The notes beneath the pieces are model-generated. The model did not search any database, was not told the DNA's origin, and was given only the letters and a program-made list of their open reading frames with translations. A stretch of DNA of 64,000 bases from a virus. Taxonomy: Duplodnaviria > Heunggongvirae > Uroviricota > Caudoviricetes. Shown piece by piece: positions 1-64,000 of the stretch (within the stretch, counting starts at the first letter, position 1; each line of letters starts with the position of its first letter). The position numbers and the translations under genes are program-made. The stretch lies in IMG/VR virus record IMGVR_UViG_2695420859_000012; one strand, given 5' to 3'.

Positions 1-972
1 GCCGTCTTTAATGTACTTCTGTTCAGACGCCCAACTCTTACCGTATGGCGGGTTAGACAACATAAAGTCAAAGCGTGAAGCCGCAAACTCGTCGGTAGAC
101 AAGGTTGAGCCTACCTTGATGTTCTCAGGGTTGTTACCTTTGATCATCATGTCCGATTTACAAATCGCGTAGGTCTCGTCATTGATCTCTTTGCCGTAAA
201 GGTAAATATCTCGGCTGTCGTTCGGGTATTTCTCTTCAATGAAGTTTTGAGATTCAGTGAGCATACCACCGCTACCACACGCAGGGTCGTAAACGGTCAT
301 GGTCAATGGTAGCTGCTCTTTCACTGGGTCAAAAACCAAGTGTGTCATCAGCTCAATCACTTCCCTAGGTGTAAAGTGCTCACCGGCTTCTTCGTTATTC
401 TCCTCGTTGAACTTACGGATCAACTCTTCGAACACGTACCCCATACCCAGGTTAGTAAGGGCTGGCATCTTGTTGCCATCTGGGTCTTCGATCGTTTCAT
501 GAGTTAAGTTGATGTAAGGGGAAACAAACTTTTCGACGACATCAAGAAGGACTTGCTTTGAGGCCATGTGACGAATTTGCAACTTGAGGTTAAAGCATTC
601 AATGATTTCTTTAACATTATCGCTAAAGCCAAGCAGGTACTCTTCAAAGTTGGCGAGTAATATCTGTTGGTTATTCGTTGCGGTGTTGAACAGGGATTTC
701 AGGGTCCATTTAGATGTATTGTAAAAAACATAACCACTAGCCGCCTTCAATGGTTCATCATCAAGCTCCGTGGCTTGCATCTCTTCTTTTTGGAACTTGA
801 CCTCTTCAAGCACGGCTTCTTTGGTGGGTTCAAGTAACGTATCTAAACGTCGTAATACCACCATAGGTAAAATCACATCGCGGTACTTACCGCGAACGTA
901 CACATCACGTAAACAGTCGTCGGCAATGTTCCATATAAATGAGATGAGCTTGTTATGTACACTATGATCCAT
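1..972 (-). CDS. hsdM: Type I restriction-modification methyltransferase subunit (HsdM-like), N-terminal part only; gene runs off the left edge
   Basis: Own minus-strand translation from ATG at 970-972: MDHSVHNKLISFIWNIADDCLRDVYVRGKYRDVILPMVVLRRLD..., FTPREVIELM, SAM motif DPACGSGGML, N6-adenine MTase motif NPPYG; no stop before position 1. Absent from ORF track because open-ended. Confidence 0.75.
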   Translation of the reverse strand, partial: MDHSVHNKLISFIWNIADDCLRDVYVRGKYRDVILPMVVLRRLDTLLEPTKEAVLEEVKFQKEEMQATELDDEPLKAASGYVFYNTSKWTLKSLFNTATNNQQILLANFEEYLLGFSDNVKEIIECFNLKLQIRHMASKQVLLDVVEKFVSPYINLTHETIEDPDGNKMPALTNLGMGYVFEELIRKFNEENNEEAGEHFTPREVIELMTHLVFDPVKEQLPLTMTVYDPACGSGGMLTESQNFIEEKYPNDSRDIYLYGKEINDETYAICKSDMMIKGNNPENIKVGSTLSTDEFAASRFDFMLSNPPYGKSWASEQKYIKDG

Positions 973-1134
973 TTTCTTTTCCTGTTCAGTGTTGGTTGCA
1001 CCCCACAAAGTTGCTGCAACGGCTTCACTATAAATTTAAAATTCTGTTCTTTCTGTAACGCCTAAATGGCCTCTACATCGTTCGATTAACTTGTTCTACC
1101 CGGCGCTAGATTTAAGTTTATGACACCATAAAGT

Positions 1135-1176
1135 GAATCGCCACAGGTTTAATAGACTGAATCGCCACAGGTTTAA
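1135..1176. repeat. Two 18-bp direct repeats (gaatcgccacaggtttaa) separated by 6 bp, upstream of hsdM
   Basis: Exact copies at 1135-1152 and 1159-1176. Confidence 0.6.
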
Positions 1177-1204
1177 CAGACACCTCAGAGTCATTTAAGA
1201 TGAC

Positions 1205-1396
1205 TTAAAGAGAGGTGTACAGCTCGGTATTCAGACCAGTCCACTGACGGCCAACGCCGACAACTTCACCGATACCTTTGTCTTCACCCAATTTGTTTAC
1301 TTTGATGCCAACGTACCCAGGCTCAACACGATCGCAGCCTGTAAGACCCATTGTGCAAACAGCAGCCACGATCACTGCCAGTAAACCTTTCTTCAT
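1205..1396 (-). CDS. Small lipoprotein, function unknown
   Basis: 63 aa; signal peptide with lipobox LTGC (MKKGLLAVIVAAVCTMGLTGC). Confidence 0.5.
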   Translation of the reverse strand: MKKGLLAVIVAAVCTMGLTGCDRVEPGYVGIKVNKLGEDKGIGEVVGVGRQWTGLNTELYTSL

Positions 1397-1399
1397 TAC

Positions 1400-1600
1400 T
1401 TACTTCCCCTTCGAATTAATTAGTGACTTCAGAAAGTTACGACCAACATTAAAGCCGATAACAGGAGCGCCAAAAGCAACAATGATTCCAAGCATTACGG
1501 CAATATCGCTTTTAGCCGAGATCAGCGACGGAACCAGCAAACAGTAGATGAAAACTACAGATATACCTGTAGCCACTGCCATCAGATAGAGTTTGATCAT
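1400..1600 (-). CDS. Small hydrophobic membrane protein, function unknown
   Basis: 66 aa, two hydrophobic segments; abuts the lipoprotein gene. Confidence 0.4.
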   Translation of the reverse strand: MIKLYLMAVATGISVVFIYCLLVPSLISAKSDIAVMLGIIVAFGAPVIGFNVGRNFLKSLINSKGK

Positions 1601-1690
1601 GTGTTTTCCTATGTGGCTATTGTGTGTAGATGGTGAGTAAGTGTTTATATATTTTCAAGGTATAAAGGCGTCCATTCGGACGCCTGAAAA

Positions 1691-4030
1691 TTAATCTTCT
1701 AATTCATCTGTCGGTGATGTCTTCTCGCGCCTGTCATCTATTGCCTGTAACGCAGCAATGATTTCAGCTAATGGCTTCTCCCGGTACATCTCGACGATCT
1801 GTGATTTGGTGTATTTCTTCTCGCCAATTTCCACACGCCCGCTGGCGCTCTTGGGCAGGTATCCTTCCTCCAGCATGTATTCAACCAGAGACTCGACGAC
1901 GTCCAGCCCGCGAGTCGGGTCGAAGTAGAATTTCCATGAGCATTTGCCAAACGGAGGCGCGACTTTGTTTTTAATGCACTCGGCGCCAACGTCCTGTCCG
2001 ATCTTCTCTTTGCCATCCTTCATGACGGATGCACCCAGACGGATGCGCACCGACGCGTAGAACTTCGGAGAGTCGCCACCCGGAGACGTAGTCGGATCGC
2101 CAAACATCACACCAATTTTGGTACGCACCTGGTTCAAGAAGATGATGCACGCGTTGTACTTACGCGCCCAAAGCGCCAGAGTAGGGAAGTTCGCACTTGT
2201 CGCGCGCGCCAGCGCCGTGTTGTCGTTCATGTTCAGCTGATCTTTGTCTTTCGCAGTGCCTTCTGCCATCTTGTCGAACTTCTCAGCCTTCGAGTTCGGA
2301 ACCATCGACGCCAGAGAGTCGGCTACGATGCAGATAGGGGCTGTTTCCGGAATAAGCTCTTCGTCGCGCACCAGCTTGAGGATTGTGCCGATCAGCTCTA
2401 CGGAGTCTTCGAAGGTATCCGGCTGTTTGTAGACCCACTGACCGTCATCCTCATCTGCGTTCAGGCCATTGGCTACAGCCAGGCCAACGTCAAAACTGTT
2501 TTCATGATCGAGGAATACCGCCAGACCATCTTGTTTTTGAGCGGAGATCATCGCTGCTGTTGCAAGGAATGTGTTGTGGCTGATAATCCCGTTAGACCAG
2601 AAAGAGTGTGTTTCCGGCATCGCTACGTCGAACGTTGGTGCTTCACCTTCCTCAATAGCCACGACTTCGTCGTAGAACAAGTTAGAGCCAATTACCGCTG
2701 CCAGTTGTGCAAACAGATGCTCGTTAAAACGATTCTTTCTGCCAATGAAGGAGACATAGATTTCTCGCAGTTTGTCTATTCCGACACGATCGCCGCGGCC
2801 AATAACGTGGTCTACCAGAGCGTAGTCTTCACGGGTGGTCTTGGTGAGCGACTCGTAGAGTGATTTCACTAAGCCGCTGATGTGCGGAACATAGCCTGAG
2901 TAAGTGCGGTCAAAACCAATGTCCCGTTTGGTTGCCACTGATAAACGTGCCGGAGATTCGAAACCAATCGTTGACAGAAAAAGGTCGTAATTAGAGCCAC
3001 TGAATGACAGCCGGTAATATGTATTTTCATAACCCGCGACGTGTTTTTCAGAGATAGTTGACGTAATCCCCAGATTCAGGAGCATGAGGCGAATTTGCTG
3101 TAGCAGCAGCCCACTCGCGCTCACAACCTCAATGCAGCGACCATCATTGACGTGGCATTCCAGCTCAAAGTAGCCGCGAAGGAATGCAATTTGAGCCTCG
3201 CTATTGGCGCGACGCACACTCAACGGAACCTGCTTGCCAGCAGCTTTCTCATACTCCAGACCATATTCTTTAAAAAGCAGCGAACGCACCTCTTTGCTAA
3301 ACAGCACATGGTCTTCCGAGCCGTTATGTTTTCTCGTAACTGGCATCTTGTCTGATACCAGCGAAATGAGGCGGTAGTACTCATCCTTGATGAAAGGATC
3401 TGTGTTAGAAAAATTCACTGAATTTTCAGAGGCGACGTATCCGTCAGCAATTAAATAGCCCATCAGTTTTGCGATATTGGCATCCAGGTGCTGATCGCCG
3501 AATTGATGTGTGCCAACCATTGAAGGAATCGTGTCGCCTACACTGATTTTTTCAGCATGTCGCCAGACGACATTACCTAAGTCGTCAACCACACGGATTG
3601 GGTGACGGAACGTAGCCTCGATATAACCGCCTGATGCCAGCTTAATACGCTTGAATTTGCGACGGTTGTTCCATGTCAGGTGTGAGGTCTTCTCTATCAC
3701 GCCATTTTCATTGATGAGTCCAACGTTATGCTCTACATCGCGAGTAGTGCATGTCGCTTTGTACCCTTCAATCTCAAACAACTCTTTCACTGTTACCATT
3801 CCACGCTCCGTCAGCAGCATGGTGTCTGCGGTAACACATTTCCCTGCACTTGGAGGACCGAATACTTCGACGATACGACCACATGGGAAGCCGCCATCGT
3901 AACGACCAGAAATAGCTTTGTTTAACGGTGGAAAGCCTGTATCAATCCAATGAGTTACTTTCTGAATTTCGTCGTTGCTACCGATTTTCTTTTTCAGAGC
4001 AAGTGCCAGTGCGGATTTTCCTTTTGCCAT
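1691..4030 (-). CDS. recA: RecA-family recombinase interrupted by an intein in the Walker A P-loop
   Basis: N-extein ends GRIVEVFGPPSAGK, C-extein resumes TFLATAAM... and contains IIFLNQVRTKIGVMFGDPTTSPGGDSPKFYASVRIRL, closely matching bacterial RecA as recalled; exteins total 357 aa. Confidence 0.85.
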   Translation of the reverse strand: MAKGKSALALALKKKIGSNDEIQKVTHWIDTGFPPLNKAISGRYDGGFPCGRIVEVFGPPSAGKCVTADTMLLTERGMVTVKELFEIEGYKATCTTRDVEHNVGLINENGVIEKTSHLTWNNRRKFKRIKLASGGYIEATFRHPIRVVDDLGNVVWRHAEKISVGDTIPSMVGTHQFGDQHLDANIAKLMGYLIADGYVASENSVNFSNTDPFIKDEYYRLISLVSDKMPVTRKHNGSEDHVLFSKEVRSLLFKEYGLEYEKAAGKQVPLSVRRANSEAQIAFLRGYFELECHVNDGRCIEVVSASGLLLQQIRLMLLNLGITSTISEKHVAGYENTYYRLSFSGSNYDLFLSTIGFESPARLSVATKRDIGFDRTYSGYVPHISGLVKSLYESLTKTTREDYALVDHVIGRGDRVGIDKLREIYVSFIGRKNRFNEHLFAQLAAVIGSNLFYDEVVAIEEGEAPTFDVAMPETHSFWSNGIISHNTFLATAAMISAQKQDGLAVFLDHENSFDVGLAVANGLNADEDDGQWVYKQPDTFEDSVELIGTILKLVRDEELIPETAPICIVADSLASMVPNSKAEKFDKMAEGTAKDKDQLNMNDNTALARATSANFPTLALWARKYNACIIFLNQVRTKIGVMFGDPTTSPGGDSPKFYASVRIRLGASVMKDGKEKIGQDVGAECIKNKVAPPFGKCSWKFYFDPTRGLDVVESLVEYMLEEGYLPKSASGRVEIGEKKYTKSQIVEMYREKPLAEIIAALQAIDDRREKTSPTDELED
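2573..3838 (-). mobile_element. Intein (about 422 aa) with LAGLIDADG homing-endonuclease domain, inside the recA P-loop
   Basis: Begins with Cys immediately after GPPSAGK and ends ...IISHN followed by Thr; LAGLIDADG-type blocks LMGYLIADGYV and FLRGYFELECHVNDG. Confidence 0.8.
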
Positions 4031-4032
4031 GA

Positions 4033-4305
4033 TCAGGCTCCTTTTGTTTCGTTGATTCGTTTTAAAGCGGCGGATTCATCGAATACAATCGCATCGTGGT
4101 TAAGGAGTCTGGATACACGAGCGAGGATTTTTACGACCTGCTCGCTGACTAATCCAAACTCGCGATCTGTCGCTTTCATTCCGGCAGCGCCTAGAATTGA
4201 CGGCAGTGCGATGACAGCGTACTCACCGTGATAAAAGACAATCTCTTTTGCCAGTTGGGCAGGGGTGGTTGTAGCGCCATTAATAATTGATTTAAGCATT
4301 AGCAA
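4033..4305 (-). CDS. Hypothetical protein
   Basis: 90-aa ORF packed between exonuclease and recA genes. Confidence 0.4.
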   Translation of the reverse strand: MLMLKSIINGATTTPAQLAKEIVFYHGEYAVIALPSILGAAGMKATDREFGLVSEQVVKILARVSRLLNHDAIVFDESAALKRINETKGA

Positions 4306-5294
4306 TACCTTTCGAATGGAAGAACATACACTTCAAGGTCTTCAAGGAACGAACGGAAATTCAGCTCGTAGCACAGTTGCTCGAATGCTTTCACGTCACG
4401 ATTGCCTTTGATTGTTTCGATTTCGGTAGGCGGAAACTTCGTCTCAATCAGGTTCATTAGCGTGATGTTTCTCTTGAACGCTTCGAGCATTCGACAGCCT
4501 GTTTTCTCGTTGAAGGCATTCTTCGCTAGTTTGTTGAAGGCGGTCTTATGGCGTCCTTTGTCAACCACGATTGAGCCGTCGTTGATGCCGCGTACCATCG
4601 TTGCGACACTTCCCCATTCATGCAGCAGCTCTTTCGCACCGCCAGCACCAATGCCACCAACACCGCTAATGTTGTCCGATTTATCGCCTTGTAATGCTTT
4701 TGCTTCCAAAAATGCGCGAGGAGTAGCGAATCCTGTCAGCTCCGCAAATTGCTCAAAATTAACCTGCTTGTTTTTGGCGTCTTCACGCAGGCTTACCCAG
4801 CTTACGTTTTCACGAACTAACTGAAGCCAGTCGCTATCGCCTGTTAACAGATAGATGTGTTCAACGGTTGGCTGCGGTGCCATGCGGGATACCAGCAGCC
4901 CGGCCAGATCATCCGCTTCTGCATCTTTTGCAATGAGTTGGGTAACTCCAAGCGCGGTCATCATTTTGAGGATGTATGGCTTCTGGATAGCAAAGCCTTC
5001 CTTCATCTTTTTCATATCAGGATCGTCGTCGCGATTTGCTTTGTAGTCCGGGTAAAAGTCGCGACGCTTGTCACTAAATCCATCCCAAAGAATCATAGGT
5101 CGGGCATGGAGGATGGAGGCATAACGACGGACGTTCTTAACAAAGCCGAAAGCAGCCTGTACTTCCATTTCGCCGTTGTGCAATTTGTCAGATTGTTGGT
5201 GGTAATAACCCAGGCTATTGCCATCTACGAAGAGATAATTCACCGGTACATTCCTTCCAAAAAGTAAGGCGTCCGTAGACGCCTTACTGGTCAC
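4299..5294 (-). CDS. 5'-3' exonuclease / flap endonuclease (FEN, RNase H-like)
   Basis: AKDAEADDLAG acidic motif and H3TH-like GDKSDNISGVGGIGAGGAKELL. Confidence 0.75.
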   Translation of the reverse strand: MTSKASTDALLFGRNVPVNYLFVDGNSLGYYHQQSDKLHNGEMEVQAAFGFVKNVRRYASILHARPMILWDGFSDKRRDFYPDYKANRDDDPDMKKMKEGFAIQKPYILKMMTALGVTQLIAKDAEADDLAGLLVSRMAPQPTVEHIYLLTGDSDWLQLVRENVSWVSLREDAKNKQVNFEQFAELTGFATPRAFLEAKALQGDKSDNISGVGGIGAGGAKELLHEWGSVATMVRGINDGSIVVDKGRHKTAFNKLAKNAFNEKTGCRMLEAFKRNITLMNLIETKFPPTEIETIKGNRDVKAFEQLCYELNFRSFLEDLEVYVLPFERYC

Positions 5295-5303
5295 GTAATG
5301 GGA

Positions 5304-6332
5304 TTACAGAGAGTCCAGCTCTCTCAGTAGGTCATCCAGACCTTCATCTTCCGTCGCAGATGCGGCTGCTACAGATGTCGTTGCGACTGCTTCAGACTCT
5401 TTGACTGATACTGCAACGGCAGCGGGACTTGCTTCTGGTTTAAATTCAGTTTCAACGGCACGGAGGATTTCTTCATCAACCAGACTGGTTGGTTCAGAAG
5501 CTGGGGTATGAGCGGTAGCTACAGCAGTCGCACCCTCCGTATGACCAGTGACAGAGCCAAATCCAGGTAGTGCCGCAGCCGATGTTTTCGCGGTTGAGGA
5601 AATTGCTGGTGCAGATGCTGCGGCAGTTGGTGCAGCGATGCCAATCAGACGACCCATAGTGCGAACTGTCGACAGAAGACGAGTTTCATCAGCCTGATTT
5701 GCGTATGCGATCAGATCATGCTGGGTATTCCAGAATTTATCTTCGATATCGCCTTTGTAGACTTTACGCTTAGGCGAGACGTCATATTTGGTATCGCGAC
5801 CAGAGCCAGTACGTTTAATCAGGAATGCGTAGCCTTCCTCTTTGCTCAGTGGATTGCCGATATCATCAGCGATGTCTTCGGTGATTGCTTTGCAGATATC
5901 ATCGAATACAGTAGACGGCAGCTCGATTAACTGGCATTTCTCAGCATCTGCGAAATCCTCACGAGCAGAAAGAATGCCGTTGACCAGGTAGCGAGGAGTG
6001 GCACGCATTTGACCGATGCGTTCTTCCATTGCTTTGTTACCCTTGTGACGAGCGCGACCTTCCATCACCATTTCGCATAGCTGACAAGCGCGACCGTGAG
6101 TATGTTGCTCACAAATATAAGCGTTGGTTGCTTCTTTACCTTCCTCGTTCTGATACTTAACGTAGTGCATACCGAAAGTCTGGAAGAACTTACCGTTTGG
6201 GTCGTCTTTATTCGGGAAGATGCGGATATAGTTGACGCCGTCTTTTAAGCGAGTCAGATCAACGTTGTTACCACGTTTGGCGGCAATGTCTTCACGAGTT
6301 TTGTTAAGCAAATCAAGTAATGTCTTAGACAT
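5304..6332 (-). CDS. Single-stranded DNA-binding protein, T4 gp32-like
   Basis: Recalled similarity to T4 gp32 around the zinc-binding region (IRIFPNKDDPNGKFF...CEQHTHGRACQLCE); Ala/Ser/Thr-rich acidic C-terminal tail. Confidence 0.6.
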   Translation of the reverse strand: MSKTLLDLLNKTREDIAAKRGNNVDLTRLKDGVNYIRIFPNKDDPNGKFFQTFGMHYVKYQNEEGKEATNAYICEQHTHGRACQLCEMVMEGRARHKGNKAMEERIGQMRATPRYLVNGILSAREDFADAEKCQLIELPSTVFDDICKAITEDIADDIGNPLSKEEGYAFLIKRTGSGRDTKYDVSPKRKVYKGDIEDKFWNTQHDLIAYANQADETRLLSTVRTMGRLIGIAAPTAAASAPAISSTAKTSAAALPGFGSVTGHTEGATAVATAHTPASEPTSLVDEEILRAVETEFKPEASPAAVAVSVKESEAVATTSVAAASATEDEGLDDLLRELDSL

Positions 6333-6449
6333 GTGTTTCTCCTTGTTGTGATTTGGCCGATGGCGCTATGCGCGTTGGGCTTTCGTTCATTCGTGGCTCT
6401 TTCGAGCTGTTAAATGATAGATCAGTACTTACTTATTATCTATCAAAAA

Positions 6450-6905
6450 TCAACGGGGAGTAATAAAGCGTTCAGAGCCTAATCGCTCTAATTCAACGAT
6501 GGCCATCTTTGACGCCTGAACGATCATGTCTCGGCGATGCGAAAAGGCGGCGACAGCATGTTTGTATATGTCTGCGATGTGCCGTGCTTCATCCAACTTC
6601 TGCCTTTTAGACAGATACTGTGGGTTTGTTTTAACCTTAGCGTCCAGTACAGATTCGTTGAACTTAATGCCGTTCATACTCAAGTTCTTACGCTCTGTGT
6701 CGTATAGCTTTGCTTCAACAGCTTCAAGGTTAAGTTTTGCCTCTGCGACACTTCTTTCTGCATGAGCGAGTTTTGAGCCATACTCCATTAAAAGGCGGGG
6801 TTGTCTACGCCAGACTTCCTCCAGATTGTCTCGGTCAAACTCGAGATCAGACATTATTTTCTCGTAAATATCGGCGATCATGCACATTTCCTTATCACTT
6901 ATCAT
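6450..6905 (-). CDS. Hypothetical protein (position suggests a replication/recombination accessory)
   Basis: 151-aa ORF between SSB and DnaE genes. Confidence 0.4.
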   Translation of the reverse strand: MISDKEMCMIADIYEKIMSDLEFDRDNLEEVWRRQPRLLMEYGSKLAHAERSVAEAKLNLEAVEAKLYDTERKNLSMNGIKFNESVLDAKVKTNPQYLSKRQKLDEARHIADIYKHAVAAFSHRRDMIVQASKMAIVELERLGSERFITPR

Positions 6906-7007
6906 TTTGTATTGATTATATCATTGTAATGATGAGGCAATGAGCTTGAAGATAGGGGGGGTGAGGGGATAAGGGAAAACATGGCCTTTATGGCCATGTT
7001 TATTGGA

Positions 7008-8177
7008 TCACGTCTTAATAGTTTCTGCTACGTCGGCTAATATCGCTTCTAGTCGTTCTCCCTCTTCAGGTCTGAAGTAAAGAATGTTGGGGTTAAACCC
7101 GTAAAAGACAGTAACGTCAAGGTCTGGAAGATACTCCTTCCTGCCGACCAAATCGGATGGCTTGTTTTTGTTGTTAAACAATGAAGTTGCCCGGCTGCCA
7201 CACGTCAGCACATAGGTCGGACGCACCAGATTGATCTCTTCACGCATAAAGTCGGTGAACTGGCCGATCTCGTCTTTGGTGTAGTCTTTTTCTTTGTCTT
7301 TAACCTTCTTGCAAACACCTGTGACATAGAGATCGCCCATGCGTAAATCTCCAGCCGTCAATAGCTTGGCCTTAAAGTCGTCGTATCCGTTCTCCATAAA
7401 GTAACCGGTTCGAGCATCATTGCCGTTCGCATTGTCCAGAATGATCATGATTTTCGGCTTAATACCAATGCTGGGGCGGATTAGTTCATCACCTAAGCCC
7501 ATTTCAGCCGCCATCCGCGTCATGAGTACGTTAATTTCAGCCGAACGTTTGGGGTTCATCTCAAACGGACGTGAGGCTTTAACTGCGTCTATGACAAGGT
7601 TTCCCATCAATTCAGCCTGGTCGCGTAGGCGCTCTGGATCAGTTGCTGGCAGACTGCCTGGCTCGATGGATGCAAACGCCCCTACTTTTTGCAGCGATTC
7701 GCGCACTCGACTATTACAGGCACGTTTCTCGACAGCTTCTTCGAATTGCGCCAGTGACTCGAATTTGCCGCCAACTTTTTCTCGCGCTCTCATGATGGCT
7801 TGGCAGCCATTCTCAGAACACCCCTTCACAGCAGAGAAGGGCGCATACAGCACCTGGCTGCCATCTTCAAGCGTGCGGATCTCGATTCGGTTAGATGACA
7901 CGTTAACGTCTGGTGGCAATACGCGAATGCCATAGGTCAGCGCATCTTTAACCAGCCCCTGGTGTTTATCTTCGCCAAGAATAGTGAGAGCAGCAGCGAA
8001 AAACTCTGCGGGATAATGAGTTTTCAACCACATAGATTGATAACTGATTAAGGAGTAAGCAACAGAGTGTGATTTGTTGAAGGCATACGCGCCGGATTTC
8101 TCAAACATATTCCAGATTTCTTCGGCTCGTTCGTGCGTCAGGCCATTGCTCTCTTCGACAACACCGGTAATTTTCAT
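7008..8177 (-). CDS. dnaE: DNA polymerase III alpha (DnaE-type), C-terminal fragment
   Basis: ERAEEIWNMFEKSGAYAFNKSHSVAYSLISYQSMWLKTHYPAEFFAA matches the DnaE finger region as recalled; GAGG 7 nt before the ATG, which overlaps the HNH stop (ATGA). Confidence 0.8.
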   Translation of the reverse strand: MKITGVVEESNGLTHERAEEIWNMFEKSGAYAFNKSHSVAYSLISYQSMWLKTHYPAEFFAAALTILGEDKHQGLVKDALTYGIRVLPPDVNVSSNRIEIRTLEDGSQVLYAPFSAVKGCSENGCQAIMRAREKVGGKFESLAQFEEAVEKRACNSRVRESLQKVGAFASIEPGSLPATDPERLRDQAELMGNLVIDAVKASRPFEMNPKRSAEINVLMTRMAAEMGLGDELIRPSIGIKPKIMIILDNANGNDARTGYFMENGYDDFKAKLLTAGDLRMGDLYVTGVCKKVKDKEKDYTKDEIGQFTDFMREEINLVRPTYVLTCGSRATSLFNNKNKPSDLVGRKEYLPDLDVTVFYGFNPNILYFRPEEGERLEAILADVAETIKT

Positions 8178-8908
8178 GCAGTCACCTCATCAATCTTCAC
8201 GAACTCATACCCATTGGAGGCCAGCCAGTTCCGTTGGCGCTCCCAGCTCCATATCTCTTCACGCATTTCACTATGCAGGCGAATGTGGGCGTCTTCTGGA
8301 AGTGCTACAAGATTCCCAGGGGCGTTATCTATCGTATCGCGGTTAATATGGTGGACATGTTCATCGTCACGTAGCTCCCGACCGAGACGTTCTTTCGCTA
8401 TCAATCGATGAACGTATTCGTATTGCGAAACGCCATTGTTACCAACCAGCTGCATCATGTAGCCGTTGGTTTTTACGATGATGCCACCTTTGTAGTTGTT
8501 CGCTTCTTCTCCGATCTTTCCGCGTTTGGCAGCCGCCAGCTTTTCCTTCGTCTCCGCGCGGATTGTTCTGCCGGTTAGCTTTTTCGAAACGGTGGCCACT
8601 CGCTCATCGATATCAGCACGCAGACCGGCATTCCACGAGGTTTTCCCATACATAGGGTTGCCAGTGCCAGTCCGGGCTTCGGAGAGACGCTTCATACGTT
8701 CGTCATTATTTTTGTTTTTGCCACGATTCCAGGCTGGGGTAGCGGAGATCCGCGCGCTTCCGCGCCTGATCCCCCATTTGGCTAATAAGCGGTCAATATT
8801 TGCCTTGCTGCAACCAGCTTCGGCGGCAATGTCTTCTTTTCTCATCAGGTCAACCATGTAACGCTGACGTAACCATTCTTCTGTGATTTTGTACTTCGTA
8901 CTCGGCAT
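8174..8908 (-). CDS. HNH homing endonuclease inserted within dnaE
   Basis: HNH motif EHVHHINRDTIDNAPGNLVALPEDAH; separate frame and start. Confidence 0.8.
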   Translation of the reverse strand: MPSTKYKITEEWLRQRYMVDLMRKEDIAAEAGCSKANIDRLLAKWGIRRGSARISATPAWNRGKNKNNDERMKRLSEARTGTGNPMYGKTSWNAGLRADIDERVATVSKKLTGRTIRAETKEKLAAAKRGKIGEEANNYKGGIIVKTNGYMMQLVGNNGVSQYEYVHRLIAKERLGRELRDDEHVHHINRDTIDNAPGNLVALPEDAHIRLHSEMREEIWSWERQRNWLASNGYEFVKIDEVTA

Positions 8909-8956
8909 TTCTAAGACTCACTAAACAAATTGTTTTCTTATCTTATAAATTAATTC

Positions 8957-11320
8957 TCAAATATCGAAGCTCGTTATGTCGGCATTTATTGCCATTGCTT
9001 CGGCATAAGTGCGACGCTCACCATCAGCACAAAGTAGGCGTGCTGCTTTATGGATTTTTCTCGTAGAACCATCATCCAGTGACACTGTCACCCAGCCTTC
9101 CTCCGCTCGCTTAATGAAGTCGCCGCCAATGGATTTCATTTTCTCCATATCTTTTTTCCCGATCGCTTTCCTGACCGAGTCTGCTTCCGCCATTGAGAAC
9201 CCCGCCAAGATTCGCGTAGCAGCCATGATCTGTTCCTGATAAATCAGAACTCCGTTTGTGTCGCGAGAGATGTCGTCCAGCATTGGGTGTAAGGAATGTG
9301 GGGCCATGAAGCCTTTGGCCACGGACACATAATCGTCCAACATGCCGGATTGAATCGGGCCAGGTCGGAAGAGCGCAGTTGTAGCGACGACCGTTTTAAA
9401 GCTCATTGGCTCAATTCCACCACCTAAATCTTTAAGCAGCTTGCGCATTGGGCCTGATTCAAGCTGGAATACGCCCTGTGTATACCCTGCAGCAAAACCA
9501 TCCAGCACCTTGCGATCTTCAAGAGAAATGGCATCAAGATTGATATCTTCACCTGTGTTCTCTTTTATGTAGCGTTTTGCACTATCGAGCAAATCGAGAG
9601 TTGCCAGGCCAAGCACGTCCAGCTTAATTAGGCCCATAGCCTCGCAGTAACGCTTGTCAAATGCGATACAACGCGCGTCACCACGGCGTTCAACCGGTGT
9701 ACGTTCTGTCAGAGGAACACCTGCTACGATCATCCCTGCCGCATGTCTACCAAAGCCACGCATAAGGCTTTGTAACTTGCAGGCTGCATTGAATGCATCA
9801 GGATATTTTGTTGCGTATTTGTCGAGACTTGCCAGTTGTTCGCGCAGCTCTTCCAATGGAAGGCTATCATCCTCGACGTTCTTCAGTTCTTTTGATACCG
9901 CCATATCTGCGGACTCCACACCATAAATACGAGCGGTGTCACGTAGTGCAGAGGCTGCGCCCAGGTAGGTGAAGTTCGGAATGCCTGCAACGTAATCTTC
10001 GCCGTAGCGTTCATTCAGATACTCGATCACCTCATGGCGACGTGCCTGGCTGAAGTCCAAGTCCGCATCCGGCAAGTCGAGACGCTCAGGGTTGATGAAA
10101 CGCTCAAACAGAAGACCGTGACGGATTGGGTCGACGTTGGTTATGCCTATGCACCACGCCACCAGAGAACCGGCAGAGGAACCACGACCAGGCCCGACAG
10201 GAATGCCAGTTTCACGGCTGTGATTCATCAGATCGCGTACCATCAGGAAGTAACCACAAAATCCCAGGCGAGTAAGCGTGTCCATTTCGTACTTAAGTCG
10301 CTCAACATAAACCCTGTTCTCAGAAGCAGGTGGTGTGTATCCAAACTCTTTTGTGGTAAGACGTTTACGCAGCCCTGCAACAGCCAGTTTCATCAGCGTT
10401 GCAGGTTCGTCGTCTGCCATCTTGGGCAGTGCTGGTGGCAATTCATGCCAGCGCCATGTGCAGGCATCGATAATGGAGTCCTGCGTTGTTGAGGCCATTG
10501 CAGCTGTTACCGGCACATCCATGCGAACGGAGAAGGCTTTAAGCGCCTCAAGGAGATGGCGACGACCATTGATGGCGTTATCTCGCTGGTGGGGGATACG
10601 CAGACGATGCGGCTGGTCGATTTTTATGTTGTTCGTAACCATGTGCGCAATGTCTTTAATGTCTGCATCGTCGATCGATTCGTAATAAGCGGGATAGAAC
10701 GCTACTGGCTCTATTTTCAGTGCGCTGGCGACTTTCATCGCCCGGACGTTAATCTGGTCGTAGAATGGGGTAGGGTGCGGATAAACCACACTATAGAAGT
10801 TGTCTTTTCCACCCGCTGTAATCAGTGTGCTTATGATTTTTGCAAAATCGTTGCGTTGGAACACGCTACCGATGTCGGAAGTAAGCAGGATGATGTTGCC
10901 TTTGGCATATGTAGAAACCAACTGTTCGAGCGAGAGACGCGGTACAAAGTAGAACTGTTCTCGTGTGTTGGCCGCCGTCATTAGTTCGCAGATGTCGCGA
11001 TATCCTTTCTCATTTTTAATTAGAGCGGTAAACGAGTAGTTACGTCCTCGCTCTAATGATTCCATACATCTCATAGATTCTTTAGCAAGTTTAGCCCGGT
11101 GCTCGTATGTGGGATCATCAACAATGTTTAGTTTCACACCACAAATAACCGCCATGTCGTCACCAGCGGCACGTTGTAGTGGAATAACGCTCGCAATATT
11201 CATGCTATCTGCTGAAATTACAGCGGTGTAGCCAGCTTCTCTGGCAATCTTCACCGCGTTTTCTGCTTTTAGAGCCGACTCCCCAAGTGAGAAGTCAGTT
11301 CGAACCATCAGTGCCTTCAT
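8957..11320 (-). CDS. dnaE: DNA polymerase III alpha (DnaE-type), N-terminal part
   Basis: GYFLMVRDLMNHSRETGIPVGPGRGSSAGSLVAWCIGITNVDPIRHGLLFERFINPERLDLPDADLDF matches the DnaE catalytic core as recalled; ORF stops 44 codons after the point where similarity to uninterrupted DnaE ends. Confidence 0.85.
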   Translation of the reverse strand: MKALMVRTDFSLGESALKAENAVKIAREAGYTAVISADSMNIASVIPLQRAAGDDMAVICGVKLNIVDDPTYEHRAKLAKESMRCMESLERGRNYSFTALIKNEKGYRDICELMTAANTREQFYFVPRLSLEQLVSTYAKGNIILLTSDIGSVFQRNDFAKIISTLITAGGKDNFYSVVYPHPTPFYDQINVRAMKVASALKIEPVAFYPAYYESIDDADIKDIAHMVTNNIKIDQPHRLRIPHQRDNAINGRRHLLEALKAFSVRMDVPVTAAMASTTQDSIIDACTWRWHELPPALPKMADDEPATLMKLAVAGLRKRLTTKEFGYTPPASENRVYVERLKYEMDTLTRLGFCGYFLMVRDLMNHSRETGIPVGPGRGSSAGSLVAWCIGITNVDPIRHGLLFERFINPERLDLPDADLDFSQARRHEVIEYLNERYGEDYVAGIPNFTYLGAASALRDTARIYGVESADMAVSKELKNVEDDSLPLEELREQLASLDKYATKYPDAFNAACKLQSLMRGFGRHAAGMIVAGVPLTERTPVERRGDARCIAFDKRYCEAMGLIKLDVLGLATLDLLDSAKRYIKENTGEDINLDAISLEDRKVLDGFAAGYTQGVFQLESGPMRKLLKDLGGGIEPMSFKTVVATTALFRPGPIQSGMLDDYVSVAKGFMAPHSLHPMLDDISRDTNGVLIYQEQIMAATRILAGFSMAEADSVRKAIGKKDMEKMKSIGGDFIKRAEEGWVTVSLDDGSTRKIHKAARLLCADGERRTYAEAMAINADITSFDI

Positions 11321-11498
11321 GTGTTTTTACCTTTCTGGTTTTTTTGATTTTGTCATTGGGGAAGCCTACGAACTTCCCATGCATCGAAATCGCAACTTCT
11401 TTTGCTGATTGGTGACAATCGGGCTTGTCTGGACACACCAGACAAGCCTTACCTGTTTCAGAAGCAGCGATAAGAGAGCCGAAACATCCTTTACGCAC
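11295..11498 (-). CDS. Small Cys-rich hypothetical protein
   Basis: 67 aa with CLVCPDKPDC; overlaps dnaE start by 26 bp. Confidence 0.3.
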   Translation of the reverse strand: MRKGCFGSLIAASETGKACLVCPDKPDCHQSAKEVAISMHGKFVGFPNDKIKKTRKVKTHEGTDGSN

Positions 11499-11500
11499 GA

Positions 11501-12736
11501 TTAACCAAATATTTTTTGAACAACTTCACGAGCCGCTTGTGCAGAAGCTGAAGGGAGTTTGTTAATGAAAGAACGCTCAATACCTGTCACAAAGTCGCCT
11601 CGCATCATTCCAATCTTGGCTGACAACAAAAGTTCACGAGGGCCAATTGGCTGACTAATAAGGTGTTCTTCGTATCCATCGCGAACGATACCGGCAAACT
11701 TAACCATCTTTTCAGCGTATTCATCCACGATGCCTGCATTTGTCAACATGTTGATCTCTGCGTCTTTGCTCATGTATTTCACATTCGAAACGATGCCAAA
11801 ACGCGAAAAGTTCGCGGCGTTCTGGATGTTTGTACCCTGGTACAAGCCGGTTTCATCACCAGATCCGTTCGTGTTGCCAGTGCCAATGAAAGCAAACCGT
11901 TCATGCGGAGTAATGCGACGCCATTCTGGAGTTGCCTCTTTGATGACCAACGCTTCACCTTCCAGCACTGGCTGATACACGCCAAGAATTTGTGGAAACG
12001 CAAAGTCGTATTCATCCGCGAGGTAAACCCAGCCATGCTTCATTGCGAGCGCAAGCAAGCCAGGTTCGAAATACGTAGAGCCATCACGCGCCAGAATTTG
12101 CCCCGTAACATGTGCCTCTTCCATTGATGCTGTATGTTGGGCACGGATCAACGGACGATTGAGCAAAGCACATAGCTGTGTAGGCAATGACGATTTGCCT
12201 GTTCCTGCATGACCCCACAAATAGCCAGGTATGCCAAGTTCAAGCATCATGAAAATATCTTTGATCAGTTCGAAGTCGCCATATACGTAGCCCTTCTTCA
12301 CTTCTGGAACGAACTCTGGATACGGCGTATTGACGTTGACGCTAACCATGAGCGGCGTCCCACGTTTTGTTCCGAGTTCTTCCACCGTTACGTTTAGCAG
12401 TTCGTGAGCTGCGACCAGATCTGTCTTGTACTCAACTGTGCCTGTGTAGCCAGGGCTACTGGTCAAGACAGAAGATTTGGCCATTTCGCTTTTTTGCTCG
12501 GCACGTTTAGCTTGAATTGCATCAAGTGCCTTTTTCGATAGCGTTGGTTCATCTGGAAACTGCGTTGTGTACATTTTCAGTACGGTGTCAGGATCGGCAT
12601 CTTTTACTGACTCAGGAATGCCCTCGCAATTACCATTGGCTACATGGGACTTAAAATAGTGAAATGATTTGCCGCACCACTTGCAAACAAGGTAATCAGA
12701 AGGATTTTTTTCATTTTGCAGTGCAGTAGTCGTCAT
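11501..12736 (-). CDS. AAA+ ATPase, MoxR/CobS-like
   Basis: Walker A GHAGTGKSS; N-terminal CxxC; adjacent to a vWA protein. Confidence 0.7.
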   Translation of the reverse strand: MTTTALQNEKNPSDYLVCKWCGKSFHYFKSHVANGNCEGIPESVKDADPDTVLKMYTTQFPDEPTLSKKALDAIQAKRAEQKSEMAKSSVLTSSPGYTGTVEYKTDLVAAHELLNVTVEELGTKRGTPLMVSVNVNTPYPEFVPEVKKGYVYGDFELIKDIFMMLELGIPGYLWGHAGTGKSSLPTQLCALLNRPLIRAQHTASMEEAHVTGQILARDGSTYFEPGLLALAMKHGWVYLADEYDFAFPQILGVYQPVLEGEALVIKEATPEWRRITPHERFAFIGTGNTNGSGDETGLYQGTNIQNAANFSRFGIVSNVKYMSKDAEINMLTNAGIVDEYAEKMVKFAGIVRDGYEEHLISQPIGPRELLLSAKIGMMRGDFVTGIERSFINKLPSASAQAAREVVQKIFG

Positions 12737-12831
12737 GCGTTTTTCCTTTGTTCTCTAATGAGCGTTCAACTTCTTATATAAATATATCATTATATATCGT
12801 AAGTGGTTACTTATCGTTAAGGCTGTTTTGT

Positions 12832-14940
12832 TCACTTTAAAATGATACGAGATAGTTCAGTAACTACAGATGAACCAAGACTATCAACGCTCGTTACCAG
12901 GGCATGATTTGAGTAAAATCTCTCCGGTGCGTCAGTCATGATGCCAATTGCCATCAAATCAATATCAGTCTGCGTTTCAATTTGCTTCGCAACTGAACGC
13001 AAATGAGCGTCAAAACCTCTCCCAACAGCCCACGGCGCGCCATCACTCAGAACAAGCATGATCTTCCTGTCCTCCATGCGACCGGAAAATAACGATGCAA
13101 GGCTGGCTATGCTTTCACCATCCACGTTATTAAGAAGTGGGAATGTGTAGCCTACGCACCCCATACGTGAGCGAACTTCGCGAGAATTTACCTTTTCATT
13201 CCAATTTTTGATGATAGGTAGCATTAAAGATTCAAAGCGAGAGAACTCATACTTGACAGCCTTAAGTTCTCCTGCCGCCATATGACTACCAAATGTAGTG
13301 AAGCCGGTGATAATGTTGGGAACATTTATTCGATCAAGGGCATCGGCGATGGTATATGCACTTGCAAGAGCCAGTTTAATCGTTATACCACTCATTGAAC
13401 CTGATAAATCAATCACTTGTTGAACACAGGCGTTAACGGCTTTAGATTCTTCTTTTTTACGAAACACGCGAGCATCATTCATTGCTAATCTGTAGATACT
13501 AGAACCATGAATGCGCCCCCGACGCTGGCCCGGTATAAACTGAACTCTGTTTCTGCTTGCTATTGCTCGCTCCAGGTCTTTTGCCAGCGTCGACGAAACA
13601 CCTGACGAAAGATGCTTTTCAATATATTTGTCGAAGAGCTGGTTGCCTTCAGGAACGATGCGATAGCGGCTGATTGGATATCCTCCCAAATCAATATCGG
13701 AGAATGTTTTAATAAGCCGTTTGATATGGGCTTCTGCCTGATCAATCGAGCCGATGAAGTCGTATGAGCGATTGTATGGCCTGTATTCGCTTTTCGAGCT
13801 TTCTGTTAACTCGCTTTTAATCGTTTCGGATAGAGCATCTTCTGTCATGCCTCCGACTTCATCTTCTATGCTATCCAGCTCCTCTAAAGCCTCTTCCAGA
13901 CTCATTTTTGACGGAGTTGGGATATCTGAAGAGCCATCTTCTGTCGTTTTTCTTTTTTCGTGGTCAGCGGTTAATGATTCTGACGCCGCGTTATCAGAAG
14001 CATCAGAATCTGATACCTCTTTATCATTTTCTGTATCATCGAATATTGTTTCTGATGATTCAGAATTATCTGAATCATCACTGTCGCTATTATCATGTTT
14101 GTACTTACTATGTGATTCTGATTTGATAGATTTGTGATTATCTAACACTGAGGGTGTCTCATGATCTTCGTTGTCTTCATTGTTTTCTCCAGAGGCATCC
14201 GTCTGGTCAGCGTCTGAAGGATCGGAAGTTTTTCCCGGAGCTGACTCCTTACCTTTGCTTTCACTTTCAGTGTCTTTGAGGATCTTAGCTATGGTCGCAG
14301 CCACCTTTACACAATCCTCGGTGCAAGACATGTTACGCACGGCCACATCGATACCATGTTCTTTTAATAATGAAATTGGTTTCTCAATGACAGGCCAATG
14401 TTCATCCATGAAATCTACGAACGGTGCTTGGCCATCCCAGGCTCTTACAACCGGACAGAGAAAGAAGTTTAGAAAAAGCGCGCGCTGATCTTTGCCACAA
14501 TAAGCAATAGCCTCTGAAGCCTTTGGTTTAAAGACTTTTTCGATTATAAGGCGCTGAGTTGCCATCAGATTACGTCTTGTTCCGTTAAAGACCTGACCCA
14601 TTTTTCGCTCGATGAACACGTCTTCTAAGGCATTCCATAGCGACCAGGAAGGAACGCGTCCTTTTTCTCTCATTTTGTTGGACACACGAATATCGGTAAA
14701 CAAAATGTGAGCAACCTCATGATCGAGAAATCCGCGCACAGCATTCATCAATGCCGGTGTTGCGTTATCCGGGATTGATGGGATGTTTACGAAAATTGGC
14801 TCTCCATCATCGTTATAGCGTACATAAGCGTCGTCCCCTCGTTCTGCAACAGGGATGTTTTTACCTGAAAGGAGAGCGACTACTCGTTTTACACTGTCAC
14901 GGAAGTCCTGAACCTCTTTGATGGAACGTTTTTTAGACAT
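12832..14940 (-). CDS. vWA-domain protein with acidic linker, CobT-like partner of the AAA+ ATPase
   Basis: C-terminal MIDAS-like DLSGSMSG; long Asp/Ser/Glu-rich low-complexity middle region. Confidence 0.65.
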   Translation of the reverse strand: MSKKRSIKEVQDFRDSVKRVVALLSGKNIPVAERGDDAYVRYNDDGEPIFVNIPSIPDNATPALMNAVRGFLDHEVAHILFTDIRVSNKMREKGRVPSWSLWNALEDVFIERKMGQVFNGTRRNLMATQRLIIEKVFKPKASEAIAYCGKDQRALFLNFFLCPVVRAWDGQAPFVDFMDEHWPVIEKPISLLKEHGIDVAVRNMSCTEDCVKVAATIAKILKDTESESKGKESAPGKTSDPSDADQTDASGENNEDNEDHETPSVLDNHKSIKSESHSKYKHDNSDSDDSDNSESSETIFDDTENDKEVSDSDASDNAASESLTADHEKRKTTEDGSSDIPTPSKMSLEEALEELDSIEDEVGGMTEDALSETIKSELTESSKSEYRPYNRSYDFIGSIDQAEAHIKRLIKTFSDIDLGGYPISRYRIVPEGNQLFDKYIEKHLSSGVSSTLAKDLERAIASRNRVQFIPGQRRGRIHGSSIYRLAMNDARVFRKKEESKAVNACVQQVIDLSGSMSGITIKLALASAYTIADALDRINVPNIITGFTTFGSHMAAGELKAVKYEFSRFESLMLPIIKNWNEKVNSREVRSRMGCVGYTFPLLNNVDGESIASLASLFSGRMEDRKIMLVLSDGAPWAVGRGFDAHLRSVAKQIETQTDIDLMAIGIMTDAPERFYSNHALVTSVDSLGSSVVTELSRIILK

Positions 14941-15038
14941 GGCTAATCCTTTGTTATGAAAACAAATTATTTACTAGTGTGTTTAATGTAGCACTGCGCG
15001 AATAGGGAACTAAGCCATTCGCGCAGGGAGAAGAGGGG

Positions 15039-15251
15039 TTAACAGATTCTGACGGCTAAAGACCCGGAGCCGATATTGAGAAGCGTGAAGCGTTTGTTGT
15101 TAAGTTCGAATATAAAGCCAGTTGTGTCATTCACACCAACCTGAATCTGCTCATTCGGTAGATCGGTGAGGATGTCAGCTACACACTCATCAGCTAATTT
15201 CTGTACGTGTCCGATCTCAAGAGCGATTAGGCTGGAAATAGTGGTGTTCAT
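15039..15251 (-). CDS. Hypothetical protein
   Basis: 70-aa ORF; preceded by hairpin ctgcgcgaat...attcgcgcag at about 14984-15026. Confidence 0.3.
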   Translation of the reverse strand: MNTTISSLIALEIGHVQKLADECVADILTDLPNEQIQVGVNDTTGFIFELNNKRFTLLNIGSGSLAVRIC

Positions 15252-15457
15252 TCAATCAATCCATTCTAACTTATACTATGGTAAGGAATACTACTAAAAT
15301 TTATATCAATACTGAATACATTCATATCATATGCAAGTTAATTTTCTTACCTGTTTTGGGCTAATTTTTCTCCGTGCAATGGCCTTTAACCGGTCTTTTA
15401 AGTGCCTATCGAAAAAAATGATAATAGCTTTACAACCCTAACCTTTGATGTAATATC

Positions 15458-15471
15458 GGTAAGCACTTACC
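15458..15471. promoter_or_regulatory. Dyad GGTAAG-CA-CTTACC upstream of the XRE regulator gene
   Basis: 14-bp palindrome about 30 bp upstream of the ATG at 15503. Confidence 0.4.
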
Positions 15472-15502
15472 AGAGAGAATTGAACGCGCAAAGGTTGTAA
15501 CA

Positions 15503-15889
15503 ATGTCTGACAACAAGATTGAATTTATAGAAAGTCGCTATGCTGCTTTTATCGCAGGGCTGATTGAATCCTCACCTATGAGTCAGGCCCAAATAGCCAG
15601 ACTTATTGGTTATAAAAATGCCAACAACCTTTCTTTAATTAAAAGTGGCAAAATTCCTTTGCCTATCGATAAGGTTCGTCCGTTGGCGCTGGCGCTGGGT
15701 ATTGAGCCAAGTCGTCTTATGATGATGGTGCTGGAAGAACGCCAACCTGAACTCGCAGCATTTTTATACAAAGAAGGCACCGCTCCTCTTAACGAGGACG
15801 AAAAACAGGTTCTTGCTGCATATAACGAGCGATTCGGTAAAGAGAAAGGCGCATCACAAAAGGTTGTTGAGGCCATAAAGTCTCTATGA
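15503..15889 (+). CDS. HTH transcriptional regulator (XRE-like)
   Basis: HTH-like segment MSQAQIARLIGYKNANNLSLIKSGK; plus strand, 3' end overlaps recombinase 3' end. Confidence 0.6.
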   Translation: MSDNKIEFIESRYAAFIAGLIESSPMSQAQIARLIGYKNANNLSLIKSGKIPLPIDKVRPLALALGIEPSRLMMMVLEERQPELAAFLYKEGTAPLNEDEKQVLAAYNERFGKEKGASQKVVEAIKSL

Positions 15890-16987
15890 AAAATTTACAC
15901 GAATAAGCTCTGTTGATAGACGATCTCCCTTGAATTTGTGGTCAATTTCGTCTAAATCCGGTTGCTCTACGATTGATGCGATGTACGTCGAGAAACTTTC
16001 TAAGGCGTCTCGCATCTCGTCCATATAATCGTGCCGGTCGTAGACTCGATCTATCCCCTCAAGACTGTGGTTCATGATTTTGCGTGATACCTCCTGGCTT
16101 ATGCCTAATGCTGGGAAGTAACTACGCGCAGTGCGGCGCAAGTCTCGGGGTGTAAATGGCTCAAGCTCCATCAGTTCTGGTCGTTCCAGAATACGACGTA
16201 ATGCCTGGGCTATTGCCACTTTAGACATAGGAAGGTCTTTCCCGATTTTTTTATTCGAAGGCACGAGCCACTGGCTGCCTTTACCGTATTCGAACAACTC
16301 TTCAATGCATGTGCGCATTAATGAGCTTAAAGGCAGAGAATGCTCACGGGCAGATTTGTTCCTCTTGCCTTGATTCCAAACCCCACGCTTAAGATTGAAC
16401 TCACTTTTTTTAGCCCGCAGTACTTCGTCAGGTCGTCTTGCGGATACAAGACATAGCCTGGCCGCCCATTTTGTACCAGCACACACATTGAAGTAGTCCC
16501 ATATATTCCAGAACACCCATACCTCTGCGTCGGTTAGCTTCCGCTCGCGAGGTGTGGGCTTTGCGCCACCGGCAACTTTGTTAAGTGACATATCGTTTAA
16601 CGGTGACACGTCGATCATCCCCTGGAAGGCGCACCAGCTGAGGAACTGCTTCATCAGAGAGAAAACGCGGCGACCCATAACAATTTTGCCATCCAGTATT
16701 AGTGGGTTGACCAGTTGGTTCACCATGAACCTATTAATATCACTTACTTTTACATCGGCAATGTGCGGCAAAACATGTATCAAAATACAATGAACAGCGA
16801 TCTCTGGCCGACGTCTTGTTATCAGCAGAGATAAGCGAGTGAATAACATGAATGCGTCCGAGAATCTCATGTCATTGCTGACCTGGGAGATCATAACGGC
16901 CTGCATTTGAGATGCTCTTTCGAGATACTCAATCGCCTCTTTTGAGGTGTTCTCCGCAGCGCGTGCTCTGTCAAAGCTATTTTTCAT
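15884..16987 (-). CDS. Tyrosine site-specific recombinase / integrase family
   Basis: LVSARRPDEV (catalytic Arg box), RDLRRTARS (HxxR-box variant), NHSLEGIDRVYDRHDY (nucleophile Tyr region). Confidence 0.75.
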   Translation of the reverse strand: MKNSFDRARAAENTSKEAIEYLERASQMQAVMISQVSNDMRFSDAFMLFTRLSLLITRRRPEIAVHCILIHVLPHIADVKVSDINRFMVNQLVNPLILDGKIVMGRRVFSLMKQFLSWCAFQGMIDVSPLNDMSLNKVAGGAKPTPRERKLTDAEVWVFWNIWDYFNVCAGTKWAARLCLVSARRPDEVLRAKKSEFNLKRGVWNQGKRNKSAREHSLPLSSLMRTCIEELFEYGKGSQWLVPSNKKIGKDLPMSKVAIAQALRRILERPELMELEPFTPRDLRRTARSYFPALGISQEVSRKIMNHSLEGIDRVYDRHDYMDEMRDALESFSTYIASIVEQPDLDEIDHKFKGDRLSTELIRVNFS

Positions 16988-17085
16988 ATGACAATCACCG
17001 AGTTACGCCGATGCACTGTATAAGTAAACAGTATATTAGGCATAGATTCTTATAGGATCAAGAGTAAAAGTAACTCATTTTCAGT

Positions 17086-17118
17086 AATGATTCCATACAT
17101 AGTAGGTATGGAATCATT
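17086..17118. other. Candidate recombination core site: 13-bp inverted repeats flanking a 7-bp spacer
   Basis: AATGATTCCATAC (17086-17098) / ATAGTAG / GTATGGAATCATT (17106-17118); arms are exact reverse complements; 130 bp upstream of the recombinase start. Confidence 0.45.
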
Positions 17119-17237
17119 GTAGGCCTTTTTTATAAAATCTGTGATTCTTCTCAGGATAAATTATCTAAACTAAAAATTGTGTTTTGTGTTGGCATCTGCT
17201 TGAATAGACGCATGTTTATTCAGATATGGAATAATCA

Positions 17238-17774
17238 GTGAACAACCAAATTCATTGGGACTACCCATTCTCAGAAGAATTCGGCAGTGGGATGGTACAC
17301 AGACAATTCACTGTGGGAAGCACTATTTATGCCGTTGGGTTTGAACAAATATTGACGATGGATGATTTCACACGTAAGGGAGTTGATATCCTAAATGTAC
17401 ATCCAACATTCCGGTTTCCTCTGAGTGGTGTATGGGGAGTGATTTTTGACGAAATTGACCCTGTAGAAATGGATTTCAAAGGATTTCGGCATATCCAACA
17501 TCAAGGCTTGGCAGGTGGTCAAGTGCTTTTGAATGTTGCAAGTATAATCTTTGACCATTATACTGTTTGTAACGCAGGAGCTTATGTCTTCTCCGCCGCA
17601 GACGACCATCAGCATTTACGCAGAACTGACTTGGTAGACATTTACTGTAAGATACTAGGTCTAAATGGAAAACGTAAAAGTAGATTGTTCGCCAATGGTT
17701 TTCCTGGATGGGAGGCATACTGTGATGTACCAACAGGAGGAAGAGGCTATGTCGTCACGACTGAAAGTTATTAA
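17238..17774 (+). CDS. Hypothetical protein, weak GNAT-like motif
   Basis: 178 aa; QHQGLAGGQVLL loosely resembles GNAT motif A; plus strand in accessory island. Confidence 0.4.
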   Translation: MNNQIHWDYPFSEEFGSGMVHRQFTVGSTIYAVGFEQILTMDDFTRKGVDILNVHPTFRFPLSGVWGVIFDEIDPVEMDFKGFRHIQHQGLAGGQVLLNVASIIFDHYTVCNAGAYVFSAADDHQHLRRTDLVDIYCKILGLNGKRKSRLFANGFPGWEAYCDVPTGGRGYVVTTESY

Positions 17775-17976
17775 TTATTACCCCACCTCTGCAGAACGTT
17801 TGAGCCTTGAAATGGGCGAAAGACTACAGAAAGCTGCTGGTCAGGATTTAAAGAACAAGTTGGGTTCAGGGGAAATTAAACTGATTAACGGTAAATATGT
17901 AGGTGAAAGCCTGAAAGTTAATAGCACCTCTATGCTAAAAGCGCGGTTGCGTAAAGCGTATATCTCCGCTAAATGA
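17749..17976 (+). CDS. Small hypothetical protein, overlapping downstream partner of 17238..17774
   Basis: Re-called start ATG at 17749 behind AGGAGG (MSSRLKVINYYPTSAERL..., 75 aa); track ORF 17665..17976 starts further upstream. Confidence 0.35.
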   Translation: MSSRLKVINYYPTSAERLSLEMGERLQKAAGQDLKNKLGSGEIKLINGKYVGESLKVNSTSMLKARLRKAYISAK

Positions 17977-18005
17977 AAAGGCCTATATGGGCCTTTTCAT
18001 TTTTA
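17976..18005. terminator. Intrinsic terminator hairpin between convergent genes
   Basis: aaaaggcc-tatatg-ggcctttt followed by cattttta. Confidence 0.6.
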
Positions 18006-18248
18006 TAGTGTACTCACCAGCGCCGCAAATTCCGTATACCCCCCAATATGCTCTCCATGTATGAATATCTGAGGTATGGTATCCACTGGTTTACCAACCT
18101 GGTTGCTCAACGTTTCTTTGTTGATCCCCGCAGATGTAATATCTATATACTCATAATCACCGTAGCCATGTCCCTTTAGTTGCTTCGCCAACTCGACCGC
18201 ACGTTTGCAGTATGAGCAGTTATCTCGTCCGTAGATAGTGATCGTCAT
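18003..18248 (-). CDS. Glutaredoxin (NrdH-like redoxin)
   Basis: 81 aa with CSYC active site (MTITIYGRDNCSYCKRAVELA). Confidence 0.8.
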   Translation of the reverse strand: MTITIYGRDNCSYCKRAVELAKQLKGHGYGDYEYIDITSAGINKETLSNQVGKPVDTIPQIFIHGEHIGGYTEFAALVSTL

Positions 18249-18421
18249 AACTTAACAAATACCTTTATAAATATTGATTCGAACATATCAGACTATACTA
18301 CAAACAGATTTTTTTGATAAGTATGTAGTAACTTATTGATTGACTAGTAAACAATTGAAGTGATTACGACAATAGATTACAGTAAGGATTGCCTTGAAAT
18401 GTACATTTTATAGAGGTTTTA

Positions 18422-19330
18422 ATGATTGGTAAGTTGTCTGATTCTTTGATTGAAAATAAATACAACGAATTTAGAGAAGAAATATCTTTACTTTTTGACT
18501 ATTTAAATCAGATAAATGATACAACAAAGAAAAATATAAAACGTCTTCTTAAAGAAGTGGAGTATGCACAAAATCCAGATACTATTATTAATATTAATGA
18601 AACTATTAAGATTAAGTGTGGCACAACGTTAGCTCGCCATTTATGTTCAAACCCATATACAGGTTCAACATTAGAGATAGGTAACAGCGCCATTGATTTA
18701 GAAGAAAAGATAAGATTGTGTAATACTTTGAAAAATAAACAATATCAGTGGGTTATTACTGAAGCCTATGAGTTACTGGAAGACTATATTGAGGCAATAT
18801 ATGTCTATACTGTATGTGTTCGAAATGATTTATGGTCCTCAAGTGATTTTGGTAAGGTTGAAGATGATGAAATTGGGAAAAGGGAAGTTTATTACAGATT
18901 ATTAAAAGCAAAAAGTAACCCATCGAAAAAAATAACTAAAATTTTCAGAAATAAAATACCTGGCTTCAAAGAGATAGAAACAAACAACAAGATTGGCAAA
19001 AACTATCGCTTTAACATCAAGCTAATTGAACTACTAAGACATACAATAGTACACAATAGTGGACGATTCAATGATACAGAAAAATTTATAAATAAGGTTT
19101 TAGATGAATCTGAAATAAACGGTAAGAAAAGAGTTATTGGAGAAAGAGCTGTTAGAAGTTACATTACTAAAGTGCAAGAAGATGATATTGTGATGCTCTT
19201 AGAAAGACCATCTGAAATTTTAGGTTCTTTTGGTGGGTATTTTAACAGAGCAAAATTTTTACTAAGTGATATTTTAGAATACTCACTAATCATTAAAGAA
19301 GAACTAAAATCATATCTAGGCAATCATTAA
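18422..19330 (+). CDS. AT-rich cargo protein with HEPN-like Rx4H motif; candidate abortive-infection/defence protein
   Basis: 302 aa; LLRHTIVHNSG (R206-x4-H211); Lys/Asn/Ile-rich; AGAGG RBS; own terminator. Confidence 0.45.
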   Translation: MIGKLSDSLIENKYNEFREEISLLFDYLNQINDTTKKNIKRLLKEVEYAQNPDTIININETIKIKCGTTLARHLCSNPYTGSTLEIGNSAIDLEEKIRLCNTLKNKQYQWVITEAYELLEDYIEAIYVYTVCVRNDLWSSSDFGKVEDDEIGKREVYYRLLKAKSNPSKKITKIFRNKIPGFKEIETNNKIGKNYRFNIKLIELLRHTIVHNSGRFNDTEKFINKVLDESEINGKKRVIGERAVRSYITKVQEDDIVMLLERPSEILGSFGGYFNRAKFLLSDILEYSLIIKEELKSYLGNH

Positions 19331-19331
19331 C

Positions 19332-19362
19332 AAAAAAGGGGCCGAAGCCCCTTTGGATTTTG
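19332..19362 (+). terminator. Rho-independent terminator
   Basis: aaaaggggc-cgaa-gcccctttt then ggatttt. Confidence 0.7.
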
Positions 19363-19427
19363 CGCTTAAAAAAGTGTTGCTAGGATGTTAGCAAGCTATG
19401 GTTAAGAACGTCTGCCGTAATTGTCTA

Positions 19428-19505
19428 TCACAGCGTTGAGCGGTCTGGTTTATGTTAGCGGAGTCTTAATCGAGTTGATTAAAAGGCCAAACCGCTCAAC
19501 GCTGT
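19428..19505. repeat. Long stem-loop (15-bp inverted repeat cacagcgttgagcgg / ccgctcaacgctgtg) abutting tRNA-Ser 3' end
   Basis: Perfect 15-bp arms, about 48-nt loop. Confidence 0.6.
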
Positions 19506-19507
19506 GT

Positions 19508-19594
19508 CTGGCGGAGAGTAATGGAATCGAACCATCATCGCTTGCGCAATGGGACGGTTTTCAAGACCGCTTGAGCACCATGCTCCCTACTCTC
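19508..19594 (-). tRNA. tRNA-Ser (anticodon UGA), type II, CCA encoded
   Basis: Own cloverleaf: acceptor GGAGAGU/ACUCUCC, anticodon loop CUUGAAA, long variable arm, T-loop GGTTCGATTCC. Confidence 0.7.
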
Positions 19595-19694
19595 CAGCTA
19601 TTGTGATGGTCGGTGCTGAACTCCGACACAGGGTTGTAGCAAGCCCCGCAAAGCGCGCACTACTGTAGTTGCGGCACATCAGCCTGTGCATTCA

Positions 19695-19773
19695 TCACAA
19701 CGGTAAGATCACTACCTTTCGACCAGTCATTGTGCACATGAACGACGATTAACCGTAATGATCTTATCGTTGT
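19695..19773. repeat. Stem-loop of the CACAACGGTAAGA family
   Basis: cacaacggtaagatcac pairs with atgatcttatcgttgtg. Confidence 0.55.
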
Positions 19774-19824
19774 GTTGTGAAGCCAGATGCTTATCTTCTG
19801 GTTGCTTCAAAGAGCTGCACTTCC

Positions 19825-19913
19825 TCACAACGGTAAGAGCACTGGTCTGACTCTATCGATTTACGGCCTTGTGGGTCAGTATCGCCGATTCGCCCAATGC
19901 TCTTACCTGTTGT
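19825..19913. repeat. Stem-loop of the CACAACGGTAAGA family abutting tRNA-Thr 3' end
   Basis: cacaacggtaagagca pairs with tgctcttacctgttgtg. Confidence 0.55.
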
Positions 19914-19914
19914 G

Positions 19915-19990
19915 TTGGTGCCGGTTAACGGACTTGAACCGCTGGCCATTCGCTTACAAAGCGACTGCTCTACCAACTGAGCTAAACCGG
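19915..19990 (-). tRNA. tRNA-Thr (anticodon UGU), CCA encoded
   Basis: Own cloverleaf: acceptor GCCGGUU/AACCGGC, anticodon loop UUUGUAA, T-loop GGTTCAAGTCC; 76 nt. Confidence 0.65.
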
Positions 19991-19994
19991 CAAT

Positions 19995-20081
19995 TTGGTG
20001 GGGAGTGATGGAGTCGAACCACCCGAGTCGCCATGACAGTAGATTTACAGTCTACACCGCTACCTCTACGGACTAACTCCC
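19995..20081 (-). tRNA. tRNA-Tyr (anticodon GUA), type II, CCA encoded
   Basis: Acceptor GGGGAGU/ACUCCCC, anticodon stem GUAGA/UCUAC with loop CUGUAAA, long variable arm. Confidence 0.7.
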
Positions 20082-20086
20082 CTAAA

Positions 20087-20161
20087 TTGGCGATGGTGGG
20101 TGGATTCGAACCACCGACCAGTTGGTTAACAGCCAACTGCTCTACCGCTGAGCTACACCAT
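20087..20161 (-). tRNA. tRNA-Asn (anticodon GUU), CCA encoded
   Basis: Acceptor GAUGGUG/CACCAUC, anticodon stem GUUGG/CCAAC with loop CUGUUAA, T-loop GGTTCGAATCC. Confidence 0.75.
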
Positions 20162-20430
20162 CAATTCAGCACTGCCAGTATTTATTACTCAACAGTGCCA
20201 ATCGCGACGGTTTAGTTTCTGCCAGGAAACGCACCGCTACTTGCACTTTTCGTTAGTGCCAGACGCTTTCGACTTCGCTCAATAGTAGAAGGCAAAATCT
20301 TTAAGTAGATGATGTTTCTGAGGACAGCACCTACTTTGTAATTTATACAATGTGATGTATGGAATCATTTGTTGTGAAAACAGGCACCAATGGCAACAGT
20401 GGTTAAACCTACACAACAATCCCGTCTTCA

Positions 20431-20550
20431 CAACGTTGAGGCCACTACTCCGATTGAATGTTTGCCCAACATGTTACATATCAACGCTCGCCGGTATCTC
20501 TGTGAATAGAACCTTAGAATTGATAAAAATGTAATGGCCTCAACGTTGTG
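20431..20550. repeat. Long stem-loop (cacaacgttgaggcc / ggcctcaacgttgtg)
   Basis: Perfect 15-bp inverted repeat, about 90-nt loop; shares CACAACG start with the other tRNA-region stem-loops. Confidence 0.55.
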
Positions 20551-20711
20551 TGCTGGCTAACCATACCAGCCGGGCTACGTCGCCGCTTTTTAACCCAGTA
20601 TAAACGACATAATTGAACAAAATGACGTAACAGGATGGGCGGTCAGTGGCTAAGAATCCGGGAGTCATATGGAGTTGAAAATATACCAACCGCCCATTCT
20701 GTTACTTCATC

Positions 20712-20735
20712 GGAGGGAACATGAATGTTCCCTCC
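20712..20735. repeat. Perfect palindrome ggagggaacat-ga-atgttccctcc
   Basis: 11-bp arms, 2-bp spacer, no T-run. Confidence 0.6.
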
Positions 20736-20940
20736 TGCGTTCTGCAATCACACTCGCTCAGTGTGTCCCATTTCGGTAACGAGGCTGGAAACTGACCTCG
20801 CTGGTGTTTGGCTTATTAGGCTACTGCCAGATAGACTTCTTCGTTTGCACTTGTATTTAAGTTCAAACAGTCGCGTCTCAACGAAAACAAAGTCATCTTA
20901 TACATAAAAGATAGGTAAGTAAATACTTATCGAAATGTTT

Positions 20941-21231
20941 TTATTCGGTTGTGACTTTTTTGATCAAGGCCACTCTACGATCAGGTGTTCTTGTGATGGT
21001 GGCAGTGAATCGTTTCGCTTGGATAGTAATGGTTTCGTTCTCATTAAGTTGCCCGTAGCGAGTTTCCACAAGGGTACCAAGACGCCACAGGCCATCATCA
21101 ATACGTTTATGGCTAGCAAATTTAATCAGCAGCAGTTTTACGACTAACTGCCCTACGTAAAAAGCGAATGCGACTCCGGCTGCCATAAAATAGGTTGCCA
21201 ACCACCATTCCCAAGAAGTTAAATTGCTCAT
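20941..21231 (-). CDS. Small membrane protein
   Basis: 96 aa with N-terminal hydrophobic segment. Confidence 0.4.
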   Translation of the reverse strand: MSNLTSWEWWLATYFMAAGVAFAFYVGQLVVKLLLIKFASHKRIDDGLWRLGTLVETRYGQLNENETITIQAKRFTATITRTPDRRVALIKKVTTE

Positions 21232-21376
21232 TTTCTCACCTTTGTTTCATGAACTACCCGATACACACGCTTTCCGATGCACAGTGTTTTGGTTTTAAGT
21301 TCCTGCTTAATTAAGTCACGACAGATGCCGAAGCCGATAAGGAAGCCACCCATAAAAGCTAATGAGATGTATGGAA
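21224..21376 (-). CDS. Very small membrane protein (not in ORF track)
   Basis: Own translation: MIPYISLAFMGGFLIGFGICRDLIKQELKTKTLCIGKRVYRVVHETKVRK; start coincides with one copy of the GTATGGAATCATT motif. Confidence 0.3.
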
Positions 21377-21592
21377 TCATTTTAACACTCCTGATTCTAC
21401 TAATTGCTGTAGCAATACTTTCCCTTTATCAGTTAACTGGTAGTTGGCCGAACACTTCGTTTCAGAAACGTTTGCAACCAACCCTAAACGCTCTAACTTA
21501 GCTCGCGTTTTAGGCTTCCAGTACTCAGGGAACTCCGGCCACTTACTGATTTCATGAAGCGTTTCCTTCTCCCGTTTACTTAATACGATCAT
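21377..21592 (-). CDS. Small hypothetical protein
   Basis: 71-aa ORF. Confidence 0.4.
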   Translation of the reverse strand: MIVLSKREKETLHEISKWPEFPEYWKPKTRAKLERLGLVANVSETKCSANYQLTDKGKVLLQQLVESGVLK

Positions 21593-21751
21593 CCTTAATC
21601 TCCTTCACGGTGTTGGTTATTTCTACAATGCGATAAATGCGACCGCGTCTTTCTATAACACCGTTTTTAATGTAGTCATTAATGCAACTGGACATCACCA
21701 CAATACCGATGAAAAAACCAACTGCTAAAAATGCAATCATCCAGCCGAGCA

Positions 21752-23074
21752 TCATTCTTTATCTCCGATTCGATCTTCTGTATCGCGTAAGCAACGCGGC
21801 CATTTCAGTCGTGGGTGGCGTAAGCTGCCATCAGGTGTTTTCTCGTGACAATGAACCTCGACAATACGACCACGGTACTTCTCTTTGTTGTTCCAGATCT
21901 CGTCCAGATATTTATGCTTAATGCCGCTCGCACGAACGATGACGCCGTTTTCAAGACGAATAACAATTTTTCCAAGCGTGTTGGCAAAACCAGAGTCCGG
22001 GTCGCCCGGCTCAAAATCGATAATTTCACCATCTTCTGAATCTTCGTCTTTTAACTTCCACCAGCTGCGGGTACGTTTAAATTCGTAAACAGAGTTCGGA
22101 TCTTTGCCCATCTCCCCTTCTTCGTTATCGTCCAGGCGTTTCATGAAGCGTTCGATGAAGTCTTCGTGGCTATGGATGATGTAGAACGGATGCAGGTGAA
22201 TGTCTTGTGCGTAGCCTTCACTGCGATCGTTTTTGAACAACGCCACGAGCATAGCCAGGCGCTCTTTCAGCTTCATACCTGTCTTTGCATACTCTTTGGA
22301 TTTAGCCTGTGCTCGCCATTCCGGTAGGAAGAAGTCGAAAACATGATAAATAGCGCCAATTGCCTGCACGTTCTTTTTGCGCAATGCAGATACGGACTGG
22401 TTAAATGAACCGGCTGTGCCTTCACCATCGAAGAAGATGTGTTTGTGGCCTGAAAGTTTGCCTAATTCGAGCATGGCTGGCTTTAGGTGATCGAGAGACG
22501 TGATTGGATTACCAGTACGAGAAAGGAAGTTAACCTCTTCTTCGTCAACAATAACCTCGCAAATTACTCGCAAACCATCGAGCTTAAGGCTGCCAATCAT
22601 CGGCCATTTTGCTTTAGGGTTTGGCTTGAAGGGGTATTTGTCGCCTTTTTCTTTATACGGTGACGCCAGCTGCACCTCGAATTTCGGAATGGGATTTTCA
22701 AAAACCTTGTTACATAGGCTAATCCCAACGCCAGCTTTCGGATCTTTTAAGAGGAAACGACGGAAGACGTCCTGCCCATCGGCGCACATTGACGCCACGA
22801 TAGACTCAACAGCAACTATTGCTGCGTTCCCCGTCAGCTCGCGAGAGGCCAGCTTATTCAGTATATCAATGGCTTTTTCGTCACTTGGGACGGACTCACT
22901 AAGCGGCTCTGCCACTTTGTATTTTTTTACCCCAAAACGGATGAAAGGGTTGAGCATCAATGAAACCATGCTTTGCTCGAAGTCATCCATGTTGGCCAAT
23001 GCCTCTTTTTTTGCATTGGTTCCCATAGCTTTCATTTCGTCCAGCTTATGCTTAAGTGCGATCAACTTTTTCAT
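21752..23074 (-). CDS. ATP-dependent DNA ligase
   Basis: Adenylation motif KLDGLR; downstream FFDGEG and WWKLK motifs. Confidence 0.85.
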   Translation of the reverse strand: MKKLIALKHKLDEMKAMGTNAKKEALANMDDFEQSMVSLMLNPFIRFGVKKYKVAEPLSESVPSDEKAIDILNKLASRELTGNAAIVAVESIVASMCADGQDVFRRFLLKDPKAGVGISLCNKVFENPIPKFEVQLASPYKEKGDKYPFKPNPKAKWPMIGSLKLDGLRVICEVIVDEEEVNFLSRTGNPITSLDHLKPAMLELGKLSGHKHIFFDGEGTAGSFNQSVSALRKKNVQAIGAIYHVFDFFLPEWRAQAKSKEYAKTGMKLKERLAMLVALFKNDRSEGYAQDIHLHPFYIIHSHEDFIERFMKRLDDNEEGEMGKDPNSVYEFKRTRSWWKLKDEDSEDGEIIDFEPGDPDSGFANTLGKIVIRLENGVIVRASGIKHKYLDEIWNNKEKYRGRIVEVHCHEKTPDGSLRHPRLKWPRCLRDTEDRIGDKE

Positions 23075-23541
23075 TGTTGTTTTACCTCCATATGTTGATC
23101 GATTTGCTCATGTGTTTCTTTTGTTGTTTCTTCAAGCAACGCCGCATACACGTCAGTGATCGCTGTTTGTGATGTGGTGCTCTTCTTAACCATGCTATTA
23201 ATCGTTACACTGTCACGTTTTCGTTTTATAGTTCTGGCTTGTTTATTCCGTTCTTCAACCTCCTTAATGAGCGCGGTCATATCTTCGAAATACAGAGATT
23301 CTCCTTTACGAATCTCTTCAACCATCATTTTTAACGCCTTGCATTTGCCTGCTTTAATAGCGGTTGCGCACGACTGGAAAGAAGTTCGAGGAAGACGGTT
23401 TTCTTTGAAGGCAAGAATGGTGTGCTGGCAAACGGAATAGCTGCAATATGTCGACTCACCGTTTATCTTTACTTCCTCACAACGAAGTGAATAACCGTTA
23501 TTTCCTGAAATAGAAGGGATTTTTGACAAATCAGCTTTCAC
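23071..23541 (-). CDS. Hypothetical Cys-containing protein
   Basis: 156 aa, apparent GTG start, weak RBS. Confidence 0.35.
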   Translation of the reverse strand: MKADLSKIPSISGNNGYSLRCEEVKINGESTYCSYSVCQHTILAFKENRLPRTSFQSCATAIKAGKCKALKMMVEEIRKGESLYFEDMTALIKEVEERNKQARTIKRKRDSVTINSMVKKSTTSQTAITDVYAALLEETTKETHEQIDQHMEVKQQ

Positions 23542-23607
23542 AATTACCGCCAGAAATAATCTTGTGCTTACCTATCATTATTTGCGTAAAAACGACACAC
23601 AGAGAGC

Positions 23608-24384
23608 TTACCAACTTCCCCAGCTAATCATCTTGCGCTGATCGCTTTCTAAGCGATAAGGGGCAAGAAGCTCTGTGACATGATTGGTGGCGTATGATTT
23701 AGCCTCTTGCTTAATCATCGGTAATTCGTTAGCAATCCTGACCATCTTCCCAGCAAATTCCGCCATTACGCCATCACAAGCCTTCCCCGCATCAACAACG
23801 ATATGCACAAGATCCAACTGGCTTTTGCACATATCCCAAAGAGACGCGTATTCACTCTCTCTGATTACATTTACGGCACTATTAGCCCCTTTATTAATCA
23901 AAACTTCCAACAGATTTTTCGGGGTAACGAAATCTGCTTTCAGAGATAATGTCTTTTCACCACTTATCGAACGCAAGTACTCTTCGTAGTTATTCTTCAT
24001 CAAACCGCTGCTGCGCATTGCTAGAACTGCTTCTTGAATGGCCGCTTCAATAGTTTCGTCGTTTGAAAGACAAAAAACGGTATTTGTGTAGATCACTCTG
24101 CCATCAAGCCATGCTCCAACCTGCACTTTAAGACTGAGCGGGTTTTCTTTGCTAATAAAAACAACTAATGCAGAACGCCGTGCACAAGAAGGTTCGCCCC
24201 ATACGTGTAACTCAACCTTCAGATAAGGCAACCCTGGTAGCGGGATCTCGTCCATACGAGCAGCGATATGATTCATTGCTGTATTGACGGCCTTTCCAAT
24301 GATGTCTAGTCGACTGCCCTCGCTGATTTCTAAACCTGTTTTATCAATGATGTCACAGGCCAATTTCTGAATTTCGTCTTTCAT
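23608..24384 (-). CDS. Hypothetical protein
   Basis: 258 aa; TAAGTA-N6-TACTTA dyad about 43 bp upstream. Confidence 0.4.
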   Translation of the reverse strand: MKDEIQKLACDIIDKTGLEISEGSRLDIIGKAVNTAMNHIAARMDEIPLPGLPYLKVELHVWGEPSCARRSALVVFISKENPLSLKVQVGAWLDGRVIYTNTVFCLSNDETIEAAIQEAVLAMRSSGLMKNNYEEYLRSISGEKTLSLKADFVTPKNLLEVLINKGANSAVNVIRESEYASLWDMCKSQLDLVHIVVDAGKACDGVMAEFAGKMVRIANELPMIKQEAKSYATNHVTELLAPYRLESDQRKMISWGSW

Positions 24385-24509
24385 ACCAACTCCTAGCTAA
24401 CAGATGAAAGTATTCTTACAAAAAACTAAGTATGTATCTACTTATCATTTTAGGCGCAATAGTTCCCTATACGAAGATGCCGGGCTTATAGTCTGCCCGG
24501 CATTCACCA

Positions 24510-24923
24510 TTAATGAGCTACAGCCTCACTGTTGCACATCTTTCTGTAGACCTGCTTATAACGCTGTAAGTCATGAGGATCATTAGGTGCCAACGACTTC
24601 GATAGGATTTTGTATACCACCCCTTTCGAAAACATGCCCTTTGGCTTCATTTCGAGTTCAACAACATATGAGTGATAGCCCACGTATGCACCAAAGCCAT
24701 TTTTGGCGTTCAATTCTCCGCACACAAAGCCTGTCACACTCCCATCGTCATGATCAGTCCTGACAAACTTATCTTTCCTAAACATCACCGACGTGGGATC
24801 TTTCATATCATCCGCAATTGCTTGTTGGCCCAGAGCAATAGCCTTCTCGTCTGTAGGCTTACACCCCACTAAAGCAAACAAAGACAATAAAGCTCCTGTT
24901 AAAATCAGCTTATTTTTGCTCAT
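24510..24923 (-). CDS. Lipoprotein, function unknown
   Basis: 137 aa; lipobox LVGC. Confidence 0.5.
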   Translation of the reverse strand: MSKNKLILTGALLSLFALVGCKPTDEKAIALGQQAIADDMKDPTSVMFRKDKFVRTDHDDGSVTGFVCGELNAKNGFGAYVGYHSYVVELEMKPKGMFSKGVVYKILSKSLAPNDPHDLQRYKQVYRKMCNSEAVAH

Positions 24924-25156
24924 GTTGGCTTCCCTTTATTTATATTTATCGCAGGTATTAGTTAATCAAAACACGAGCAGTGCCACAATAATTAAATGGC
25001 GTACTATTTCTTATGGTTATTAGTTTCCTAGTAACTTTACCGACCATAAACTAAATCAACAAAGCTGACATATTAACTAAATTTAAGTACCATTTTTCGC
25101 ACACTTGACACTTGCCGCGTCTAAACTGTTCATCCTATATCAACAGAACAAAAAAT

Positions 25157-26302
25157 ATGAAATACATAAAATCTTCATCGTTGCTGGCATTAACTTTGCT
25201 TTTTAGCTCTGGATTCGTTAACGCAGACAATAAACAAACGCTGATAGAAGCCGCTACCGCAGGGGATACCGCAGCACAAAGTGAGTTAGGGACAAATTAT
25301 TTTGATGGTATCAATGGTTTTGATAAGGATGTAGTTGAGGCCAAGAAGTGGATTGATCTCGCTGCAGAAAAGGGAGACAAAGTAGCATATTATGCACTTG
25401 GGGTTATGTACACATTTGGCGAGGGTGTAGATAAAGACTTAAATAAAGCAGTTGAGTACTACAAACTTGCGGGAGATGCTCGTGAAGGTAGAGCCTATAA
25501 CAATCTTGGTGCTATTTATCAAAAGGGGATGCTTGGTAAAGTAGATCATGCGCTCGCCATTAAATACTTCAAACTAGCCTCTGATGCCGGGTATGTTAAA
25601 GCTAGCTACCTTCTTGGTGCGTATTACCAATATGGTAAAGGTGTACAAAAGAGTTATAAAAAAGCTTTTACTTATTACAAAAAAGCGGCGGATCAAGGTA
25701 GTTCAGATGGCATGTTCGCATTAGGCACCTTATACGATGACGGTTTAGGTGTTAAACGCAACGATGCCGAAGCAATTAAGTGGTATAAAAAAGCTGCTGA
25801 ACTCGGAAACGCCGATGCCATGACAAATCTTGGCATTATGTATGAGTATGGTGAAGGGGTTAAAAAAGACTATAAAAAAGCAGCTGAGCTTTATCAGGCT
25901 GCTTGTGATAAAGAAGATAAAAATGGCTGTGATTACATTGCAGAACTGAAAGAAAGCGGCAAATATCGAGCGCCGGCTTCCAAAGCCAAAACAAAATCCG
26001 CCACCCAGCGACTTATTGCTAAATCCATTGATAAGGGCGTTAACGCTACATTTACCTGGCAGGGTGATGATGCTACCTTCACCGCTAATGATGGCAAAGT
26101 TGACTGCACCTTCCTGAAGGATTTTTCAGAGAAAGGAGGCAATCTGGCTACCTCGTTTGTTTGCACCGATAACGTTCAAATCATACTGAAGCAATTCAGA
26201 GATACCAAGAATGCCTACCTCGCGGTAATGACTGACAACTTCAACACAGAAGTTAAATCATTTTCGGTCAATGTGTACGTGACTAATACTGGTTCAAACT
26301 AA
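25157..26302 (+). CDS. Secreted Sel1-like repeat protein with unknown C-terminal domain
   Basis: Start re-called at ATG 25157 (MKYIKSSSLLALTLLFSSGFVNA); tandem Sel1-type repeats (KWYKKAAELGNADAMTNLGIMYEYGEGV...); about 115-aa non-repeat C-terminus. Confidence 0.7.
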   Translation: MKYIKSSSLLALTLLFSSGFVNADNKQTLIEAATAGDTAAQSELGTNYFDGINGFDKDVVEAKKWIDLAAEKGDKVAYYALGVMYTFGEGVDKDLNKAVEYYKLAGDAREGRAYNNLGAIYQKGMLGKVDHALAIKYFKLASDAGYVKASYLLGAYYQYGKGVQKSYKKAFTYYKKAADQGSSDGMFALGTLYDDGLGVKRNDAEAIKWYKKAAELGNADAMTNLGIMYEYGEGVKKDYKKAAELYQAACDKEDKNGCDYIAELKESGKYRAPASKAKTKSATQRLIAKSIDKGVNATFTWQGDDATFTANDGKVDCTFLKDFSEKGGNLATSFVCTDNVQIILKQFRDTKNAYLAVMTDNFNTEVKSFSVNVYVTNTGSN

Positions 26303-27547
26303 TGCTGCTATGCCTTTTACCTTGCTTAAAAGTTCAAGCTGTCGTGAGTAAGGTTTTGCGCAATAGTAGGCTTTGATAATCTGCCCCGGGGTCGCATCGC
26401 CGGGGTCGAGTCCTTCCTCGCCCAAACATGCAATTTTCACATTAAGACCGATACTGGTCAGTCGCCTGGCTGCGGCCATAGTGTTTCGTATAGCTTGCTT
26501 TTCACTATCCCACATCATGATCACATTACGTAATCCACGCGCCTTGAGCGTCAGGAACGCGCCCAACTGATCTTCTGCATCCTGAGTGGTGTTACCAGAT
26601 AGATGCATCCCGAACGTTCCTATTGGTTCCACGTAATCGCGTAATGTTTCTTCGTCAAAAATAGCTCGTTTGACCCCCATAACATCGAACGCCCCCTCAC
26701 AGACAACTACAGTCTGTTTGCCGACTGCATTGTGGCCGTTGTAGAGAAACTTACCTGAAGCTGGAAGCTGCATAGGAAAGAGGTAGCGGCGTTCTGCTGT
26801 ACCGGTAATGTCTCGTCCTTGAAATGTCTTCATTACCCCATCCAGATCGTAAACCGGTATCAGTATTCGCATATCGAAAATCTGTCCTTTAACCTGATCT
26901 GTATACGGATCTACATAAGCGTGCTTGCCTTCGACGCAGTATCGTAGGTCAAAATACTTTGCCATTTCAGGCGATATATTTCGTTCAACCAGATAGTCTG
27001 GAAGATGGCCATCTATAGGAAGATCGTAATGACGAGGGAGTGCAACTGGTCCCTCTAACTCGACTGTGCTTGCAAGCACTATCTCTTCTTTCTTTGGTGC
27101 CCACCCCTGGGAAAGAAGAGCGTTCTGCACATATTCCTCGAACTGTCGTCGTGATTTACCGCTGTAGTGCTTGAGGAAGACCAGCTTATTGAACTGAATC
27201 TCTTCGGGATGATCACCAGCGAAGCATTTACCGACGCCACTGGTCAGATTGAAATATACCTTCCAGTTGGAGCTGCCGCATACCGGACACTCCTTGATAT
27301 TCACTTCACGACCGCGAGTACTCACGCCTCCACGTCGATAAACGATACCTTCAGTATCCAACCATTGTTCAAAATCTAATTCGGTAATTAGCTCTTTCAG
27401 CTCGCTCACGATAATTCCACTTTTAACAGGCAATATTGTGACCAACCTAAATGTTGATATAACATAAAGGCTCATGTGTTTTTCTTTTGTGGTTTGGCAA
27501 AAGAAAAGTTGTTTCACCAATGAATCAAGCGTGGAGGTGTTCTCCAC
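26294..27547 (-). CDS. DNA primase (zinc finger + TOPRIM)
   Basis: CPVCGSSNWK...CFAGDHPE; TOPRIM-like VVVCEGAFDVMGV with downstream acidic residues; follows helicase gene. Confidence 0.7.
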   Translation of the reverse strand: MENTSTLDSLVKQLFFCQTTKEKHMSLYVISTFRLVTILPVKSGIIVSELKELITELDFEQWLDTEGIVYRRGGVSTRGREVNIKECPVCGSSNWKVYFNLTSGVGKCFAGDHPEEIQFNKLVFLKHYSGKSRRQFEEYVQNALLSQGWAPKKEEIVLASTVELEGPVALPRHYDLPIDGHLPDYLVERNISPEMAKYFDLRYCVEGKHAYVDPYTDQVKGQIFDMRILIPVYDLDGVMKTFQGRDITGTAERRYLFPMQLPASGKFLYNGHNAVGKQTVVVCEGAFDVMGVKRAIFDEETLRDYVEPIGTFGMHLSGNTTQDAEDQLGAFLTLKARGLRNVIMMWDSEKQAIRNTMAAARRLTSIGLNVKIACLGEEGLDPGDATPGQIIKAYYCAKPYSRQLELLSKVKGIAALV

Positions 27548-27556
27548 GCTTATTTT

Positions 27557-28897
27557 TTAGGTAACGTCTAAGATTCGCTCAATGAAGCGCATTTGTTCGA
27601 GGTTTTGTTTAACGCGAATGCTGATCCCTCCCTGCTGGTTACGCGAACCAGCAAAGTAGAGACGAGCCTCTCCTTTCGCTTCTTCTTCTTCGGTTTTGTT
27701 GATCGTTATTACCAGGTCAGCAATACGTACTTTTTCGATGTTGTCGGCAGCGTGCATCATTGTGGCAACTTCTGACGCGCCACCTTCACGGTTTGTTTGC
27801 GACGCCGTGATACCAGCAACGTTATGCTTGTCATAAAGAGCACGTAAATCGGTGTAGATACTACGAATGTTGGCGCGATCATCACGAAGGTCATAACTGG
27901 CACGCATCAAATCTGCGTAGTCGACAACAACCATGTCAGGCACCATGCCATTGGCTTTCATACTGTTAAGCATACGGTCCAGATCTGCCGGTGACATACT
28001 TCCTGACGGACGCTCAACAACCCACAAACTACCAATCCCCTTCGTGGCTCCCAACTCTGCCAACTTGCGATGAACTTCATCGCGCCGTTCCACCAGCTTG
28101 GACATTTCCGTCTCCGACAATCTTGCATCAAAACGGTCGGACAAAATGGTGGTGTGAACCTCCAGCGAGAGATACAGAACATTGTAGCCAGCAAGCGTAG
28201 CGTTTATGGAAAACTCACCCATTGCGGTCGATTTACCGGATTTAGCAAAACCCATGAAGAGCACCATTTCGCGCTTTGCCCAGCCTTTTTGGTACAGCAA
28301 TCTATCAAGCAGAGGGAGTCCAGTTGTAATGCTGTTTGGCACATACTCCTCTGAAGCCTCATATTCACGCGCTTTCAATCGCTCACTTGCGGAGGTGTAG
28401 TAGTCATAGATTCCGGTCGCTTCGTTCGAGCCTATCTGCTGAACCTTGGCCATGATTGCCATCGCCCCCTGAAAGTCGCCCTTCTCTTTCAGTTCAGCAG
28501 CTTTAATCAGAGCATCATCAAACGCTACACTTTTTGCGAATGTGGATACCTGGTCAACCATGTACGAGGTATCAGACAATTTTTCTGCAAGGATGCGCTT
28601 AAACGCAGCAACAACATCCGGGAAGAGTTCCTCACGGATGGTCTTATCGCGTTTCGCACGCTTAAGCATATCCAGAATCGCAGATGAAGAAGGCGCGCTC
28701 TTGTACATACGGTAATAGCCCGAAACCATATTAACCAATATGGCATTGGCCGCATTGGCAAATTGGCTAGGCACAACCAGATCTCCCGCACGAGTAAGAA
28801 ACTCGTGATCACGACAAAAATATGCCGTCAGTCTGTTCTGGAAATCTTCATCAAACTCTTCGGACAGCCCGCGTCCTGTATGGCAAAGTTCGGTCAT
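27557..28897 (-). CDS. Replicative DNA helicase, DnaB-like
   Basis: Walker A FMGFAKSGKST; ADLVITINK strand. Confidence 0.75.
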   Translation of the reverse strand: MTELCHTGRGLSEEFDEDFQNRLTAYFCRDHEFLTRAGDLVVPSQFANAANAILVNMVSGYYRMYKSAPSSSAILDMLKRAKRDKTIREELFPDVVAAFKRILAEKLSDTSYMVDQVSTFAKSVAFDDALIKAAELKEKGDFQGAMAIMAKVQQIGSNEATGIYDYYTSASERLKAREYEASEEYVPNSITTGLPLLDRLLYQKGWAKREMVLFMGFAKSGKSTAMGEFSINATLAGYNVLYLSLEVHTTILSDRFDARLSETEMSKLVERRDEVHRKLAELGATKGIGSLWVVERPSGSMSPADLDRMLNSMKANGMVPDMVVVDYADLMRASYDLRDDRANIRSIYTDLRALYDKHNVAGITASQTNREGGASEVATMMHAADNIEKVRIADLVITINKTEEEEAKGEARLYFAGSRNQQGGISIRVKQNLEQMRFIERILDVT

Positions 28898-28940
28898 GTG
28901 CTTTCCTTTGTTTTTTAAACAAATTGTTTTCTAGTATTAG

Positions 28941-29681
28941 TTAATTAGATAGGGGATCAATAAACCGCCGTGCTTCTTCCAGTTCTTCTGGAAAGTGGGC
29001 GGAAATAAGGCGCTCTGGAACGATTTCCATTAGCCAGATAGCGGAGAAAATTGCGCGTATGCGCTTGCTGCGGGGGATGGTGCGTAAACGCTCCAGAATC
29101 CACTCAAAATAGCTTTCCTGGATCGGGTTGAACTGCATGTCTCCCATATGCTTAAAGCTAACTAGAGAGTCATCCAGACGGGTTGTTGCGCGTCTGGCTA
29201 ATTTCTCTTCGAATATCTCAACCAGCTCTGGCTGCCATAAATGCTGTGGGCGCGGCAGCTTGTCCCACAGCCGTCGTGCAGCTGCGGAAAGAACGGTGGA
29301 GATAAAGTAGTCGTATGAGCAGCAATAGCGGTCAGCAAACTGGCGTGCTTTCCATAGAGACGTTTTATTGGCAGTCGACAACTCCTGATAAGGCAGGCGT
29401 TTTAACCCGGTGGTGAACGGAGCTGTTTCAAAGTGTTCGCGACCGTGCGTCAGCATGATATTTGAGTACTGACGTTTGTATGCCTCCGTAAAAAGACAGG
29501 TGGCCATGAGAGGATGCATGTCGCGGTAATCAAACCACTTCGTCTCGAAGAGTTCAGCCTCGTCTTTACAGCGCGACAAACCAATGTTTTCAGCGACCCA
29601 CTTGTCCATAACAGCGGTATTCCACTCTGTCATGAAGTCGTACTGGTCGTTGTCGATGGTATCGAAAAAGATTTGGCTCAT
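28941..29681 (-). CDS. Hypothetical protein, first gene of helicase/primase operon
   Basis: Start moved to ATG at 29679-29681 (AGGTGAG RBS; track ORF starts at GTG 29690); no recognisable motifs. Confidence 0.4.
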   Translation of the reverse strand: MSQIFFDTIDNDQYDFMTEWNTAVMDKWVAENIGLSRCKDEAELFETKWFDYRDMHPLMATCLFTEAYKRQYSNIMLTHGREHFETAPFTTGLKRLPYQELSTANKTSLWKARQFADRYCCSYDYFISTVLSAAARRLWDKLPRPQHLWQPELVEIFEEKLARRATTRLDDSLVSFKHMGDMQFNPIQESYFEWILERLRTIPRSKRIRAIFSAIWLMEIVPERLISAHFPEELEEARRFIDPLSN

Positions 29682-29797
29682 GTGGCTCACCTGGTAGGTA
29701 GTTACTTACTTATCACAATGAGCGGATGATAGCGACTGGTGGCAGTTTTTGGAAGTGGAAACGGAAGGGAGTTGTTCTGGTGGTGTCTTTTAAAAGA

Positions 29798-29852
29798 CCT
29801 GCTTCCGTATATATTTAATAAGTTACTTATTATTTATATATACAGAAGCAGG
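29798..29852. repeat. 55-bp palindromic element, copy 1
   Basis: cctgcttccgtatatatttaataagttacttattatttatatatacagaagcagg; identical to 62647-62701. Confidence 0.9.
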
Positions 29853-29963
29853 CATAACTTGTCGTCTTAGACGCCCAGAAGCTCTACACTTTGAGCCTGT
29901 TAAATTGATTAAAAACTTATGTGTAAAATAGAACGCATTAGTCAGTAGCAAAGAGATGCAATA

Positions 29964-30731
29964 ATGGACGATTTATCGGTATACGCGAGATCATTGGATA
30001 AGGCTAAATACTATGTTTACTGTCTCTATGATACAGAAGACAAGATGAAAAGACCGTTTTACATAGGAAAAGGCAAATCGACTCGTTGTCTCGATCACAT
30101 CAAGTATCCCGATGACTCTCCCAAATCCATGCGGATCAAAGAACTTTTGGCTAATAAAAAATTAGGCATAGATATACTTCGTCATGGTATGGATGAAACC
30201 ACAGCCAAACTTGTTGAGGCGACATGCATCGACCTTATGGGGGTCGGAGAGCTTACGAATAAGGTACGAGGAAGTGGTTCCATGATGGGCAGAATATCAC
30301 TGGACGCCTACCATCACTTAGTGCTGCAAGAGGAAACTGAAATTGCTCCTGAGCACGCCGGTCTTGCCTTCCTGCTAAACAGCACCTACAAGTCAGGAAT
30401 GTCCGCTCTGGCATTATATGAGGCTACGCGTGGCGTATGGGCAAAGGTTCCAAGAGACGAGAATCTCAAATATGCCTACGCTACATATGGTGGGCTGATA
30501 ATGGAAGTTTATCAGATTGAATGCTGGGTCAAAGCCGGTTCTCAGCAGTACTTTACAAGGGATATAGCTCTTGGCCCCGACACAAAACGTTATGAATTTG
30601 TTGGCAGAATAGCCGATGAGCATATTAGAAAACTGTATGTAGGCAAATTAATCAAGAAGCCACCAAGCTACGGTAGCCCTTTTGTGAAGGTTGGGGTGGT
30701 TAGGACTGAACATAGTGTTAGCGCGGCATAA
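29964..30731 (+). CDS. GIY-YIG nuclease-domain protein (possible free-standing homing endonuclease or cargo nuclease)
   Basis: N-terminal YYVYCLYD...PFYIGKGKSTR; about 150-aa unknown C-terminal region. Confidence 0.6.
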   Translation: MDDLSVYARSLDKAKYYVYCLYDTEDKMKRPFYIGKGKSTRCLDHIKYPDDSPKSMRIKELLANKKLGIDILRHGMDETTAKLVEATCIDLMGVGELTNKVRGSGSMMGRISLDAYHHLVLQEETEIAPEHAGLAFLLNSTYKSGMSALALYEATRGVWAKVPRDENLKYAYATYGGLIMEVYQIECWVKAGSQQYFTRDIALGPDTKRYEFVGRIADEHIRKLYVGKLIKKPPSYGSPFVKVGVVRTEHSVSAA

Positions 30732-30749
30732 AGCTGACACTGTAGTTAT

Positions 30750-30786
30750 GCATTGGCGCAATGTACGCGCCAATGCATGATTTTTA
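30750..30786. terminator. Bidirectional intrinsic terminator between GIY-YIG gene and parG-like gene
   Basis: gcattggcgc-aatgtac-gcgccaatgc followed by atgattttta. Confidence 0.7.
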
Positions 30787-31143
30787 ACCTTTCTTCATCA
30801 ACTCTCGTTTGATTTCATCGGTACGCATCGTGACATCGGCAGCGGTGATCGCCTCATTCAATTTCACGATGTCCTCGATTTCCTGCGGTGACTTCTCTGC
30901 CAGATGGAAAATGGCTGCTCGAATCACGTCAGAACGAGTGAACTTCTCGAAGCGAGGGATGAACTTCATCATCTCCAGCAGTTCGAAGTATTCGTCCTCC
31001 AGTGACATTGTGCGGCTTTTAATTTTCTCTTTGCCACGAGTCGGGCGTCCCTGTGGTCTGACTGGTTGGCGCAAAGGAGTTGTGTTCTTAGCCGGTGCAT
31101 CAGGCTCTTTGCGCTTTGCTAGGTCACCCATTTTCATGGACAT
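30784..31143 (-). CDS. Small partition-operon partner protein (ParG/ParB-like)
   Basis: Immediately downstream of parA (ATGA overlap); basic N-terminal tail. Confidence 0.5.
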   Translation of the reverse strand: MSMKMGDLAKRKEPDAPAKNTTPLRQPVRPQGRPTRGKEKIKSRTMSLEDEYFELLEMMKFIPRFEKFTRSDVIRAAIFHLAEKSPQEIEDIVKLNEAITAADVTMRTDEIKRELMKKG

Positions 31144-31811
31144 TATTCTTCTTCCTCCAGACTCAACAGATAATCTACAAATTCTTCAAACTCGGCTTCC
31201 GCCTTTTTGTCGCGCTCGCTACCGGTCATTTCAAAGATAGAACGACCAGACTCTTCCGCATCATCATAGACGTTGCGGTTATATAGATTGACTGGCGCAG
31301 ACTCGATGCCAAACGTCTCAACAATCTCTTTAGCCGCCAGAATGCGAGACACTTGTGATGGCAAAGCCGGGCACTGGTTCATGACCGCGCGGACCTTCAC
31401 TTTATCGTTTACATTACGAACATTGTCGATAATAGGATCGATGTCACGCAGAGATTTCAAATCACGACGCTTAGGACGAAGCGGGATAATGATAACGTCG
31501 GCCATCAGCATCGCTTGTCGCTGAATTTCGGAGTCAAAGCCACCAGCATCTACCACTACATACTCAGCTCTACCCTGAAGCGATTTTAGGTGCTTAATGA
31601 TGTCATCCTGAACGTATGCAAAAGGAATCAGCTCAAGGTCTTCGTTCTGTCGACGGTCTTCACACCAGCTCGTTGTCGTGCGCTGAATATCTATATCGGT
31701 GATATAAACCTTCTTCTTCTTTTTGACTTTCAGGCAAACGGCAATTTGCTGGGCAACGGTGGATTTGCCAGGCCCGCCCTTTGTGCCGCCAACCACAAAG
31801 ATCTTGGTCAT
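31143..31811 (-). CDS. parA: ParA/ParF-family partition ATPase
   Basis: Deviant Walker A GGTKGGPGKST; 222 aa. Confidence 0.85.
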   Translation of the reverse strand: MTKIFVVGGTKGGPGKSTVAQQIAVCLKVKKKKKVYITDIDIQRTTTSWCEDRRQNEDLELIPFAYVQDDIIKHLKSLQGRAEYVVVDAGGFDSEIQRQAMLMADVIIIPLRPKRRDLKSLRDIDPIIDNVRNVNDKVKVRAVMNQCPALPSQVSRILAAKEIVETFGIESAPVNLYNRNVYDDAEESGRSIFEMTGSERDKKAEAEFEEFVDYLLSLEEEE

Positions 31812-31959
31812 TGGAGAGTTCCCTTTGCGTATATAATTATCGTCTGAAACAACTTGTTTTCTTATATGTGATATAGCCTAAATGCCTACGGCTGTGGTGT
31901 AAAGGTTAAATGGTAGGTGCTGCCTTAGAATTTTTAGGCGAGAATCAATGGCTGTTAAC

Positions 31960-31990
31960 AAAAAAGGCGACCAAAGTCGCCTTATTTTTA
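31960..31990. terminator. Intrinsic terminator
   Basis: aaggcgac-caaa-gtcgcctt followed by atttttaa. Confidence 0.65.
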
Positions 31991-32740
31991 ATCTTTTAGG
32001 TATAAACCTACTGGAGTTCTTGTTTTGCGGGAGATGATAAGTACGATAAATTTCTGAACGTTAACTTGCACTTTGTTTGGGAGCCAAGAGCTTAACTCTG
32101 CATCAAGCAACAATCCTCTGTTCCACGGCAAAAATCCGGTTTCTTTCCCCATCCCGTACTCGCCTAACACATCCTCGAACGTTTCTGTTTTGGCATTGTA
32201 TATACGCACATCGCCGGTTCGCATGAGAGGCCCTGCCCAGATCTTAGCACCAGGAATGGTTTGTGTATCGTCGCAGACTAAATGCTCATACCAATGAAGA
32301 AGAAAGAGATAGGTACGGTGACACAATCCTCGCTGACGACGCTCTCTGACAGTTTCGACACCGGCTACCTGGTAACATTCGATCTCATTACCGTCTTCAA
32401 CAAAACTATATTCACGCAGAGCTATCCTACCAGCGATCGTATTTTTGTTTTCGTCCAGAAGCCCGGACTGGAGCACCTCTTTGATAATCTCTTCTTCAGG
32501 GGCATCTTCATCCGCTCGATCTAAGATGAATTCGCTCAGGTCGCCTTGGTCGCGCGCACCTACAAGTTCCATAGAGACATACAGGCAAATGTCATCTTCT
32601 GGTTCAATGATTTCAATTTCTGAGATTTTATAGAGGGAGGCTTCATTGATAAGAAAGCCAAAACGAACAACACGAGTCTCCCCTTTATGAGGAAACTCGC
32701 TTAGATCTTTTGAATATGCGCTATCTAGTGTAGGAGCCAT
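31988..32740 (-). CDS. Hypothetical protein
   Basis: 250 aa, overlaps upstream ORF. Confidence 0.4.
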   Translation of the reverse strand: MAPTLDSAYSKDLSEFPHKGETRVVRFGFLINEASLYKISEIEIIEPEDDICLYVSMELVGARDQGDLSEFILDRADEDAPEEEIIKEVLQSGLLDENKNTIAGRIALREYSFVEDGNEIECYQVAGVETVRERRQRGLCHRTYLFLLHWYEHLVCDDTQTIPGAKIWAGPLMRTGDVRIYNAKTETFEDVLGEYGMGKETGFLPWNRGLLLDAELSSWLPNKVQVNVQKFIVLIISRKTRTPVGLYLKD

Positions 32741-33108
32741 TTTGTAGCAGAATCATCAGCCTTAACCGTGCTGACAATGCTACCATGATTGCGTAAGAAG
32801 CGGCGAATAGAATGTTCAATAACCTCCGAAAAAGCCTCGATAAAACGAGACAGCTCAGGGTACTGTTTAGCTGGCTTGACTACAAAACGAACACGACCAT
32901 TCAGGTAAATTGCTTCAGCTAATGGCTTCACGCTTGCACCAGCGCGCTCAACATCGTCTTTGAAGGTAACGATGAAGCGTGAGTCTTCCGGTTCAATAGC
33001 GTCATTATTGAGCTTACGTACTTCAAGCTTGTGCTGATTCAGCACATGAGTCTCGATAATACTCGTGCAATCGCGAATAGTTTGTATAGAACGTTTCTCG
33101 TTCAGCAT
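32725..33108 (-). CDS. Hypothetical protein
   Basis: 127-aa ORF. Confidence 0.4.
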   Translation of the reverse strand: MLNEKRSIQTIRDCTSIIETHVLNQHKLEVRKLNNDAIEPEDSRFIVTFKDDVERAGASVKPLAEAIYLNGRVRFVVKPAKQYPELSRFIEAFSEVIEHSIRRFLRNHGSIVSTVKADDSATKWLLH

Positions 33109-33332
33109 GTGTCCACCTTAGCCGTTAACACAAGTGTCATTGCGGCACCCCTCTCGGGGTTGAAGGCTACGAGGATGCGTAGCCTGTATGTGCCCACTTA
33201 CGTGGATGCCTAATAAATCTACATCAAATTACTAAATGATTCAACATGAGCTTGAGTGAACAGGCGTGTATATGAGTGAAGATGCCATCTTTAGGATAAA
33301 AGGTAAACTGAGACCACTCATCAATCATCGAC

Positions 33333-33560
33333 TCAGTTCAGGTGCCCCCACTCACACAACCTTTCACCTATCGTATTGTGGATAAGCAACTGTCGCTCCG
33401 TTTCCTCAGTCATAAAATCCTCTCTACTCACATAAATAGGATTTGCAGCATCGCAGAATAGCACGCCTGGAGCCTGCGTCTTAATCACGCACCCATTTAT
33501 CAAACAGCTCGCGATGAACACCAGAGGCATCTTTTTGCCGCACTTCATTAACCGTTTCAT
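33333..33560 (-). CDS. Outer-membrane spanin (Rz1-like lipoprotein), overlapping the i-spanin gene
   Basis: Frame overlapping 33481..33732; internal start MKRLMKCGKKMPLVFIASC with lipobox IASC; start choice approximate. Confidence 0.45.
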   Translation of the reverse strand: MKRLMKCGKKMPLVFIASCLINGCVIKTQAPGVLFCDAANPIYVSREDFMTEETERQLLIHNTIGERLCEWGHLN

Positions 33561-33732
33561 TTTTGACATCCACTGTGCTTTGAAGTCGTTTTCTGTCTTC
33601 CTGTTTTGCCTTCTCTTCCATTGCTCGTCGCGCCGCATTTCCGCCCATCGTGTAAGCGCCGACAAGAACGAAAAGAACGGCAGCCAGCGTAATCAAAGCA
33701 ACTTTTAGCTTTGTCATCAGGCTGCCTAGCAT
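33481..33732 (-). CDS. Inner-membrane spanin (Rz-like)
   Basis: 83 aa; N-terminal TM helix then charged segment. Confidence 0.5.
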   Translation of the reverse strand: MLGSLMTKLKVALITLAAVLFVLVGAYTMGGNAARRAMEEKAKQEDRKRLQSTVDVKNETVNEVRQKDASGVHRELFDKWVRD

Positions 33733-33733
33733 A

Positions 33734-34453
33734 TTAGACCATCCCTTTCTGGTGTTTTCTTACCTGCGACCAGGCAATGAATCCTGCCACAACAATAGTG
33801 GCAATACCGAAGATGATGCGTACTGTATCCCCGCTAGAGATATGACCTTGTGCTTTATCCATAGCAGCGGAAACCTGCGGCATAACATCGGCAAGCTGCG
33901 CCAGACCAATACCTGCTGTGACAGTTGCGCCTGCGGTTTCTTTAGTTACAGGAACAGCCTTCACGGTTTTCACCGGCTTAACGACGCCGGCTCGACGCAG
34001 ACCTTCCTCAATAACTTCTGCCGCATACCAGGTGTTCAGCGTTTTTAGTGGACCTCGACCATTCTCGTGGCGAATGATTGCCTCAACCAAAGGTCGAAGG
34101 ATGTCGTAATCATGCAGATCGATGATCATGTCTGCGGTTACACCAACGGCTTTAGACACCTCATTAATGTAGGCGTCAGTGTTGTTTTCATTCGGCGGTG
34201 CCCAACGTTCAATAACTTCACGAATGGTATCGATACTTGAGCCGTCTTTTGCGCGACGTTTGTCGTGGTAGGTAATTAGAGTCACCGCCAGCGCACGAAT
34301 CCCCCAAACAGGGTCTTTAAACGTGCAAAAGCGCGGTTCGTCTGGATTCGCAACCAGACCTTGCCACGGTGATCCTTTATCAAGATTACCGGGGTTATTA
34401 TTACGAATGCCTCTCGGAGTCTTCATCCTTGATCTCCTGTTATTGCAGTCCAT
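33734..34453 (-). CDS. Putative endolysin with C-terminal hydrophobic segment
   Basis: Assigned by position between holin-like and spanin genes; enzymatic family not identified by eye. Confidence 0.45.
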   Translation of the reverse strand: MDCNNRRSRMKTPRGIRNNNPGNLDKGSPWQGLVANPDEPRFCTFKDPVWGIRALAVTLITYHDKRRAKDGSSIDTIREVIERWAPPNENNTDAYINEVSKAVGVTADMIIDLHDYDILRPLVEAIIRHENGRGPLKTLNTWYAAEVIEEGLRRAGVVKPVKTVKAVPVTKETAGATVTAGIGLAQLADVMPQVSAAMDKAQGHISSGDTVRIIFGIATIVVAGFIAWSQVRKHQKGMV

Positions 34454-34763
34454 TTTTTACGCCATACGCGGCTAACCCCAAAAGCAGTGCAGTAATAATG
34501 AACGACGTTATTTTAGAAACAATGCCGCCAAAGAACCCACTGGAGATGGAATCTAACCGGTTAAGGAGTTTGTCCAGATTGGAGTGTTGAATACTATGTT
34601 GCGCCGGGGTCATATCACCAAAGTAGGTTTTCAGCTGATCATTGACCTCCTGGCCAATTTCTTCACGTAGCTCTTTACCTAATTTGCCAACAACCTCCCG
34701 AGCAACGATCGCGGCAATACGCTCAACTTGCTCTGTTGTAACGCTCGCCATCTCGTTCGACAT
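34440..34763 (-). CDS. Holin-like membrane protein
   Basis: Start re-called at M5 behind GGAGG (track 34440..34775); C-terminal TM ITSFIITALLLGLAAYGV. Confidence 0.45.
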   Translation of the reverse strand: MSNEMASVTTEQVERIAAIVAREVVGKLGKELREEIGQEVNDQLKTYFGDMTPAQHSIQHSNLDKLLNRLDSISSGFFGGIVSKITSFIITALLLGLAAYGVKNGLQ

Positions 34764-34844
34764 GTTTTCCTCCATGAAAAGTCAAATCGGGATGGCGGAT
34801 TTATATCACATTTCACCCTTTTATTGTAGGTGTGTACCTACCTA

Positions 34845-35078
34845 TCATTCAGCATTGCAACGGACTGATGAGAAAGCACCTACTCCTACCCATCGCCAGT
34901 TATAGATACTACCCGCTTTGTATAAGGTATAGTCGTTCACTTTTTTAACAGCATATATGGGTATGACTGTCTCCTGTCCACCAATGATAGCCTCACCGTA
35001 ACATATAGGTGTCGGCAATTTCTGGCAGCCAGTAAGAGAGAGAACAACAGCTATTATTAGAAATAATCTTTTCATCAT
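34845..35078 (-). CDS. Small lipoprotein next to tail-fibre genes (candidate superinfection-exclusion lipoprotein)
   Basis: 77 aa; lipobox LTGC. Confidence 0.45.
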   Translation of the reverse strand: MMKRLFLIIAVVLSLTGCQKLPTPICYGEAIIGGQETVIPIYAVKKVNDYTLYKAGSIYNWRWVGVGAFSSVRCNAE

Positions 35079-35085
35079 TTACTCA

Positions 35086-35694
35086 TCAGTTATACAGATT
35101 TCTATTTATTACCGGTACTCTGCCATTTACGCTAAAACTATGGCCGCCATTAAGTTGGTTTACGAATATCGAGCTAACAGTATTTCCATATGCCGCATAT
35201 CCATAAACCATTGTCATGGCTCCGCCCGGTACTGGAACAGCGAACACATTCGCATATGTTGGGATTATCGCTGGTGGGTAATCAAAAACATGCCCTCCAG
35301 AGCTGTTCCACTCCGTATTATTAAGAAAGGTAAATGAAAGTGGGATATTTGCCGTATTATAGATTTCCTCCCCTTGTGCATTGAAAAAACTCATGCCCCA
35401 AGTTTCTTTTTTGGCTATACCTTTCGAAAATACGTATATCGTGGCACTAGAGTCGCTACCCTGACCTCCGAAACTGTAAATCACCTGGTTGTTACGCACT
35501 ATTCTGTTGGCTATTAATGAAACAGCTTTCGAATAGGCAACAAAAATCATCGGTGAACGATCTGGAGATATTTGGGTGTTAAACTCTGTCCCGCCGGACA
35601 AAGAAACAACCTGCTTTCTCTGAAAAACGATAGGAGACAAAGAAGGAGACATCCAGACCTTCCCGTCAGATCGATATATCTTGCTTCCGTACAT
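35086..35694 (-). CDS. Hypothetical tail-fibre-associated protein
   Basis: 202 aa; translationally coupled to upstream ORF (TAATG); Gly/Ser/Asn-rich. Confidence 0.4.
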   Translation of the reverse strand: MYGSKIYRSDGKVWMSPSLSPIVFQRKQVVSLSGGTEFNTQISPDRSPMIFVAYSKAVSLIANRIVRNNQVIYSFGGQGSDSSATIYVFSKGIAKKETWGMSFFNAQGEEIYNTANIPLSFTFLNNTEWNSSGGHVFDYPPAIIPTYANVFAVPVPGGAMTMVYGYAAYGNTVSSIFVNQLNGGHSFSVNGRVPVINRNLYN

Positions 35695-35948
35695 TATTTT
35701 TGAAAAACCAATATGTTTAAATTACCACTAGCTCCAGACCACGAAATGGTATTTCCAGAAACCGTAAGACTTGTGTATTTTCCATTGGTTACGTCCATTA
35801 TGTAATAGTCGATTCCCAATCCCGCCTCAACCTCATATGTTCTACTTCCTGAACCAGAGGGAGTAAAATAATCGAGGTAATAAACAGGGGCCAACGCATC
35901 GACCATCTCCTGTCTTGATGGCGACCAAACCTGTGCACCATAGCTCAT
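35694..35948 (-). CDS. Hypothetical tail-fibre-associated protein
   Basis: 84 aa immediately downstream of tail-fibre gene. Confidence 0.4.
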   Translation of the reverse strand: MSYGAQVWSPSRQEMVDALAPVYYLDYFTPSGSGSRTYEVEAGLGIDYYIMDVTNGKYTSLTVSGNTISWSGASGNLNILVFQK

Positions 35949-36008
35949 AAATATATCCTTATACTTTTAAGCAGGGGCTGGTTTAGTTCCAGCCCCGATT
36001 GAAGTTGT

Positions 36009-39000
36009 TTATTCTTTAGGTGAATTTAACTTCGTTTCAAGCTCCTCAACCCTTTTGGTCAATTGCTGAATATGATGAATGAGTGGTACAACCAAACGCT
36101 CATACATCACTCCTTCAGCGACCATACCATTTGAGGAAATATCTTCTGGAGAATCATTATTTGTTGGTTCACGCCAATGGACATATTGCGGGGCAATCTC
36201 ACCAACCTCTTCAGCAATAAGGCCGTAATACCCCCAATCCTTTCGGTCACCTCGACAAATTGAACGATACCAAACAGGTCTTAATGACAAAAGTTCATCA
36301 GCATATCGATCTTGTAATGTTTCAATATCCTTTTTATAGCGCCTTGAAGAGGTTGAACGCCAAACTGTATTGATACCTGGGTTTGGATCAATGTACATAT
36401 TGGCACCGCTAGTAGTTGTGCCAATATCCCATATAGCAAACCCTCCACTACCGCCTGATTTGACAACCAGTGTTTCAGCAATAATATCCAGGTTGCCACT
36501 ATAGCCTGTCAGTGATGATCTGCTTGCATAGGAACTTAGAAGGTTTGTTACCTCTGTTTTCGTGTAAGCATTAAGGTTAGCCGCAGTCAAAGTTATATCG
36601 GCAGAGCCATCAAACGCCACACCAGCAATTTTCCTTGCTGTCTGCAATTTTGTGGCGGTTGCGGCATTACCAGTAGTGTTCTGATTACCAGTTGTATTCA
36701 CACCAGGGATTGAATCCTTAGCGGTATATACCTGCGCCCACGCTGACCATGCCGCACCTGTGTTATCTCTTCGTGAGCGAATGAAAACTGGCGCATGTGC
36801 ACCGCTCGTACCACTCCAGCCAATAAGCAACTCTCCCTCACCAGCAGCACTCGCACCTTTCATGTGCAATACGTTGCCATACATGGTCGGGTAGCTATTG
36901 TTGTACGCCTCGTACATTTGAATGCCAGCAGTGCCTTGAGTAGAGCCGCTTAACGCCGTAACTCGGCCACGAGATACCAATGTATTAATGTTGATATCGC
37001 CTGAGCCATCAAACTTAACACCATTGATGTTTCTCGCTGTTTGCAACTTCGTAGCTGTTGAAGCATTACCGTTCAAACTACCATTTACGCCACCAGTCAC
37101 ATTTAGTCCATTACCAATTGATACAGCACCGCTGGTATTATTAATTGTAATAGGTCGCAAACCGTTCCATGAACCTAATGTGTCTCCTGATGCTGTTAGC
37201 ATGAAATATGTGTTCGATCCATCATTACGGATAAAGAACCCAAAGCTACCGTAAGCAATGCGGAAACCATTTGCATATTTTGAAATGATCTCGCCAGAAG
37301 ATGTCAAACCTCCAGATAATGTACCACCGGTAAGAGGTAATGCACCGACATCAGAGGCTGTTGGTTTGTTTTTCGTGTTATATACTCTTCGCCATCCCGG
37401 AGAATAATCTGTGCCATTAAATACATAGATAAACTCCGCATTAGTGAGAGCACCAGAGACACTCGTCGTTGTGGCCGTTGTTATACGGATCGTATAATTG
37501 TTTGAGCTACTACCGTTATTAAATACCTCTATAACAGCTCCTGCCAATGGAATAACGCCACAACCAGTTTCACTATTTGGTATGGTTGCACTATTGGCAT
37601 AGGCCCACGCACATCGAGCAATCCATGACTTTGTGTTAAATGCTCCATTATTTTGCAATAACGTCACTAACTGTGCTGTTGTTATTGCTCCGCCATTACT
37701 TCCTGTAGTTAACCAACCAGTAGGAGATGCCGGGCAACCTATATTTGCTGGCGACAAGGAAATATTTGCCGAGCCGTCAAACGACACCCCATTGATAGTA
37801 CGCGCAGTCTGCAACTTCGTAGCAGTAGCCGCGTTGCCCGTTGTATTCTGATTACCAGTCGTATTAACACCTGGCAAATTAATATTCGCAGTACCATCAA
37901 AGCTCACGCCGCCGATAGTTCTTGCCGTCTGAAGTTTTGTAGCAGTTGCAGCATTACCAGTGGTGTTCTGATTACCCGTAGTATTTACACCTGGAAGGTT
38001 GATATTTGCAGAACCGTCGAAACCAACTCCACCGATAGATCTTGCCGTCTGCAATTTCGTTGCTGTACTTGCATTACCATTTAATGTTCCGGTGATCCCA
38101 CCAGTAACAGACAACGGACCTGAAACTGTTCCTCCGGTTGTTGGCAGTGCTCCAATATCTAACGGCGTCGGTTTCTGATGTGTGCTATACATCGTATAAA
38201 CAACACCATCGGTAACGCTGGAAGGCTTACTAGCTGAATATGTTGGCGATGTATAAATAGAAACTGTCGCATTTGCAGTACAATCCCAATGGATATTTAC
38301 ACGAGTCGCATAATTGCCAATCTCAACGTAAATATCATATGTATCGCCGGATGTGTTGATCCAGGCGAAATTCGTTAATCCGACAGCTGTACGCTTCCAC
38401 AAAGCACCTGTAATCCCTTTGGGGTTTCCATTGCCTGCTCGTAGAACCAGTTCTGAAATGCCTGCCTGATGTGGGGAGCCGACGTTGTAACCAGCGCCAC
38501 CAATCAATGCGATGTAAACGATGGAACTCGCTTGTGGCATGGTAACCGTAGCCAGTTTGAACCACCCTGCCCCGCCAGAGAAAGACATCGTTACTGAATT
38601 TAAAGTACCAATATCTTTCGGCGTTAATGTGATATCCGCAGTCAGTGCTTTACCGTTAACTTTTCGGTTAGATGGCACCCTGCTATTCGCATTGTCATTG
38701 GCTGCTTTAACTGCTTTTGGCGTTGCGGCCAGCGATTCACTGGTGCTGTCGACAGCACTGCTAAGTTTCACAACACCTTTAGTTGTAAGGCTTGCGTCTT
38801 CCATCGCAACTGCACCGGCAATCTCTTCAGCACGATCAGCAGCAGCTTCCGCACGGGTCGCAGCGGATTCAGCAGCAGTTTTGCTCTGAGATGCTGCCGT
38901 CGCACTGCCTGCCGCCTCTGTTGCTTTCGTGGATGCCGTCGTGGCGCTGCCCTTCGCTGCTGACGCCTGTCTGGTCGCCTCATCTTTTGAAGCAGACGCA

Positions 39001-40166
39001 GATGATGCCGATGACGCTGCCGAACTGGCGGACGATGCGGCTGCCGTTTTTGAGGATTCTGCACGGGTTTCCGACGCTTTCGCGTTCGTTTCGGATGTCT
39101 TCGCTGCGGAAGCAGACCTCGCTGCTGCGCTGGCCTGTTCAGTGGCTTCGCCAGCCTTCGTTGTGGCTGTTGAAGCAGACGATGCGGCACTTTCTGCCGA
39201 TTTTCCGGCGGCTGTGGCACTGGCTGAGGCCTGCCCGGCACTTGTTGACGCGGCACTGGCAGACGACGCAGCCGCTGTTTTTGAGCCTGCTGCAGCCGAG
39301 GCGCTCTGTCCCGCTGCCGTTTCAGAAGACCTGGCGTTCGTCTCGGACGTTTTTGCCGCCTTCGCGGAATTTCCTGCCGCCGTTGCCGAGGAAGCTGCGC
39401 TACTGGCGCTCGAGGATGCGTTCGTTTCTGATGATTTCGCTGCCTCTTTTGAGGCCGCCGCATCCCGGGCTGAGGTGGCAGCTTCTGACGCTTTCGTGGT
39501 CGCGGTGGATGCAGAAGTGGCTGCTGATTGTTGTGACGCTGCGGCATTCGTTTCAGATTTTTTCGCAGCAGTTGCACTCGCACTTGCGGCACTTTGTGAG
39601 GATGCCGCAGCGGATGCACTTTGAGACGCTTGAGAGGCTTTTTCTCCAGCGGTATTGGCGCTTTCTGCTGCTGCGGCAGCACTGGCCGCCGCCTCACGAG
39701 CTTTGTCGCCAGCAGCATCAATCGCGTCAGTGTTATTTTTATACCACTCAACGTTTTCGTTGTGCTCGTTGACGATCTGCATTAGCGGCTTAACGGTTAC
39801 TTCTGAACCGTCTTCACGCTCGATTGTCACCTCATCCAGAGCAGTCAACCAACTGCGCATGGACTTGGAATCAGCCGACATACGCGACATTAGTGCTGTA
39901 AAGCGCGCGCTAAACTGTGTTAAGTCGCCTTCATAGGTCGTAATGATTCGGCACGGAACTTCAGACTGAGTTTCGCCGGTATAAGGTTCTGAGAGAACAA
40001 TGTTCGTATCACTGGTTACGCGCTTGATCTCATACAGCTTATTGTCGGGGCCAATGACGATCATCCCCGGCAACACACCATTAGCTGTTACGTTCCAGGC
40101 TGTCCCTGCCCCAACCAGAGTATTGCTGCCCTGTGTAAATGTGATAGTACCTTCCCTGTACCACAT
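36009..40166 (-). CDS. Long tail fibre with C-terminal intramolecular-chaperone domain
   Basis: 1385 aa; Ala/Ser/Thr-rich shaft; repeated NAATATKLQTARTIGGVSFDG fibre motifs; C-terminal ...SSRRYKKDIETLQ... region resembles the S74-type chaperone as recalled. Confidence 0.8.
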   Translation of the reverse strand: MWYREGTITFTQGSNTLVGAGTAWNVTANGVLPGMIVIGPDNKLYEIKRVTSDTNIVLSEPYTGETQSEVPCRIITTYEGDLTQFSARFTALMSRMSADSKSMRSWLTALDEVTIEREDGSEVTVKPLMQIVNEHNENVEWYKNNTDAIDAAGDKAREAAASAAAAAESANTAGEKASQASQSASAAASSQSAASASATAAKKSETNAAASQQSAATSASTATTKASEAATSARDAAASKEAAKSSETNASSSASSAASSATAAGNSAKAAKTSETNARSSETAAGQSASAAAGSKTAAASSASAASTSAGQASASATAAGKSAESAASSASTATTKAGEATEQASAAARSASAAKTSETNAKASETRAESSKTAAASSASSAASSASSASASKDEATRQASAAKGSATTASTKATEAAGSATAASQSKTAAESAATRAEAAADRAEEIAGAVAMEDASLTTKGVVKLSSAVDSTSESLAATPKAVKAANDNANSRVPSNRKVNGKALTADITLTPKDIGTLNSVTMSFSGGAGWFKLATVTMPQASSIVYIALIGGAGYNVGSPHQAGISELVLRAGNGNPKGITGALWKRTAVGLTNFAWINTSGDTYDIYVEIGNYATRVNIHWDCTANATVSIYTSPTYSASKPSSVTDGVVYTMYSTHQKPTPLDIGALPTTGGTVSGPLSVTGGITGTLNGNASTATKLQTARSIGGVGFDGSANINLPGVNTTGNQNTTGNAATATKLQTARTIGGVSFDGTANINLPGVNTTGNQNTTGNAATATKLQTARTINGVSFDGSANISLSPANIGCPASPTGWLTTGSNGGAITTAQLVTLLQNNGAFNTKSWIARCAWAYANSATIPNSETGCGVIPLAGAVIEVFNNGSSSNNYTIRITTATTTSVSGALTNAEFIYVFNGTDYSPGWRRVYNTKNKPTASDVGALPLTGGTLSGGLTSSGEIISKYANGFRIAYGSFGFFIRNDGSNTYFMLTASGDTLGSWNGLRPITINNTSGAVSIGNGLNVTGGVNGSLNGNASTATKLQTARNINGVKFDGSGDININTLVSRGRVTALSGSTQGTAGIQMYEAYNNSYPTMYGNVLHMKGASAAGEGELLIGWSGTSGAHAPVFIRSRRDNTGAAWSAWAQVYTAKDSIPGVNTTGNQNTTGNAATATKLQTARKIAGVAFDGSADITLTAANLNAYTKTEVTNLLSSYASRSSLTGYSGNLDIIAETLVVKSGGSGGFAIWDIGTTTSGANMYIDPNPGINTVWRSTSSRRYKKDIETLQDRYADELLSLRPVWYRSICRGDRKDWGYYGLIAEEVGEIAPQYVHWREPTNNDSPEDISSNGMVAEGVMYERLVVPLIHHIQQLTKRVEELETKLNSPKE

Positions 40167-40258
40167 GTTGAATATGCTCCTTGATTTGGTGGGCTATCCT
40201 TGCCCACCATTAAGTATGTACCTACTTATTTTTACCGATATAAATATTTTTTTCTACA

Positions 40259-43200
40259 TTACAGAAGGCCAATTCTTACTCGTAGGACGTTGTTATCGTC
40301 ATAAACGTCAATCCGCTGACCATTTATGACCAGTCGCCCATTACCCCCGCTATTACCGTTGATCTCAAGCGTTCCATTTTTGCCGAACCGCCATCCAGAT
40401 CTACCGCTAACAAAATTGGTAGATTGCAGATCGCCTACTTTTGCATTGGTGATTGTGCCATCCTTGATATACGCACCATTCATATAGGCGATACTGTTTT
40501 CGATAACAAATGGCGTGGTGATCTTCCCGTTAACAGAGTTGACCAAACCAAACCTGTCAGCCTGCACCAAAAACTGAGAAAGGCCAGTGGTGTCGATACC
40601 AAGCGCAATACCAGCAACATACTTCTGCCCTCCGCTCGTTGAAGTTTCCATTTTCAACGTCCACGCGGTTGACACTTTTTTGTTGGTATCAGCAATAGCT
40701 GTTGCCTGCTGTTGAATTGTCGCGGTATTTCCATCCACCTCTGCTTTCAGAGTATCGATTCGCCCACTCAGAGCATTATCTGCCTGCGTTCTCGCTGTCG
40801 TTTCAGTTGTTACCGCCGCGGAAATGTTGGCTGCCGTTTGAGACTCTAAGTTTGTGATTTGAGTCGCCAATGCAGCATCTTGCTCTGTACGCGTTTTCGT
40901 TTCGGTTGCTACAGCCGCTTTAATATCCTCTTTGTATTGAGAGGTCAGCTTGGTGATCTGAGACGACAACGCCGAGTCAGCATCAGTTCGAGCCTGCGTT
41001 TCAACTGCAACGGCCGCACTAATATCTTTCGCTGTCTGTGCTTTTAAACTTGAAACCTCTTTTGTTAAAGCGGTATCACCATCAGCACGAGCCGTTGTTT
41101 CTCTGGCAAGAGATGCCTCGAGATCATTAGCTTTTGCTGTAAGAGACGAAATCTGAGTGGACAATGCACTATCGGCATCAGTCCTTGCCTTTGTCTCTAC
41201 AGCAACCGCTGCGGCAATATCAGTTCCGGTTTGTGCTCGCAGGCTGTTAATTTCTCGTGAGAGCGCCTGGTCAGCACTTGCTCTGGCCTCCTGCTCCTGA
41301 GTGATGGCAGCGGATATATCACCGTCAACCTTTGACTGAAGCTGGTTTATTTGTTTGGCTAACGCAGAGTCCCCGCTTGCTCGGGCCTCCTGCTCACTAC
41401 GTATTGCAGCAGAAATATCATCATCAACCTTTGCCTGAAGTTGGGTGATCTGGCTTGCCAGAGCCGAATCTTCCGTTGCTCGGGCTTCTTGCTCTTCCTT
41501 AATAGCTGCGACGATATCGTTGCTTACTTTCGACTCAAGCTGAGTGATCTGTGTCGTCAGAGCTTCATCGGCAGATGTGCGAGCCTCCTGCTCTGTACTA
41601 ATCGCCGCGCTGATATCTCCTTCAAACTTAGATTGCAGCTGAGTGACACGCTTTGCCAACGCTTCATCGCCATCGGCACGAGCGGTGGACTCTTCCAGAA
41701 TACTGGCCTTAATGTCTTCGCCAATTTCTACGCGAATTTCCTCAACCTTCGTGGCCATTGCAGACATATCATCAGCAAAGGTTTTCTGTGTTGTTGCGAT
41801 CTTCGCGTTATTGACCATCTGCTTGTGCTGGTCTTCATCTTGACGAAGAGCTAGGTCAATATTTGTTTTGGCTAACGCCTCAATGTTCGTAGTCAGTTCT
41901 GCACTGGCACGATCGACCTCTGCAACCGTCTTTTTCATTTCTTCAACGGCAGCGGAGCTTTCCTCTACCGTTGACTGCAACACTTCCAGTTGTTTAGCGT
42001 TTGCAGCATCGCCTTCAACACGAGCCTCGCTTTCCTTAGCAATAAGAGCCGCCGCTTCATCTCTTGCAGCCTTTATTGCCTCGACTGTATTAGCGAGAGC
42101 TTTATCGTGTTCAGATACGGTGTTTTCGATTTCAACAATTGCAGCATCAGTAGCATCAATTTTTTCAAACGCTTCATTGACCTTGTCGATCGTTGCCGAA
42201 ACCTCACCTTTAAGCTCGGTTTGTGCGTTCTCCAAAGCATCGCTACGCTCGTTGAATTTTATTTCAAAACCCGCGAGGTTATCGCTGAACTGCTTATCTA
42301 ATTCAGCTATATCTTCCTTAACGTCGTTTACCGACCCCTCCAAAGATTCGACGCTCTGGTTGATATGCTCATTTAACTCGTCAACTGCTTCTTGAGAGGC
42401 TTTGCTGTTGATGTCCTCAAGCAGAGCCTGACCAAGCTCGGAAGATGTAATTTTGCCAGCCAGGAACGACAGTACATCGCGAGTTGTCGCCTCTGTACCC
42501 AAGTTTGAGTTCGGAGGGCTTAACATACCTCGCTTGTTCGATGCTCGAACCCAGTAATACCACGTTTCGCTATCCCCAAGGCCAGCATGTGTAAAGGTGG
42601 TGCTTGCAGACTCTGCGATCAGTTTCGCCGTATCCAGATTGTTGGTCTGGGATGCGTAAACATTAATGTGATCAAGGTCTACCGAATCTGGATTAACCCA
42701 ATTCAGTATCACATTACGATAGTCTCCAACGGCCGTTAATGACGTTGGTGCATCCGGCGGTGTCATTGTGCCCAGCACCTGATAAACGGTACTGATAATT
42801 TCTGTTTTTTTACCGTTGAATGAAACCGCATACAGTTGGAAGTCGTAGCGTCCATTCTCCGCGACATTAACGATTTCGTATTGTTCTTCGGTTACACGCG
42901 CCGATTGCCAGTTCGATACATTGTTTTCATCAGAACGTCGCCAACTGATCCAATACTCTGGAGATTTCCCTTCCCATGTTGCAGTCAGTTTTACTGACAG
43001 GTTGCCCGGGCTTGAGAGGTAAGTCCCTTCAGTGATTTGCAAATTAGACGGCTTGGAGTAAGTCGGGTCCAATACCGTCGTATTCTGCGGGATAAGCGTT
43101 GCACCATTGTCGATCGCCTCATATTTAGACGGATTGTTTTCAACAGCGGTGATGTCAAAGCTACCCGACGTTTCCCCCTGAGCGATGTTAACGATGCGAA

Positions 43201-44989
43201 CGCGCATAGGTTCGAGATCTGGTTCTGTAATTGTCCAGACACCGTTCAAAACAGGCGTTTCCGCTGACGACAGAGCTTTTGAAAACGTAACCTTTGTTAT
43301 GTTTTCGCCAGTTTCAAGAACATCGCGCTCAACGATTTTGCCTTCCTGATTCAATATCCGAATAAAGCTGCCGCTTTTAGCTAACGACACAGGCGCATCG
43401 AGAGTGATGCTGTTTTTGGTAAACTCCACAATTCGACCGGAGTTACGTTTACCTGCACGATATTTGTTCTGAATCAGAACGGTTTCACCGGGCATCAGAA
43501 ATGAGGCGTCTAAGCCGGCAGTAAATGTAATTACATCCGACTCCATTCTGGCGGTATACAAAAGCCACAAACCAACTCGGTGAGCCTGGCCTCGGCTTGT
43601 ACATCCAAATGCTACGACTTCTGTTTTACGCTCACCATAACGGCGCATTGCGTCCTGATCTTCAACGTACTCGATGTTTTGCTTATAACCGTCCTCCTTG
43701 TTGTTGTAGGTTACGAGCGCAACGGATGGGCGATCTTTACGCGCAGAACCTTTATAGGTAAACAGTCCATCTTTGACGTTGGAGTTGGTAAACATCATTA
43801 CTGGATCTGATGGGCTATCCTGCATGATGTTAACCATGCCACCAGCCCAAAACACCATGCCGCGGAATGCACCGGCAATATCCTGAATTAATCGGTATGC
43901 GTCTTGTCGACTGGTGATCTGCGTATTGATTGCAAAGCGTTTCTCTTTACCCCCAAAGCCATCATCGACCTCTTCGTCACAATATCGACCAATCTGGTAG
44001 AGCTGGCCGAGGTCAATCATGGATTCCGACACAAATTGCCCAAGACCATACCGAGTATTGGTAAGCAAATCGTAGAGAATCCACGCAGGGTTTGAAGAAG
44101 ACAACAGCTTAAAAGTACCGTCCCATACGCCGACATAAGTATTGGTGTATTCGTTGTAGTTTGACGGTACTCGGATTTTGATACCGCGCACCAAATACGA
44201 ACGGGAAGGCATTGTGCTACCAAACTGCTCTGAATTGACCTTCAAGCCAACAAGAGCAGAGTTAGGGTAGTTCATTGGCGTGTCGACAATCTCACCTATG
44301 GAATCAACCCATGTGTCGTTGTAGAGGTACTGGCTACTGTTATCATCTGTAAGACGAATCACCCTAACCTTGTATGCACGACCAGGCTTAGGTAGTTTCA
44401 GCTCATAGCTACGGTAATACACGCCGGTTTTCTTTGCCGTTAGCGTGATATCAACGCTTTTCTCACCTTCTGCCACTACATCAGAAAATGTTGCGTCTCC
44501 GTTGGCGATCTGGAATTTGTACTTCACCGTAGTGCCATTTGTATCGCCAGAGCTTTTATCAACGCTACGTAAAGAGGGGAATTTCATGATGACACGAACG
44601 CGATCAGCTTCATCGTTATCGATTGAAACCGTAACGTCGTGTGTTTTTTTAAGCTGAATATTTACGGACTTAGGCGTTTCGACAAAATCAAAACCAGCCA
44701 TTGGCGTCTGGTCTTGTGAGCCGTCACGAAAATCCCATGTAATACCGCTGAAGTTGGAAGAGCCATCTTCATTCAAGATCGGTAAATCGTCGATGAAGAT
44801 CGACTTTGCGCCATTTACCAGGCCACCGATAACCCCCTCGCCAAGAAGGTCGAGGATGGCTGCCATAGCACGAGAATTGACAGTATCATCAGCTTCAACC
44901 GGGGTACGGCTGGAGCTTTTACTTTTCTTGCCACCAGCACCGGCAATAAGAAGCGGTAATTTTTTCTTCTTGAACTGTTCCATGTCCAA
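40259..44989 (-). CDS. Central tail fibre / host-specificity protein (lambda gpJ-like)
   Basis: 1576 aa following gpI-like gene; contains about 33-aa tandem coiled-coil repeats. Confidence 0.75.
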   Translation of the reverse strand: MDMEQFKKKKLPLLIAGAGGKKSKSSSRTPVEADDTVNSRAMAAILDLLGEGVIGGLVNGAKSIFIDDLPILNEDGSSNFSGITWDFRDGSQDQTPMAGFDFVETPKSVNIQLKKTHDVTVSIDNDEADRVRVIMKFPSLRSVDKSSGDTNGTTVKYKFQIANGDATFSDVVAEGEKSVDITLTAKKTGVYYRSYELKLPKPGRAYKVRVIRLTDDNSSQYLYNDTWVDSIGEIVDTPMNYPNSALVGLKVNSEQFGSTMPSRSYLVRGIKIRVPSNYNEYTNTYVGVWDGTFKLLSSSNPAWILYDLLTNTRYGLGQFVSESMIDLGQLYQIGRYCDEEVDDGFGGKEKRFAINTQITSRQDAYRLIQDIAGAFRGMVFWAGGMVNIMQDSPSDPVMMFTNSNVKDGLFTYKGSARKDRPSVALVTYNNKEDGYKQNIEYVEDQDAMRRYGERKTEVVAFGCTSRGQAHRVGLWLLYTARMESDVITFTAGLDASFLMPGETVLIQNKYRAGKRNSGRIVEFTKNSITLDAPVSLAKSGSFIRILNQEGKIVERDVLETGENITKVTFSKALSSAETPVLNGVWTITEPDLEPMRVRIVNIAQGETSGSFDITAVENNPSKYEAIDNGATLIPQNTTVLDPTYSKPSNLQITEGTYLSSPGNLSVKLTATWEGKSPEYWISWRRSDENNVSNWQSARVTEEQYEIVNVAENGRYDFQLYAVSFNGKKTEIISTVYQVLGTMTPPDAPTSLTAVGDYRNVILNWVNPDSVDLDHINVYASQTNNLDTAKLIAESASTTFTHAGLGDSETWYYWVRASNKRGMLSPPNSNLGTEATTRDVLSFLAGKITSSELGQALLEDINSKASQEAVDELNEHINQSVESLEGSVNDVKEDIAELDKQFSDNLAGFEIKFNERSDALENAQTELKGEVSATIDKVNEAFEKIDATDAAIVEIENTVSEHDKALANTVEAIKAARDEAAALIAKESEARVEGDAANAKQLEVLQSTVEESSAAVEEMKKTVAEVDRASAELTTNIEALAKTNIDLALRQDEDQHKQMVNNAKIATTQKTFADDMSAMATKVEEIRVEIGEDIKASILEESTARADGDEALAKRVTQLQSKFEGDISAAISTEQEARTSADEALTTQITQLESKVSNDIVAAIKEEQEARATEDSALASQITQLQAKVDDDISAAIRSEQEARASGDSALAKQINQLQSKVDGDISAAITQEQEARASADQALSREINSLRAQTGTDIAAAVAVETKARTDADSALSTQISSLTAKANDLEASLARETTARADGDTALTKEVSSLKAQTAKDISAAVAVETQARTDADSALSSQITKLTSQYKEDIKAAVATETKTRTEQDAALATQITNLESQTAANISAAVTTETTARTQADNALSGRIDTLKAEVDGNTATIQQQATAIADTNKKVSTAWTLKMETSTSGGQKYVAGIALGIDTTGLSQFLVQADRFGLVNSVNGKITTPFVIENSIAYMNGAYIKDGTITNAKVGDLQSTNFVSGRSGWRFGKNGTLEINGNSGGNGRLVINGQRIDVYDDNNVLRVRIGLL

Positions 44990-45000
44990 AAAATCCTTGA

Positions 45001-45591
45001 TTACATAAGCTGGTCGATGGTGATAGAAGAACTCACGACCTGTGAGCCAACTAAAATTTCCTCGCCATAGATAAGCTGTACAGGGTTCCCCTGGTTTGTT
45101 GTGTTTTGAGGTCCATCAAAGTAATAAGAGTTCGAGTTATCCGCCTGCCTCACACTTTCGTTAGTGGCTTGCGGAGATATGATTTGCGCTATACCGCCCA
45201 TCATCAGTGACAAACCGAGAGGCGCAAGAGCGGGCACCCATATCGAGGCAACCATTAATACTGCTCCAACAACCGTCTGAAACCATCCAAAAGCAGATCC
45301 ACCACTTCCTCGCGGAACAGGGGTAATGCGGATTTTTGCAATATTGTCAGACTGCCCCATCATCTGATATTCACTCTCGTCCACAGACCACTTGTGGCCC
45401 TGTTTATTGGTGATCTGGATGTGGTATCTGTCATAGGTTTTGATATTGCGCTTCATCCATGCTTTAAACCCAGGCTTGTTGGCCTCAATTAAATCCAGAG
45501 CCTGTTTTGTATTACGCACCTTTAGATGCCAGTGGCGGCCAAAATGTTTGGCCATAGGGCCGCCAAGCTGCACATGAACTAACTCAGACAC
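45001..45591 (-). CDS. Tail assembly protein (gpI-like)
   Basis: Gene order M-L-K-I-J; C-terminal hydrophobic segment. Confidence 0.6.
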   Translation of the reverse strand: MSELVHVQLGGPMAKHFGRHWHLKVRNTKQALDLIEANKPGFKAWMKRNIKTYDRYHIQITNKQGHKWSVDESEYQMMGQSDNIAKIRITPVPRGSGGSAFGWFQTVVGAVLMVASIWVPALAPLGLSLMMGGIAQIISPQATNESVRQADNSNSYYFDGPQNTTNQGNPVQLIYGEEILVGSQVVSSSITIDQLM

Positions 45592-46403
45592 GTCTCATCT
45601 CCCTTGAGCAAGTCTCTGTGACGCAAGTGATGCGTCGTATGTTTCTGATACATTCCGCCGTAATAAGCACGACAACTTAGGCGGTCGATCTGGTGATGAA
45701 GAATCATTCCATCGCCGATATAAACCGCGCAGTGGTCAGGCATTTTCCCGTATTGGATAAAGAATACGTCCCCACGTTGAGGCTCTGTTCCGGGCGCAAG
45801 ACGCACCAATCCCTCGTTACGGTAGTTCTGATCGAGAATGTCGTTATCGCCGGTGTACCACGATGGAATATGCAGGTGTGCGTTCGGGTTTAGTTCGACG
45901 TTAAACTCACGCTTCAAATAGTCCCGACACAACATCCAGCAATCAAATACGCCAAATACATACGGTCTGCCCAGGTATGGCATTTCGAAACCATCAGGTG
46001 TGATCACATTCATCTCGCTAAAATGGAAAGGGGCATCTCCCTCAACATTCTTGCGAATAGCCAGAATCATCCACGGAACTTCCGTCGCTTCGCAGCCTGC
46101 ACGATCGGCATCAGATGCTTCTGCTGATTCATCAGTATGTGAATGCCAGATTGCGATAACATCACCCGCATCCTCTGCCGCCATAATGTCGTCAACGTGC
46201 ATTACAAAAGTGTTCTGCGGGTTCTCCGAAACATTCCGCGCTTCCATAAAGCGATATTTGTCGCCATTAGTTCTAACCAGAAAGCCACACGCTTCATTAG
46301 GGTAGCGATTTATGGCGCAGAGATAGATTTGCTGCATAACGTCAGAGCCAAGCTCAGGGATTGCTTTATTACCCATACCGCGTAGCTCCAATAAATCCGC
46401 CAA
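45579..46403 (-). CDS. Tail assembly protein (gpK-like, JAB/MPN + NlpC/P60-type)
   Basis: HSHTDESAEASDADRAG metalloprotease-like motif; position between gpL-like and gpI-like. Confidence 0.6.
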   Translation of the reverse strand: MADLLELRGMGNKAIPELGSDVMQQIYLCAINRYPNEACGFLVRTNGDKYRFMEARNVSENPQNTFVMHVDDIMAAEDAGDVIAIWHSHTDESAEASDADRAGCEATEVPWMILAIRKNVEGDAPFHFSEMNVITPDGFEMPYLGRPYVFGVFDCWMLCRDYLKREFNVELNPNAHLHIPSWYTGDNDILDQNYRNEGLVRLAPGTEPQRGDVFFIQYGKMPDHCAVYIGDGMILHHQIDRLSCRAYYGGMYQKHTTHHLRHRDLLKGDETCLS

Positions 46404-47067
46404 AATGGATCACACCGTCGGCAAAATAATTCCGACGCGCATTACAGGCGTCATAACGTTTTGTGCAGTAATCCGCACCAGACATAGACGTCTGCTGGTT
46501 ATTTTTGTCGAAATATGGACCGGTATAGCCGCATTCTGGCCCTCGGTATTTCCACGGGCAGGTGTTTTTAATGATCTGACGATACGGCAGTTGCACCCCC
46601 ATCAAATCGAACACACTGGACAATTCAAACTCGACAACCTGATGAGTTTCGAGAGTTTTCTGTTCGATAAACCACATTTCATCCGGGAAATGTTGGTTTG
46701 GATCTGCTGTTGGGTTGCCGTCTTTAAAATTAACGGCATCGAGGAAGCGAGCCAGCGTCATCTTGCGAATAATGCGGCAGCCAACAAGATCGTCGTTCGC
46801 CTGAACTTCCGCAGAGACGGTTCCGGCAAAGTTCGATACCTGAATTTTTGGACGTGGCAACGTTCCCTGGCCCGTTTTGTCAAAGCCTGATGCTTTTATT
46901 GGCCACGGCTCGTATGTCACTCCTTGCCAGACGACCGGTTGCATCAGTTCGTTTGTTCCGGCGTGGAAGAATAGCTTCCCCCCTGAAGTTGTGTTCGACA
47001 TATCCAGTACGAACAACTCAATGAGTGCAGAGGGAGATAAGCTCTGAATATCAGCTTTAATTCCCAT
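46369..47067 (-). CDS. Minor tail protein (lambda gpL-like)
   Basis: C-terminal LARFLDAVNF...CPWKYRGPECGYTGP...CNARRNYFADGVIHFGGFIG matches lambda gpL as recalled; start moved to M12 behind AAGGA. Confidence 0.8.
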   Translation of the reverse strand: MGIKADIQSLSPSALIELFVLDMSNTTSGGKLFFHAGTNELMQPVVWQGVTYEPWPIKASGFDKTGQGTLPRPKIQVSNFAGTVSAEVQANDDLVGCRIIRKMTLARFLDAVNFKDGNPTADPNQHFPDEMWFIEQKTLETHQVVEFELSSVFDLMGVQLPYRQIIKNTCPWKYRGPECGYTGPYFDKNNQQTSMSGADYCTKRYDACNARRNYFADGVIHFGGFIGATRYG

Positions 47068-47149
47068 TGTTTCATCCTTGAAATAAGTAGGCGCTAACAT
47101 CCTGTCAGCGCCACAATGATAGTAAATTAGTACTTACTTATCCAGATAC

Positions 47150-47485
47150 TTAAGCCTCAAATACTTGTCTGAATGTAGCAGTTAAGACACAGTACCCCTG
47201 ATATCGCTTGACCGTATGACTGTCACATACAACTACAATCTGCTTGCCTCTTGGATTAACCCAATAGAACGATTCAACGCCTGATCGCTCAGTCAGGAAG
47301 TCATCGATTGCATTAATTTCGTTGTATGATCTGGTAAAGGTTAACGACCATTCTTCTTTAATACGATTAAGACCTTGAGCCTGTCGCTGCTCGTAGTCAT
47401 CACCAAAATTAAGTACCGTTACATTCGGTTTTACGCTTTTTTCAGATTCGTAATCTGGATACCAATTAAACGTTTGTCTTTCCAT
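47150..47485 (-). CDS. Minor tail protein (gpM-like)
   Basis: 111 aa between tape measure and gpL-like gene. Confidence 0.6.
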   Translation of the reverse strand: MERQTFNWYPDYESEKSVKPNVTVLNFGDDYEQRQAQGLNRIKEEWSLTFTRSYNEINAIDDFLTERSGVESFYWVNPRGKQIVVVCDSHTVKRYQGYCVLTATFRQVFEA

Positions 47486-47527
47486 CTCACATCCTTGTGA
47501 GACTGCCCCGGTCGGGGCAGTCGATAG

Positions 47528-50500
47528 TTAGTTACGTTGAGTGTTTGGGTTGAGAGATCCGCCAGGGCGTTTCTCTTGAGCGATAGTCTCAAGCGCGATT
47601 GCTTTCATCCGTTGAGCGGCATTGTTCCATATGCTTTCTGTATCGCCGGATTCAGTTGTGCTACCGTCACTATGGACGTTGATCTCAATTGATACCGGAG
47701 AAAGAACATTTCCTCCTCCACTCATACCATCGGTACTGAGCGTTACAGGGATTGTTCGACCATCAGGCAATGGAACATACGCCTCATTCATATCGCCTTC
47801 CCCAAACAACGCCAATTGAGGTGAGTTGGCGATACCGCCTTTCTGGTATGCCCGGAGCGGGATCACGCCGTCTTTTCCGAATATGCCACCATTTGCAAAC
47901 TTCGGAATTGCAGGAATACCATTCGTGCCATCGGCAGCAGAACTGGTCAGATTGTTGAACCCGGAAGTTGAGCCAGAAGAACCGGACATCAATCCATCGA
48001 ATCCACCACCAGCCCATACTGAAACCAAACCAGATGCAACTGTCGCGCCGAAATTCAACCACTTATTACCAGAGCCGGAAGCATTAGCTCCAAGCATTGC
48101 AAACGCGGCAGACAGAGCGCCGGTAACAGAGCTGAGGTTCTGCATCGAGAAGATGGAGTCCTTCACTGCTTTTGTCTCAGCATCTTTGGCTTCGGTGCTA
48201 TCAAATAGCCCCGATACCCAGCTACCAATCGCATTTGTTGCTGTGCCAATTGCGCTGGTGGTCTGCTGTGTTGTTTGCCCCAATCCAGTTACCGAACTGG
48301 ACGTCTCCTTCGTGGCTTCTCCTACCGACTTGTCGCCATTAACAGTGTTGCCCATTCGTACACCTTGATTGGCAACGGCAGAAGCAACTCCAGTGAGCAA
48401 ATTGCCACTCTGTGAACTACCAGCTGCGGTGGTTCCCATCCCCAACATGTTCATTAGAGGCAGCGTGATTTGCGACTTCACGACCATATTGGTGATATCT
48501 TTCAAAATGGACTGAGATAGGCTGGAGAAGCTCATCTTCCCGTTAATAACGAAATCAGTCAGGACATCAGTTAAGCCACTAAACAAATCAGTCCAGGTGC
48601 TTTCGATCTGCTCTGCCAAGTTTTCGTATTCCAGTGCCAACTTCTGCGTCGCAGTCCCCGTCTCTTTAATAAGCGCGGTATTGCCAGCAGCAATCAGTTG
48701 ATTGATTTTCTTTGTATAAAGCGCCACAACTTTAGGATCAGACGCCTTATCACGAAGTTCTATCAACGCTTTGAGATTGCGGTTGTAGGTGTCTTCGAAA
48801 TCGGCAACTTTCTCTTCGCGAGACGGCGTATAGCCAGCACTAATAATGGAATCCGCCTCCGGTGCCCAAGTGGAGATCATCTGCTCAACATTGCGGCGAT
48901 TAAACATCTCACGATATTCAGGTGTCGCATTTTTGAGGTCTTCAAGACGTTTTTTCGCCTTGTCGATCATCTCTTGAGTGATGAACTCGTTAGGAACCGC
49001 ATTAGCCAAATCTGTCAGCGATTTCGTTGTATCGCGAAGAGACTGATCAAACGATACCGTAGCCTTAGAGCTTTCACCCATTTGCCCCATAAGCTGATCG
49101 GCTTTGTCCAGAGCCTTCTGGTATCCGGCTGCCAGTTTCTGTTGCGCTGCCTGTTCCTTCTTGGCCGCACGCTGCGAGGCGTTAGCTGATCGTTGGGCTG
49201 CTTTCTCGGCAGCTGCTGCATCCTGTTCACGAGCTTTAGTTAGTGCAGCAATGGCTGCGGCACGCTCTTCATCGCTCATTTTCTCCAGAGAGCTGGCGCT
49301 GGATGCTTTCTGCAAATTAAGCTGCGTCTTGAGTTGTTTAGGCCCAATAATCGGCTTACCTTCGAAGTCCATCATCGGAGTGCCGTCAGGCAAAGTACGC
49401 TGATAAGTCGCAGAATCCATCTGGTTTCGCATATATTGCGCCAACGCCTTCTGAGCAGCTTTATCAGTTGTACCTAACCCAAGAACAGTCCCCTGGTTTG
49501 ACATTACGCCCTTACCAGTTTTGGCCGCGTTATCTCTCTCGAACTCTGCCTGAGTAAGTTCCTGAGCAACGGCTTCCAAATGCTCCTGATAACCACGAAT
49601 ACTGCCTTGCAGTTTCTGGATTTGCTCGGTATTGCCATCCTTTTTGGCTTTTTCAAGCTGATCATTAAGAGTCGCGATTTGCTTCTCGGTCGCATTCTTA
49701 CGAGAAGAAAGTGAATCAACCAGTTTTTGCGCAGGCTCCAGATAGCTTTTGTTTACCGTTTCACGTAACGGTGCCAATAGCTTGTTCTTTTCGTCATCTG
49801 AAAGTGAACCGTCATCATTGATTTTCTGGATCTTATCCAGAGCCTCCTGCCGGGCTTTCACGAATGTTGCCGCGAAAATCTGGTTTTCCGCTCGAATTTT
49901 CTCAATCTGAGATTCGGCAGCCTCTTTAGCCAAACGCTTTGCTACAGCGCCGTCACCAAGAGCTATCGTGCCGGTTATCTTTTGATACTCTTCCTGATTT
50001 TTTTTCAGGCGTGCTTCGATGTCAGCCTTCGACTCTTTGTGAGTAATAACACCGGCAGAGTTAGATACGTAATTAACACCCTCACCAGTTTTTAATGCTC
50101 GTTGATCAGCAAGAATCTGCTTTTCGAGCTTTTCTGCGCGGTCGGCCATTTGTGCACGTTTGGCCGCCGTCATCGCCTCTGGTATTTTCCTAATCTCGTC
50201 AACGACCTTTGAAGTTTCGCTGCGGAGCATGGTCATGTACGTGATTAGGCCAGCAACAGCTACAGTGGCAACTGTAAATGCTGCCCCTATAGGGTTTGCT
50301 GCAATGAACGCCGTTAATCCAGCAAAAGCGCCTTTAAGCCCCGTAATCGCCCCACGGATGGCGAAAATAAGAGAGGGGATCGGAGCCAGCCCCATACGTG
50401 CCGCACGATTGAATCGGGTTACTGCTGTAGCGCCGAGGTTAAATGGAGTCTGTATGGCGGTCGCCATCGTGGCAAAGGTGCTAACCATCTGGCTGCCTGC

Positions 50501-52120
50501 GCCAACTACCCCCATGATCCCTGCTCGCATCAGTTTGAACGCAACCATCGCGGCCACGACCTTACCGAGATTAATTACCAGCTCTTGGTTCTTTGCTAAC
50601 CATTGAGCAAGCTGACGCAACCCATCAATTGCCGTCGTTAACCCCGAGCCTAAAGAATTGGCAAACGAAATCCCTTCGGCGCTATTCATGATTGAAGCCA
50701 GTTCTTTCATCCCCTTCGATAGAGAATCCAGATATCCGGCCTGACCAACCCGATCAGCAAATAACGTGAATGACGTCTGAAGTTGCGCCAGCGCACCTGT
50801 GTAGGTTTGCATCATGTCTTTCGCTGCGTTCTCATTCTCCGCACGCAGACCAACAAACATCAGAGACAACGCCTGTTTTGCCTCAACCGTACCGCTGGCA
50901 ACGGCTTTAGTCAGTTCCCCCATAGTGATGCCTGCGGCGTCTGCCATTGCCTGCATCGCGTTAGGAACGGCTTCACCTAATTGCTGACGTAGCTCTTCCA
51001 TTGACACAACGCCCTTACCGGACATCTGCTGAACGGCCACAGCCGCACGTTTCAACAGCTCACTATCACCACCAAAACGAGCAACGGAGTCCACCAGCGC
51101 CTTCAGAGAACCATCGGTTGGATCTAAGCCAGCAGAACGAAACTTCACGAAGGAATCTGTTAACGCCTGCATCGCGAACGGCGCATTTTGCGCCATGTCT
51201 ACGATGTACTTCATATCATCAGCGGCAGCCTGGCCAGGGTTGGACTTCTCCTTATTCAACCCTCGAAGCATCACCCGCATACGTTCCATTTCGGCCGCAG
51301 CTTCAACAATAGGCTTCTGCCACCCAAACATGATGTCAGTAACCGTTCTGGCTGCATCTCCGATCTCGCCAAGCAGGAAAATGTTGCCACGAAGGCCAGA
51401 GAACATACCTCCTTCGTTACTTTTACCGCTATGGCCAGAAGCGCCGCTACGCCGCCCGCTACCACCATCGCCACTTCCAGATGTACGAACGCGTACCGGC
51501 TTGCTAATCAGTTGCTGACGTCCGATAACTTCGTCCATCTGCTCACGAACCTTTTTCAGTCCCTCGGCAGCCTGACTCGTTGTGACACCCCAATTACTGA
51601 GTCGCTTCGTCGTGGTATTAAGGCGCGTATTCATGCCACTCACGGACGCAGAGGCTTCTTTGACCTCCGTACCAAAGCGGCTTGCGCTTTTGCTTGCATA
51701 GGTCGCCCAATCAGAGAAATCATTTAGCTCTGATTGCACTTTACGTAATGACGCGGTGAGTTTATCTACTGAAGAAGTTGTCGTATCGACGCGCTCAATC
51801 AGGGCTTTAAGACCAGAATTGAGGCTGGTGATGTTGCCACGCATTTTACGCGTAGCATCTGAAGCAAGCTCAAAACCGGCAGCTACATCCTGTAGTTTAT
51901 CTGCTGTAGAATCGAGCTTGCTTTCCAGAACGCCAATGATACGGGCGACCGAACCCAAAGAGCGTTCAAAGGTTTGGATTTTTTGAGCAGGCTTTGTTAC
52001 CTGCTCACCAAATCGAGTAAGCAGTTTCCCCGCACGATCGATTGACGCTGTAAACTGTTTGTCTTCCAGCGACAGGATAAACTCTACGTTTTGTGACATT
52101 CCCTTGTCATCCTCTGCCAA
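47528..52120 (-). CDS. Tail tape measure protein
   Basis: 1530 aa, Ala/Gln-rich coiled-coil; follows G/GT chaperone genes. Confidence 0.85.
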   Translation of the reverse strand: MAEDDKGMSQNVEFILSLEDKQFTASIDRAGKLLTRFGEQVTKPAQKIQTFERSLGSVARIIGVLESKLDSTADKLQDVAAGFELASDATRKMRGNITSLNSGLKALIERVDTTTSSVDKLTASLRKVQSELNDFSDWATYASKSASRFGTEVKEASASVSGMNTRLNTTTKRLSNWGVTTSQAAEGLKKVREQMDEVIGRQQLISKPVRVRTSGSGDGGSGRRSGASGHSGKSNEGGMFSGLRGNIFLLGEIGDAARTVTDIMFGWQKPIVEAAAEMERMRVMLRGLNKEKSNPGQAAADDMKYIVDMAQNAPFAMQALTDSFVKFRSAGLDPTDGSLKALVDSVARFGGDSELLKRAAVAVQQMSGKGVVSMEELRQQLGEAVPNAMQAMADAAGITMGELTKAVASGTVEAKQALSLMFVGLRAENENAAKDMMQTYTGALAQLQTSFTLFADRVGQAGYLDSLSKGMKELASIMNSAEGISFANSLGSGLTTAIDGLRQLAQWLAKNQELVINLGKVVAAMVAFKLMRAGIMGVVGAGSQMVSTFATMATAIQTPFNLGATAVTRFNRAARMGLAPIPSLIFAIRGAITGLKGAFAGLTAFIAANPIGAAFTVATVAVAGLITYMTMLRSETSKVVDEIRKIPEAMTAAKRAQMADRAEKLEKQILADQRALKTGEGVNYVSNSAGVITHKESKADIEARLKKNQEEYQKITGTIALGDGAVAKRLAKEAAESQIEKIRAENQIFAATFVKARQEALDKIQKINDDGSLSDDEKNKLLAPLRETVNKSYLEPAQKLVDSLSSRKNATEKQIATLNDQLEKAKKDGNTEQIQKLQGSIRGYQEHLEAVAQELTQAEFERDNAAKTGKGVMSNQGTVLGLGTTDKAAQKALAQYMRNQMDSATYQRTLPDGTPMMDFEGKPIIGPKQLKTQLNLQKASSASSLEKMSDEERAAAIAALTKAREQDAAAAEKAAQRSANASQRAAKKEQAAQQKLAAGYQKALDKADQLMGQMGESSKATVSFDQSLRDTTKSLTDLANAVPNEFITQEMIDKAKKRLEDLKNATPEYREMFNRRNVEQMISTWAPEADSIISAGYTPSREEKVADFEDTYNRNLKALIELRDKASDPKVVALYTKKINQLIAAGNTALIKETGTATQKLALEYENLAEQIESTWTDLFSGLTDVLTDFVINGKMSFSSLSQSILKDITNMVVKSQITLPLMNMLGMGTTAAGSSQSGNLLTGVASAVANQGVRMGNTVNGDKSVGEATKETSSSVTGLGQTTQQTTSAIGTATNAIGSWVSGLFDSTEAKDAETKAVKDSIFSMQNLSSVTGALSAAFAMLGANASGSGNKWLNFGATVASGLVSVWAGGGFDGLMSGSSGSTSGFNNLTSSAADGTNGIPAIPKFANGGIFGKDGVIPLRAYQKGGIANSPQLALFGEGDMNEAYVPLPDGRTIPVTLSTDGMSGGGNVLSPVSIEINVHSDGSTTESGDTESIWNNAAQRMKAIALETIAQEKRPGGSLNPNTQRN

Positions 52121-52484
52121 ATATTTGCATCAGTTGCTCTTTGGCGTCAGGGTCTGCCTTATCCTGGCTTGGATCGTAGACTTTATCTGTTACGACTGGT
52201 CTTCCAATCCTGAGTTGCAAACCCTCCATGAACGCCTTCACAGCCTCGCCATCCGCCTGGGACGCACGAGCGACTTGTAAGTTGCGGACATCCTCTTCCG
52301 CACGCAGACGGTCTATATTGCGACTGAGCATCCAGAACATCGTGAGAGGAACGTTCAGTAGCTCTAATGGCGACACGGCGTAGTGAGCAACTACACGACT
52401 GAAATAGAATCCGAGATCTATTGAGACGGTCCTTGTCCCGGATTCATCGCGGGAAATTACTTTGCCCCTTCGCCAGCCGCTTTT
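52107..52484 (-). CDS. T-frame extension of tail assembly chaperone (GT product by -1 frameshift)
   Basis: -1 frame relative to G is open from 52493 down to 52107; A5 run (plus 52481-52485) allows Lys-tRNA re-pairing. Confidence 0.5.
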   Translation of the reverse strand, partial: KSGWRRGKVISRDESGTRTVSIDLGFYFSRVVAHYAVSPLELLNVPLTMFWMLSRNIDRLRAEEDVRNLQVARASQADGEAVKAFMEGLQLRIGRPVVTDKVYDPSQDKADPDAKEQLMQIFGRG

Positions 52485-52774
52485 TCGTTTTCTTCATCAA
52501 TCACTTCCATAGCGAAGGTGAAGATCTGCTGGAGTTGCGGAACAGTCAGTTTTTCAAGAACTTCATCAGGCACTGAAGGGATAACCTTACGAACCAGATC
52601 TGCATAAGCTGTCACTTGCTCAACAGGAGACATGTTCATGAGATCTTTGCCTTCCATCTGCTTGATGGAAACGAACAAACCTACCGTCATTTCAACGATG
52701 GGATATTCCTGACCGCCAAATTTGATGCTTTTCTTCGGAGGCAGAATGGAATCGAGATCGAGTAATTTGGTCAT
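52457..52774 (-). CDS. Tail assembly chaperone (gpG-like)
   Basis: 105 aa between major tail and tape measure genes; acidic C-terminus. Confidence 0.6.
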   Translation of the reverse strand: MTKLLDLDSILPPKKSIKFGGQEYPIVEMTVGLFVSIKQMEGKDLMNMSPVEQVTAYADLVRKVIPSVPDEVLEKLTVPQLQQIFTFAMEVIDEENEKAAGEGAK

Positions 52775-52829
52775 TGGTTTAAATCCTTTTAAAAGAGAGG
52801 CTCATCCTGAGCCTCTGCTTAGTTACTGA

Positions 52830-53576
52830 TTAATCTGCGGAGTTAATCGTTACTGACTTAGTAGCCTTCTTAGAACCGCTATTGCTGGTGAAGGAGATGT
52901 TTGCAGTACCCTGCGCCACACCGCGCACAAGACCCGTTTGATCTACCGTGGCCTTTTCCTGGTCTTCGGATTCCCAAACACCGGTTTTGTCTGCGGCATC
53001 AGCTGGAGTGATTTCGGCTGTCAGTTGCACAGTTTCTCCAGCTTTTACGGTTGGAGATTCCGGTTTGATCGACACGGTTTTTACCGGTTTAGGGCCGCTC
53101 ATTCTTCCCAGAACGCCTTCGTCATCAGGGTACGCACTGAACTGAACAGAGAACACACGAACATCATCAGACTGGTAAGTCATGGTGAAGTTACCTGCGG
53201 TCGCAGCTTTCGGGATGGTCAGAACGTAGTCGGTAGTGTCCTGCGGAGTCAGAACCAGCTCTTTGGCTACGTCGATCAGGTTGACACCCTGTGCGGAAGT
53301 GATGGTCACAGCGTTGTCGTCTTCGTTCAGAGTAGACCCCGGCATCAGATCGACCATATTTTTCAACACAGACTCGGCCAGCGGCGCAGTAATGGTAATG
53401 TTACGACCCTGCACCAGCTCGGACATAATTGTCTGCCCGTGCTGGTCGACAGTGACTTTCAGCGTTTCAGTGGCTACTTCAACCTGAACACCACCTTTGG
53501 TGTAACCCAAATCCACACCACCAAACGACACCTTACAGGCACCAAGTTTGATGTTTTTTACATGGGTATTAGACAT
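52830..53576 (-). CDS. Major tail protein with C-terminal Ig-like domain
   Basis: Start re-called at M13 behind AAGGAG (track 52830..53612); C-terminal Big_2-like segment. Confidence 0.65.
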   Translation of the reverse strand: MSNTHVKNIKLGACKVSFGGVDLGYTKGGVQVEVATETLKVTVDQHGQTIMSELVQGRNITITAPLAESVLKNMVDLMPGSTLNEDDNAVTITSAQGVNLIDVAKELVLTPQDTTDYVLTIPKAATAGNFTMTYQSDDVRVFSVQFSAYPDDEGVLGRMSGPKPVKTVSIKPESPTVKAGETVQLTAEITPADAADKTGVWESEDQEKATVDQTGLVRGVAQGTANISFTSNSGSKKATKSVTINSAD

Positions 53577-53650
53577 TGATGGAAAACTCCTTTTTCCGTT
53601 AATTCTACGCATTCATTGCGCTAATAGTAAGTATATACTTACCGATTAAC

Positions 53651-54157
53651 TTAATTCAATAAATAGCCAGCAAATTCAACAGGAATGCCTGCTTCTATTA
53701 ATGCTCCATCATTTTTGGGATAAATGATTGGCATCGCAATCGGTCGTACCAGTCGAAAATAAACACCACCAGATTCCGTTTCCTCTACTGGAAACATCTC
53801 AATGATTTTATTGGCTTTCTCAACCGTCGTAGTAATTGACGAACCACGCACAATGATTGTGAATGATTCGTGATAAAAGCCCTGTAGCTCATGATCGATG
53901 CTGATACCGGTATTTGGGTTAATAAGCAGGACGCCAGATTTCACATTGGCAGGCAAGTAGTGACAGAAAATGTCAGTCCCGACCGTGCCAATCTTTGCCT
54001 TCTGCATCAAACTTGCAAACGCTTCAATAAACACATTAACCTCTCGTAAATCCGGCTTTTCTGGCAGCCTCAAGAATCGCTTCTGAGAACTGCTTCTCGC
54101 TAATTTCCACCGCTCTTTCCAGAAAGTGTGGCCCAACACGGGGTTTAACACCGGCAA
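53651..54157 (-). CDS. Tail terminator / tail completion protein (by position)
   Basis: 168 aa upstream of major tail gene. Confidence 0.45.
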   Translation of the reverse strand: MPVLNPVLGHTFWKERWKLARSSSQKRFLRLPEKPDLREVNVFIEAFASLMQKAKIGTVGTDIFCHYLPANVKSGVLLINPNTGISIDHELQGFYHESFTIIVRGSSITTTVEKANKIIEMFPVEETESGGVYFRLVRPIAMPIIYPKNDGALIEAGIPVEFAGYLLN

Positions 54158-54509
54158 TTGGTGGGTTTGTCACGTTCTTCATTCGAGAAAGATAACCGAG
54201 TCGGTATTTACCCAGCTCCATGTACTTAGCATAGTCACCTACTTCTACGCCCGGATGCCCCTGACGTGGTTTTGCTCCAGACACAGAAAGCTCAATACGC
54301 AGCCCTGAATAACCTTCTTTAATCACCCTGGCAAAGATGGCTGTCTCCAGAGATCCGGTTTCCAGCGGGGCCATTGCACGGCTGAGGCGCTCAACCAAAC
54401 GCGCCAGCTTTTCCATGTCCCGAATAAGATATCGCTTAAATGCTTTCTGGCTGTTGTTGAGTCTATTCCCCGCACGTTTGAACTGATGCGCATCGTATTT
54501 CAGACCCAT
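54036..54509 (-). CDS. Head-tail joining protein (by position)
   Basis: 157 aa in head-tail connector cluster. Confidence 0.4.
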   Translation of the reverse strand: MGLKYDAHQFKRAGNRLNNSQKAFKRYLIRDMEKLARLVERLSRAMAPLETGSLETAIFARVIKEGYSGLRIELSVSGAKPRQGHPGVEVGDYAKYMELGKYRLGYLSRMKNVTNPPIAGVKPRVGPHFLERAVEISEKQFSEAILEAARKAGFTRG

Positions 54510-54940
54510 ATATTCGCCCCTACTTCAAGATGCCCAGGTCTTCCTCGTAGCCCCCAGCGGCGATGAACACTGGACACCTTTAATTTTTGACCTTCAAGGA
54601 TCAGTACATCATCAAGTTGTACAGCCGCTTCTAAAGGGACAACTAACACAGCATCAAACAGCTCCAGACTCGCCTTACCACGACTACCAGAGCTATCAGC
54701 ACGAACTGACGATTTCTCATTACTCTGTTCGAACTTAACCACGCCGACATTCGTCTTCCTGACGAATTGTAATTGCGCCTCACCGTAAACGTTCTTTGCG
54801 CCAAAGCGGTAGATCGCAATTTCTGTTTGCCATGAAATATTCATGCTCTCTCCCTGTTGTTGTCGGTCGCTCTCATTACTGGCCAAAAAACCTTTCGACC
54901 AAAAGTAAATAATGCGACTGGCGTTACGCACGGCGAACAA
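54500..54940 (-). CDS. Head-tail connector protein (by position)
   Basis: 146-aa ORF. Confidence 0.4.
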   Translation of the reverse strand: MFAVRNASRIIYFWSKGFLASNESDRQQQGESMNISWQTEIAIYRFGAKNVYGEAQLQFVRKTNVGVVKFEQSNEKSSVRADSSGSRGKASLELFDAVLVVPLEAAVQLDDVLILEGQKLKVSSVHRRWGLRGRPGHLEVGANIWV

Positions 54941-55757
54941 TCATACGGTTGTTGATGTAACTGACCAGCAAGCGCCAGGTACTACGAGCCACATGCACGT
55001 TTGCAGCTTTACCGGTACGGTACATGTTGGTTGTTTCACCGATGGACTCTGACAAAATGCCATCCTCTCGTGCTGCGGCTACATCATTGCCATTTGCGAT
55101 CTCACACGCTTCGTTGACAACGGCAAGCATCAACGCTTCTTTGAAGTAGTCAGGGAACTCTTCAAACTTCTCCTGCGTCATCTTTTCCCAATCGACTAAA
55201 TCATGCCGGTACGCTCCATCTGCTTCCCACGGAATGTCATACACATTCAGCATATTTTGAGGGCGATCGTATCGGTCAAAGTCGATACGTAGAATTTTGC
55301 GGATTGAGAACGGTAAAGTTTTAATTCGTCTGGTAGCCTCAATGAGACGCTTGCGCATTAAGCCTTCACCATCCGACAGCAAAGTGTCCCCATTCAGCAT
55401 ATCGATCGCCTGCATTTGAGCATCAGCGACAGTTGCAAACGACTGTTCTGGTATCGACAGTTCAAAACTATTCAGCAGAACATACATTTGCCGCTCTTCA
55501 TGCGTCAGACCCGATGCAACAGCCTTCACAATGACGTACCGCAGATCTCGCTCTTTCTCAGAGAGCTGGTTATATTCAGCCGACACGACAACCGGAATCG
55601 ACATTTGACCGCTGGTAATTTCTAGCGGCTCGCCATCAACGAGAATAGCCCCGGTGCTGTCCTTTACTGTGTAGGTGGCAGATTCGATATCCAGCACGTT
55701 GAAGGCAAATGAAAGAGAAACAGCTTCACCGCTACGATACGAGTCGATCTGCGCCAT
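54924..55757 (-). CDS. Head completion / connector protein (by position)
   Basis: 277-aa ORF. Confidence 0.4.
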   Translation of the reverse strand: MAQIDSYRSGEAVSLSFAFNVLDIESATYTVKDSTGAILVDGEPLEITSGQMSIPVVVSAEYNQLSEKERDLRYVIVKAVASGLTHEERQMYVLLNSFELSIPEQSFATVADAQMQAIDMLNGDTLLSDGEGLMRKRLIEATRRIKTLPFSIRKILRIDFDRYDRPQNMLNVYDIPWEADGAYRHDLVDWEKMTQEKFEEFPDYFKEALMLAVVNEACEIANGNDVAAAREDGILSESIGETTNMYRTGKAANVHVARSTWRLLVSYINNRMIVRRA

Positions 55758-56191
55758 TACTCACCGCCTTGTGCTTTCAGGATGCCGTCAATCATTTCGA
55801 CAATTCCTTTCGCTTTGACACCAACCTGATTACCAATAACTCGTAGACCGGCAATACCTTCGTTGTCTGCAATTGACTCCAGCTCTTCTCGTGTGAAAGT
55901 CTGGATCTGTTTGGCCGGTTCATCTGGTGTCCCACGTTTCATTGGCACAATGTCAGGCGCTGCTGGCTCGGTAATCAGGTCTGCTGTCAATTCACCACGA
56001 TCACTGTATGCGGCAGACGGAGAAACATTTTTGCCCTCTACTGTTGACGCTCGCATTGAAGCACAAATCCTCTGCTGATCGATAAAAGGCAACTCCGCTA
56101 CGGATACCCCGTTCTCGAACTGAACGCCACACAGCATTCCCGAATAACCGGAAAATTGCGGTTCTAATAAAACAATTTTTGCTGGTTTCAT
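55757..56191 (-). CDS. Hypothetical head-associated protein
   Basis: 144-aa ORF. Confidence 0.35.
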   Translation of the reverse strand: MKPAKIVLLEPQFSGYSGMLCGVQFENGVSVAELPFIDQQRICASMRASTVEGKNVSPSAAYSDRGELTADLITEPAAPDIVPMKRGTPDEPAKQIQTFTREELESIADNEGIAGLRVIGNQVGVKAKGIVEMIDGILKAQGGE

Positions 56192-56235
56192 AACGCTTTC
56201 TCTCCACTTGGGCGGCGAAAGCCGCCCAATATCGG

Positions 56236-57156
56236 TTATTCCTGTGCGGCAGTAACTTCTACAGTTGCTGTCGCTTTGTGGCTACCATCTTGGGTAGTAA
56301 CCTCGATTGTGGCAGTACCAGCCGCAACACCAGTTACAACACCGGTTTCGCTGTCAACCGTTGCAAACTCGGTATTTTTGGATTCCCAAGTAACGGTTTT
56401 ATTTGTGGCTCCTGCCGGCTCGACATTTGCTGTCAGCTGAACAGTTTTGTTTGCCTCAACGGTTGTGCTATTTGGGTCGATTTCGACGCCGGTAACAGCC
56501 ACAACAGGCGCAGTTACTTCCACCGTTGCAGTTGCCTTTTTGCTGCCATCTTGGGAAACGATCTCAATCGTCGCAGTGCCAACTTCTACACCAGTAACGT
56601 TCCCGCTCTGGTCTACCGTTGCCTTATCTTCATTTTTGGAAGACCAGGTAACAGCCTTATTCGTCGCATTTGACGGCTGAACATTCGCTTTCAGACTGAC
56701 TGATTTCCCTTTCTCAACAGACGTTGATTCTGGCGTTACCGTTACGGATTGAACGGCTACCGGATTTACGGTGACTTCCACTGAAGCGGAAAGCTGGGTT
56801 TCCTGATCAGTTGCAGTAATTTTTACTTTGCCTGGTGCTACGCCAGTTACTAATCCAGTGCCGTTAACGGTTGCAATTTGGTCATTGGCTGACTTCCAGG
56901 TGAATGAACTGGCACTCTTACCCATACTAATACCTGCACTAAGTTGAACAGTTTTCCCAACCAAAACTGACGGTGAAGCCGGGGTTATGTTTACGGATTG
57001 GGAGAGGGGAACCGCCTGCAAACAAGCAGATAGCTGACTTTGTTGCCGCTCGGTTAAAGGTTCATCGGAGATAGAATTGGTAAATCCGGCACGGCACATA
57101 TGCCCCGTAAAATCCGAAAATGCCTCTTCCGTAATCTTCATCTTTTGTTCTGGCAT
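56236..57156 (-). CDS. Ig-like (Big_2) repeat protein, probable capsid decoration protein
   Basis: Three Big_2-like repeats (e.g. VTPESTSVEKGKSVSLKANVQPSNATNKAVTWSSKNEDKATVDQSGNVTGVEVGTATIEIV); follows capsid gene. Confidence 0.6.
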   Translation of the reverse strand: MPEQKMKITEEAFSDFTGHMCRAGFTNSISDEPLTERQQSQLSACLQAVPLSQSVNITPASPSVLVGKTVQLSAGISMGKSASSFTWKSANDQIATVNGTGLVTGVAPGKVKITATDQETQLSASVEVTVNPVAVQSVTVTPESTSVEKGKSVSLKANVQPSNATNKAVTWSSKNEDKATVDQSGNVTGVEVGTATIEIVSQDGSKKATATVEVTAPVVAVTGVEIDPNSTTVEANKTVQLTANVEPAGATNKTVTWESKNTEFATVDSETGVVTGVAAGTATIEVTTQDGSHKATATVEVTAAQE

Positions 57157-57170
57157 TTCTCGCTCCTACA

Positions 57171-57200
57171 AAAAGGGTGGGCGTATAGCCCACCCTTTAA
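57171..57200. terminator. Hairpin agggtgggc-gtata-gcccaccct downstream of capsid gene
   Basis: 9-bp GC-rich stem with T-run on minus-strand transcript (CCCACCCTTTTTG). Confidence 0.6.
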
Positions 57201-57229
57201 CATAGATAACTACTTATCTACTACACTGA

Positions 57230-58105
57230 TTAAATTTTTACATTGGTCAGTGCAGCGATAGCCTTATCGTGCTTATTCGCCAGAGAGCAGTACCACTTCA
57301 CACGGGTACGTACTGCGTCTTTGTTCTGTACAGTACCAATGTTTTCAACAACGATACCTGCGTTATCGCCGCCATACAGACCAGTAACGCCGTTCTCTTC
57401 TGACAGATGCAAGCAGTAGATGCTTGCTTTGCCAGAATCAGTCGGGATGAAGTCGTTGATGATGAACGGAACGCCGTTATGACACAGCATCGGACGACCG
57501 AAGTTCTCCATCATGATTTCAGACGGACCTACGTTTACTGTACGCAGCAGCGCACGGTAAGCACGAAGGTGCTCTGAACGCATCATGATGCAGTCAGCAC
57601 CAAGATCTTTCACCGCATCGACCAGTTCGTCGAACATAGAGAAAGTCATAGATGCACCGGCGATATCGATCTTCTGATCTGCGTGCATCAGGCGTGGAAT
57701 GCCGTCAAACGCTTTGTTGTTGGTGCTGGAGTCACCCAAAATCAGATTGCGACGGAACGCACGAGCCAGACCTTTAACTTTCTGACGAACCTGAATAGCC
57801 AACTGGTTATTGGTGTCGGCCATAGTGGTTGCCAGGAATTTATCAACGTCTACGTCACCAGCCAGAATACGCAGTTTCGCAACGCATTCTTCGAAGGTTG
57901 CTGCACCTTCCGGGATGGTGTCGTTAACGTCGATGAAGGTAGCCTCACTCAGCGTTTTTTCACGGTTGTACAGATATGCCTTTGAAGTAATTTTCATAAA
58001 AGGCAGGATGGCAAACAGGTCATCGCGATCGATGATGGTTTCAATCACGCCCTGTTCAAGTTCGTTGTTAGACAGCTTTTCAGCTTCTTCACGCAGTAAT
58101 GGCAT
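57230..58105 (-). CDS. Putative major capsid protein
   Basis: 291 aa; position after scaffold, strong RBS AAAGGGAA, terminator downstream. Confidence 0.55.
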   Translation of the reverse strand: MPLLREEAEKLSNNELEQGVIETIIDRDDLFAILPFMKITSKAYLYNREKTLSEATFIDVNDTIPEGAATFEECVAKLRILAGDVDVDKFLATTMADTNNQLAIQVRQKVKGLARAFRRNLILGDSSTNNKAFDGIPRLMHADQKIDIAGASMTFSMFDELVDAVKDLGADCIMMRSEHLRAYRALLRTVNVGPSEIMMENFGRPMLCHNGVPFIINDFIPTDSGKASIYCLHLSEENGVTGLYGGDNAGIVVENIGTVQNKDAVRTRVKWYCSLANKHDKAIAALTNVKI

Positions 58106-58130
58106 CTATCAATTCCCTTTGATTTAGATG

Positions 58131-59018
58131 TTACTTAAGTCCAATTTTCCCCAGACCGGAGGCCAACTTATCCATAGTCGACTTGTTCTTCGGTTGGGAT
58201 ATTGTGTAGGTCGATTTGGAATGTGAGCCTACACCCTGCTTGGCTTCGCTACGCATCAATGCGTCAGCTTCCGGATCTGCCCGCACAATGCGTTCAATCG
58301 CGGATTCAAACGGCAACGGCTTACCTTCACCGTCAACCAGAACAGCTCGTTCTTTATGACCTGCCGGTTTGTCATAACCCACTACGCTACCGTCTTCACC
58401 CACTTCAAAATGAGAACCGTAGATCACGCGGGCTTTTGCCGGAGTCATCAGAACTTTGTCACGTAGGAAGAGAGAGTTACTGAAGGAAGCGCCCACGGTC
58501 ATCTCGACTAATTGAGATTTCAGTGATGCGTTTTCACTTTCCAGTGCTGCATAACGTTCGTCACGCTGTGCCAGCTCTGCCTGGTGTGCTTCGATCATCT
58601 GTTTTTTAACAGCATCGAACTCACCACGACGCTCCAGTTCAGCTTGCTCCGCCTCACGACGTGCGTTTTCTGCGGCCTGTTCAGCTTCTAAAAGCTGGCG
58701 AGCACGCGCCGGGTCGATTTCACCGTACTGAGCAAGCTGATCGGCCAATGTGCGCTCTTTCTCTTTGCGCTTCATGTTCTCTTTCAGCAGTTCAGCACCA
58801 GCTTTCTTGGTTTTGCGAAGTTCGGCCAGTAACTCTTCATGAGTCATGCCAGCGTATTCGTCATCACCCTTCGGCTGCTCTTTTTGTTCACCCTGCTTGT
58901 CAGGATCTTGTGTACTCTGCTCATTATCAGCAGCTACACCGCCAGCGCCCCCACGCTCATGCGCTTCAGCAACATCCATCAGACCACGACGGGCCAAAAG
59001 CATTTGCCACAGTTTCAT
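58131..59018 (-). CDS. Head scaffolding protein
   Basis: 295 aa, charged coiled-coil (AEQAAENARREAEQAELERR...). Confidence 0.6.
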   Translation of the reverse strand: MKLWQMLLARRGLMDVAEAHERGGAGGVAADNEQSTQDPDKQGEQKEQPKGDDEYAGMTHEELLAELRKTKKAGAELLKENMKRKEKERTLADQLAQYGEIDPARARQLLEAEQAAENARREAEQAELERRGEFDAVKKQMIEAHQAELAQRDERYAALESENASLKSQLVEMTVGASFSNSLFLRDKVLMTPAKARVIYGSHFEVGEDGSVVGYDKPAGHKERAVLVDGEGKPLPFESAIERIVRADPEADALMRSEAKQGVGSHSKSTYTISQPKNKSTMDKLASGLGKIGLK

Positions 59019-59039
59019 AAAAATTCCCTTTGTTACTTA

Positions 59040-60614
59040 TCACTCGTTCTCTTGAGTAGATGAGTCCCCATTCCCTCGGGGTTGATCTTGCCCGCTTTCT
59101 TGGGCTGCACCACGATCATAAGTAAGTACTGACTTATTTTCAAGGGTATTTAGATCATTTTTTGGCGGAAAATTCAAGAGATCTTTATCAAATTCCTTTT
59201 TCATCGCCTCAGTAATGTTCGGGAAAATCTTCTCAATAAGCATTTCCATCTGGTGACGACGTACAGAGTCCGGTGCCTGAAGTAATGACAGTTTCTCGGC
59301 AACAGAAAATTCATCTGTAAGGCCACGAATATCGAAACTTTCTGGATACGCAATTAAAGAGTGGTCTTCGTCCAGATCTACCCCCATCCATTTCGCAACC
59401 AGTAGCATGATTTGGCGTTCAGCCCTTTCCAGACGCTCTGCTTTTGTGACAAGCAAGCTATTTACACGCTGGAAGTCATACATTTTTGCGGCACCAGATG
59501 AGTTATCAATTCCCTGTGCGTTGTCCTGCTTCGTTCGCTCACCAGCGACACCAACTGAATGGTAGATTTCGTTAATCACCGTCTTAATCGTAGTGATGAT
59601 CATCTGAGCTTGTTTCGGGTCTGGTGACAAATAAAACGGCTGGTTTCCACCTTCAGAATCGTAGGTGAAGACTCGCTTTGTGCCCATTTCAAGCACTTTA
59701 GTGTGGTTTTCATCACCAGGTAAAAGCGACTGTACCGGTATAGCCAACTGGCTAAATGTCTGATCCTGAATAATGGCATCAAGGTTTGACAGATAGTTTG
59801 CAACCGCACGATCAAGATAAGCGATATCATCGATCAACGATGGGCTGAAATACGGTGATTCACTTTCTCCAATACAATCAACAGGAAACACAGGAACTAC
59901 GCTGAGATTATGCTCACCGCTATCCTCTAAAATAACTTTTGCCTGACGGCGACCTGCTCCACCAGCGCCCTTCTTCACTTCCTCACGGAACAGATACCAC
60001 TCGTTTTGTGTCCACAGACGATAACGTTGGTATTCCTGACCTGTAGAAGTAAAAGGATCTGCATCATCACGAGCGACTTCCACAATTAACGCCCACAACA
60101 TATTCCCGTCGTCGTCCCATGCCACATCCAGCATTTGCTGAGGTGAAATCCAGTAGGCGTAGGCGCGAGCATCTTTCTTTTTCTCGTCAGCTACTGACTC
60201 AACATCACCACTCATCGTGCTATCGACAACAACCCATATGCGACCGTAAATAGACGACTGCAAATCAATAGCGGCCATAAATGAGTCAATAGAGGCATTC
60301 TGGCGAGTCGCACGTTTCCAGAAATTGCGGATCTGCTCTGGTGCCTCTTCGATATTTCTATGAATGTCTTCTTTAAAGAGATATTTGTTGATGAGGTTTA
60401 CCACCTCACGAGTGTGGTTGAAGCGATAAGCACGCTCAACTCGCTCCTTAAACTCCTGATCTCCCTCTTTAAAGTAACGAAAGATATTGTCTGTAAACCA
60501 ACCACGCCCGCCAGCGTAAGTGCTGGCGAGGAAGTCCCAATGTTCTTTTTTCTTTTCGTATTCCGGGTGGCGTCGCGCCACCAGATCCTTAATTTGTTTG
60601 TCGTTCAATTCCAT
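59040..60614 (-). CDS. Portal protein
   Basis: 524 aa directly downstream of large terminase. Confidence 0.7.
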   Translation of the reverse strand: MELNDKQIKDLVARRHPEYEKKKEHWDFLASTYAGGRGWFTDNIFRYFKEGDQEFKERVERAYRFNHTREVVNLINKYLFKEDIHRNIEEAPEQIRNFWKRATRQNASIDSFMAAIDLQSSIYGRIWVVVDSTMSGDVESVADEKKKDARAYAYWISPQQMLDVAWDDDGNMLWALIVEVARDDADPFTSTGQEYQRYRLWTQNEWYLFREEVKKGAGGAGRRQAKVILEDSGEHNLSVVPVFPVDCIGESESPYFSPSLIDDIAYLDRAVANYLSNLDAIIQDQTFSQLAIPVQSLLPGDENHTKVLEMGTKRVFTYDSEGGNQPFYLSPDPKQAQMIITTIKTVINEIYHSVGVAGERTKQDNAQGIDNSSGAAKMYDFQRVNSLLVTKAERLERAERQIMLLVAKWMGVDLDEDHSLIAYPESFDIRGLTDEFSVAEKLSLLQAPDSVRRHQMEMLIEKIFPNITEAMKKEFDKDLLNFPPKNDLNTLENKSVLTYDRGAAQESGQDQPRGNGDSSTQENE

Positions 60615-60640
60615 TTGAATAACCTTAGATAATTACCTAC

Positions 60641-61897
60641 CTATCGAGAACCACCAAGAATAACACGGTTTTTGACTGGATACCTACGATGTACTGGATA
60701 GCCCAATGCGTCTGCACTATGCTCAATGCCACCTGTCTTATCCATATCTCGTGTTCCAGGCTTGTAGATGACTTTTTCCAGTGAATCAATCAAATGCTTG
60801 CACTTCGGATCGATATACAACCGGATATCTCCAGATGCGGTCATCAGCATTCGGTTAACAGCATTAACACGATCCGCAATTGGCGGGTGCTTTTTCGAAT
60901 AATCGACACGTAAGAATCCCTTCTCTTTGAATATGTCGACGTCAGACTCCCCGCGAGCATGTTGGCGATAAGCACCTGCCGGATCTGGAAATACCGTTAT
61001 CTGTGATTTCCAGCGCCAGAAGCGTCTCTCAAGCTCATCACAAACCTCTGCCGTGTTAGAGGAAAAGAGCACCAATTCATCAATTGCCCATAGCTCACCA
61101 TTTGGCTGAGGTTGCAAAATTACTGAAGACATCGGGTCAATGTTGAAGTCCTGCCCTACCCATATAGGCAACCGAGGGTTGAACTGAAGCGGTTTTACAT
61201 GCACGTTACGATCGAACGGGTAGTAAACGCGCCCGGACATGTTCTCAAAGCTCGCCAGGTACTCCTGAGCGAACGATTTCGGGTCCATATCGTTCTTAGC
61301 AGCTTCAATTTCCGCCGTAGGCACAAACGGAGAATCGGCAGTTACAAACTGCCAGCTCTTCCACTGTCCCTTTCTTTGCAGCTCTACGTTCTGGCCTATA
61401 GTCCACAGTTTGTGAAATTCCGAGAAACCTTTTGGCGTACCAATGATAAGTGCACCGCCGCGTGTCGATGAAAGAGTAGGTCGTAACACCTTGTACCAGG
61501 TGTCAGCCTTCATATCCTGAAATTCATCAAGCACTACAAAATGCAACGCTACGCCGCGCAGAGTGTCAGGCTTATCAGCACCTTTGAGGGCGATCTCCGA
61601 ACCGTTCTTCAACACGATTGTCATCGTGGTGTCGTTCTTTTTCCTAACCCACTTACGAGGCAGAACTTCCTGTAGATCGTCCCACAAAATCTGGCGAGCC
61701 ATCTGGTAAGTAGGAGCGACATACCAGACCCTTTGCTTTTTTTCCTTTGCCGCCGCACGAATAATAGTGGAGATCGACAACCGGGATTTTCCCCAGCGTC
61801 GACCAGCACAAACAACTTTAAATCGATGCGGAGACTGGAAGACTTTCATCTGTCCAGAATGCAGTTGCACAAGACTGAGCGAGGACGGGATTGCCAT
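60641..61897 (-). CDS. Terminase large subunit
   Basis: Walker A VVCAGRRWGKS, Walker B VVLDEF; nuclease-region acidic residues. Confidence 0.8.
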   Translation of the reverse strand: MAIPSSLSLVQLHSGQMKVFQSPHRFKVVCAGRRWGKSRLSISTIIRAAAKEKKQRVWYVAPTYQMARQILWDDLQEVLPRKWVRKKNDTTMTIVLKNGSEIALKGADKPDTLRGVALHFVVLDEFQDMKADTWYKVLRPTLSSTRGGALIIGTPKGFSEFHKLWTIGQNVELQRKGQWKSWQFVTADSPFVPTAEIEAAKNDMDPKSFAQEYLASFENMSGRVYYPFDRNVHVKPLQFNPRLPIWVGQDFNIDPMSSVILQPQPNGELWAIDELVLFSSNTAEVCDELERRFWRWKSQITVFPDPAGAYRQHARGESDVDIFKEKGFLRVDYSKKHPPIADRVNAVNRMLMTASGDIRLYIDPKCKHLIDSLEKVIYKPGTRDMDKTGGIEHSADALGYPVHRRYPVKNRVILGGSR

Positions 61898-62529
61898 TAT
61901 TCGTCCTCCCCTTCACTTCCATCATCTGTCGCATCAAATTCGCTTAGAGCTTCTTCTTCCAACGTCTCAAGCAATTCGTCATCGATGATTTCAGGCTCGT
62001 CGTCTTCCTGACGTAATTTCGCCACCTGGGAAGGCGTAAGCTCACCAAATACCAGGTTCGGAATTTCTTCCTCGTCATTTTCCGCATGATCCATGCCCAA
62101 TGCTTTGGACGAAACTTCAAAGCATTTTGCAAGGGTATTACTGGCTCTCTGTAAGCTCTTGAGAGAATCCTCAATCGCCCCTAAAGGCTTACCCTCACGT
62201 TTGGCCGTAGTGACTTCGACCATCACCATCTGCCCCAACGCATACGCCCAGCCGTCATAACGTGTACGACGTTCTTCTATCTTTTCCGCACGGGCTTTAG
62301 CGCGAAGCTCTGCGTCAGATTTAAGAGACTCACGAACCATCTTCCCAACAGAGTCCGCGCCTTTCTCTAATCCTCGCTTTTTGAAATGTCTGGAGAGTGT
62401 TTCACGACGAATGCCGTACTCTTCCTCCAGCTTTGAGAGTGTATATTCGCCTGACGTCCATTTGGCTTCAGCTTCGGCCCACTCCGCTGGTGTCAGGCGA
62501 GTTTTTACCTCGTCTTTTTCGACCGTCAT
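61897..62529 (-). CDS. Terminase small subunit
   Basis: 210 aa upstream of TerL with ATGA coupling; HTH-like N-terminus; acidic C-terminus. Confidence 0.6.
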   Translation of the reverse strand: MTVEKDEVKTRLTPAEWAEAEAKWTSGEYTLSKLEEEYGIRRETLSRHFKKRGLEKGADSVGKMVRESLKSDAELRAKARAEKIEERRTRYDGWAYALGQMVMVEVTTAKREGKPLGAIEDSLKSLQRASNTLAKCFEVSSKALGMDHAENDEEEIPNLVFGELTPSQVAKLRQEDDEPEIIDDELLETLEEEALSEFDATDDGSEGEDE

Positions 62530-62646
62530 AGATCCCTCTAAAACACACAGAGCGCGTCCATGCGCTCTAAAACAACTTGTTTACTGCATTTTCTAACCAA
62601 CTTGTTTTCTGGGTTGTTTAATTAGGTCTGGGCATGTCTTATTAAG

Positions 62647-62701
62647 CCTGCTTCCGTATATATTTAATAAGTTACTTATTATTTATATATACAGAAGCAG
62701 G
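62647..62701. repeat. 55-bp palindromic element, copy 2
   Basis: Identical to 29798-29852; between terS start and the 88-aa gene. Confidence 0.9.
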
Positions 62702-62725
62702 TCTTTAAATAAGCTCCCAGACCGA

Positions 62726-62992
62726 TTACATCACCAGTAACTTCGCTTTGGCTCGACCTAAAGTGGTTAACCCAAGAGTTCGGCGGTGATAGCGATTGTC
62801 ACTGCGTTGGCGCGTATGCCCTTTCTCCACAAGCCCCTTTTTTATCAGAGCGCGAATTGAGAACTGGATACTTTGCTTGGTTGTCTTGTACGGCAAAACT
62901 TCAAGCAATTCGTCCAGATCAAGTAGATAACCTCGCTCATAACCGAGATTGAGCGTTTTGATGATGTCCTTTTGTTTATCGGTTAACGTCAT
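62726..62992 (-). CDS. Small basic protein, possible DNA-binding regulator
   Basis: 88 aa, Lys/Arg-rich C-terminus. Confidence 0.4.
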   Translation of the reverse strand: MTLTDKQKDIIKTLNLGYERGYLLDLDELLEVLPYKTTKQSIQFSIRALIKKGLVEKGHTRQRSDNRYHRRTLGLTTLGRAKAKLLVM

Positions 62993-63001
62993 GGCAAATC
63001 C

Positions 63002-63892
63002 TTATGCCGGTAAAGCAATTTCTAACGGTTTATCCAAAGGTTGTTTGTCGAATGCCAGCAGTGGCAGCGTGTCAGGCAGTCGACGACCAAAGTCAGGGTT
63101 TCGATACACCCCATACAACGGAGACGTAAAGCTCAGGTTGTGAATGTCCTTGAGCAACTTCACAATGCTGGCCTCGTCCACCAGACTGTCGGCAATGTCC
63201 TGAATCGTCGTGCCACGATTCCGCCCAGCTTTTGCCAGGGAACTGTTCTTGTGGTAGTCCGCCACCAGATCACGCAGTGCACGGCGACGACGAGACTCGC
63301 TCATTGCGAACAACTCTTTGACGATCGCCTCGTTATCACCCGGGTCGGAACGGAAATGGCGCTGGAATACACGCAGTGCACTTTCATAGCTCTTCGGTCG
63401 CTCAGGGCGGATGAACTTAAACCCTGCTTTCATGGCGAAGGGATTGTATTTGCTCATCGAGGACTGGATCTCAATGATTGGCCGGTCATGCATCCTGCTA
63501 ACCAGGTTAATCATTCGATAAGAGACGCCTACGCCACGATACTGAGTATCCACAACTGAGCGACTGATCACCGCAAAGTTGTTATTCACGTACCGACCCC
63601 AGTACTGGTTAGCCACGGTGGTATTAGTGGTTGGTTTCAACTTAGGAAACATGCGGTGGCGAGGTGCCAACAGTAGTTTCGGGTAAGCCATAACCACGAC
63701 GCCCACCAGACGGTCATCAAGTTCGCAGCGATAGTAAGTTGGCGCGAAAGGTTTGCCGTCTGTTTTGTAGTGAAGCGACTTAAGAGCGTGCCAGTCCTCT
63801 ACAGTTCCCTTTGTAACAGTCATTCGCTCCAGAAAGTCCAGATGACGCGGAAACTCTTCAGGGCGGTAGCGTTTAATGATGATGTCCGTCAT
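63002..63892 (-). CDS. Hypothetical protein (weak GNAT-like motif)
   Basis: 296 aa; YRGVGVSYRMINL resembles acetyltransferase motif A. Confidence 0.35.
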   Translation of the reverse strand: MTDIIIKRYRPEEFPRHLDFLERMTVTKGTVEDWHALKSLHYKTDGKPFAPTYYRCELDDRLVGVVVMAYPKLLLAPRHRMFPKLKPTTNTTVANQYWGRYVNNNFAVISRSVVDTQYRGVGVSYRMINLVSRMHDRPIIEIQSSMSKYNPFAMKAGFKFIRPERPKSYESALRVFQRHFRSDPGDNEAIVKELFAMSESRRRRALRDLVADYHKNSSLAKAGRNRGTTIQDIADSLVDEASIVKLLKDIHNLSFTSPLYGVYRNPDFGRRLPDTLPLLAFDKQPLDKPLEIALPA

Positions 63893-64000
63893 GAATGGAC
63901 CTCATCGTGACTACCATTGCGATATTCCACCTTCACGCGTTCTTTGTAGTGCTTGGTGATCTGCATATCCGGGCGCAGCGCGTTCTTCAGGTCTTCGTGA
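63889..64000 (-). CDS. Hypothetical protein, 3' end only (gene enters from right edge)
   Basis: Open frame ending ...HEDLKNALRPDMQITKHYKERVKVEYRNGSHDEVHS with TGA at 63889-63891. Confidence 0.4.
   Translation of the reverse strand, partial: HEDLKNALRPDMQITKHYKERVKVEYRNGSHDEVHS

Follow-up and report, generated by a model that had tools for sequence, protein, structure and literature searches.

What do two small, overlapping genes beside the recombinase gene of a phage-plasmid encode, do they form a module of their own, and what might that module do? These questions are raised by a locus in a virus of the Caudoviricetes, of which a stretch of 64,000 nucleotides, here called the window, was analysed. 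The window is a phage-plasmid of the SSU5/pHCM2 type. The 5 kb around the locus match elements of this type, with Escherichia phages CMS-2020a and Cyrano at 97% and the E. coli plasmid pSJC33-2 at 100%. Such phage-plasmids are frequent in clinical E. coli, Salmonella (Typhi too) and Klebsiella, and their stability and dealings with phages are set by variable cargo. As reported in PMC7969092, SSU5 elements have tyrosine recombinases among their persistent genes, and the variable genes of the SSU5 supergroup include those of toxin-antitoxin, restriction-modification and anti-restriction functions. Around the two genes, here called A and B, the window is organized as follows.

12832-14940, minus strand: gene for a CobT-like VWA protein
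Between this gene and the next regulator gene: 70-aa ORF
15503-15889, plus strand: gene for a helix-turn-helix regulator
15884-16987, minus strand: tyrosine recombinase gene (Pfam Phage_integrase, 4e-10)
18003-18248, minus strand: GrxA-type glutaredoxin gene, convergent with genes A and B
18422-19330, plus strand: AT-rich 302-aa ORF
Last in the local order, after the 302-aa ORF: four tRNA genes

A sequence-only reading had described the locus as a plus-strand two-gene cassette next to the recombinase, in which a 75-aa ORF with a strong AGGAGG ribosome binding site overlaps a larger one and is followed by a terminator. This description is confirmed throughout. Both ORFs have exactly the boundaries of genes annotated by PGAP as hypothetical protein, the neighbour is a recombinase by its Pfam match, and the overlap and the hairpin are both in place. 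The parts of the cassette are the following.

17177-17205, plus strand: candidate promoter, with TTGTGT (17177-17182), a 17-nt spacer, and TTGAAT (17200-17205) after TG(c)
17238-17774, plus strand: gene A, 178 aa, GTG start, identical to PGAP WP_077818713.1
17735-17740, plus strand: Shine-Dalgarno sequence AGGAGG of gene B, 8 nt 5' of the ATG and within the part of A that encodes its conserved C-terminal GGRGY
17749-17774, plus strand: A/B overlap of 26 nt, dual-coding, read as ...YVVTTESY* in A and MSSRLKVI... in B
17749-17976, plus strand: gene B, 75 aa, ATG start, identical to PGAP WP_032328855.1
17971-18002, both strands: bidirectional terminator hairpin with 16-nt arms, then the U-run UUUUCAUUUUU

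The interlocking of the two genes is a constant feature. At 20 of 20 examined loci with an intact A, gene B starts within the end of A, and the overlap measures 26 to 53 nt. The segment CAGGAGGAAGAGGnTATGTCGTCAC is kept across genera at the nucleotide level, encoding GGRGYVVTT in the A frame and providing the ribosome binding site plus MSS in the B frame. All B homologues open with MSS, and the start of B is therefore the conserved ATG at 17749; a version of 103 aa beginning at 17665, taken from a mechanical ORF list, was rejected. Gene B has an ATG after AGGAGG at every locus. Gene A has a GTG start at 12 of 15 loci, and its Shine-Dalgarno sequence in this window is weak. A programmed frameshift fusing A and B was rejected, because B has its own ribosome binding site and ATG at every locus. 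The hairpin folds at -21.1 kcal/mol on the plus strand (z = -6.1 against shuffles) and at -18.3 kcal/mol on the minus strand (z about -6). Folding on both strands, it therefore terminates B and the convergent glutaredoxin gene alike. Upstream, TTGAAT stands about 36 nt 5' of the A start, (T/G)TTGAAT is found at equal distance in 10 of 15 otherwise unrelated upstream regions, and the hexamer is also common to the window and a chromosomal copy in Dickeya. From this recurrence we infer that the element is the promoter of the pair; a consensus promoter scan of the region did not call the TTGTGT/TTGAAT candidate, and an Rfam search of the region gave no relevant match.

Both genes are real and under purifying selection. 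In their non-overlapping parts, dN/dS against the Citrobacter copy is 0.12 for A and 0.22 for B, and against the Dickeya copy 0.09 and 0.10, respectively. The two proteins are conserved across genera down to about 30% identity, with the overlapping architecture kept.

Phage-plasmids of this family have a variable slot flanked by the tyrosine recombinase and glutaredoxin genes, and the pair is one of its optional contents. Two further features define the slot.

17086-17118, no strand: slot-border palindrome AATGATTCCATAC-ATAGTAG-GTATGGAATCATT, which separates the recombinase gene from the cargo and lies outside the cassette
17119-18002, plus strand: the A-B cassette, which is the variable cargo here, with the left border taken from the comparison of slot variants

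Across five different slot contents, the elements share every base as far as the end of the palindrome and diverge directly 3' of it. The 16-nt arms of the palindrome are 94% complementary and fold at -17.4 kcal/mol (z = -4.8); the palindrome is absent at the Dickeya chromosomal copy of the cassette. Most E. coli relatives have an empty slot, with the recombinase gene directly adjoining the glutaredoxin gene. The cassette is present in 10 of 518 plasmids bearing the same recombinase and in 4 of 5,426 complete E. coli genomes, each time on a plasmid. The same slot holds a YafO_toxin gene (Pfam 4.6e-22) with a 201-aa partner in a sister element, a 307-aa unknown protein in another relative, and the gene CYRAN_43 in Cyrano, which showed no relation to A on comparison. 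When the cassette was searched by tblastn and blastn against 50,697 phage records, Cyrano and CMS-2020a among them, none carried it. Like the cargo of hotspots in phages, satellites and phage-plasmids, the pair is thus optional, fixed in position and sharply bordered, and alternates with a YafO pair, unknowns or nothing. It differs from the toxin-antitoxin, abortive-infection and restriction-modification cargo of the SSU5 shell and cloud in its content, which is an unannotated family. No mention of this slot or of its bordering palindrome was found in the available text of the SSU5 literature.

The cassette also travels without this phage-plasmid. Between the window and the Dickeya undicola chromosome, homology is restricted to 17166-18009, at 76% identity, and the shared stretch begins some 70 nt before gene A and takes in the terminator. 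The overlapping pair occurs at no fewer than 14 unrelated genomic places across Enterobacterales, and no third conserved gene was found beside it across these contexts. It resides on phage-plasmids of E. coli, Citrobacter, Salmonella and K. oxytoca, in a prophage moron region of Yersinia aldovae near an Mrr-type nuclease, and on plasmid-like metagenome contigs by CBASS (Cap15 plus CD-NTase), Pycsar and PLD genes. Lone copies lie amid unrelated housekeeping genes in Dickeya, Erwinia, Serratia (inserted between queE and queD), Enterobacter, Pluralibacter, Franconibacter and others, and the chromosomal contexts are mostly outside defence islands. The pair is, in short, an autonomous, horizontally mobile, translationally coupled bicistronic module. 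It has the generic trait of type II toxin-antitoxin systems, namely a bicistronic, autonomous, mobile pair in varied contexts, with its own terminator and upstream hexamer. The A family forms 43 clusters at 90% identity, and an exhaustive HMM search of 1.84 billion representatives with the A profile yielded only 28 clusters at 50% identity, none of them tied to an annotated family; the B family forms 58 clusters. Protein A was found in at least 11 of 185,579 species-representative genomes, all Enterobacterales, a lower bound from a pattern-based scan. Even so, hundreds of contigs, S. Typhi included, carry the E. coli/Salmonella allele.

Protein A is acidic, with a pI of 5.7 and a mass of 20.1 kDa. 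It has no match in Pfam, PHROGs or NCBIfam, and its profile has none among PDB sequences. Pfam Acetyltransf at E<=10 matched none of 32 A-family members, and an hhalign comparison of the family with canonical GNAT gave a probability of 0.1%. The structure model is confident, and it consists of strand 65-74, helix 95-111, strand 115-119, helix 132-140 and strands 159-162 and 170-174. This is the order of the GNAT core, beta4-alpha3-beta5-alpha4-beta6-beta7, and the core fold, which in GNAT proteins has a V-shaped cleft, is present in the model. In GNAT proteins, the N-terminal arm beta1-alpha1-alpha2 forms part of the acceptor site. This arm is missing from the model of A, in which the core strand is preceded by just a beta-hairpin (19-26, 29-38) and two short helices.

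The weak GNAT-like motif that had been seen in A by eye fits in its place and lacks support at the level of sequence. In the GNAT topology, the pyrophosphate- or cofactor-binding loop sits directly before the core helix. The stretch QHQGLAGGQVLL, A residues 87-98, lies in the loop directly before helix 95-111, and close relatives carry HxGLxGG at the expected loop position. In remote relatives (28-35% identity), unrelated residues stand at 87-98, while other positions are kept: F70-D71, H85, V100-A101, H107-Y108, Y116, A120-A121, R128, L132, Y136, G141 and R169-G-Y171. A conserved Q/RxxGxG/A pyrophosphate-binding loop was not found across the A family. The conserved polar residues form a pattern that appears enzyme-like, and use of acetyl-CoA by A is doubtful.

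The fold counterparts listed for A include AHL synthases, N-terminal acetyltransferases, Elp3, aminoglycoside acetyltransferases, TacT2, TacT3, AcrVA5, Mom, FemX and ODC antizyme, as well as 7byy, entitled bacterial toxin acetyltransferase. From AcrVA5, phage Mu Mom, LuxI-type AHL synthases and ODC antizyme, A differs in sequence (1-14% identity) and in context, with no LuxR or other family-specific partner at the locus. The identity of A as an AHL synthase was rejected for want of a LuxR partner and of the N-terminal helices, and the LuxI-type matches share Z with every other GNAT. Among viral structures, a BFVD fold search returned weak matches only (TM about 0.5), the best of which include domains of multi-domain phage proteins annotated as Zeta-toxin, deaminase and ParB. 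Two GNAT genes that precede A homologues showed no relationship with one another. At the level of the predicted structure, A is a divergent, N-terminally reduced member of the GNAT superfamily fold and founds an orphan family.

Protein B is basic, with a pI of 10.1 and a mass of 8.3 kDa. Its model (pLDDT 78) has a disordered N-terminus, a helix at 14-40, a beta-hairpin at 43-52 and a low-confidence, K/R-rich variable tail. The core carries the motif LQxAAxxxxKxKLxSGExxxxNG(R/K), with K37, G41 and G48 invariant in the family, and the C-terminus upon this conserved core varies in length from 10 to 135 residues. B has no match in Pfam, PHROGs or NCBIfam, its profile has none among PDB sequences, and a fold search with the model gave none. 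Pfam at E<=10 on every member of the B family also returned nothing, the YjhX family included, and no ribbon-helix-helix, helix-turn-helix or other antitoxin domain was recognised in B. The small size of B, the disorder predicted at its ends and the variability of its tail beside a constant core give it the look of a labile regulator.

The remote relatives of A reveal what is constant in the pair. On the 5-Mb chromosome CP017482.1, a homologue of A (34% identical) is overlapped by an uncalled ORF that opens with MSSS and carries the B core. A second remote homologue has a 63-aa protein downstream that matches the B core (hhalign probability 85%), and a third is followed by a 189-aa protein with the core motif KRKLNTGEYVMYQGRIV in its first ~50 residues and a C-terminal extension without Pfam or PDB match. 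This third homologue lies by genes for a polyvalent protein (LPD/MuF), NADAR, PRTase-CE and Deam_C. A fourth has an overlapping 102-aa partner without evident motif. What is conserved is therefore A together with the helix-hairpin core of B, to which a variable appendage is joined at the C-terminus. A pairing of RiPP precursor and enzyme was rejected, as a transporter is absent and B is conserved throughout its core.

That no family could be assigned by eye is explained by the fact that none has been described. The profile and structure checks left both proteins unmatched by profiles and yielded the reduced GNAT fold for A and no fold match for B. A search for homology to housekeeping or phage structural families found none. 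Both proteins are labelled hypothetical in every source, and searches of the literature by accession and by topic found no description of them. A and B are two families without annotation, and the pair is a candidate for a new module of the toxin-antitoxin or defence type.

Several known systems invite comparison. In the GNAT-RHH type II toxin-antitoxin systems, the antitoxin gene comes first, and its product joins an N-terminal ribbon-helix-helix to a DUF1778 region that binds the toxin; the toxin acetylates aminoacyl-tRNA and so stops growth, and the antitoxin neutralises it. These systems (TacA-TacT, AtaR-AtaT, KacA-KacT, ItaR-ItaT) are likewise mobile gene pairs with a small partner on plasmids and chromosomes of Enterobacterales. 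Here, however, the order is reversed, with the GNAT-like gene first. A lacks the Acetyltransf Pfam match, beta1-alpha1-alpha2 and a family-wide cofactor-loop motif, B lacks ribbon-helix-helix and DUF1778, and A is acidic and B basic. The pair falls outside the GNAT-RHH family because the order is wrong, DUF1778 and ribbon-helix-helix are absent, and acetyltransferase profiles do not match.

HigB-HigA, MqsR-MqsA and HicA-HicB share overlap or coupling, autonomy and mobility with the pair, and also the toxin-first order if A is the toxin. In those systems, the toxin encoded upstream is an RNase and smaller than its antitoxin, which is encoded downstream and carries a helix-turn-helix. In the present pair, the larger, GNAT-like protein is encoded first and the helix-hairpin protein of 75 aa second. 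The pair is related to these three systems neither in sequence nor in fold. TopAI (YjhX)-YjhQ of E. coli is one operon with YjhX first, in which YjhQ is a canonical GNAT of ~180 aa. Like A-B, it joins a small protein and a GNAT-type protein of ~180 aa in one operon, but neither family is matched by A or B in Pfam, and the decay pattern described below argues against B as the toxin.

Our preferred reading, held tentatively and at somewhat short of even chances, is that A and B form a new module akin to toxin-antitoxin or abortive-infection systems, in which the two proteins make a complex with A as effector and B as controller. The roles are assigned in this way because A is enzyme-like, B is small and partly disordered, the translation signals of B are the stronger, and the module is mobile and keeps the company that it does. 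A would modify a cellular target in a transferase-type reaction, with a donor that need not be acetyl-CoA. The helix and beta-hairpin core of B most likely docks onto A, and the strong ribosome binding site and ATG of B would allow it to be made in excess. B may thereby restrain A until B is lost or titrated, for example on plasmid loss or phage infection. The likeness to toxin-antitoxin or small defence modules, already drawn in the sequence-only reading, is a plausible interpretation. The autonomy of the module, the YafO toxin pair in the same slot of the sister element, and the CBASS, Pycsar or Mrr genes that some copies adjoin speak for it, as do the obligate pairing, the conserved overlap and the asymmetric translation signals. 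Against it stand the missing antitoxin domain, the scarcity of defence islands among the chromosomal contexts, the lack of a match for A or B at E<=1 among the defence-system models of PADLOC-DB v2 (2023), and charges opposite to those of many type II pairs.

Natural half-modules bear on this assignment from both sides. In Serratia plymuthica and S. inhibens, A is frameshifted at differing sites with B intact, and on an Enterobacter mori plasmid A is cut by an IS3-family element with B intact (loci L005, L035 and L036). A decayed with B intact in at least three lineages, which speaks for A as effector. On E. coli phage-plasmid contigs (L038/L039), an insertion sequence again interrupts A. The converse is seen in one E. 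coli phage-plasmid record (L037, GCA_900607965.1), which has an A identical to that of the window and a B without residues 32-68. This intact A without the B core speaks against a toxin-antitoxin pair, as a constitutively lethal A should forbid it. The assembly quality of this record is uncertain, with 10 gap positions in the next 1.4 kb. Inactivating events fall on A and B at 4:1, and the non-overlapping lengths (511 and 202 nt) predict 2.5:1. Target size explains the ratio, and the decay pattern therefore leaves the polarity unestablished. The half-modules suggest that neither protein is unconditionally lethal alone, and their occurrence in both polarities weakens the classical toxin-antitoxin model.

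The alternative that fares best, possible at rather less than one chance in two, is a non-toxic module of enzyme and partner, with A a transferase and B dedicated to it as substrate, specificity subunit or adaptor. Acylation by A might fall on the invariant Lys37 of B or on its N-terminal Ser after processing, or the basic tail of B might target A to nucleic acid. The pair would then serve phage-host conflict (defence or anti-defence) or niche physiology, without addiction. The natural A-only and B-only variants, with no obvious lone lethality, agree with such a module, and a conserved core with a C-terminus of 10-135 residues would suit an adaptor with differing payloads. The polyvalent protein, NADAR, PRTase-CE and Deam_C genes beside the third remote homologue point the same way, as do the viral fold matches to multi-domain phage proteins, although the latter are weak. 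The MSS start of every B homologue would likewise fit; it is not independent evidence, however, because the overlapping YVVTT codons of A force MSS. The lone chromosomal copies that are vertically retained, as between queE and queD in Serratia, fit a phage anti-defence gene poorly.

An improbable alternative is that the polarity is reversed, with B acting as a small, basic toxin that a GNAT-like antitoxin, A, binds or modifies, as in TopAI(YjhX)-YjhQ or type VII systems. A occupies the upstream position usual for an antitoxin, A is acidic whereas B is a small basic protein whose tail is rich in K/R, the L037 record fits, and YjhQ is a precedent for a GNAT protein acting as antitoxin. This arrangement is nevertheless disfavoured because B outlasts the loss of A in three lineages, where B with its own strong ribosome binding site is intact and a toxic B should not survive. 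The translation signals of B are, moreover, stronger than those of A, the opposite of what a toxin needs, and B matches no toxin family, YjhX included. Chance reading frames or decaying, functionless remnants, for which the lack of a match in any annotated family might speak, are refuted by the selection and conservation data (dN/dS 0.09-0.22 for both genes, ~30-45% identity across genera with the overlap kept), along with the confident model of A and the PGAP calls of both genes, and have next to no probability.

The preferred reading also has a bolder form, which is speculation and rather unlikely to hold in full. The pair would be an undescribed family of conflict modules (toxin-antitoxin/abortive-infection or defence), in which A is an enzyme of N-terminally reduced GNAT fold that lacks the cofactor motif and has a non-canonical donor or a new target. 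The ~40-residue core of B, as a new helix-hairpin domain, would control it and be fusable to payloads, and the palindrome would be the cassette-swap site of SSU5 elements. Should A-B prove to be a module of toxin-antitoxin or defence, A would represent a new effector lineage within the GNAT fold and the core of B a new small controller domain; otherwise, A-B is one more conserved hypothetical pair. The slot gains interest in the former case, as a defined and sharply bordered site, possibly served by the recombinase, that can be mined for further systems. A second variable position lies past the glutaredoxin gene, where this window has the AT-rich 302-aa ORF and other elements have an AbiGi-family gene.

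The variable cargo position between the tyrosine recombinase gene and the glutaredoxin gene, which here holds the cassette of genes A and B, is bordered by a palindrome on its recombinase side. The relevant elements of the window are as follows.

15503-15889, plus strand, helix-turn-helix regulator gene
15884-16987, minus strand, recombinase gene
17086-17118, near-perfect palindrome AATGATTCCATAC-ATAGTAG-GTATGGAATCATT, within the divergent stretch on the upstream side of the tyrosine recombinase gene
17222-17235, third copy resembling a palindrome arm

Among elements carrying five different contents at this position, sequence identity ends at the last base of the palindrome, and divergence begins directly beyond it. 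The two arms of the palindrome, 13 bp each, are separated by a centre of about 7 bp, a geometry that resembles lox/dif-type core sites. It could be the target of the recombinase and the point of cargo entry, or else just a terminator-like hairpin (-17.4 kcal/mol, with a T-run after it). The regulator and recombinase genes are convergent, with their 3' ends overlapping by 6 nt, and this layout is conserved in all relatives inspected.

A second variable position, taken here by a 302-aa ORF, lies beyond the glutaredoxin gene; two further features of the window are listed with it.

18422-19330, plus strand, very AT-rich ORF of 302 aa
19509-20162, minus strand, four tRNA genes (Ser-TGA, Thr-TGT, Tyr-GTA and Asn-GTT)
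12832-14940, minus strand, CobT-like VWA protein gene, 702 aa, on the other side of the regulator gene

The 302-aa ORF has a G+C content of 28-31%, against about 42-50% in its flanks, and in sister elements an AbiGi-family gene stands in its place. Its sole family match is phrog_35492, of unknown function; its N-terminus weakly matches an 'anti-restriction nuclease' PHROG, and no match was found in PADLOC or Pfam. We regard it as a candidate defence or abortive-infection gene. The tRNA region is 84-87% identical to those of the phage-plasmids P1, P7 and D6, and the related phage-plasmid Cyrano carries three of the four genes, lacking Tyr. The CobT-like VWA protein, annotated in a plasmid record as 'cobaltochelatase CobT-related', contains a long acidic low-complexity insert, rich in Ser, Asp and Glu, at about residues 225-345.

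In other genomes, homologues of A occur in the following settings.

L050 5001-6102, remote A homologue P0068 with a 189-aa partner
L006 7380-7928, canonical GNAT acetyltransferase gene, 182 aa, directly upstream of the A homologue on the same strand
L047 196-744, canonical GNAT acetyltransferase gene, 182 aa, likewise directly upstream on the same strand
L037 (E. coli UWWW01000002.1, a phage-plasmid record), equivalent to window 17842-18003, internal deletion

The 189-aa partner of P0068 combines an N-terminal B core, the conserved helix and beta-hairpin of the B family, with an unknown C-terminal extension. This locus is flanked by a giant polyvalent protein with LPD5, LPD1, MuF_C and LPD38 and by NADAR, PRTase-CE, Deam_C and DUF6911 genes, and its surroundings are therefore a mobile element rich in conflict systems.

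The two upstream GNAT genes, from one Dickeya chromosome and one metagenome contig, lie outside the shared A-B cassette, and comparison of their proteins revealed no mutual relation. Their placement may be due to chance; it was seen in 2 of roughly 15-20 distinct contexts examined, which exceeds what GNAT gene frequency would suggest.

In L037, A is identical to that of the window; B has lost residues 32-68 to the deletion, which also takes out one arm of the terminator that follows B. This assembly may be error-prone, since the adjacent 1.4 kb contains 10 gap positions.

Follow-up and report, generated by a model that had tools for sequence, protein, structure and literature searches.

Judged by sequence comparison, a 302-residue protein encoded on a phage-plasmid of Escherichia coli is the founding example of a widespread protein family that is absent from curated libraries. 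Its gene is horizontally mobile cargo in a hotspot slot of a temperate phage-plasmid, and its fold, according to a structural model, is probably of the HEPN type. We regard the family as probably a new stand-alone family of the HEPN superfamily, and the proposed function makes it a candidate abortive-infection RNase. The full reading, to which we give about an even chance, is that the protein is a stand-alone catalytic enzyme of this superfamily, from an unannotated family, that is carried in a moron-like cassette and probably acts as a triggered RNase in conflicts among phages or between phage and host. What is new here is the sequence family and its architecture; the HEPN kind itself is well known.

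SSU5-like phage-plasmids, the group to which the carrier belongs, are frequent among clinical Klebsiella, Salmonella and Shigella, and the accessory slots of these elements partly determine which phages, therapeutic ones included, can infect the carriers.

A swappable cassette in a conserved backbone

The window, i.e., the whole stretch of 64,000 nucleotides that was analyzed, comes from an E. coli SSU5-like phage-plasmid. This follows from the proteins of the locus, which are 100% identical to those of E. coli plasmid pM160133_p3 (NZ_CP022167), and from the kinship of the element to 'Escherichia phage CMS-2020a', phage Cyrano/pLF82 and Salmonella phage SSU5. The backbone includes genes for an AAA ATPase, a CobT-like protein, an HTH regulator, an integrase, GrxA, a tRNA cluster, DNA ligase and primase, and these genes are common, at high identity, to elements that do not carry the 302-aa gene. 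The integrase is 99.5% identical in Cyrano. For grxA, identity is 79-84% in sibling elements from E. coli and Citrobacter, and the figure for Klebsiella is 69%. The phage-plasmid ligase was found in 246 of 5,426 complete E. coli genomes (~4.5%). Features of the locus are listed in Table 1.

Table 1. Features of the locus and of one chromosomal relative (window positions unless other loci are named)
Feature	Position	Strand	Basis
grxA glutaredoxin, left backbone flank of the slot	18003..18248	-	RefSeq annotation of identical plasmid
Swappable single-gene cassette, 1,082 bp, GC 0.287	18249..19330	.	Cyrano breakpoints; other cargo in siblings
Putative sigma-70 promoter, TTGAAG, 17-nt spacer, TACAGT (8/12 consensus matches)	18355..18383	+	allele conservation
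Ribosome-binding site AGAGG, 5 nt before ATG	18412..18416	+	read from sequence
ORF, 302 aa, ATG start	18422..19330	+	ORF listing
Residues 93-133, presumed HEPN helix 2, with NxQxxW (N105, Q107, W110)	18698..18820	+	model, conservation
E117 codon, invariant, on residues 93-133 helix	18770-18772	+	conservation in 130 members
Residues 195-212, presumed HEPN helix 3	19004..19057	+	model, conservation
R206-H207-x3-H211 motif, predicted catalytic site, ends helix 195-212	19037-19054	+	conservation, model
G+C-rich hairpin terminator, outside cassette	19334..19354	.	terminator scan
tRNA cluster Ser(UGA), Thr(UGU), Tyr(GUA), Asn(GUU), right backbone flank of the slot	19509..20162	-	ARAGORN
P0010 insertion in E. 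coli chromosomes	L047-L050, about 7300-9250		position between tam and uxaB

The original prediction, made from the sequence of the window, had described the gene itself correctly. The plus-strand ORF begins with an ATG that is preceded by an AGAGG site, and it opposes the backbone: its immediate neighbors, grxA and the four tRNA genes, are on the minus strand, as is the ligase gene further downstream. The AT-rich, Lys/Asn/Ile-rich character that had been reported is equally evident. The ORF has a GC content of 0.292 (GC3 0.224) vs 0.466 for the window (z = -4.6), which is the lowest value among all 909-bp spans of the window, and its product contains 11.3% Ile, 10.3% Lys, 10.3% Leu, 9.9% Glu and 8.3% Asn.

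At the nucleotide level, similarity to Cyrano by descent breaks off where grxA ends (18248) and starts again with the base that follows the stop codon (19331). These exact breakpoints define the acquired unit as the 1,082-bp cassette. The gene had originally been placed in an island together with a recombinase, a regulator and tRNAs; since the integrase, the HTH regulator and the tRNAs are conserved backbone, acquisition as such an island is rejected. The broader claim of horizontally acquired cargo holds, given the breakpoints, the swaps between alleles and the narrow distribution of the gene. The cassette allele of the window occurs in 19 of the 246 complete E. coli genomes that bear such phage-plasmids, always on plasmids. 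In E. coli siblings the 302-aa gene product is only 59% identical where backbone proteins are 96-100% identical, and Klebsiella and Citrobacter elements have alleles of 39-43% identity in the same place and the same orientation.

Other siblings fill the slot with Gp49 (PF13876), with a 420-aa protein or with a two-gene set. The 420-aa protein is encoded on the plus strand (3726-4988 in both L054 and L055) by an AT-rich gene (GC 0.31), has no Pfam or PADLOC match and is another candidate conflict gene; neither it nor Gp49 carries a defense annotation. The two-gene set, both genes being on the minus strand, occupies the slot of sibling phage-plasmid NZ_CP124485.1 (L056 3499-4873). Its 261-aa protein matches models of PDC-M68A, SduA (Shedu) and CBASS-effector endonucleases, with E-values down to 9e-25, and its 183-aa partner gave no matches.

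The original prediction had also assigned the gene a strong terminator of its own. A G+C-rich hairpin is indeed present directly 3' of the stop codon, but it is 96% identical in Cyrano, which does not have the 302-aa gene, and the minus strand has the better of its T-runs. The hairpin is therefore shared backbone sequence, and it probably ends transcription of the tRNA cluster. On the upstream side, the -35 sequence TTGAA and a 17-nt spacing to TAnnnT are kept in front of four alleles (protein identity 39-59%). As a promoter of the 302-aa gene this TTGAAG/TACAGT arrangement is plausible; its score is under the cutoff of the promoter scan. The intergenic region between grxA and the cassette gene also holds a palindromic element, GATAAGTATGTAGTAACTTATT (18316-18337; TAGGT..ACCTA in siblings), that is conserved between alleles from E. 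coli, Klebsiella and Citrobacter. A minus-strand promoter-like site (18320-18292) pointing at grxA overlaps it with its -35 end, and the element may be an operator.

Variation is seen elsewhere around the slot. Between the genes for integrase and GrxA there is another variable slot (17120-18030), with homology to Cyrano stopping at 17119 and resuming at 18031; its cargo consists of two overlapping plus-strand ORFs, orf178 (17238-17774) and orf103 (17665-17976), for which no match was found in Pfam or PADLOC. Around grxA, Klebsiella and Citrobacter siblings have YafO toxin, colicin-E1 immunity or PhoH genes instead. On the other flank, the tRNA cluster occurs in siblings that do without the 302-aa gene, Cyrano among them. 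The window cluster has four genes, of which tRNA-Tyr (19996-20082) is absent from Cyrano and pECAZ155_2, and the tRNA-Ser/tRNA-Thr spacer (19611-19909, ~300 bp) has no homology to Cyrano. tRNA-Tyr is present in at least 262 E. coli genomes, whatever the slot cargo, and does not co-vary with the cassette allele. Farther away, a gene for a Sel1/TPR-repeat protein with a signal-peptide-like N-terminus (25112-26302, plus strand) likewise runs opposite to the backbone orientation, in a stretch of lower GC (0.39); the identical plasmid annotates its product as a tetratricopeptide repeat protein.

Conservation and predicted fold of the 302-aa protein family

All public sources label the 302-aa protein hypothetical. 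The sole PHROGs result is phrog_35492, to which it is identical and whose function is given as unknown, and a search of the literature for the accession and for HEPN genes on SSU5 phage-plasmids yielded no description of it. A word-indexed homolog search found eight relatives, and a second such search, seeded with a profile, found no further ones. An exhaustive profile search returned 453 clusters, counted at 50% identity, at E<=1e-3, and 142 of these were at E<=1e-30; the clusters come from a variety of bacteria and prophages. Family members are nearly all 285-310 aa long. With a conserved family behind it, the gene is not a chance ORF.

Three residues, E117, R206 and H211, are invariant in an alignment of 130 members. 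N105, Q107, W110, Y127, W138, E186, N189, H207, V210 and G214 are conserved in at least 90% of these members, H207 in 97%. R206 and H211 lie in the segment LLRHTIVHNSG (residues 204-214), for which the original numbering was right. It had been cautioned that a single short motif carried the assignment, and the caution was justified: a bare R-x4-H turns up in ~20% of composition-matched shuffles of the protein, so the motif alone is not beyond chance. What lends Rx4H its weight is that it stays invariant throughout the family.

In both E. coli and Klebsiella, copies of the gene that are split or frameshifted turn up repeatedly, on plasmids H46 (CP012114.1) and H53 (NZ_CP072464.1) and among proteins P0005, P0006, P0185/P0186 and P0189/P0190. 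Such copies could reflect either a fitness cost or ordinary decay.

Two of the checks that had been proposed with the original assignment were profile searches (HEPN, Abi_2 and related profiles) and structure prediction, and their outcomes differed. In the profile searches, neither the single sequence, nor 130 members, nor consensus sequences gave a match. No significant match was found for the 302-aa protein in Pfam, NCBIfam or PADLOC, and no significant family for the 130 members in Pfam and PADLOC or for the consensus sequences in Pfam; profile searches of PDB sequences returned only chance matches (CmlS, SNAP-25). In Pfam, NCBIfam, PADLOC and PDB sequences, no established HEPN family showed homology with statistical support, either by sequence or by profile. 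Assignment to Abi_2 (PF07751), which had been suggested among those profiles, is rejected for want of a profile match: in Pfam the query had none at E<=10 and the 130 members none at E<=0.1, and PADLOC reported no AbiD/AbiF.

The faint sequence echoes that were seen were only to HEPN families, namely DUF3644, HEPN_Apea, Csx1/Csm6 and Cas13a. The echo of DUF3644 covers residues 182-223, over the Rx4H helix, and came from 3 of the 130 members (best member E 0.0065); that of HEPN_Apea, over the same helix, came from one of the 130 (E 0.022). No other Pfam family gave even a faint match. Scores for these two families are far under the gathering thresholds (7.9 bits vs 27.6), and the consensus sequences gave no match. 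We also built a narrow profile from the genuine HepT of a HepT-MntA pair in one of the loci (L043, 9632-10266). Comparison with this profile by hhalign was not significant (probability 0.1%, E 0.46); the sole local alignment paired LIELLRHTIVH with LMAKMRDKLIH, matching the Arg residues, and likewise the His residues, of the two motifs.

An AlphaFold2 model built from a deep alignment (pLDDT 93.7, pTM 0.90) consists of a long N-terminal helix (residues 2-50), a beta-hairpin (69-91), a long helix (93-133), a helical insert (134-194), a further helix (195-212), an alpha/beta insert (213-275) and a C-terminal helix (276-300). We infer that residues of about 2-50, 93-133, 195-212 and 276-300 form a four-helix HEPN core, which would be decorated with the beta-hairpin and the two inserts. 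The best PDB fold matches of the model are HEPN domains, as the original prediction would have it: about 17 of the best 60 belong to the HEPN superfamily, when classed by their descriptions, and the HEPN matches span 117-128 residues in targets with lengths of 126-151 residues. Foldseek searches against viral structures gave nothing at E<=0.001.

HEPN domains have been defined (Anantharaman et al. 2013, PMC3710099) by an all-alpha core of two alpha-hairpins in a four-helix up-down bundle; by an Rx4-6H motif located where helix 3 ends or the next loop begins; by a polar N, D or H right after the conserved Arg; by a conserved acidic residue in helix 2, typically in the form Ex3[KR]; and by an insert between helices 2 and 3. 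With the core helices assigned as above, the model has such a bundle of two alpha-hairpins. R206 and H211 are at the C-terminal end of helix 195-212, with a loop after them, and H207 follows R206. The helical insert 134-194 separates the E117 helix from the Rx4H helix. E117 is on helix 93-133, which precedes this insert, but the residue at +4 is Asp121, so the Ex3[KR] form is absent. These features point to a fold that is probably of the HEPN type.

A second HEPN-like protein may accompany one family member, found in a Burkholderiaceae MAG. Directly upstream and on the same strand, an ORF of 166 aa (L038 2582-3082) contains RNKLIH, an Rx4H-type sequence; it has no Pfam match.

Genomic context, proposed function and alternatives

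The context of relatives was sampled at 41 loci, which represent Proteobacteria, Campylobacterota, Desulfobacterota, Bacteroidota, Nitrospirota and further phyla. Most family members lie on chromosomes of bacteria from a range of phyla and have no phage genes close by, and no conserved neighbor gene was found in 39 loci. In 97% of 39 loci the gene exceeds its flanks in AT content, with a mean gap of 12 GC points. Neighboring genes are a mix of ordinary metabolic, mobile-element and known defense genes, and many neighborhoods are housekeeping in character. Among the mobile-element neighbors are integrases, Bro-N, P2 tail genes, a transposase and ToxN, and PADLOC matches among 117 flanking ORFs include type IIG and type I R-M, PD-Lambda-1, PD-T7-5, Avs4, AbiEi, PDC-S15 and PDC-S13. 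The defense association of the family is a qualitative one.

An E. coli chromosomal relative (P0010; 32% identical, GC 0.30) stands alone as an insertion next to the lsr operon, with tam on one side and uxaB on the other. A bestrophin-family ORF (L050 7307-7855) is called in one of these strains and not in the others of L047-L050. Any tRNA gene is nearby in only 5 of 40 chromosomal loci, and tRNA adjacency is a trait of the phage-plasmid backbone rather than of the family. A functional link to the adjacent tRNAs was rejected on this count, together with the presence of the cluster without the gene and the independent distribution of tRNA-Tyr.

We propose that R206 and H211, at the end of helix 3, would form the active site together with H207 as the polar residue after Arg and E117 on the presumed helix 2. 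By analogy with characterized HEPN enzymes, the protein would be a metal-independent endoribonuclease, active in dimeric or higher oligomeric form, whose products have 2',3'-cyclic phosphate ends. On the plasmid prophage it would probably be transcribed from its own promoter, and, as there is no antitoxin, the proposal has the enzyme itself held inactive in the lysogen. An infecting competitor phage would switch it on, and the active enzyme would then cut tRNA, rRNA or mRNA and thereby abort the infection, on the model of HepS and ApeA, two HEPN systems that each consist of one protein. The genomic context makes such a role in defense or abortive infection plausible.

An RNase of this kind might instead benefit the phage and have no part in host defense, acting in the lytic cycle or in establishment (e.g., host shut-off, RNA processing, superinfection exclusion or counter-defense). 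In elements of E. coli, Klebsiella and Citrobacter alike the gene lies in a phage genome next to phage tRNA genes. This position would fit such a role, as would the use of the same slot by Gp49, an ordinary phage protein family, and the occurrence of relatives on 14 viral contigs, several of them near contig ends. However, the chromosomal location of most members, in many phyla and away from phage genes, argues against it, and the presence of the allele in only 19 of 246 E. coli carriers indicates that the gene is dispensable for the phage life cycle. The gene also opposes the immediately flanking backbone genes and probably has its own promoter, as morons do, and tRNA content does not co-vary with it. 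We consider a phage-benefit role rather unlikely.

The HEPN part of the original prediction is supported by HEPN-like fold matches and by a family-invariant Rx4H at a helix end, but by no profile match. A different possibility concerns the chemistry. The protein might be a non-RNase helical protein that has converged on a HEPN-like four-helix bundle and uses Glu, Arg and His for other chemistry or for ligand binding, an explanation that we hold to be unlikely.

Quite unlikely, in our estimate, is an addiction (toxin-antitoxin) toxin that stabilizes the phage-plasmid with an unrecognized antitoxin. HEPN RNases are common toxins of toxin-antitoxin systems (e.g., HepT/MntA and RnlA), a YafO toxin gene is located close to the grxA flank in sibling plasmids, and frameshifted or split copies are what is expected of a costly gene. 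Yet no adjacent gene is conserved in the 39 loci, and the cassette holds no second or small ORF, tandem repeat array or Rfam element as an antitoxin candidate. With no partner ORF, repeat or RNA in the cassette and no conserved neighbor, a toxin-antitoxin pair was rejected. The E. coli chromosomal relative is, moreover, a solitary insertion, and most related phage-plasmids do without the gene.

Very unlikely is an elaborate form of the abortive-infection proposal, in which the family would be an undescribed one of trigger-activated single-protein HEPN abortive-infection nucleases that, in SSU5-like phage-plasmids, has a quickly swapped slot reserved for defense beside the element's tRNA genes. 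The 302-aa protein would then act as an anticodon nuclease, with the neighboring tRNAs (Ser, Thr, Tyr, Asn) serving as cleavage-resistant spares for the element's own lytic cycle while competitors are aborted.

Should the 302-aa protein prove to be an active HEPN RNase with a defense phenotype, defense-finding tools would gain a new family, the grxA/tRNA-Ser slot would be a defense hotspot of these elements, and another partner-less HEPN enzyme would be at hand for studying how such toxins are silenced and triggered. If it is not a defense gene, it is one more uncharacterized moron.

Comparison with known HEPN systems

The HepT proteins of HepT-MntA systems (PF01934, PF05168; PDB 7ae2, 5yep, 8xdj, 1jog) are about 115-140 aa long, whereas the protein described here has 302 aa and three large inserts. 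Sequence or profile similarity between the two is not significant. The HepT motif is Rx4HxY, in contrast to RHTIVHNS in the 302-aa protein, where no Tyr follows the His, and HepT-MntA has an MNT nucleotidyltransferase antitoxin, a partner that the 302-aa gene lacks both in the 39 loci and in the cassette. A type VII toxin-antitoxin system of the HepT-MntA kind was rejected on the missing adjacent MNT gene and the missing Rx4HxY, with the genuine pair in L043 as a positive control.

Abi_2 (AbiD/AbiD1/AbiF, PF07751) offers a likeness in general design: both are single genes for proteins of ~300 aa, with a HEPN-type Rx4H, carried as AT-rich mobile cargo. They differ in that neither the 302-aa protein nor other members of its family match Abi_2 in Pfam or PADLOC. 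DUF3644 (PF12358) is listed as a HEPN family (PMC3710099). EC042_2821 of the DUF3644/EC042_2821 group has wHTH, REase and Zn-ribbon fusions, and the 302-aa protein is without them.

Single-protein systems come nearer to the proposed mode of action. HepS is an abortive-infection anticodon nuclease of the Gifsy-1 prophage that consists of a single HEPN protein (PDB 9oik; PMC13043305). It has 218 aa and no detectable sequence relationship to the 302-aa protein, and its structural match to the model is weaker than those of HepT-like domains. ApeA is a stand-alone HEPN defense protein, and it is the HEPN_Apea family that the 302-aa family faintly echoes. HepS and ApeA are the closest working models for the 302-aa protein.

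Follow-up and report, generated by a model that had tools for sequence, protein, structure and literature searches.

The window analyzed here, by which we mean the whole 64,000-nt stretch of viral DNA, carries a tRNA cluster interleaved with long hairpins, and the element that hosts this cluster is an SSU5-like phage-plasmid. The hairpins sit where a minus-strand operon ends in an untranslated tail; in transcript order, this operon runs from an ATP-dependent DNA ligase gene through small ORFs to hairpins H5 and H4, tRNA-Asn, tRNA-Tyr and tRNA-Thr, hairpins H3 and H2, tRNA-Ser, hairpin H1 and a terminator. As proposed in a preliminary description of this DNA, all four tRNAs lie on the minus strand and are called by ARAGORN, namely tRNA-Ser (TGA) at 19509–19595, tRNA-Thr (TGT) at 19916–19991, tRNA-Tyr (GTA) at 19996–20082 and tRNA-Asn (GTT) at 20088–20162. 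Rfam agrees, matching the last three to the tRNA model with 69.0, 41.6 and 75.5 bits, respectively, and tRNA-Ser within the tRNA clan to the tRNA-Sec model with 44.6 bits; CCA is encoded in both tRNA-Ser and tRNA-Thr. The transcription unit is closed by an intrinsic terminator on the minus strand (19335–19354), consisting of AAAGGGGCUUCGGCCCCUUU followed by a U-run, which is the only terminator-like site in the hairpin/tRNA tail (read 19354–19335), and no promoter-like site was seen inside the 1.6-kb untranslated tail. The only recombinase alongside the hairpins is a phage-integrase-family protein ~2.4 kb away, whose gene ends at 16987. Of 5426 complete E. coli genomes, 691 carry the segment with the hairpins, and PGAP leaves it without annotation. 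The 231-nt stretch from H2 to H3 is 100% identical to plasmid NZ_CP022167.1.

All five hairpins are read on the minus strand and have 20–22 paired positions per stem. H5, the first hairpin of the untranslated tail, is a diverged member (AUGAAGUAACAGAAUGGGCGGUUGG...CUGACCGCCCAUCCUGUUACGUCAU; 20622–20710, core 20627–20705) with a 21–22-bp stem and a folding z of −5.7. It is followed by H4 (CACAACGUUGAGGCCAUUAC[82 nt]GUAGUGGCCUCAACGUUGUG; 20429–20550), with a 20-bp stem that includes one U·G wobble (z −6.1), and, beyond the first three tRNAs, by H3 (CACAAC-A-GGUAAGAGCAUUGG[48 nt]CCAGUGCUCUUACCGUUGUG; 19826–19914), with 20 bp and one bulged A (z −5.5). H2 (CACAACGAUAAGAUCAUUAC[39 nt]GUAGUGAUCUUACCGUUGUG; 19696–19774) has 20 stem positions including one A·C mismatch and one U·G (z −4.5), and H1 (CACAGCGUUGAGCGGUUUGG[38 nt]CCAGACCGCUCAACGCUGUG; 19429–19506) has a 20-bp stem (z −9.9). 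Folding energies range from −32 to −48 kcal/mol, and for each hairpin none of 200 shuffles folded as well as the real sequence. Across the 64-kb window, stems of at least 19 bp enclosing 30–120 nt were limited to these hairpins and one unrelated palindrome pair (29.8 and 62.65 kb). The preliminary description had located H1–H4 to within 1–2 nt, and had underestimated their stems at 15–17 bp and overlooked H5. It had also placed hairpins directly 3′ of tRNA-Ser and tRNA-Thr, which is borne out, as H1 starts 2 nt past the CCA of tRNA-Ser and H3 starts 1 nt past that of tRNA-Thr. Its remark that the hairpins lack T-runs and are not canonical terminators is likewise correct for all of H1–H5. We set aside an identity as intrinsic terminators: no U-run follows the hairpins, and the copies in lambda and related phages are preceded by the real terminator.

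The hairpins belong to a family with the consensus CACAAC-R-GKURAG...CUYAMC-GUUGUG, or more fully a CACARC/GYUGUG base, an optional R bulge, the paired stretch G-K-U-R-A-G/C-U-Y-A-M-C and a 3′ flank of R-U-G-A-A-K. H1–H4 match the family consensus position by position, and H5 (GUAACAG...) matches it loosely; the RUGAAK flank is clear at H2 and H3 and weaker at H1 (AUAGAC) and H4 (AAGACG). In the viral and E. coli collections, other carriers are P1, D6, SSU5-like Klebsiella phage-plasmids, lambdoid prophages, lambda and prophage Qin in E. coli K-12. The family comprises at least 60 distinct stems with about 100 different interiors, which range from 7 to 130 nt, the shortest being the 7-nt loop of one D6 member. 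Among the matches listed by a two-arm pattern search of genome contigs in which complementarity was not enforced, a marginal stem was present at 1 of 120 loci, the matches being due to chance and falling in unrelated taxa. Orthologues of H4 occur in Cyrano, CMS-2020a, SSU5 and Klebsiella phage-plasmids, and when the window, Klebsiella and SSU5 orthologues are compared, the arms are 80–100% identical and the interiors 52–64%. Specifically, H1 and its Klebsiella orthologue share 100% of their arms and 58% of their interiors, and H5 is conserved in SSU5 and Klebsiella phage-plasmids with 92–95% identical arms around 52–64% identical interiors. Because the arms are conserved far above the interiors, the constrained part of these elements is the stem and not what it encloses.

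Searching the window region and six related loci against Rfam 15 gave no match at or near the gathering threshold on any hairpin, including to STnc100, YrlA, C4, DicF and ribozymes, and returned only tRNAs and weak irrelevant matches. Y-RNA/YrlA, C4 and ribozyme identities were dropped, as neither a match nor a defining feature was found. Sub-threshold matches to STnc100 fall on a module beside the hairpins in P1 and D6 and not in the window; the STnc100/Pas-sRNA lead concerns a neighboring module of P1, D6 and lambdoid phages that is absent from the window.

The strand of the family could be examined using members whose orientation was fixed independently, from adjacent tRNAs or from the H3 motif. 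On the tRNA-sense strand, 38 such unique stems contain 691 Watson-Crick pairs, 71 G·U pairs and 6 A·C pairs, and this excess of G·U over A·C indicates that the hairpins act as RNA on that strand. In an alignment of 61 distinct stems, from which the bulged base was taken out, pairing holds in 95.3% of cells vs 33–58% when the partners are slid, and 17 of the 20 stem pairs show changes on both sides, values reached by none of 500 shuffles. The pairing of the stem is under selection. The base is closed by CACAAC/GUUGUG, many stems carry a bulged purine after pair 6, and a U·G wobble is conserved at pair 17, four pairs below the top. Stem length is also confined, at 20 bp in 20, 21 bp in 7 and 22 bp in 6 of the 38 unique members. 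In 23 of these 38, the 3′ end of a tRNA (Thr, Asn or Ser) lies −2 to +2 nt from the start of the hairpin, and further family members lie directly 3′ of a terminator T-run. The earlier suggestion of a small structured RNA family is therefore apt as a description of these covarying stems (at least 60) and their ~100 interiors, but it is the stem and not the interior that is held constant.

The interior of H3 (19846–19893, minus strand) is a portable conserved module in which a covarying inner helix closes an invariant ~23-nt loop (CCACAAGnCCGUnAAUCGAyAG). It occurs in 41 viral contigs and in three different stem contexts, its carriers being lambdoid prophages, SSU5-like phage-plasmids and Klebsiella phage-plasmids, and in Klebsiella it is kept even though a 7-bp stem stands in place of the long one. 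The spacer between H5 and H4 (20551–20621, minus strand) is 83–85% identical to Klebsiella and SSU5, vs 57–61% for the next spacer, and has a conserved fold, with no covariation among 3 sequences and no Rfam match. Cutting of the stems on either side would release this spacer, which we regard as a candidate small RNA. The spacer from H3 to H2 (19775–19825, minus strand) is common to P1-like phages and a Klebsiella phage-plasmid and forms a small stem-loop. The 5′ leader of tRNA-Ser (19596–19695, minus strand) is ~95% identical to ban-operon sequence of P1 and Ro157c2, and folds no more stably than shuffles do (z +0.3).

The region as a whole is strongly mosaic. The block at 19770–20166 is 86.7% identical to Ro157c2, the part at 19770–20021 is 78% identical to P1, and 19774–19841 is 92.6% identical to Kp1825. 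Cyrano lacks 19611–19909, with the junction at a TTGTG repeat, and tRNA content differs among relatives. In P1, family hairpins precede the protein-coding genes tciABC and ban. The P1 copies are under a C1-repressed promoter, with lytic expression.

A family member from E. coli K-12 coincides with a mapped processing site. This Qin member, CCAUAAC-G-CGAAAGCGCAUGG...CCGUGCGCUUCCG-GUUGUGG, lies at 1649172–1649257 of the genome, upstream of dicF. In the account of DicF given in a preprint (10.1101/2023.04.14.536235, citing Faubladier 1990), a 190-nt DicF RNA has an RNase III-dependent 5′ end located by primer extension; the ‘813/814’ numbering appears there without its origin. If 190 nt are counted off from the dicF 3′ end as annotated (1649434), the 5′ end falls at ~1649245, inside the 3′ arm of the Qin member, a position that depends on a gel-sized length and coordinate arithmetic. 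Like the window copies, the dicF site has a 6–7-bp CAUAAC/GUUGUG base, a bulged purine, AAGCGCAUGG/CCGUGCGCUU and the same U·G wobble, and its ~22-bp stem with a 38-nt interior lies in an untranslated part of the prophage dicBF operon, beside small RNA genes. The two differ in that the Qin site flanks a small RNA, DicF, and the window copies flank tRNAs, and in that cleavage is experimentally supported at Qin whereas the role of the window copies is predicted. Qin carries two copies of the family.

Lambda also has a near-consensus member, CACAAC-A-GGUAAGAGCAUUG...CAGUGCUCUUUCC-GUUGUG, at ~44788–44862, directly after tR′ and followed by the family 3′ flank. The late leader RNA of lambda has in vivo RNase III sites, which are the subject of Daniels, Subbarao, Blattner & Lozeron (1988, Virology 167:568), and we infer that these sites lie within the lambda family hairpin. 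The lambda records J02459 and NC_001416 contain no RNase III features. Unlike H1 and H3, the lambda copy follows a terminator and not a tRNA; its expression, like that of the P1 copies, is confined to lytic growth. The hairpin region goes unmentioned in Gordon 2017.

Several known systems resemble the arrangement in the window while standing outside the family. At E. coli metY, a long hairpin begins at the tRNA CCA, and RNase III cleavage at metY-nusA ‘releases the tRNA’, as Regnier & Grunberg-Manago put it in the title of a 1989 paper (cited in PMC5371410). The metY-nusA-infB site, at a tRNA heading a polycistronic transcript, resembles the window in having the hairpin base at the CCA and a like proposed role, but it shows no sequence kinship past the first three bases and has an irregular stem of 8+10+10 bp with loops. 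The T7 early-region sites (R0.3–R1.3; cf. Dunn & Studier 1973) and the rRNA operon stems each span about two helical turns and serve as substrates of host RNase III. These, as proposed for the window, use repeated related hairpins to segment a long transcript into mature units; the T7 sites, however, have a characteristic internal loop and yield separate mRNAs, the rRNA stems are formed from distant flanks, and neither carries the CACAAC consensus. The 3′ external transcribed spacer RNAs of tRNA operons, such as the 3′ETS-leuZ sponge, are structured RNAs directly 3′ of a tRNA that arise as by-products of tRNA processing. Their release by RNase E, end at a terminator and binding to Hfq set them apart from what is proposed for the window hairpins.

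Taken with the structure of the family, these comparisons suggest that the five hairpins are probably sites at which RNase III processes the untranslated tail of the minus-strand operon. The preliminary description had offered processing signals as one of three options, and this is the one favored by the constant 20–22 bp, the tRNA-sense strand, the abutment on CCA, the Qin relative at a mapped site and the lambda late-leader copy; its second option, tRNA remnants, is not supported. The valley of RNase III takes about 22 bp of dsRNA (PMC6212723), and as the stem length of ~20–22 bp is one that the RNase III dimer accommodates, the geometry fits this enzyme. We would expect host RNase III to cut both arms of the window's own copies ~11–12 bp above the base, cut positions that are predicted here, as is their effect on tRNA maturation. 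Cuts in H5 and H4 would separate the tRNA block from the mRNA upstream, and cuts in H3 and H1 would release the last tRNA in each run from the trailer 3′ of it, which would be needed because those places lack a downstream RNase P cut. Exonucleases would then trim the remaining ~13–15 nt. Since H2, H4 and H5 have no preceding tRNA, release of tRNAs is not the whole story. Furthermore, the lower 12 bp are strongly conserved in sequence as well as in pairing, beyond the known need of RNase III, which could mean that something else reads them or that the copies share a recent ancestor.

A different assignment of roles would make the stem a scaffold for small RNAs, with the apical part as a base-pairing or decoy product and the stem serving excision and exonuclease protection. 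The roughly one hundred interiors on nearly the same stem would suit this, as would the H3 interior, with its invariant loop and covarying helix kept across three stem contexts, and the known prophage small RNAs represented by DicF and the neighboring STnc100-like element. We nevertheless consider it unlikely, given that the interiors of H1, H4 and H5 diverge like neutral-looking spacer at 52–64% identity against 80–100% for the arms, that the D6 loop has only 7 nt and that no interior matches Rfam. A related speculation, to which we give slightly more than passing weight although we still think it rather unlikely, treats the 20-bp stem as a portable RNase III ‘cassette holder’ comparable to a pri-miRNA hairpin, in which temperate enterobacterial phages would swap apical modules that RNase III would excise as small RNAs in lytic growth, with the H3 module, in a putative trans-acting role, and the conserved 76-nt H5–H4 segment among the products. 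It is also quite unlikely that the hairpins act uncleaved, as a barrier to 3′-to-5′ exonucleases or as structures that keep Rho off the 1.6-kb untranslated transcript. The tail is long and untranslated and has no internal promoter-like site, the stems are very stable, and the P1 elements precede coding genes that need read-through, but neither the constant 20–22 bp nor the conserved U·G wobble and bulge would be required for this, a hairpin on the CCA end would hinder tRNA 3′ maturation unless cut, and in Qin an RNase III-dependent end falls at the family member.

The mosaicism raises the question of DNA-level elements, either recombination sites or attC-/MITE-like elements that shuffle tRNA/RNA cassettes between phages. 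Spacers ~95% identical to P1 do alternate with hairpin bodies that differ, the Cyrano deletion joins at a TTGTG repeat, tRNA content varies and the AAC...GTT ends recall attC. Yet the 71:6 ratio of G·U over A·C on the transcribed strand points to RNA, and homologous recombination between conserved stems accounts adequately for the mosaicism. The flanks show no target-site duplications, no transposase or integron integrase lies alongside, and the P1, D6 and lambda copies have no recombinase neighbor. The core ACACAAC/GTTGTGT has one mismatch each to RYYYAAC/GTTRRRY, and the stems are nearly perfect, without attC-type extrahelical bases. We judge such a role very improbable. Degenerate tRNA genes or tRNA-like remnants are more improbable still: the hairpins do stand among tRNAs, a T-arm-like GGGUUCGAAUCCC lies inside one P1 paralogue and GGGUUCAUAUCCC-like stretches inside two others, but ARAGORN calls only the four tRNAs, the Rfam tRNA model matches no hairpin of the window, P1, D6, Ro157c2 or Klebsiella with E up to 10, and a cloverleaf is incompatible with a 20-bp closing stem around 7–130 nt. 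Most likely, therefore, the hairpins are ordinary RNA-processing signals that cut tRNAs from a long transcript.

The hairpins probably belong to a known kind of RNA-processing signal and reveal no new mechanism. This reading makes sense of some 450 nt that lack annotation in E. coli phage-plasmids of a very common class, and a single sequence family, absent from Rfam, would link the tRNA clusters found in P1-like and SSU5-like elements with two older, separate observations, namely the RNase III sites of the lambda late leader and the one upstream of dicF. The comparison further suggests that the long-standing P1 ORFs ‘plp’ and ‘upl’ come from reading the wrong strand of hairpin DNA. For phage tRNAs embedded in mRNA operons, the family provides a testable model of how their 3′ ends are formed.

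The window is from an SSU5-like phage-plasmid, and its tRNA region is 92–97% identical to that of Escherichia phages CMS-2020a and Cyrano, with Salmonella phage SSU5 a more distant relative. Across the whole 64 kb, ARAGORN called exactly four tRNA genes, all on the minus strand, Ser-tga (19509–19595), Thr-tgt (19916–19991), Tyr-gta (19996–20082) and Asn-gtt (20088–20162), the last three tightly packed with gaps of 4–5 nt; Rfam concurs, and the four tRNAs of the preliminary description therefore stand. Interleaved with them are five minus-strand hairpins, H1 (19429–19506), H2 (19696–19774), H3 (19826–19914), H4 (20429–20550) and H5 (20622–20710). The first four had been listed earlier and do exist, but their stems measure 20–22 bp rather than 15–17 bp, and the fifth, H5, is a more diverged addition to that list with a stem in the same range. 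All five fold with z-scores of −4.5 to −9.9, matched by none of 200 shuffles, and in a window-wide scan stems of such size and architecture were unique to the tRNA cluster, bar one unrelated palindrome pair near 29.8 and 62.65 kb. This nearly perfect palindrome, CCTGCTTCTGTATATAT[21]ATATATACGGAAGCAGG, occurs as two intergenic copies 32.8 kb apart (29795–29855 and 62644–62704) and may be a repeated operator, terminator or partition-type site.

H1 starts 2 nt past the CCA of tRNA-Ser and H3 1 nt past that of tRNA-Thr, directly 3′ of these genes as originally noted, and a T-run follows none of the five hairpins, which bears out the view that they are not canonical terminators. The sole terminator-like site of the region lies at 19354–19335 on the minus strand, and we found no promoter-like site inside the cluster; together with the lack of T-runs, this makes the hairpins and tRNAs look like the untranslated tail of a minus-strand operon containing an ATP-dependent DNA ligase gene. 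Upstream of the hairpins, permuted and beta tmRNA models gave weak matches (17–27 bits, far under threshold) at window 20816–20946 and at the homologous position in P1 (L002 2941–3045, overlapping the annotated ‘dicF-like region’), the P1-like Ro157c2 (L007 3176–3281), D6 (L008 3097–3270) and a further fetched locus (L005 2618–2734), which despite their consistent recurrence are probably spurious.

Comparison with the tRNA clusters of related elements showed the hairpins to be conserved, with the same kind present in every relative fetched: Cyrano, CMS-2020a, a Klebsiella phage-plasmid, SSU5, P1, Ro157c2 and D6. We oriented 38 unique members without reference to pairing, using neighboring tRNAs or a conserved interior motif, and their stems contain 691 Watson-Crick pairs, 71 G·U pairs and only 6 A·C mismatches on the tRNA-sense strand; the structure is therefore under selection on that strand, as RNA. 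Of these members, 20 have a 20-bp stem, 7 a 21-bp stem and 6 a 22-bp stem, and 23 of the 38 start within −2 to +2 nt of the 3′ end of a Thr, Asn or Ser tRNA. In a single register, 95.3% of cells are paired across 61 distinct stems, compared with 33–58% when partners are slid, a percentage that is partly built in because members were selected as stem-formers, which does not apply to the diversity of pair types. Changes occur on both sides in 17 of 20 pairs, and 0 of 500 shuffles matched the observed values; of the 61 stems, 39 have U·G at pair 17 and 26 are unpaired at pair 9. The consensus on the tRNA strand, 5′ to 3′, is CACARC-(R)-G-K-U-R-A-G ... C-U-Y-A-M-C-G-Y-U-G-U-G, and R-U-G-A-A-K usually comes next. 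Structure, strand, covariation, placement and family relationships can thus be read directly from the hairpins, for which neither an Rfam 15 family nor underlying PGAP annotation was found.

H1, H4 and H5 have orthologues in the Klebsiella phage-plasmid and in SSU5; among these and the window copies the arms are 80–100% identical whereas the interiors are 52–64% identical, no better than neighboring spacer (57–61%), marking the stem as the constrained part. The fetched loci hold about 85 stem variants and about 100 distinct interiors, ranging from 7 to ~130 nt and including the 7-nt loop of a bare D6 hairpin. The region is also mosaic: spacers 19602–19713 and 19770–20166 share 78–95% identity with P1-like phages, from which the hairpin bodies differ, and Cyrano, the closest annotated relative (L001), lacks window 19611–19909 and tRNA-Tyr (19996–20082), and with them H2, H3 and both P1-like spacers, leaving an 8-nt gap between tRNA-Ser and tRNA-Thr. 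The junction falls at a TTGTG repeat, and tRNA and hairpin content in these phage-plasmids therefore turns over by recombination at conserved stem ends. In P1 itself, the hairpins surround trnA and trnT within the ban operon, which C1 controls, and underlie two annotated opposite-strand ORFs, ‘upl’ and ‘plp’ (putative lipoprotein; L002, the reverse complement of NC_005856, 1876–2445, homologous to window 19602–20021). These ORFs consist largely of three family hairpins, plp overlaps trnT, and the window lacks the ORF while keeping the RNA features; the two are unlikely to be genes. P1, Ro157c2, D6 and lambdoid contigs also contain a module that resembles STnc100, a prophage sRNA (RF02076; 33–40 bits against a 47-bit threshold; L002 1718–1837, L007 1731–1850, L008 1794–1914, L067, and L291 19462–19585), and that begins at the conserved sequence (GGUGAAUGCGGCU) flanking a family hairpin on its 3′ side; in K-12 Qin this module lies just downstream of dicF within a 21-bp stem, and it is not present in the window.

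Family members also occur away from tRNAs. In lambdoid prophages, found through a chromosomal match, the hairpin lies between the Q antiterminator and holin genes, directly past a tR′-like terminator, and further members in viral contigs likewise follow a terminator T-run. Phage lambda carries a near-consensus copy at about nt 44788–44862, immediately past tR′ and ahead of S, unannotated among phage records, and the lambda RNase III sites described in 1988 (Daniels et al.) appear to lie within it. The E. coli K-12 Qin prophage has two members. One, ACAAUGGCUAGCAUAUUU[20]AAGUAUGCUAACCAUUGU followed by GGUGAAGUGCAG, is unannotated between cspB and essQ (L291 11168–11224, K-12 genome 1641167–1641223, minus strand); the other, with the family base, bulge and U·G wobble, lies ~125 nt upstream of dicF (1649172–1649257). 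An rnc mutant lacks the 190-nt DicF species, whose 5′ end primer extension mapped to an RNase III cut (10.1101/2023.04.14.536235, in agreement with and confirming the work of Faubladier et al. 1990). The position 190 nt before the annotated 3′ end of DicF, ~1649245, falls inside the 3′ arm ~12 nt above the base, and we found no other substantial duplex nearby. Two family members seem, then, to be sites already reported in 1988 and 1990.

RNase III dependence comes from the literature, for one family member, and we consider it reasonably likely that H1–H5 are RNase III processing sites, inferring both cleavage of the window copies and a role in tRNA maturation. The RNase III binding valley accommodates ~22 bp (PMC6212723), and in E. 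coli a long hairpin starts at the CCA of metY, the initiator tRNA gene, alike in arrangement although not in sequence, where RNase III cleavage ‘releases the tRNA’, in the words of a title (Regnier & Grunberg-Manago 1989); both fit this reading. A long lytic-phase transcript, most of it untranslated, would be split into units by RNase III cuts in the five hairpins, with the tRNA block detached from the mRNA at H5 and H4, RNase P cutting between the Asn, Tyr and Thr genes, H3 and H1 giving an endonucleolytic cut 3′ of each run's last tRNA, where there is no downstream RNase P site, and exonucleases completing the tRNA 3′ ends. Cuts in the H5 and H4 stems would also excise the 76-nt segment between them (20551–20626), which is 83–85% identical to the Klebsiella and SSU5 relatives, compared with only 57–61% for the next spacer, and keeps its fold, with no Rfam match and no covariation among three sequences. 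The 3′-terminal GUUGUG of H4 can pair instead with CACAAC at 20371–20376, forming a 14-bp hairpin (20371–20434) that is kept in SSU5, CMS-2020a and the Klebsiella phage and may compete with H4.

An uncleaved stabilizer or anti-Rho structure would leave the constant length, wobble and bulge unexplained, and degenerate tRNA remnants, proposed earlier, are not supported, as the hairpins gave no tRNA-model signal. The mosaicism is real and would suit DNA-level recombination or mobile elements, but the G·U asymmetry and the lack of duplications or a dedicated recombinase argue against them. That the stems carry functional small RNAs is plausible for H3, but for H1, H4 and H5 the low conservation of the interiors contradicts it. 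The exception is the 48-nt H3 interior (19846–19893; other copies at L005 1996–2045 and L009 4020–4068), present in 41 viral contigs and in three settings: a CACAAC stem that follows tRNA-Thr; a covarying CACAAAGGGAAGAGCG stem behind the tR′-like terminator of lambdoid prophages; and, in Klebsiella phage-plasmids, a short stem of 7 bp on the 5′ side of tRNA-Asn. It is a portable RNA module, conserved and with no Rfam family match, in which a covarying 5-bp inner helix closes an invariant ~23-nt loop, CCACAAGnCCGUnAAUCGAyAG.

That phage operons contain hairpins processed by RNase III has long been known; in the searchable literature, we found no account of the present ones as a single conserved sequence family, with members also flanking the tRNAs of P1-like and SSU5-like phage-plasmids. 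The finding is useful for annotation, and the more interesting question is that some interiors, H3 above all, may be excised as functional small RNAs.

Follow-up and report, generated by a model that had tools for sequence, protein, structure and literature searches.

Four small genes on the minus strand, directly behind the ATP-dependent DNA ligase gene of an SSU5-like phage-plasmid, are real and conserved genes. They are silent in the lysogen of the closely similar phage-plasmid Cyrano, three of them encode predicted membrane-anchored proteins with cytoplasmic tails, and the pair orf50 and orf96 appears to lie at the core of the cluster. The window, which is the whole stretch of 64,000 nucleotides that was analysed (IMG/VR record IMGVR_UViG_2695420859_000012), belongs to a phage-plasmid of the SSU5 type, and the locus is 100% identical to E. 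coli plasmid NZ_CP022167. Phage-plasmids of this type are common in clinical Enterobacteriaceae and also spread resistance genes. To our knowledge, their accessory genes are almost wholly uncharacterised. Taken as a whole, the cluster is best explained as a set of accessory genes at the end of an operon that would encode host-interaction factors of the lytic phase, an explanation in which our confidence is slightly less than even.

The ligase gene (440 aa, 21752..23074, minus strand) is annotated as a DNA ligase in Cyrano, SSU5, pJN2-26 and RefSeq plasmids and is the upstream operon partner of the small genes. It is followed on the same strand by orf59 (58 aa, 21576..21752), orf71 (71 aa, 21377..21592), orf50 (50 aa, 21228..21380) and orf96 (96 aa, 20941..21231), the last gene of the operon. 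The neighbours of the cluster are the ligase gene and tRNA genes. The stop codon of the ligase gene overlaps the start of orf59, 17 nt are shared between orf59 and orf71, and both the orf71/orf50 and orf50/orf96 junctions are ATGA overlaps. Each start is preceded by a Shine-Dalgarno site (GGAGA, AAGGAG, AGGAG and AAGGTGA, respectively), and the small genes are translationally coupled to one another and to the ligase gene. A consensus scan of the minus strand found no internal sigma-70-like promoter between 24600 and 20100, and the corresponding terminator scan returned a single terminator-like site, inside the ligase gene. We suggest that a leftward replication operon, which includes helicase, primase and ligase genes, ends at its 3' side with the four accessory genes. 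We are highly confident in this anatomy of the four-gene cluster.

The initial annotation had described four tightly packed small ORFs at this locus. All four are present, their peptides were quoted correctly and the packing is as described, but the minus strand went unmentioned and the coordinates were a few bases off. orf59 had been placed at 21574-21750 rather than 21576-21752 (or 21576-21755), and orf50 at 21224-21376 rather than 21228-21380. The longest ORF of orf59 spans 21576-21755, but relatives have CTG or GTG in place of its first codon, so that the second ATG, at 21752, is the conserved start.

The initial annotation had named a lack of conservation in relatives as a ground for rejecting the small ORFs, but they are clearly conserved. 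In comparisons with SSU5, pMT1 and Klebsiella relatives, dN/dS was 0.07-0.25 across the four ORFs (0.10-0.18 for orf59, ~0.08 for orf71, 0.10-0.25 for orf50 and 0.07-0.13 for orf96), with dS ranging from 0.8 to saturation. In PLSDB, 758 of 72,556 plasmids carry the region, among them pHCM2 of S. Typhi and pMT1 of Y. pestis. Gene order and spacing are identical in 60 of 75 viral loci (contigs), and the same order and spacing recur in SSU5, pJN2-26, pHCM2 and pMT1. The dN/dS values, the Shine-Dalgarno sites and the kept order and spacing show, far beyond chance, that all four ORFs are real genes.

These genes have already been catalogued and are an ordinary case of small phage ORFans. Each protein has a full-length PHROG match that covers the whole profile: phrog_4381 for orf59 (E 5.2e-39), phrog_4054 for orf71 (5e-45), phrog_6302 for orf50 (8e-37) and phrog_4507 for orf96 (8e-58). 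These families comprise SSU5_045-048 and their pHCM2 and pMT1 homologues, and all are listed as 'unknown function'. They are the same families as those of the cluster, with no difference between them, and occupy the same place downstream of the SSU5-type ligase gene. The exact sequences of all four proteins are present in public protein databases. Two of the genes were thought to have been missed by the ORF track. Both orf59 and orf50 are indeed shorter than 60 aa and fall under the usual 60-aa cut, but they are already annotated in SSU5, pJN2-26 and RefSeq plasmids.

Few clues to function came from homology. Searches of Pfam, NCBIfam, PADLOC and PDB sequences returned nothing significant beyond winged helix-turn-helix (wHTH) hints for orf71, and the label 'C-type natriuretic protein' that orf96 carries in databases found no support in Pfam, NCBIfam or PDB-sequence searches. 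Searches of 5.8 billion proteins by phmmer and with profiles (orf96, orf71 and the orf50 profile) gave no functional clue. In these and in searches of 1.84 billion representatives, homologues with informative contigs or names led back to SSU5-like elements. The orf50 profile found 65 relatives, of which those listed with long contigs lie on contigs of ~100-113 kb, and the orf96 profile found only 18 matches among the 1.84 billion representatives. A literature search for expression or proteomics data with the pMT1 locus tags gave no matches.

The small genes differ from the ligase gene in their rate of change. Viral contigs whose ligase is 84-100% identical encode small proteins that are only 42-78% identical, which suggests that the small proteins evolve much faster than the adjacent replication enzymes. 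Weak constraint on short linkers could be an alternative cause of this divergence. Y. pestis pMT1 has ceased to be a phage and has lost the ligase gene, yet all four ORFs are intact in it. This fits a role in the plasmid state as well as it fits recent neutral retention. orf59 is cleanly absent from pDETEC87-type plasmids and from 13 of the 75 viral loci, and its loss in the pDETEC87-type plasmids leaves the neighbouring gene in place, so orf59 appears to be dispensable in nature. Considering the divergence relative to the ligase and the presence or absence of orf59, we infer that the small genes are accessory and host-facing in character.

Comparison across relatives points to an ancient core within the cluster. 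The most divergent relatives (L096 and L100) have the order ligase, orf50-like (56 aa) and orf96-like, without orf59 or orf71. Klebsiella plasmid Kp p3-5208.51 keeps orf50 and orf96 without the ligase gene, orf59 or orf71, while in p205880-NR1 orf96 is lost and orf50 is truncated. Divergent members of the orf96 family, at 31-33% identity, keep the same architecture. This suggests that the pair orf50 and orf96 is the ancient core, and that orf59 and orf71 are a later, partly dispensable insertion, with orf59 derived by duplication of orf50.

The duplication is indicated by a profile comparison. An hhalign alignment of orf59 against orf50 reached a probability of 90.9% (E 1.2e-6) and a score of 33.1, whereas 200 column shuffles scored no higher than 18.6. 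The same comparison was weak with shallow profiles (probability 43%) and became convincing once divergent orf50 members were added. Each of the two proteins is the other's sole non-self match in the whole 113-kb plasmid, and no further paralogs were found elsewhere in it. orf59 is thus a paralog of orf50. This paralogy, the core pair and the later insertion are new in this analysis. Homology of orf96 to orf50 or orf59 was also considered and rejected, as hhalign probabilities were at most 2.3% even with diversified profiles, and they have only the architecture in common.

We looked at the predicted architecture of the four proteins, which had all been described as small membrane proteins with hydrophobic helices. 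The best 19-residue Kyte-Doolittle means of orf59, orf50 and orf96 are 2.55, 1.84 and 2.00, in agreement with that description, but the maximum for orf71 is 0.21 and this protein is not hydrophobic. orf59 has an N-terminal transmembrane helix (approximately residues 3-23) followed by a basic tail containing ...RRGRIYRIVEIT..., and orf50 has a helix at approximately residues 2-20 followed by the basic tail LKQELKTKTLxIGKRVYRVVHET. In orf96 the N-terminal transmembrane helix (~9-31) is followed by a highly conserved juxtamembrane helix, FASHKRIDDGLWRLGxLLE, and the C-terminal part consists of a beta-hairpin, TITIQ-AKRF-TATIT, and a disordered tail. All three proteins have no K/R before the transmembrane helix and four K/R in the 15 residues after it. 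Because of the positive-inside rule, the tails are predicted to be cytoplasmic. The three are therefore predicted N-out/C-in bitopic inner-membrane proteins with an uncharged N-terminus, one transmembrane helix and a short, K/R-rich cytoplasmic tail. A low-confidence AF2 model of orf96 (pLDDT 68) has a helix at 6-61 and strands at 67-71 and 76-80, and so models a beta-hairpin before the disordered end of the tail. In orf50 and orf59, a similar hairpin is suggested by the motif G-(K/R)-R-(V/I)-Y-R-(V/I)-V alone.

Small bitopic proteins with charged C-termini could act in lysis timing, as holins or antiholin-like proteins. orf96 does have a weak match to a holin PHROG (phrog_2359, E 0.075) over its transmembrane segment, but the match is not significant and is confined to the hydrophobic helix. 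Moreover, neither an endolysin nor a spanin gene adjoins the cluster, whose neighbours are ligase and tRNA genes, and its operon is the early one for replication rather than the late operon. A role in lysis is hardly to be expected.

The expression of the cluster can be read from Cyrano, a phage-plasmid that is 97.6% identical, for which per-gene counts come from non-induced cells of an LB lysogen (PMC9928086). The Cyrano ligase, orf71, orf50 and orf96 genes (CYRAN_36-39) have log2(fpkm+5) values of 2.3-3.0, where the floor is 2.32, and the 13 morons that Cyrano expresses as a lysogen do not include them (PMC9928086). orf59 is unannotated in Cyrano and falls outside these counts, which cover the remaining three small genes and the ligase. 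Read from this relative, the small genes are silent in the lysogen. This argues against superinfection exclusion in the prophage state and favours a role in the lytic phase. The small proteins would presumably be produced alongside the replication proteins, following induction or infection. We consider this timing, off in the lysogen and on with the replication proteins, probable, with modest confidence.

The main idea of the initial annotation had been that the resident prophage-plasmid uses these proteins for superinfection exclusion or defence. This role is a frequent one among the small membrane proteins of temperate phages, as for P22 SieA, HK97 gp15 and T4 Imm/Sp, and both the quick divergence of the cluster genes and their retention in pMT1 are consistent with it. 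T4 Imm and Sp, P22 SieA/SieB and HK97 gp15 are likewise small phage proteins of the inner membrane, but the cluster proteins differ in being predicted C-in and in lacking a match to any such family. No exclusion or defence family was found in Pfam, NCBIfam or PADLOC at E<=1, where the only matches were of the wHTH type for orf71 and an insignificant one to Cas6 for orf96 (E 0.029). Most injection blockers act in the periplasm, whereas the tails of the cluster proteins are predicted to be cytoplasmic. The genes also follow those for lytic replication in the operon, and no promoter of their own was detected. Sie proteins of temperate phages are expressed in the lysogen. The cluster genes, by contrast, stay at the read floor in Cyrano and are not morons (PMC9928086). 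Exclusion as a prophage product is therefore not borne out, and we consider it improbable.

The same silence bears on an addiction or toxin-antitoxin (TA)-like module, in which a Hok-sized membrane toxin (orf59 or orf50), controlled by orf71 or orf96 as its partner, would stabilise the plasmid. Two products of 50-58 aa with an N-terminal transmembrane helix and a short structured tail do resemble the Hok/Gef type I toxins, which are ~50 aa long. Several TA systems occur in phage-plasmids of this group, and the cluster is intact in pMT1 after loss of the ligase gene. Nevertheless, TA genes need expression in the plasmid state. The cluster is silent while the Cyrano TA systems KacT, RelE and HicAB are clear morons (PMC9928086). 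The Hok tail is periplasmic and contains cysteine, whereas the tails of orf50 and orf59 are predicted to be cytoplasmic. hok stands alone as a gene and has a mok leader and an antisense RNA, Sok, while the cluster genes are coupled inside a long operon. For orf50 and orf59, an Rfam search of the cluster and a promoter scan of the minus strand revealed no mok-type leader, antisense RNA or separate promoter; the Rfam matches were tRNAs and weak matches to tmRNA models, all downstream of the cluster. Neither protein matched the Hok/Gef Pfam or another toxin family at E<=1, and orf59 has been lost without loss of its neighbour. An addiction module is very improbable.

The remaining gene, orf71, is of a different kind. 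Its best Pfam matches reach 13-14 bits (E 0.056-0.15), below the cut-offs of 22-26 bits, and no curated wHTH family (MarR, PadR, HTH_45 and others) in Pfam was above threshold. Weak wHTH matches included HTH_45 and EarA (E ~0.06) and a Csa3/CARF wHTH (E 1e-3). The AF2 model of orf71 (pLDDT 78) has the order H-H-E-E-H. Its best Foldseek matches in the PDB were winged helices of the MarR, AspA and PadR types (TMq 0.65-0.70, probability up to 0.97, E>=0.09), and nearly all of the top 50 were wHTH regulators. The H-H-wing-H topology is that of minimal winged-helix proteins such as the MarR-type DNA-binding domain, pNOB8 AspA and PadR-like proteins. Unlike the MarR type, orf71 has only 71 aa and lacks MarR-type dimerisation helices. 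orf71 is a soluble, basic winged-helix protein and not a membrane protein, and its fold is of a type that may bind DNA.

The presence of a DNA-binding-type wHTH protein within the cluster raises the possibility that the cluster tethers phage DNA replication to the membrane or organises it there. The basic tails, helped by orf71, would keep the replicating genome or the replisome at the inner membrane. These tails are rich in K/R and are predicted to be cytoplasmic, and the genes lie at the end of a helicase-primase-ligase operon, are translationally coupled to the ligase gene and are silent together with it in the plasmid state. A membrane-anchored organiser of phage DNA replication is known from a Bacillus phage, phi29 p16.7. 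It is likewise a small early-operon protein encoded among replication genes, with an N-terminal transmembrane anchor and a cytoplasmic domain. The likeness is one of plan only: the tail of p16.7 is a helical, dimeric DNA-binding domain, whereas the tails of the cluster proteins have 25-65 residues and end in a beta-hairpin, and no sequence similarity was detected. Pfam and PDB searches gave no similarity to p16.7-type proteins, and the AF2 model of orf96 has no DNA-binding fold. Furthermore, orf50 and orf96 persist where the ligase gene has been deleted (pMT1 and Kp p3-5208.51), orf59 is dispensable, the most divergent relatives lack orf71, and the small proteins diverge much faster than the neighbouring replication enzymes. 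A tether is unlikely.

We prefer the reading that the small proteins are neither core parts of replication nor immunity factors of the prophage state. As host-interaction factors, they would work on the cytoplasmic side of the inner membrane in the course of lytic development, either in the takeover of a membrane-proximal host process or in exclusion as infection takes place. Among the known exclusion proteins, T4 Imm and Sp are made during lytic growth. The initial annotation had also named host takeover, and a takeover factor acting during lytic growth is possible; no match to a known host-takeover family was found. The host-interaction role of the small proteins is a tentative suggestion, and on balance a doubtful one. 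Also unlikely is a bolder version, in which orf50, orf96 and the duplicate orf59 would represent an unrecognised class of lytic-phase bitopic effectors and orf71 a clade-specific regulator or DNA adaptor. Their basic cytoplasmic beta-hairpins would dock on the host divisome, elongasome, a transporter or the replisome, and the docked machine would be reprogrammed at the switch from plasmid to phage.

A separate observation concerns the DNA directly downstream of orf96. The minus strand there encodes, at ~20530-20925, a tmRNA-like RNA that is highly conserved but unannotated; it has the tag reading frame ANEEVYLAVA and no tRNA-like domain. No such domain was found for it in the element by ARAGORN at default and lowered thresholds, by Rfam over the whole plasmid, by a T-loop pattern search or by a G3:U70 check of the four tRNAs. 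The RNA is common to Felix-O1-like, HK620 and T1-like phages, and in Felix-O1-like phages a G3:U70 tRNA-like element lies next to it (wV8 27567-27645). It could serve as a non-canonical template for trans-translation, or else as a decoy or a regulatory leader. A tmRNA-like RNA with a conserved degradation-tag frame in several unrelated phage groups is more consequential than the small-gene cluster itself.

The region from 20700 to 23100 of the window is 100% identical to the E. coli plasmid pM160133_p3 (NZ_CP022167), 97.6% identical to Escherichia phage Cyrano, which E. coli LF82 carries as its SSU5-like phage-plasmid, and 79% and 74% identical to Salmonella phage SSU5 and Klebsiella phage pJN2-26, respectively. 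The cluster of four small ORFs therefore sits in an SSU5-type phage-plasmid. It is located on the minus strand directly downstream of an ATP-dependent DNA ligase gene (21752-23074), which follows genes for a DnaB-like helicase, a primase and several hypothetical proteins on the same strand. The four ORFs, named by their length in amino acids, are orf59 (longest ORF at 21576-21755), orf71 (21377-21592), orf50 (21228-21380) and orf96 (20941-21231). All four exist as proposed in the initial annotation, where the coordinates of the two shortest were 2-5 nt off. Since the first orf59 codon is CTG or GTG in relatives, the gene actually starts with the second ATG, at 21752, and encodes 58 aa. This start has one base in common with the ligase stop. 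Between orf59 and orf71 the overlap is 17 nt, the orf71/orf50 and orf50/orf96 junctions are ATGA, and a Shine-Dalgarno sequence precedes every one of the four starts.

The two shortest ORFs had been considered missed by the ORF track. They are unlisted there simply because they are under 60 aa, and SSU5 (SSU5_045 and SSU5_047), pJN2-26 and many RefSeq plasmids have them annotated. Public databases contain the exact sequences of all four proteins, which occur on hundreds to over 1000 contigs; these genes were previously annotated and catalogued and are not new. Their reality had been tied to conservation in relatives, and conserved they are. The region occurs in 758 PLSDB plasmids of Klebsiella, Escherichia, Enterobacter, Salmonella (pHCM2), Yersinia (pMT1), Citrobacter and others, and the ligase gene and all four ORFs are found with identical spacing in 60 of the 75 IMG/VR loci that extend far enough upstream. 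All four ORFs have dN/dS values of 0.07-0.25, at dS from 0.8 to saturation, in comparisons with SSU5, pMT1, a divergent E. coli plasmid and Klebsiella relatives. The four ORFs are real genes coupled to the ligase gene.

The description of the cluster as small membrane proteins holds for three of its members. Hydropathy places an N-terminal transmembrane helix in orf59, orf50 and orf96 (Kyte-Doolittle 19-residue maxima of 2.55, 1.84 and 2.00), while orf71 has none (0.21). The three proteins have no Lys or Arg ahead of the helix and four in the 15 residues after it, which by the positive-inside rule would orient them N-out/C-in. The AlphaFold2 model of orf71 (pLDDT 78) has a helix-helix-wing-helix arrangement that matches MarR-, AspA- and PadR-type winged helices in the PDB (TMq 0.65-0.70), a modelled likeness at the level of fold and not of family membership. 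The cluster thus consists of three membrane anchors and one winged helix. In the AlphaFold2 model of orf96 (pLDDT 68), one long helix (residues 6-61) spans the transmembrane segment and the strongly conserved juxtamembrane FASHKRIDDGLWRLGxLLE, followed by a beta-hairpin (67-71/76-80) and a disordered tail. We infer beta-hairpins in orf50 and orf59 as well.

All four proteins matched PHROG families of unknown function (E 5e-39 to 8e-58). Pfam, NCBIfam and PADLOC gave no significant match for the four, weak winged-helix matches of orf71 excepted. Searches of 5.8 billion proteins traced no relative outside SSU5-like elements, nor, for orf96, did a search of 1.84 billion cluster representatives. 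The name 'C-type natriuretic protein' is attached to orf96 homologues in hundreds of database entries. None of the family, structure or homology searches supports this label for orf96, and the label looks like a mis-annotation that has spread between entries.

orf59 and orf50 share a plan of transmembrane helix, charged linker and G(K/R)R(V/I)YR(V/I)V. Aligning orf59 with a diversified orf50 profile in hhalign gave a probability of 90.9% (E 1.2e-6, 47 columns) and a score of 33.1, against at most 18.6 in 200 column-shuffled controls. Across the whole 113-kb plasmid, the sole non-self match of each profile was the other. These profile comparisons argue firmly that orf59 is a duplicate of orf50. 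Homology of orf96 to either was undetectable, and it has only the architecture in common with them.

In L096 and L100, which are the most distant relatives found (31% identity in orf96), the order is ligase, 56-aa orf50-like gene, orf96-like gene and nothing else. orf59, and exactly orf59, is absent from E. coli pDETEC87-type plasmids and from 13 of the 75 viral loci. K. pneumoniae p3-5208.51 retains orf50 and orf96 without the ligase gene, orf59 and orf71, orf96 is lost and orf50 truncated in p205880-NR1, and Y. pestis pMT1 keeps all four with IS100 in place of the ligase gene. From this gene order and these natural variants it follows that orf50 and orf96 are an old core pair, and orf59 and orf71 a younger insertion. 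In the pMT1 copy of Y. pestis Nepal516 (pMT, NC_008118, 3028-3854), the four intact ORFs adjoin caf1R of the F1 capsule operon.

Compared in the same loci, identity to the window's proteins is 84-100% for the ligase and 42-78% for the four small proteins, a pattern that would suit accessory, possibly host-facing, genes. Viral loci L054-L094 show a sharp divergence step at the ligase/orf59 junction (21752), for which differing constraint or a recombination boundary might account.

Cyrano RNA-seq was re-analysed in a study of LF82 (PMC9928086). In the overnight LB lysogen, CYRAN_36 (ligase), CYRAN_37 (orf71), CYRAN_38 (orf50) and CYRAN_39 (orf96) have log2(fpkm+5) values of 2.3-3.0, where the floor is 2.32 and the counts cover these four genes and not orf59; this level equals that of structural genes (PMC9928086). 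The four genes are not among the 13 lysogen-expressed genes, or morons, whereas the repressor, several toxin-antitoxin genes and the neighbours CYRAN_40 and CYRAN_43 are, and in other conditions of the data set CYRAN_36-39 rise to about 4-6 only (PMC9928086). The cluster is silent in the lysogen of this close relative. We found no sigma-70-like promoter on the minus strand from 24600 to 20100. With lysogen counts at the floor and no such promoter, the simplest reading is that the cluster forms the tail end of the replication operon, made in the lytic phase after induction, as we infer from a relative with 97.6% identity.

These expression data count against superinfection exclusion in the prophage state, as had been proposed, as do the lack of family matches and the predicted topology, and we consider it improbable. 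An addiction module is more doubtful again, since it would require expression in the plasmid state. What stands of the earlier interpretation is that these are small membrane proteins, possibly for host takeover. Our preferred but tentative reading is that the three membrane proteins and orf71 would, during lytic growth, act at the inner membrane's cytoplasmic face as host-interaction factors. A tether for the replisome or DNA, like phi29 p16.7, seems rather unlikely, and a role in lysis timing very unlikely.

About 780 nt without ORFs lie between the four small ORFs and the tRNA genes on the minus strand, and this stretch is better conserved than the genes. In segments 20887-20738 and 20587-20538, relatives that share 50-79% identity in their coding regions are 89-94% identical. 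The minus-strand sequence, ...AAAUACAAGU GCA AAC GAA GAA GUC UAU CUG GCA GUA GCC UAA UAA, reads as a tmRNA-type resume context, a tag ANEEVYLAVA and a double stop; the E. coli tmRNA tag is ANDENYALAA. The putative tmRNA-like RNA extends over about 20530-20925 (minus strand), with tag codons at about 20848-20816 and a promoter-like −35/−10 at about 20925-20895, where a −35, variable spacer and −10 pattern is conserved ahead of the RNA. Rfam tmRNA models align exactly at the tag region with scores far below threshold.

The tag AN(D/E)xx(Y/F)LAVA was found in 77 unique versions, in which some tag positions are fixed by the search pattern. Its last Ala codon is GCC in 61 versions, GCT in 11, GCG in four and GCA in one, the Tyr codon is TAT in 47 and TAC in 29, and all three kinds of stop codon follow the tag. 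This synonymous variation and the use of all three stops indicate that the tag frame is read. Ordinary translation initiation is unlikely, because the frame upstream of GCA is unconserved and the aligned SSU5 sequence has an in-frame TGA, no start codon and no Shine-Dalgarno sequence. A 29-aa ORF (MYKMTLFSLRRDCLNLNTSANEEVYLAVA, 20816-20905, minus strand) was rejected as a conserved gene, since conservation is confined to the 10 codons at its end, the tag, and its upstream frame is shifted in relatives by indels of 0, +1 and +2 nt.

RNAalifold predicted 72 pairs from 27 sequences, 18 with compensatory changes. Covariation across phage groups is seen in a helix that closes the stop codon, in an H-type pseudoknot and in a CACAC/GUGUG helix. 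The RNA resembles tmRNA's mRNA-like domain. Neither the window nor the remainder of the 113-kb plasmid yielded a tRNA-like domain, and G3:U70 is absent from all four tRNAs of the window. The SSU5-type RNA may be a working trans-translation template, a decoy or the leader of the tRNA operon. Our literature search found no paper describing it, and it merits follow-up of its own.

The same RNA core is present, unannotated, in 320 phage records, including Felix-O1-like phages, HK620, Klebsiella siphophages of about 47 kb and Aeromonas phage pIS4-A, and mostly adjoins tRNA arrays. The window's version occurs in 246 of 5426 complete E. coli genomes. In HK620 (NC_002730, 1455-1900), the core carries the tag ANEEMYLAVA and is contained in the late leader, with the annotated pR'/qut on one side and the late terminator tQ on the other; this position would have it made constitutively within the short late transcript. 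The core of the Felix-O1-like phage wV8 (NC_012749, 1470-1783) is preceded by a strong promoter, TTGACA-17-TATAGT, and matches Rfam tmRNA RF00023 with E 2.8e-4, under the gathering score. Directly after it is a D-arm-less tRNA-like element (1702-1780) with acceptor CGGGGCG/CGCCUCG (G3:U70) and an encoded ACCA, which scores 31.7 bits with the Rfam tRNA model and is uncalled by ARAGORN. This element might supply the acceptor part of a tmRNA that is permuted or in two pieces.

The window's tRNA array (19509-20162, minus strand) comprises Asn(GTT), Tyr(GTA), Thr(TGT) and Ser(TGA). The Tyr gene is missing in Cyrano, and SSU5 and pJN2-26 are annotated with Asn only. The best Rfam score of the Ser tRNA is to the tRNA-Sec model, at 44.6 bits just missing the cut-off of 47. 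Between the glutaredoxin gene and this array lies a 302-aa ORF annotated without function (WP_001755525.1, 18422-19330), which is on the plus strand, opposite to the surrounding genes.
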